Below, piece after piece: positions 1 to 14,370 of a stretch of 14,370 nt of DNA. The stretch is from a bacterium (GTDB lineage Bacteria > SAR324 > NAC60-12). Numbering within the stretch: the stretch's first letter is position 1; each line of letters opens with the position of its first letter. The stretch is from the NCBI GenBank assembly GCA_965233585.1, contig CBDDTI010000610.1, forward strand, positions 1-14,370. The letters are read 5' to 3'. The notes beneath the pieces were generated by a model. That model searched no databases and was not told where the DNA came from. It saw nothing but the letters and a program-made list of their open reading frames with translations. The position numbers and the translations under genes are program-made.

Positions 1-248
1 CGATAAAAGTAATATTGTCACCCTCACCTAATACATCGTTTATTTCAACTTCAGAGTCGTCGAGCAACCCCAAAGCAAGTAAACAAACGTAAAAGAGTCC
101 TCCGTTTGATCTCGTATATTTTCGCACGAAACTTGGAACCTGATGACCTGGGATTGGTTAGTCCAACGAACCGGAGAATACTGTTCCATTCGTCGCATGG
201 AATACCCGGAATTTCAAACCGGAATATTTGGTCGAATGGAAAGCGCCC
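1..248. mobile_element. One end of a probable non-autonomous DNA transposon (terminus ...GAATGGAAAGCGCCC), truncated by window edge
   Basis: The end reads GGGCGCTTTCCATTCG on the minus strand, with subterminal TTCCGG/CCGGAA motifs. It resembles cnidarian MITE ends from memory; the partner end is not in the window. Confidence 0.45.
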
Positions 249-400
249 CCAGATTGCTCAAAGGCAAAACTCACCGTCCAGCTACACCCTCGGGAAACCA
301 AGGGTGAATCACGCATGCGCACCGAGATGCATAAAACGCGGGAAAATATTCCCGAGGGTGAGGTCGGAAGGTGAGTTTTGCCGCTTTGAGCAATCTGGGG
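247..400. mobile_element. Small foldback MITE-like element
   Basis: Imperfect ~50-bp inverted arms: CCCCAGATTGCTCAAAGGCAAAACTCACC...CACCCTCGGGAA (247-296) and TTCCCGAGGGTG...GGTGAGTTTTGCCGCTTTGAGCAATCTGGGG (349-400). Confidence 0.7.
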
Positions 401-1014
401 CTCCCTTCCCTGCACGGGGACTTATTACACTTGTCACCAAGCGCTCCGAGCTCAGCGCCATTTTGAACTGTGCAACTTTTGATCTTAACGGTTCCGAGCC
501 GCCATTCTAGTAGGTTAACTTACCAGTTCTAAGGAGCCTGGTGGCTTCGCGTTGCTAGCTGGAGATACTTCAGTGGATTCATGGTTTAGAGAAATTCATG
601 TTCCACGAGCCTGGCGTGTTTATTTAGCGACTGGATTCAATTTTCGCGAAAAAAAATCGTGCTTTTTTTGGGTCGATCGGAGCCCGTGTTTGCTGTCAGT
701 CTCCTACCTTGCCACTTTACTATGAAGGAAAGGTGATGAAGACTACTTTTCCCAAAAACTACGTGTACGTATTAAGGACAACAAAAACTCGCCACATGGT
801 AAGTTTCATCGATTTTTATTTCCATTTTCCAGCAAATTTTCAGACCTAAACTTCGCCTCATATGTTCTCGATAATTTACCTGTGTTATGTCACGTGCCAC
901 ACACAGTGAGCGTGGGTTACCTGTGCATGTACACACTGTGCTAAAAGGCATCTTAGCGGCGGATTGAGGCTTTTCTCGAGTTGGATGGTTTCCACCCCAA
1001 AAACAAAATCTTAC

Positions 1015-1093
1015 CTGCGCTATATTCTTGTTCAAAAGGAAGGTACCGTAGTAAAACTGGATTCTTTCTTTGCCCTTATTGTACAACGGGAAT
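1015..1093 (-). CDS. UVRAG: UVRAG coding exon (79 nt): [27 protein letters not shown]
   Basis: Acceptor ttttgcttcgcag, donor gtaaga; matches [27 protein letters not shown]; lies within ORF 772..1128. Confidence 0.97.
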
Positions 1094-1196
1094 CTGCGAA
1101 GCAAAACGGCAGTATTAACGACCGACACAACGAATAGCTTTGATTTAGTACTTTCAGTAAGCGTGCACAGTTAGAGATCTGTTCTTTAATACTTAC

Positions 1197-1362
1197 TCTC
1201 GGTCTTTCTCTCCAACTTTTTCTATCGCAAAATCCTTAAGAGTGGATCTTGAGCCGCGGGAGTTCATGGGATATCTCAAAGGAAGATCAAGGAACTGAGC
1301 GATCCTACTGACCAGGTGACACGTGTAACCAAGGGCAACCGATAGGGTCTCCTCGTCCATAG
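1197..1362 (-). CDS. UVRAG: UVRAG coding exon (166 nt): AMDEETLSVALGYTCHLVSRIAQFLDLPLRYPMNSRGSRSTLKDFAIEKVGEKDR
   Basis: Acceptor cacttccag, donor gtaagt; VALGY..HLVS....L..PLRYP motif of the UVRAG/Atg14 family; overlaps ORF 1193..1381. Confidence 0.97.
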
Positions 1363-1673
1363 CTGGAAGTGAGATATACATCGTGTAAAATGCATCAAAA
1401 GTAACCTTCTGATGGAATTTACATTGAAATTGAATCTAACGCATGTATTGCTGAACGAGAGGTAGGCTAGAGAGCCGGAGAGAGAAAGCAATATCACAAT
1501 ATGCACCACTGATCTAGTACCCGTGGGACTTCCTTTTTAACACTTCCCCACCTCAAATCGTTTTCCCAATCACAAATCCTTCAATTTTTAATTGTCAAAT
1601 TAAACTGAATTCAGATCGTGCACCTGGATGATGCATCGAGAAACTAGTATTAACAATAATGTTGAATTCTTAC

Positions 1674-1743
1674 CTTGAAACTCGTCTGATTCACAATTAG
1701 GAAGTCGTACACCACAAATAAGAAACTCTTTTGAAGATGGTAG
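1674..1743 (-). CDS. UVRAG: UVRAG coding exon (70 nt): LPSSKEFLICGVRLPNCESDEFQ
   Basis: Acceptor ctttctcttgcag, donor gtaaga; matches conserved VCGVKLPNSEDFQ. Confidence 0.95.
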
Positions 1744-1752
1744 CTGCAAGAG

Positions 1753-2313
1753 AAAGTGTGTACACGTCACGTCATCAAATTCTCAAATCCAAACCCAAAG
1801 AGCCACTAAAGGTTTTCTCCTCATCAGGCATAAGAGGTACTAAATGTATATCTGTTCACAAACTTCCACCTCAGTAGCATCCTTCGTTTGGAAACCAGCG
1901 CATTTTGAATTTCGAAAATACATGTATGGCGGTGCGTGACATAAAACTAAGACTGCGTTTGTCGAAAAATGTACACTTATCTCGTGACTTTTAGCACCTT
2001 AAGGAGTTTACCTATTAGGAAAAGTGCTTGTGTAAATGTTTTTTGCTCGGTTCAGAAAATCAGTCGACTAGATAGCTAAAGTAAGTTGCCATATTGGAGT
2101 ACCAAGGAGGTCCTCCAACATGTCGGCTCTTCACTAAGCTATATAATTTTGCGCGGGACATTTCGACGATATCTCAGCTTAGGGACAACGCACACACCTT
2201 AAACTTGGAGAGCTGTCTTCTTTATTTATTGTCTATAATATCACAATTTCTTGAGTTTATCCACTGAATGGTTTTTGATTTTACGTTTTATTGCGTGACA
2301 ATTCACACACTCT
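1753..2313. mobile_element. Unclassified MITE-like repeat with degenerate short TIRs
   Basis: AAAGTGTGTACACGTCACG at the left versus CGTGACAATTCACACACTCT at the right (imperfect inverted pair); no coding capacity. Confidence 0.55.
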
Positions 2314-2435
2314 ATTATAGCGCTGTTCAACTGCATAATTAGATTATGAGCTCGATCAACTATCACACACAGGAAACGCGAGCGAATTTTTGGAGTATAA
2401 ATCTACGAGTCGTTCAAAACTTAACCTAAAACAGA

Positions 2436-2854
2436 TTAGTAGAATTCTACTTGACCACTACCGCAAATGCTTCAATCTGATTGGCTGAGTGATCGAGCAC
2501 TATCAGCCATTACTGTACAGAAGCTGATGGTAATCTTCAAAATAGCAATGTTTTATTCGTTTTTCGAACGTTTTGGAGGAACATTTTGACGCAGATGGAT
2601 CATTAAATTCCTAAGAAGGCTAAAAGAGGGGCATTTATGCTTTCTTGAAAAAAAAAATTATGAGCGTGCCCACACAACTGCAATTTCTAATGACAATATT
2701 CAATCCGAGCGATCTTTCTAAGGTGCGAAGTTTAATAATGCGTCCGGAAGGAAATTTCAGTTGGAATTCTACTAAAATTATTCGTTCTCCATTTCTATGA
2801 GGTGATAGCTGATTCGGCCTTTCAAAGAAATTTCAAGCTAATAATCTAATTGTT
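2436..2854 (+). mobile_element. Short-IR plus 3' hairpin element (degenerate)
   Basis: TTAGTAGAATTC (2436-2447) inverted with GAATTCTACTAA (2764-2775), followed by a decayed hairpin ending AATTGTT at 2854. Confidence 0.6.
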
Positions 2855-2859
2855 TTAAA

Positions 2860-3142
2860 TTAGTAGCCACTCAGTTGTGTTCCATTGGAAATCCCCGAAT
2901 CTATCATCGTTTCCTACTCACTGACAGACAACAATCACACGCGCGCTGCTCTTGAAACTGAAAATTACTCTTAATTTTAGGCTCAAAAATACCCGAAGTT
3001 GTAAATTTTGTCAATGTGCTGTAGCCCTTAAGAGTGGCTACTAAAACAATTAAACCACTTGCTCTCGCTTTACATGAGCGATACTGGGCTACGCCATGTT
3101 AACTATTCGCTCATAGAAAACTCGGCCTTGTAGTCTATTAGT
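2860..3142 (+). mobile_element. Short-IR plus 3' hairpin element (second, tandem to the previous one)
   Basis: TTAGTAGCCACTC (2860-2872) inverted with GAGTGGCTACTAA (3032-3044), then an AACAATTA... hairpin with central GGCTACGCC. Confidence 0.65.
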
Positions 3143-3413
3143 CCAGGAATAGTTAATTCAATAATATTATTATTAAACATCCTGGTTTAGTATGTTTTAA
3201 ATGTTCTTCGACAAGTTGCAACAAGCAACTTACTTGACCCAGTCAAAGTTACTGGGAATTCGAAAATAGTTTGTAACCATATGATGTTATATTTTACATC
3301 AAGCGTACTATGCAAACTGACGATCACGATAGTGCATAAACTTTCTTATTCTGTTTACACCAAGCTGGATAATGACAAACTGAAAAACCTGCACACTAGT
3401 TTCTGTTTCTTAC

Positions 3414-3501
3414 CTCAACTATAGGGTAAATATTCATTAGTTCAGAGATGAGCTGCCTCCGTCTGAAATTCAGCTGAGCGGTCAACTTAACGAAAGATTC
3501 T
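3414..3501 (-). CDS. UVRAG: UVRAG coding exon (88 nt): RESFVKLTAQLNFRRRQLISELMNIYPIVE
   Basis: Acceptor gtcttacag, donor gtaaga; strong match to [28 protein letters not shown]. Confidence 0.95.
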
Positions 3502-3894
3502 CTGTAAGACAACGAGAAAAGATAGTTGAGATATTCTCTCACCAATAAATTGAAGGCTTCGGTGGAAAAAGGGCGCTAGGGTTTTTACTCAAAATTGAAC
3601 TTTGTCGAAAAAGCTCCAAATTTCGCATGCAGTTTTGTTTAGGTGCGTTAAACAATGTTCTGTATGTTTTTTTGCTGACGTTTTCTACGTTTACGAGATA
3701 TTACGTATGCAAAAAAGCCTGTATTTGTGGTCACATCAGCACGTGACCGGAAAGACGGTAATTTCACTTAAAATCCAGCAAAATATTGATCTTTTGCAGC
3801 GTGTAACCTTAAAAAGTGTTGATTTTAGGGTAAAACCGTTACAATTTTGATTTCACGTTAACGTGCGACCGCAAAGACGTTAATTTCACTCAAA

Positions 3895-4002
3895 TTACCG
3901 CTCAAAACTAGGGTTAGCGCTGAAAGTTAGGGTTACGGAACAAGGTTAGGGTTAGAGTTAAGATCAGCATACGTTAGGGTTAGCGCTGTGTTAGACCACG
4001 GA
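3895..4002 (+). repeat. Telomere-like (TTAGGG-derived) module inside element A
   Basis: TAGGGTTAGCGC...GTTAGGGTTACGGAACAAGGTTAGGGTTAGAGTTAAG...GTTAGGGTTAGCGCTGTGTTAG. Confidence 0.85.
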
Positions 4003-4009
4003 CGGACTT

Positions 4010-5045
4010 TGATTTCACTTAGAAAACAGTGTAAAGTTCATTTCCCGCAGCGCCTAAGCTCAAAAACCTCGATTTCAGGTCAAAATAGGTTAGAATGTTG
4101 ATTTTACGTTAAAGCCTGACGGCAAGCCTGTTGATTTGACTTAAAAACGAACAACATCTTCATTTCACGCAGCGCATAAGCTCAAAAACCTCGATTTCAG
4201 GTCAAAATAGGTTAGAATGTTGATTTTACGTGAAGGCGTGACGGCAAGGCTGTTGATTTGACTTAAAAACGAACAAAATCTTCATTTCACGCAGCGCCTA
4301 AGCTCAAAAACCGAGATTTGAGGTCAAAATAGGTTAGAATGTTGATTTCACGTTGAAGCCTGACGGCAAGGCTGTCGATTTGACTTAAAAACGAACAACA
4401 TCTTCATTTCACGCAGCGCGTAAGCTCAAAAACCTCGATTTCAGGTCAAAATAGGTTAGAATGTTGATTTCACGTTAAGGCTTGACGGCAAGGCTGTTGA
4501 TTTGACTTAAAAACGAGCTAAATCTTCATTTCACGCAGCGCCTGAGCTCAAAAACCTCGATTTCAGGTCAAAACAGGGTAGAATGTTGATTTCACGATAA
4601 GGCCTGACGGCAAGGCTGTTGATTTGACTTCAAAACGAACAACTGAAACCTTTATTTCACGCAGCGCGTAAGCTCAAAACCCGAGATTTCAGGTCAAAAT
4701 AGGTTAGAATGTTGATTTCACGTCAAGGCCTGACGGCAACGCTGTTGATTTGACCTAAAAACGAGCAAAATCCTCATTTGACGCAGCGCCTTAGCTCAAA
4801 AACCTCGATTTCAGGTCAAAATAGGCTAGAATGTTGATTTCACGTTGAGGCCTGACGGCAAGGTTGTTGATTTGACTTAAAAACGAGAAAAATCTTCATT
4901 TCATGCAGCGCGTAAGCTAAAAACCTCGATTTCAGGTCAAAATAGGTTAGAATGTGTATTTCACTTGAACGTGTGAGAGCAAGGGTGTTGACTTCAGTTA
5001 GGAAATAACAAAATGTTGACTACCTGCAACGTATAAGCTCAAAAA
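4010..5045. repeat. Tandem satellite, 122-bp unit, about 8 copies
   Basis: Motif CAAAATAGGTTAGAATG (with minor variants) starts at 4081, 4203, 4325, 4447, 4569, 4695, 4817 and 4938. Confidence 0.95.
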
Positions 5046-5832
5046 TGTAGGGCTGACCCTTCTGTGCCGCAACATACAGGTCTCCATACATCTGCATGGC
5101 CGCTGATCCCAGAAGTTTAAAACACTGCAAATCGCGCCGATTTGAAATATAATCAACGCAACCTGGATCACAGATCTATGTTTCAATTGATCGCTTCTTG
5201 TTGGCCATTATTAGTTGAAATAAAAAAGGAAAAAACAAGCTCTGTAATTAGTTTAACTTTGTCTTGTCTTGTCTCTTGTCCTGCAGAACGTGATCGCAAT
5301 GCATACCGGGAAGGTTCTTTATTCCTCGTGCGCGGGTAGACATGGTGCTCGATACAAGACAAATTTAGCAGTTCTCGCTTTCCAAACTTTGATGCTAGCA
5401 ACGCTTGGCAAATGGGCCACAACTCACAACAGGGTTACTTTCTTGGTTAAGAACTGCTCTTGGACTTTGCTGCCTGGATCGACCTGACTTCAAACGCCGA
5501 TGACTCGCTGATATCACCGAGTTGCGTTCGAAGTAACAGAACACATTTTGCTTCTTTAAAACGTGTTGACGACTTACGGGTTTATCAAGGCTTCATGATG
5601 CCTTTCAACCACCAGGCAGGCTACAAGGTACTTAAAAACAATGCTTAAGATATTAGGCGACAGAACTGTAATGCTACACATCTCTTTTCTGTGCGAATGG
5701 TATTTGCTTTGACGCTCAATCGATCGACGTCACAATAACCTGTGCAAATAATCTGTTTCCAGTTTCCCGCCCTATCTGCATTTTTTTTAAAATGGATATC
5801 TTAATCTTTGAAAGAAGTAAAGGAACAGAACG

Positions 5833-5936
5833 AAAAAAAAAAAAAAAATTGGCCGACCTCGTATCGAACCGGTGTCACGGCAAAACAAAGTCGACCCTGG
5901 CCCGTTCAGCGCCTTATCCGCTTGCGCTAACGAAAC
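5833..5936 (-). ncRNA. tRNA-like RNA polymerase III unit (A box, B box, oligo-T terminator); not a canonical tRNA
   Basis: Minus strand GTTTCGT-TAGCGCAAGCGG-ATAAGGCGCTG...ACC-GGTTCGATAC-GAGGTCGGCCAA-T16. A box 5929-5918 begins at +8, B box 5870-5861, T-run 5848-5833. Confidence 0.55.
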
Positions 5937-6283
5937 AGTGTTGTATGATTGATGTATTATAGTGACTTCATCGTTTAGCGAAACAAATGGTTCTTTTGTT
6001 TTTCATTCAGCAAAAGATCCCTAGAGGATGCCCTCGGAAAAATGTGTTTTTTCGCATACGTAATATCTCAAAAAGGAAGCAAGCTTCAGGGAAAAAAACA
6101 TGCAGAACATTGTTCAAGACACCTAAACAAAACTGCATGCGAAATTTGGAGCGTTTTTGACAAAGTTCTGTTTGGCGTAAAATACCTAACGCCTTTTTTC
6201 CACCGAACCCTTCAATTATGCTTGCCAATCATGTATTGCTACTGAAACAAGATTTCAAATTTTGATGACTGTTGCGAATGAAA

Positions 6284-6570
6284 AAGTCTGCATACAAGCC
6301 AAGTGGCCCGGCAGGCCGGAGCTTATCCCGGTTTCCTTAGCATGAAGCGACTAGGGGTATTTCTGCTCCCCCCTAGATGGGATGATAGCCCATCGCAGGG
6401 CTACCCCAGCATTAAGTTCACCAGCACTCATTTATACACCTGGGTGGGGAGAGGCACTGTGTGAGTAAAGTGTCTTGCCCAAGAACACAACAAAATGTTC
6501 CACCCAGGGCTCGAACCCAAACCGTGTGATTTGGAGACAGGCGCACTAACCATGAGGCCAACATGCCTCC
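6284..6570 (-). mobile_element. tRNA-derived SINE
   Basis: A box TGGCCTCATGG (6560-6550), B box GGTTCGAGCCC (6517-6507), CORE-like body TTCTTGGGCAAGACACTTTAC...GTGTATAAATG and 3' body CCCTGCGATGG...GGGATAAGCTCCGG. Confidence 0.9.
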
Positions 6571-6595
6571 AAAGGGTTGATCTAAATCCCCGTAC

Positions 6596-6680
6596 CTTTT
6601 CTCTACATGTGCTTGCTTGTGTTCCCGCAAAGATGCCCTGTTGGAATCGAGTTGTGCTCTGTTTCTTCTAAGGTTTACTT
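6596..6680 (-). CDS. UVRAG: UVRAG coding exon (85 nt): EVNLRRNRAQLDSNRASLREHKQAHVEK
   Basis: Acceptor cccacag, donor gtacgg; phase 1 to 2; resembles vertebrate KESLNELRKECTAKR. Confidence 0.87.
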
Positions 6681-6785
6681 CTGTGGGTATTGAAAACGAG
6701 AAGAGTTTGGACTGATTTTAATAACGTGCATGTCTAAAATTCGAATTAAGTAATACACAGACATCTCACAGACATAGACGCTGAG

Positions 6786-6873
6786 ACATGCTACATGTTA
6801 CATGCTACATGTTACTGACAGTTGACCAACAGTCAACTGACAGTCGACCGACAGTTGGCCAACTGTCAGCCAA
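6786..6873. repeat. Short tandem repeats: (ACATGCTACATGTT)x2 followed by a degenerate 12-mer (ACYRACAGTYRR) x about 5
   Basis: actgacagttg accaacagtca actgacagtcg accgacagttg gccaactgtcag-type reiteration. Confidence 0.6.
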
Positions 6874-7109
6874 CAAACAGGCAACAATTGGGTGAAAGAT
6901 AGCCGACAGGGAACTGTTCTTCACTTTCACTAGGACATGAGTCAGGGCCTAAGGTTCCTCAGTAACATTCACCTCATATGTACACACAAAGCCACTTGAC
7001 GCCCCTGCAACATACATGTATCCCTTAATGTGTACAGGCTTAGAAACTTACTTGTATGCGCATTATCAGTGCAAACAAAGGGCTGTAGATACCACAGTAA
7101 TGATCTCAC

Positions 7110-7154
7110 CTCGTTCTCTGAGTTTTACCAAGATGCTCTGCTCTTCTTCTCTTT
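7110..7154 (-). CDS. UVRAG: UVRAG coding exon (45 nt): EREEEQSILVKLRER
   Basis: Acceptor tctttttgaacaacag, donor gtgaga; phase 1 to 1; continues the coiled-coil. Confidence 0.8.
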
Positions 7155-7307
7155 CTGTTGTTCAAAAAGAAACAATTATTAATAATAATTACAACAACTA
7201 TTTTAATCATGGCTCAATCATGACGTACACTGTAAGTGGAATGCTAATTTAATATCAACCACAAAACACATAAAGTGAAGTTACAAAATAACAAAAAAAT
7301 AAAACAC

Positions 7308-7389
7308 CTTTGAGCAAAAGTTTGTGCTTTGACAAGCACTCCTCTCTTAGAAGTTTGAGTTTCAATTTCAGCATCTCCTCTTCTGATAA
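7308..7389 (-). CDS. UVRAG: UVRAG coding exon (82 nt): LSEEEMLKLKLKLLREECLSKHKLLLK
   Basis: Acceptor tttttctccatatcacag, weak donor AAG|gtgttt; phase 0 to 1; heptad Leu pattern. Confidence 0.85.
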
Positions 7390-7548
7390 CTGTGATATGG
7401 AGAAAAAGAGAGTCAGAACATTACAATTTAATTAATGAGTCGCTAACTTAGCCAAAAGACAATAAGGAAGCTAGTGAAAGCTTGATTTCAAAATGAGAAG
7501 ATATGCTCATAAATAAACATTTTTGCATCCGTAAGAATATCAACAATT

Positions 7549-7892
7549 GAATGGCTTGGTGCAAGAGGGACGTAAGTGACTTTTTCAGGTGAAATTTTTT
7601 TTCCTTCAAAAGTGCCTGAATTTTTGCATGTGCTTTTCAATTAAGTAGTACAACATTCCCCTGTATTTTTTTGCCTGGTTTGCACTTTGTTTCTGAGAAA
7701 AACAAAGACAAAATATTGAAGTGTGCACAATGAACACAACAAAGCAGAACTAGAGCATTTCAGTCAGAAAAACGACACAGGAGAATGTTTTTCTACTTAA
7801 TTGAAAAGCACATGCAAAAATTCAGGCACTTTTGAAGGAAAAAAAATTTCACCTGAAAAAGTCACTTACGTCCCTCTTGCACCAAGCCATTC
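7549..7892. mobile_element. 344-bp MITE, copy 1 (100-bp perfect TIRs, GAATGG...CCATTC)
   Basis: 7549-7648 is the reverse complement of 7793-7892; identical by eye to 11101-11444. Confidence 0.92.
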
Positions 7893-8731
7893 AATAGGCC
7901 TAACAAGGCCTTTGAGGCCAGGCCTGAAGGCGCTTTGAGGCCTGGCCTCCTCAAAGGCCTTAAGGCCTTAATATGAAAGGCCGCGGGCAAGAACGTCCCC
8001 TAGATTTTTCGCTAAAATCGAATGGCCAAACCAGCTCCAAACTTCACATGCCAATTTGTTTATACGTGTAGAAAACTGCCTTGCGCTTATTTCCTCCCGT
8101 CTCTGTTGCGTATTCCAGAAATAAAGTATGCAAAAACACTCTTTGAGGCCAGCCAGGCCTGAAGGCGCGAGTAACAAAAGGATTTTTGTTTATCTTCGTG
8201 CTTTGTAAGTGAATTGCCGTTTTTACGGGCTGGGACCGATAGGTTTTTTAGCTGGCATTGTGACGGCATTGTGACGTAGGCATTTGGCGCGCAAAGCAGT
8301 AGCACAAATTCAGAGCTTACCTGTTAATGAAGGAAATTGAAGTTTGCTCGTTATTTCCACCGATATTCAACGCTTATTCGAGGAATATTTGCGCCCGCCT
8401 GGTAGGAGATTTGGCATCATTAAGCCTTTGATCCTCGATGAGTCACCAGCATGCCTCAAAGAACCGAGGTGTGTTCTTGTTCTGAGATCATGGTTTAAGT
8501 CTGCCGTTAACTTAGCCATTGAAGAACAAGTGAGCCAGGCGGTAGAGTTTAGAAACACTTCTTGTTGCAAAACAAAGCATTCGTCGTGGACTTACGGCTG
8601 ATTTGCCAAACTCCGGCGTGTGTCAGTTTTGGAAATTAGAAGTGCTTTCTAGACTCTATTATTTTCTTGAAATTGGCTGCCGTCCACCACCCTCGCTCGA
8701 AAAATATCTGGGATATCCCATAATAATCTTT

Positions 8732-8758
8732 CATACATACATACATACATACATACAT
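8732..8758. repeat. (CATA)n microsatellite
   Basis: catacatacatacatacatacatacat. Confidence 0.95.
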
Positions 8759-9259
8759 CGTCGTGACCGTTGTGTGCATGACTTATAGCGCGTCCTAGCG
8801 TGACTCAGACACGGCCGGGATCTGGTGAGAAAGGGCAGGCAGCAAAGCCGTTGAATTTGACCTGTGTTTAGGTTAAAAGCTAATGCTTAAATTAAAGGAA
8901 TTCCAAGCCATTTTTACGAAATCGCAGGTCGGTTAAATTGGCAAGCAAGCGTTCCGTGAGTGTGTATCGTGGATTTCCAAGCAGATGATTACTTTGAATT
9001 GTGATAAGATCGAGCCCGCCACGAAGAAAAAAGACAAAGAACGTCTGATCGCAGGTTAGGAAGAAAACTTCAGCCGAAATGTAAGTTTTTGCTTTGTATT
9101 TTAGCGTTCCTTTGCTGACAAATTTTTCGTTTCATGCGCTTTTTTTCGGTATGAGCAGCGTGTTAGCTTAAGGCTTCCTCATTCTGTGTCGTCAGAAATA
9201 ATCATTTCATGGAACGAGCAGTTTGGTGACCAAAAAATCATTTAACGCAGAAACATTTA

Positions 9260-10042
9260 CAGTGCGTTTCACAAAACTTTTGACAAACGGTTTCCAAAGT
9301 TCGCTACGAAATCGGCAATTTCATTACATAGTTGTCAATTTTCACGCTGAATTTCGTTGGGAAGTTGCGAAGTTCGCGCCATTCGGTGTAGCTAGTTTGA
9401 TAATATGACTACTCAAATGAATTTAAACAAAGTGAAAAAAATCTTCAACCAAGCAATGCTTATTTTATGATGTTTAGTTTTGAAAATGTAAATTATTTGA
9501 GAAGTACAGAAGGACTCCACATCACAGACGGATGGCGCGACTAGCATTTTGTTTACAATAAAAAGGTAAATACAAAAGTTCAACAATACGACATTAAAAT
9601 GTTCTGGTTTTTTTTGACGCTATTCCTAGAAGGATGTATGTCCTGAAAAAGGGGTTTCATCTCTGATAGATTTAAATGTAAAGTACTTTTAAACCGCTAT
9701 GCGTGGAAGTTCTATCTGAAGCTACCCGAGAATAAACTAACGCGACAGAAATTGTATTCTATTTTTAGGTGGGTGTCGGATGACATCTGGGAAAATTCAG
9801 TTGCAAGGTGTTATAGCTCATTTTAAAACTAGTAATCCCTAATCGACGTGACCACAACGTATAAGGAAATTCCGAGACAATTTCTCTCGCAATGAACTTG
9901 ATAACTTCCCAACGAAGTTCGGCGTGAAATTCACGTTCACGATTTGATTGACAACTACGGAACCAAATCGCTAAGTTCGTAGCGAACTTCAGGAATTTCA
10001 AACCAACTTCGGAGACCGTCAAACGTTTTGTGAAACGCACTG
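9260..10042. mobile_element. Tc1/mariner-type MITE nested in element B
   Basis: TA-CAGTGCGTTTCACAAAAC at 9258 and GTTTTGTGAAACGCACTG-TA ending at 10044; gapped inverted similarity continues ~120-150 bp inward. Confidence 0.75.
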
Positions 10043-10162
10043 TAAATCACTGACGTAACCGATTTGCAAAACGTTCAACCTCTCTCTCTCTCTCTAGGCA
10101 CTACTCATTGACTTGATTTAGGCATCGATTCGTGCGAGAGATTTCAAAAGTCGAAATTGCTT

Positions 10163-10690
10163 TCCTTGGCCTAACACAGCGCTAACCCTAACGTATCCTG
10201 ACCTTAACTCTAAACCTAATCCCAAGCGCTAACCCTAACACTAAGCGTTAGCGCTGACCCTAACACTAAGCGCTAGCGCTAACCCTAACACTAAGCGCTA
10301 GCGCTAACCCTAAGCACTAAGCGCTAACCCTAACACTAAGCGTTAGTGCTGACCCTAACACTAAGCGCTAGCGCTAACTCTAACACTAAACGTTAGCGCT
10401 GACCCTAACACTAAGCACTAGCGCTAACCCTAACACTAAGCGCTAACCCTAACACTAAGCGCTAGCGCTAACTCTAACACTAAACGTTAGCGCTAACCCT
10501 AACACTAAGCACTAGCGCTAACCCTAACACTAAGTGTTAGCGCTGACCCTAAGCAATGACCTAAACCCTGAGCGCTAGCCCCAACCCCAAGCAATAACCC
10601 TAACCCCGAGCACTAGCCCTAACCCTAACCTTGTTCCGTAACCCTAATCTTCGACGCTAACCCTTGTTTCGAGCGGTAACCCTAACCCTA
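10163..10690 (-). repeat. Telomere-like module with an expanded ~25-nt minisatellite (TAACCC TAACAC TAAGCGC TAGCGC)n in element B
   Basis: Reiterated gcgctaaccctaacactaagcgcta at about 10226-10555; the flanks match the module at 3895-4002 in reverse complement. Confidence 0.9.
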
Positions 10691-11100
10691 GCTCTAATAA
10701 AACTGGGAACTCTTAACCCTAAGGGTTTAAGTGATCATTTGAAAAAAATTACAAGAAAAACAACGCTAATAGTCACTGTATTGGAAAACAAAAGGCCGTT
10801 TTCTTTCATTGTGTAACAGAGCAGCTCCAAAAGAGACCGACCGTGACATGCAAGTGTTTTTGCATACTTTATTTCTGAAATACACAACAGAAACGGGGGG
10901 AAATAAGTGCAAGGCAGTTTTCTACACATATAAACAAATTGGCATGCGAAGTTTGGAGCTGTTTTGGCCATTCGATTTTAGCGAAAAATCTAGGGGACGT
11001 TCTTGCCCGCGGCCTTTCATATTAAGGCCTTAAGGCCTTTGAGGAGGCCAGGCCTCAAAGCGCCTTCAGGCCTGGCCTCAAAGGCCTTGTTAGGCCTATT

Positions 11101-11444
11101 GAATGGCTTGGTGCAAGAGGGACGTAAGTGACTTTTTCAGGTGAAATTTTTTTTCCTTCAAAAGTGCCTGAATTTTTGCATGTGCTTTTCAATTAAGTAG
11201 TACAACATTCCCCTGTATTTTTTTGCCTGGTTTGCACTTTGTTTCTGAGAAAAACAAAGACAAAATATTGAAGTGTGCACAATGAACACAACAAAGCAGA
11301 ACTAGAGCATTTCAGTCAGAAAAACGACACAGGAGAATGTTTTTCTACTTAATTGAAAAGCACATGCAAAAATTCAGGCACTTTTGAAGGAAAAAAAATT
11401 TCACCTGAAAAAGTCACTTACGTCCCTCTTGCACCAAGCCATTC
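11101..11444. mobile_element. 344-bp MITE, copy 2 (direct repeat of copy 1)
   Basis: 11101-11200 is the reverse complement of 11345-11444; the asymmetric core reads in the same direction as in copy 1. Confidence 0.92.
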
Positions 11445-11486
11445 AATTATTGAATTTGTTTCTAAACTACATAATATAGCACTCAC

Positions 11487-11592
11487 TTGTGATGTGCACT
11501 TCATATCAGATTCAACTTTGCTCTGGATGGACTGACACACATCTTTAACTGACAGCTGAGCATGTAAGATCGCTTTCTGCATTGACTGTAGT
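11487..11592 (-). CDS. UVRAG: UVRAG coding exon (106 nt), start of coiled-coil: LQSMQKAILHAQLSVKDVCQSIQSKVESDMKCTSQ
   Basis: Acceptor ttctctaacag, donor gtgagt; phase 2 to 0; resembles vertebrate RLHRAQCAIKQTQVTVQKI. Confidence 0.88.
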
Positions 11593-12097
11593 CTGTTAGA
11601 GAAAGACAAACTCAGCTTTAAATTACCTGTCGGTAGTAGGGACAAAATACACTGTTGTACAAATGTAAGTAGTAATGCCAGTGTAAATTTAACAACTGAT
11701 TGAGGTTTAACTGTGCATCATCAAGTTATGATGCCCATGGAAAGTTTGAAGGGCACACTTGAGAAGTTGCTGGAAACACAGAAAATACAGCACTATAGGA
11801 ATAAAATGTAAAACAATACTGTAAATTTCTACTATTTTGAGTTTTCAACCCCATCAAGGTTGTGGGTAGACTTTATTCAATACCCCCCTGGATGAACCAC
11901 TGGCACCTTTGCTGCCTGCTCAGCTGCTTCAGGACCTTCAAACAGTCCCTTTGTGGCCTATTAAGAACCTAACCTCTGGCTTTGCTTTCTTAGCTATTCT
12001 ACCCTATTACACGTACTATTCAACAAATTGTAACACTATCCAAATATGGTCATGATGCTCTCGATATCTGTCATCCGTAGGTAACAGATATCCGGTA

Positions 12098-12735
<638 letters not shown>

Positions 12736-13700
12736 ATATATACGTAGCTTCGTATGTGGGAAGAAAAAGTGAAGTGAAAAAATGTCGACAGAAGGATTAA
12801 AAAATGTTACGAGTTTTGTTATCAATTTGTTGAATAATAAAACAATTATTCTGCTCAATCTCGCGTAATATCGTCTGATTTTAGCCGACGAGGCCGTACT
12901 AAGTATCAGATGATATTCCGCACGATTTCGCAGGATAATTGTTAATTAGACTCAGGAGGTTGACTAGTGGCAAGTCTGGTACATGTACATGTATGTGACG
13001 TGTACAGCATTGAAGAGTGATAACCTCTCACAAAAAACCCTTCTGGTAACCTACTGTACCTTTGAACAGAAGATAATTTACATGATGTATGAACCTAAAA
13101 ATAAAATAAACAGAGAATGATATAATTAAATACTCTCCTGTAGTTACATGTACATGTTCCTAGAACAGTTTTATTAGTTTAAATTGTTTATCTTGGTTCT
13201 CACATAGAATGAATTAAGATCATTATTTGTATTTTTTGTTGATGTTGCTGTTGGTGATTTAAGGTTACCCTAAACCTTTGCAGGTGTCCTCCGGAAAAAA
13301 AGAATTGTGTGTGTTACAAAAAATAAAAAATACAAAGAATTAATTAAATTAAAATTAAAAGGAATTGTGTGTAAAACAGCATACTATGCTGTTTTCAAGT
13401 AAACCGTCACAAACTACATATCAATAGAAAGGTTGTGAAATGAAGAATTCGGTAAAATTAAACTCTGTTTTGCCAATGCTTTCCTTTGGCAGAAAAAGCT
13501 GTTAACAACAAAATGACCAACTGAAATTCTGGATAATTGGGTATCAAATGCGATTGTTGATGCAAAATAACTCTGCAGTGTTAATCACAAGGCATCACTC
13601 TCTAAAAGGGTGTCAGCATGTTCTTTTATTTGTATTGATTATCTTTTTTACAGATCTGTCAAGTGCCACAATCAAAAAATTTATATAATTTTCTTTCAGT

Positions 13701-14207
13701 GCCTTTATTGCTCTTCCCAGTAGGCCGCAACACCCATGAATTTTTTTGCTGCCTTCAGAGTGACGTTTTTGATGCTGCGGGTTCGTTTTAAACCAAACAC
13801 ATGGTACATTTGAAAGTATAGTTTTCTTGCGTTGTGTCATAACTTTTTCATGTTCATTTGCAACATGTTCATCTTCATAAGGAAAGCTTATGGTGGTTTT
13901 TGTCTGCCATAAAACTGTCAGCATGACTGCTGCTTATCAACTGAAGATAAAATATGATCAGGACAAATTTGGAGTTGTTTTTTTTTAGATGTAAAATGCC
14001 CAGTAAGCTTTCCTCTTGAAGATAAACATGTTGTGAATGAACATCACATAGTACGAAAAAGTCACGACGTCACACAGAAAAAATGTCCTCACATGGTGCA
14101 TTTCAAATGTACCATGTGATTTGTAACTTTCGGCATCAAAAACGTTACTCTCAAGGCGGCAAAAAAATATGTGGGTGTTGTGGCCTGCTGGGAAGAGTAA
14201 TAAGAGC
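13701..14207. mobile_element. Decayed foldback/MITE with ~190-bp inverted arms
   Basis: CTCTTCCCAGTAGGCCGCAACACCC...GTTTTTGATGC versus GCATCAAAAAC...GGGTGTTGTGGCCTGCTGGGAAGAG; ACATGGTACATTTGAAA versus TTTCAAATGTACCATGT; arms about 13701-13890 and 14004-14207. Confidence 0.75.
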
Positions 14208-14370
14208 AGCAACAAGGAAGATTACAGATTAGAGAGGAAGAGGCTTACATGTACATTGTACTGGTACATCAAAATTGTTGGCAAAGAATGATCTGGACTA
14301 GACAAGGTTTGACAAAATGTGGTGATTCAGACTGAAACAGGACAAGTATTTGAACCTCACTTTTCAGCTG

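What the first reader, a model, noticed from the sequence alone, without database searches (positions are those of the whole stretch)
7549..11444. 3.9-kb composite element with identical palindromic end-caps in flip/flop (direct) orientation
Seen: AATT-[344-bp MITE]-[78-bp linker]-ATAT-[element B]-ATAT-[linker reverse complement]-[344-bp MITE]-AATT. The two MITEs are identical by eye and their asymmetric 144-bp cores run in the SAME direction, while everything just inside them is a perfect INVERTED repeat (7793-8030 vs 10963-11200, 238 bp). Neither MITE has its own matching 4-bp flanks (AATT/AATA and TATT/AATT); only the outer ends match, so the unit seems to have moved as one piece. Independent insertions would not land at mirror-identical positions, and a plain long TIR would invert the cores. 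Inference: (a) an IS-style composite transposon in an animal whose caps could also recombine like LTRs to leave a solo MITE, or (b) one end was copied to the other through a hairpin intermediate, giving flip/flop isomers like parvoviral (AAV) termini. Caveat: AATT is self-complementary, so a TSD cannot be told from TIR extension here.
Basis: partly seen in the sequence, partly recalled or inferred. Interest (0 to 1): 0.85.

Follow-up and report, generated by a model that had tools for sequence, protein, structure and literature searches.

The report
Nested coral transposon with direct caps
In coral DNA, three unrelated small jumping genes lie one inside another, and the whole 3.9-kb stack sits at two unrelated sites, so it likely jumps as one piece by its outer ends; its odd same-direction caps most likely come from ordinary nested insertion, not from virus-like hairpin flipping.

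Summary
The unit is repeated. A second copy, 99.7% identical, with the same core orientation and different flanks, lies on contig C152. Read depth suggests tens of young copies.

The geometry is most likely nesting:
- The cap is a free-standing MITE family with a true 4-bp AWWT duplication (Sola1-like).
- The linker ends (AGGCC…GGCCT, AT-flanked) match a transposon class in this genome that duplicates AT.
- Removing that layer restores cap-AATT-cap, the junction of a head-to-tail double insertion.
- B is a complete Sola1-like element in the linker's central ATAT.

So reading (a), a composite moved by its outer ends, is supported, and hairpin flip/flop (b) is not needed.

One oddity remains: both caps carry a derived C in this copy and T in C152, an LTR-like co-change seen at one site only. 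Conversion between direct repeats is the likely cause. No transposase or free dimer was found. The scan noted other transposon pairs moving as one block in this genome (other families, untested here). Verdict: new variant of a known kind.

The parts
7545..7548 (.). Left target-site duplication, AATT
   Evidence: family flank statistics
7549..7892 (+). Left cap M: 344-bp Sola1-like MITE, 100-bp perfect arms, 144-bp core
   Evidence: solo copies with their own 4-bp flanks in other coral contigs
7776..7776 (+). Derived C at cap position 228 (T in both C152 caps and in most solo copies)
7893..7895 (.). AAT: left part of the inferred cap-cap AATT, with one copy of the duplicated AT
   Evidence: removing 7896-11097 plus one AT restores a cap-AATT-cap junction; inference
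7896..7970 (+). Left half of the middle layer ('linker'): 75-bp, AGGCC-terminal, internally palindromic; inferred half of an AT-duplicating (ISL2EU-like) mini-element
7971..7974 (.). ATAT, left flank of B (AWWT)
7975..11018 (+). Element B: 3044-bp non-coding Sola1-like element; TIRs 7975-8140 and 10853-11018
   Evidence: 84 B-type ends in other coral contigs; left interior 8230-8672 matched by 4 of 19 and right interior by 2 of 35 such ends
8141..8170 (+). 24-30-bp copy of linker sequence just inside B's left TIR (old; also in C37); likely templated filler
9255..10047 (.). Separate TIR element nested in B
   Evidence: I24; copies on C722, C130, C692; joints skipping 9225/9258-10043 in reads
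10170..10690 (+). 19/25-bp TAACCC-rich tandem array, part of the B family interior
11019..11022 (.). ATAT, right flank of B
11023..11097 (-). Right half of the middle layer, exact reverse complement of 7896-7970
11098..11100 (.). ATT: second AT copy plus the last T of the inferred cap-cap AATT
   Evidence: inference
11101..11444 (+). Right cap M, identical to the left cap and in the same orientation; C at 11328
11445..11448 (.). Right target-site duplication, AATT
7390..11486 (-). Host intron (197 nt when empty) between two in-frame exons of a minus-strand gene, probably UVRAG-like
   Evidence: ATG14 family hit E=0.0011, below cut-off, on a downstream exon at 1196-1435; the name UVRAG is recalled

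Best explanation
This is a non-coding nest of three coral DNA transposons, present at two unrelated loci, that likely moves as one composite when a Sola1-type transposase supplied in trans cuts at the two outermost MITE ends. Inferred order: (1) The Sola1-like element B inserted at the central ATAT of a small AGGCC-ended element, duplicating ATAT; this older two-layer unit exists without a cap (C37). (2) A second copy of the MITE M inserted into the AATT duplication of a first copy, giving a head-to-tail dimer M-AATT-M. (3) The two-layer unit inserted into that middle AATT, duplicating AT, which puts M in direct orientation on both sides at mirror-identical junctions. (4) The outer M ends mobilised the whole stack to tens of AATT sites. 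(5) The two caps stay identical through conversion or unequal exchange between direct repeats 3.2 kb apart. Shown: anatomy, second locus, free-standing M and B families, AWWT and AT duplications of the respective classes. Inferred: order of steps, the dimer, the transposase, the conversion.
For: Second copy C152:2488-6629 with unrelated flanks, identical inner junctions, 7 substitutions in 3202 bp of inner part. Exact inner contigs at depth 1042 (X18) and 1165/1297 (X20) against 19-22 for the flanks (rough, not a copy count). M and B occur independently in other coral contigs: 41 M ends and 84 B ends in 120 loci, none with the linker. Position -4 of the flank, which the search pattern left free, is A in 35 of 37 distinct M ends and 66 of 68 B ends. 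Non-palindromic direct flanks occur at L080 and L077. AWWT is called a Sola1 hallmark in PMC3845634 (passages). In G000, 9 of 64 terminal AGGCC..GGCCT TIR pairs have AT on both sides against 0.39 expected, and 6 of 15 AT-flanked elements have paralogous empty sites with one AT. Removing the middle layer the same way restores cap-AATT-cap, the double-insertion signature of PMC5932611 (passages). C37 holds an 88% copy of linker+B with no cap at its left end. X20's right-flank contig begins with 31 letters unlike the cap, as an empty allele would (letters not seen). Intra-element conversion between direct repeats is common in plant LTR elements (PMC5751070, passages).
Against: No free M-AATT-M dimer in 747 contigs or 120 loci. 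No free linker-ATAT-linker element. No transposase with these ends: none of 7 DUF7869 or 10 DDE_Tnp_4 loci checked had them. The linker shares only its terminal AGGCC and AAT/ATT flanks with the AT class. C37's left end lacks the first 9-10 nt, so its terminus cannot be confirmed, and its right end is missing. C152 lacks the last 4 nt and the TSD at its right end. The C/C versus T/T co-change needs an extra conversion event within about 0.1% divergence per lineage. The outer 135 bp of the inner arms share derived variants against C37, C423, L028 and L063, so inverted end-to-end copying did occur in this lineage and could have carried a cap along.
Confidence: 0.66

Rival explanations
1. One-cap origin with end copying and a flip. 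The inner unit landed beside a single MITE. That end (cap + linker + 58 bp of B) was copied in inverted orientation to the other end by template switching, and one core was flipped across its 100-bp arms.
For: The inner arms are identical over 135 bp, including derived variants (3-nt duplication near 7946, two G>A changes, a 2-nt loss near 8022), and then differ at 9 sites in the next 110 bp. This fits one recent inverted copying tract that ends inside B. TIR extension and conversion are described for Galileo (PMC3573991, passages). The cap folds as a long hairpin. No free dimer was found.
Against: It needs one more event (the flip) than the dimer route. Both full copies have the same isomer. 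7 of 7 contigs of one solo-MITE site keep the orientation (older copies with imperfect arms). The shared C lies in the core and was copied in direct, not inverted, sense. There is no Rep-like or other ORF.
Confidence: 0.17
2. Replicative cap reset. Both caps are rebuilt from one template at each move, as LTRs are, or as in a cointegrate or circle integrating at a solo MITE. The unit would then be an LTR-like or IS26-like pseudo-compound element rather than plain cut-and-paste.
For: The only cap difference between the two copies is the same base in both caps (C/C here, T/T in C152), with no cap-private change where 1.5 are expected (P(0)=0.22). Two independent hits at one site have a chance of about 0.001-0.003. 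T is ancestral: 31 of 35 informative loci have T, 2 have C, 2 have a gap.
Against: It rests on one site in two copies. The termini are GAA..TTC with AWWT duplication, not TG..CA. There is no RT, integrase or recombinase ORF and no Rfam match above gathering score. The inner junctions hold no direct 4-bp duplication, which a cointegrate would leave. Conversion explains the same pattern.
Confidence: 0.1
3. Assembly or consensus artefact: the repeats were collapsed or polished together, giving the direct cores or the shared C.
For: No single read spanning the unit was seen. The laid contigs show only T at 11328 in four runs, though such contigs drop rare variants.
Against: Two contigs with different flanks, private substitutions and a private 242-nt insertion share the layout. 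Flanks match run X18 with 0 differences over 868 and 620 bp, and both junctions are crossed. Polishing towards the majority would give T, not C.
Confidence: 0.05

Closest known systems
Sola1 non-autonomous elements / MITEs (PMC3845634, passages; the original description was not held)
   Same: TIRs starting with G, 4-bp AWWT duplication, MITEs of about 340 bp; applies to cap M and to B.
   Different: No transposase linked here; two MITEs act together as the ends of a 3.9-kb unit.
Tandem dimers of DNA transposons by double insertion (P element, hobo; PMC5932611, passages) and tandem coral CMITE arrays (PMC2872659, passages)
   Same: Head-to-tail copies separated by one TSD, which is what is restored when the middle layer is removed.
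   Different: Here the dimer junction was then used as a target by another element, and the dimer ends appear to carry that cargo.
Macrotransposons / composite insertions of maize Ac/Ds (PMC4270019, abstract and section 6; bioRxiv 10.1101/2020.08.10.245175, passages) and bacterial composite or MITE-flanked transposons (search listing only; details recalled)
   Same: The outer ends of two elements bound intervening DNA that can move as one unit.
   Different: The cargo is other transposons, not host or resistance genes; the caps are non-coding; the unit seems amplified to tens of copies in an animal.
ISL2EU-type elements, 2-bp AT duplication (PMC4122938, passages)
   Same: The middle layer has AT on both sides, and its class restores a single AT at empty sites.
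   Different: No ISL2EU transposase was tied to these ends. AT is self-complementary, so blunt insertion between A and T (Spy-like) fits equally.
Foldback-type long-TIR elements such as Galileo (PMC3573991, passages)
   Same: Modular, partly homogenised long inverted arms.
   Different: The outermost modules are direct, not inverted, and each module is a separate family with its own target signature.
AAV/parvovirus flip/flop termini (recalled; one search found no paper tying them to a transposon)
   Same: Palindromic ends with an asymmetric centre.
   Different: One isomer in both copies, a 4-bp target duplication, no Rep or capsid coding.

Membership tests
Sola1 | 4-bp target duplication at AWWT | tested here: met
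   AATT/AATT here; AWWT in 34 of 37 distinct M flanks and 66 of 68 B flanks (last two bases fixed by the query); AAAT..AAAT and ATTT..ATTT at two solo copies
Sola1 | Terminal inverted repeats | tested here: met
   100-bp arms in M, 166-bp arms in B
Sola1 | Sola-type transposase, or an autonomous partner with the same ends | tested here: inconclusive
   No ORF in the unit; the 7 DUF7869 loci in G000 have other ends (the DUF7869-Sola link is recalled); only about 12 Mb of sequence is held
Composite transposon / macrotransposon | Two complete elements bound the cargo, with a TSD only at the outer ends | tested here: met
Composite transposon / macrotransposon | The unit occurs at more than one site | tested here: met
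   C152, different flanks, same junctions; its right end is clipped by 4 nt
Composite transposon / macrotransposon | Empty site with a single TSD copy | tested here: inconclusive
   The X20 right-flank contig starts with 31 letters unlike the cap, and its left-flank contig stops at 7540; the letters were not seen
Composite transposon / macrotransposon | Mobilisation as a unit shown in an assay | not testable with these tools
   needs a transposase and an excision assay
ISL2EU (middle layer) | 2-bp AT duplication | tested here: met
   AT on both sides; 6 of 15 same-class elements with single-AT empty sites; blunt A|T insertion is not excluded
ISL2EU (middle layer) | THAP-DDE transposase plus YqaJ gene in an autonomous partner with these ends | tested here: inconclusive
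   10 DDE_Tnp_4 loci checked, none bounded by AGGCC/AT ends; THAP and YqaJ not searched
LTR retroelement (TRIM/LARD-like) | Direct repeats with TG..CA termini and the TSD outside them | tested here: not met
   Solo copies fix the termini as GAA..TTC with AWWT outside; a TG..CA reading leaves no matching flanks (sequence)
LTR retroelement (TRIM/LARD-like) | Terminal repeats identical within a copy, different between copies | tested here: inconclusive
   Seen at one site in two copies
Parvoviral/AAV-type termini | Flip and flop isomers at each end | tested here: not met
   2 of 2 full copies have the same isomer; 7 of 7 solo alleles unflipped; small sample
Parvoviral/AAV-type termini | Rep/NS1 gene or helper dependence | tested here: not met
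   No ORF or Pfam match in the unit; junction and linker patterns absent from viral contigs

The most novel reading that the evidence does not exclude
An animal DNA transposon whose two direct, palindromic MITE caps are rebuilt from a single template each time it moves. That would be an LTR-like or IS26-like copy-in route run by a cut-and-paste superfamily, and it would make tens of young copies with cap pairs identical within, but different between, elements.
Probability: 0.1. Interest if true: 0.8.

Novelty: new variant of a known kind. Interest (0 to 1): 0.36.

Why it matters
If the best reading holds, it is a clean example of how a eukaryotic composite transposon is born without any special mechanism. 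A site-specific MITE inserts into its own target duplication, the junction is a ready target for another element, and the dimer's outer ends then carry kilobases of cargo to tens of sites. The direct caps give it LTR-like behaviour (conversion, possible collapse to a solo MITE) although it is a DNA transposon. Structure-based annotation could therefore call it an LTR element or date it wrongly. With about 50 near-identical copies it is a ready natural data set for measuring conversion between short direct repeats and for testing which of its six Sola-type ends pair in transposition. It carries no host gene, so its functional weight is small.

Tried and rejected
Chance or single-locus accident: rejected, second copy.

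LTR retroelement: the termini and TSD do not fit.

Ribozyme or structured-RNA element: 9 Rfam matches, all miRNA hairpin models below gathering score.

Coding capacity: three stop-to-stop frames inside the unit gave no Pfam match above cut-off, and six-frame translation of 8140-10200 shows many stops.

My interim idea that B's left arm is only a copy of its right end was dropped after one search showed B-family left interior at 8230-8672.

Search for an autonomous partner: the C650 relative (3.2 kb, normal inverted TIRs, AATT flanks) has no long ORF; the DUF7869 and DDE_Tnp_4 loci have other ends.

Linker or junction patterns found nothing in viral contigs or genome contigs. The empty allele was not read directly, so insertion polymorphism stays a hint. 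Laid contigs are too short to phase a core across a 100-bp arm.

Literature: no paper describing this layout turned up; one search found nothing. The library lacks most subscription papers and Repbase, so the component families may already be catalogued. No supplements were read.
Full report
Observation. The direct repeat 7546-7895 = 11098-11447 is exact over 350 bp, the cap has 100-bp perfect arms, and 7793-8030 / 10963-11200 is an exact 238-bp inverted repeat. The inverted repeat is the cap's own arm, 3 bases, and the outer 135 bp of 245-bp inverted arms that bound the inner part 7896-11097; the next 110 bp of those arms differ at 9 sites. The unit lies in a minus-strand intron, 7390-11486, which would be 197 nt when empty. 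A downstream exon has a weak ATG14-family hit (E=0.0011, below cut-off). The host is a coral by the records of the runs and contigs that hold the sequence. The file G000 holds 12 Mb in 747 contigs, far less than a coral genome (size recalled).

It is a repeated unit. Contig C152 holds a second copy at 2488-6629 with unrelated flanks, the same inner junctions and the same core orientation. It differs by 7 substitutions in the 3202-bp inner part, one microsatellite unit, a 242-nt insertion and loss of the last 4 nt; its left flank is AATT. Four of the 21 runs were laid on the window. Exact inner contigs had depth 1042 (X18) and 1165 and 1297 (X20) against 19-22 for flanks, a rough sign of tens of young copies; X19's flank depth was uneven. 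X18 crosses both junctions with no differences, and X19 crosses the right one. In X20 the right-flank contig starts with 31 letters unlike the cap and the left-flank contig stops at 7540. This hints at an empty allele, but the letters were not seen.

The layers are separate families. One metagenome scan with a pattern fitting both termini returned 120 loci, stopping at its limit. They held 41 cap ends and 84 B ends, none joined to the linker. The pattern fixed the last two flank bases; the free position -4 was A in 35 of 37 distinct cap ends and 66 of 68 B ends. Two solo caps have non-palindromic direct flanks, AAAT..AAAT and ATTT..ATTT, so the 4-bp flank is a true duplication. AWWT is named as the Sola1 hallmark in PMC3845634 (passages; the original paper was not held). 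B is a whole element: 4 of 19 B-type ends with enough sequence continue into 8230-8672, and 2 of 35 continue like the right interior. B itself carries a nested TIR element at 9255-10047.

The middle layer explains the geometry. The inner part begins AGGCC and ends GGCCT, with AAT before and ATT after. A scan of G000 found 126 TIR pairs with these termini. I set aside 62 that lie inside longer inverted repeats, including the rows from this element. Of the other 64, 9 have AT on both sides (0.39 expected), 7 have a TNA triplet and 48 have no match. With slightly looser settings, 6 of 15 AT-flanked elements have paralogous empty sites with a single AT. PMC4122938 (passages) gives a 2-bp AT duplication for ISL2EU; since AT is self-complementary, blunt insertion between A and T fits too. 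Taking out 7896-11097 and one AT restores CCATTC-AATT-GAATGG, that is, cap-TSD-cap. This is the junction that double insertion leaves in DNA-transposon dimers (PMC5932611, passages); tandem MITE arrays are also reported from corals (PMC2872659, passages). C37 has an 88% copy of linker plus B with no cap at its left end, so B inside the linker is likely the older unit. Against this reading: no free dimer in 747 contigs or 120 loci, no free linker element, an eroded terminus in C37, and only a pentamer plus flanks tying the linker to the AT class.

Mechanism. Most likely (0.66), B inserted in the linker element's central ATAT. That unit inserted in the AATT of a head-to-tail MITE dimer, and a Sola1-type transposase acting in trans then moved the stack by the outer MITE ends. 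The anatomy, the second locus and the target signatures are shown. The order, the dimer and the enzyme are inferred. No partner transposase was found: none of 7 DUF7869 or 10 DDE_Tnp_4 loci checked had these ends, and the 3.2-kb relative on C650 is non-coding.

The residual oddity. T is ancestral: 31 of 35 informative loci have T, 2 have C and 2 have a gap, several being alleles of one site. No cap-private change exists where 1.5 are expected (P=0.22), and two independent hits at one site have a chance near 0.001-0.003. Conversion or unequal exchange between direct repeats is the plain explanation; PMC5751070 (passages) reports conversion signs in about a quarter of angiosperm LTR pairs. A replicative reset of both caps is the bold reading (0.10), resting on one site. 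The C could not be confirmed in reads: the four runs show only T at 11328, but such contigs drop rare variants.

Flip/flop. The outer 135 bp of the inner arms share derived variants against C37, C423, L028 and L063, so inverted end-to-end copying has happened, as described for Galileo (PMC3573991, passages). A one-cap origin with copying plus a flip therefore stays possible (0.17). It needs an extra event, both copies show one isomer, and 7 of 7 contigs of one solo-cap site keep their orientation. The shared C was also copied in direct sense. Nothing points to a parvoviral system: no ORF or Pfam match, no viral contig with the junction, and no Rfam family above threshold.

Comparison and verdict. 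It works like a composite or macrotransposon (maize Ac/Ds: PMC4270019, abstract and section 6; bioRxiv 10.1101/2020.08.10.245175, passages). Its parts meet the TSD and TIR tests for Sola1 and the AT test for ISL2EU, with the transposase tests open. It fails the terminal test for LTR elements and the isomer test for AAV-type ends. My searches found no paper on this layout, within a library that lacks Repbase and most subscription journals. Earlier notes of this scan report other transposon pairs moving as a block in the same genome (not tested here, and not this family). New variant of a known kind; interest 0.36.

Noticed in passing
window 3551-6213: Another Sola1-like element (GAA-type ends, about 125-bp TIRs, AATT flanks) with a 122-bp tandem array at 4037-4964 and TAACCC-rich repeats related to B; same minus-strand gene region.
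   Followed up: partly
G000 C152:4998-5239: 242-nt insertion inside the second copy, ending in a (GTT)n tail, with 97% and 81% relatives on C303 and C148; looks like a short retroelement fragment.
   Followed up: partly
G000 C37:1268-2123: About 860-bp element with long inverted arms and 8-bp-like flanks inserted in the older uncapped copy.
   Followed up: no
G000 C76, C160, C298, C393, C447, C511, C619, C149, C126: Several small TIR families with AGGCC..GGCCT ends and AT flanks, mostly in AATT, with clean paralogous empty sites; candidate ISL2EU-type MITEs of coral.
   Followed up: partly
G000 C443:9868-10492: Older cap-family copy (94.5%) clipped at one end and duplicated in tandem together with about 130 bp of flank.
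   Followed up: no
G000 C650:4690-7870; C515:1945-2642; C564:846-1780: Longer relatives of the cap and B families with normal inverted TIRs and AATT flanks; ends and interiors appear shuffled between families.
   Followed up: partly
window 12020-12960 and 13700-14210: Very high-depth repeats and several short hairpin elements to the right of the unit.
   Followed up: no
run X1 at window 7946, 11023, 11090: In another coral sample the linker lacks the 3-nt duplication and 2 nt near its end, making it a cleaner palindrome, at depth about 2500 against 5-19 for flanks; whether it is capped there is unknown.
   Followed up: no
G000 C532, C639, C647, C621, C372: DUF7869-coding elements with 16-27-bp TIRs of two kinds; possible autonomous elements of other families.
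   Followed up: partly
G000 C745-C747, C295: Four large contigs (0.26-1.07 Mb, 40% GC) stand apart from the short coral contigs and are probably a bacterial genome in the same bin.
   Followed up: no
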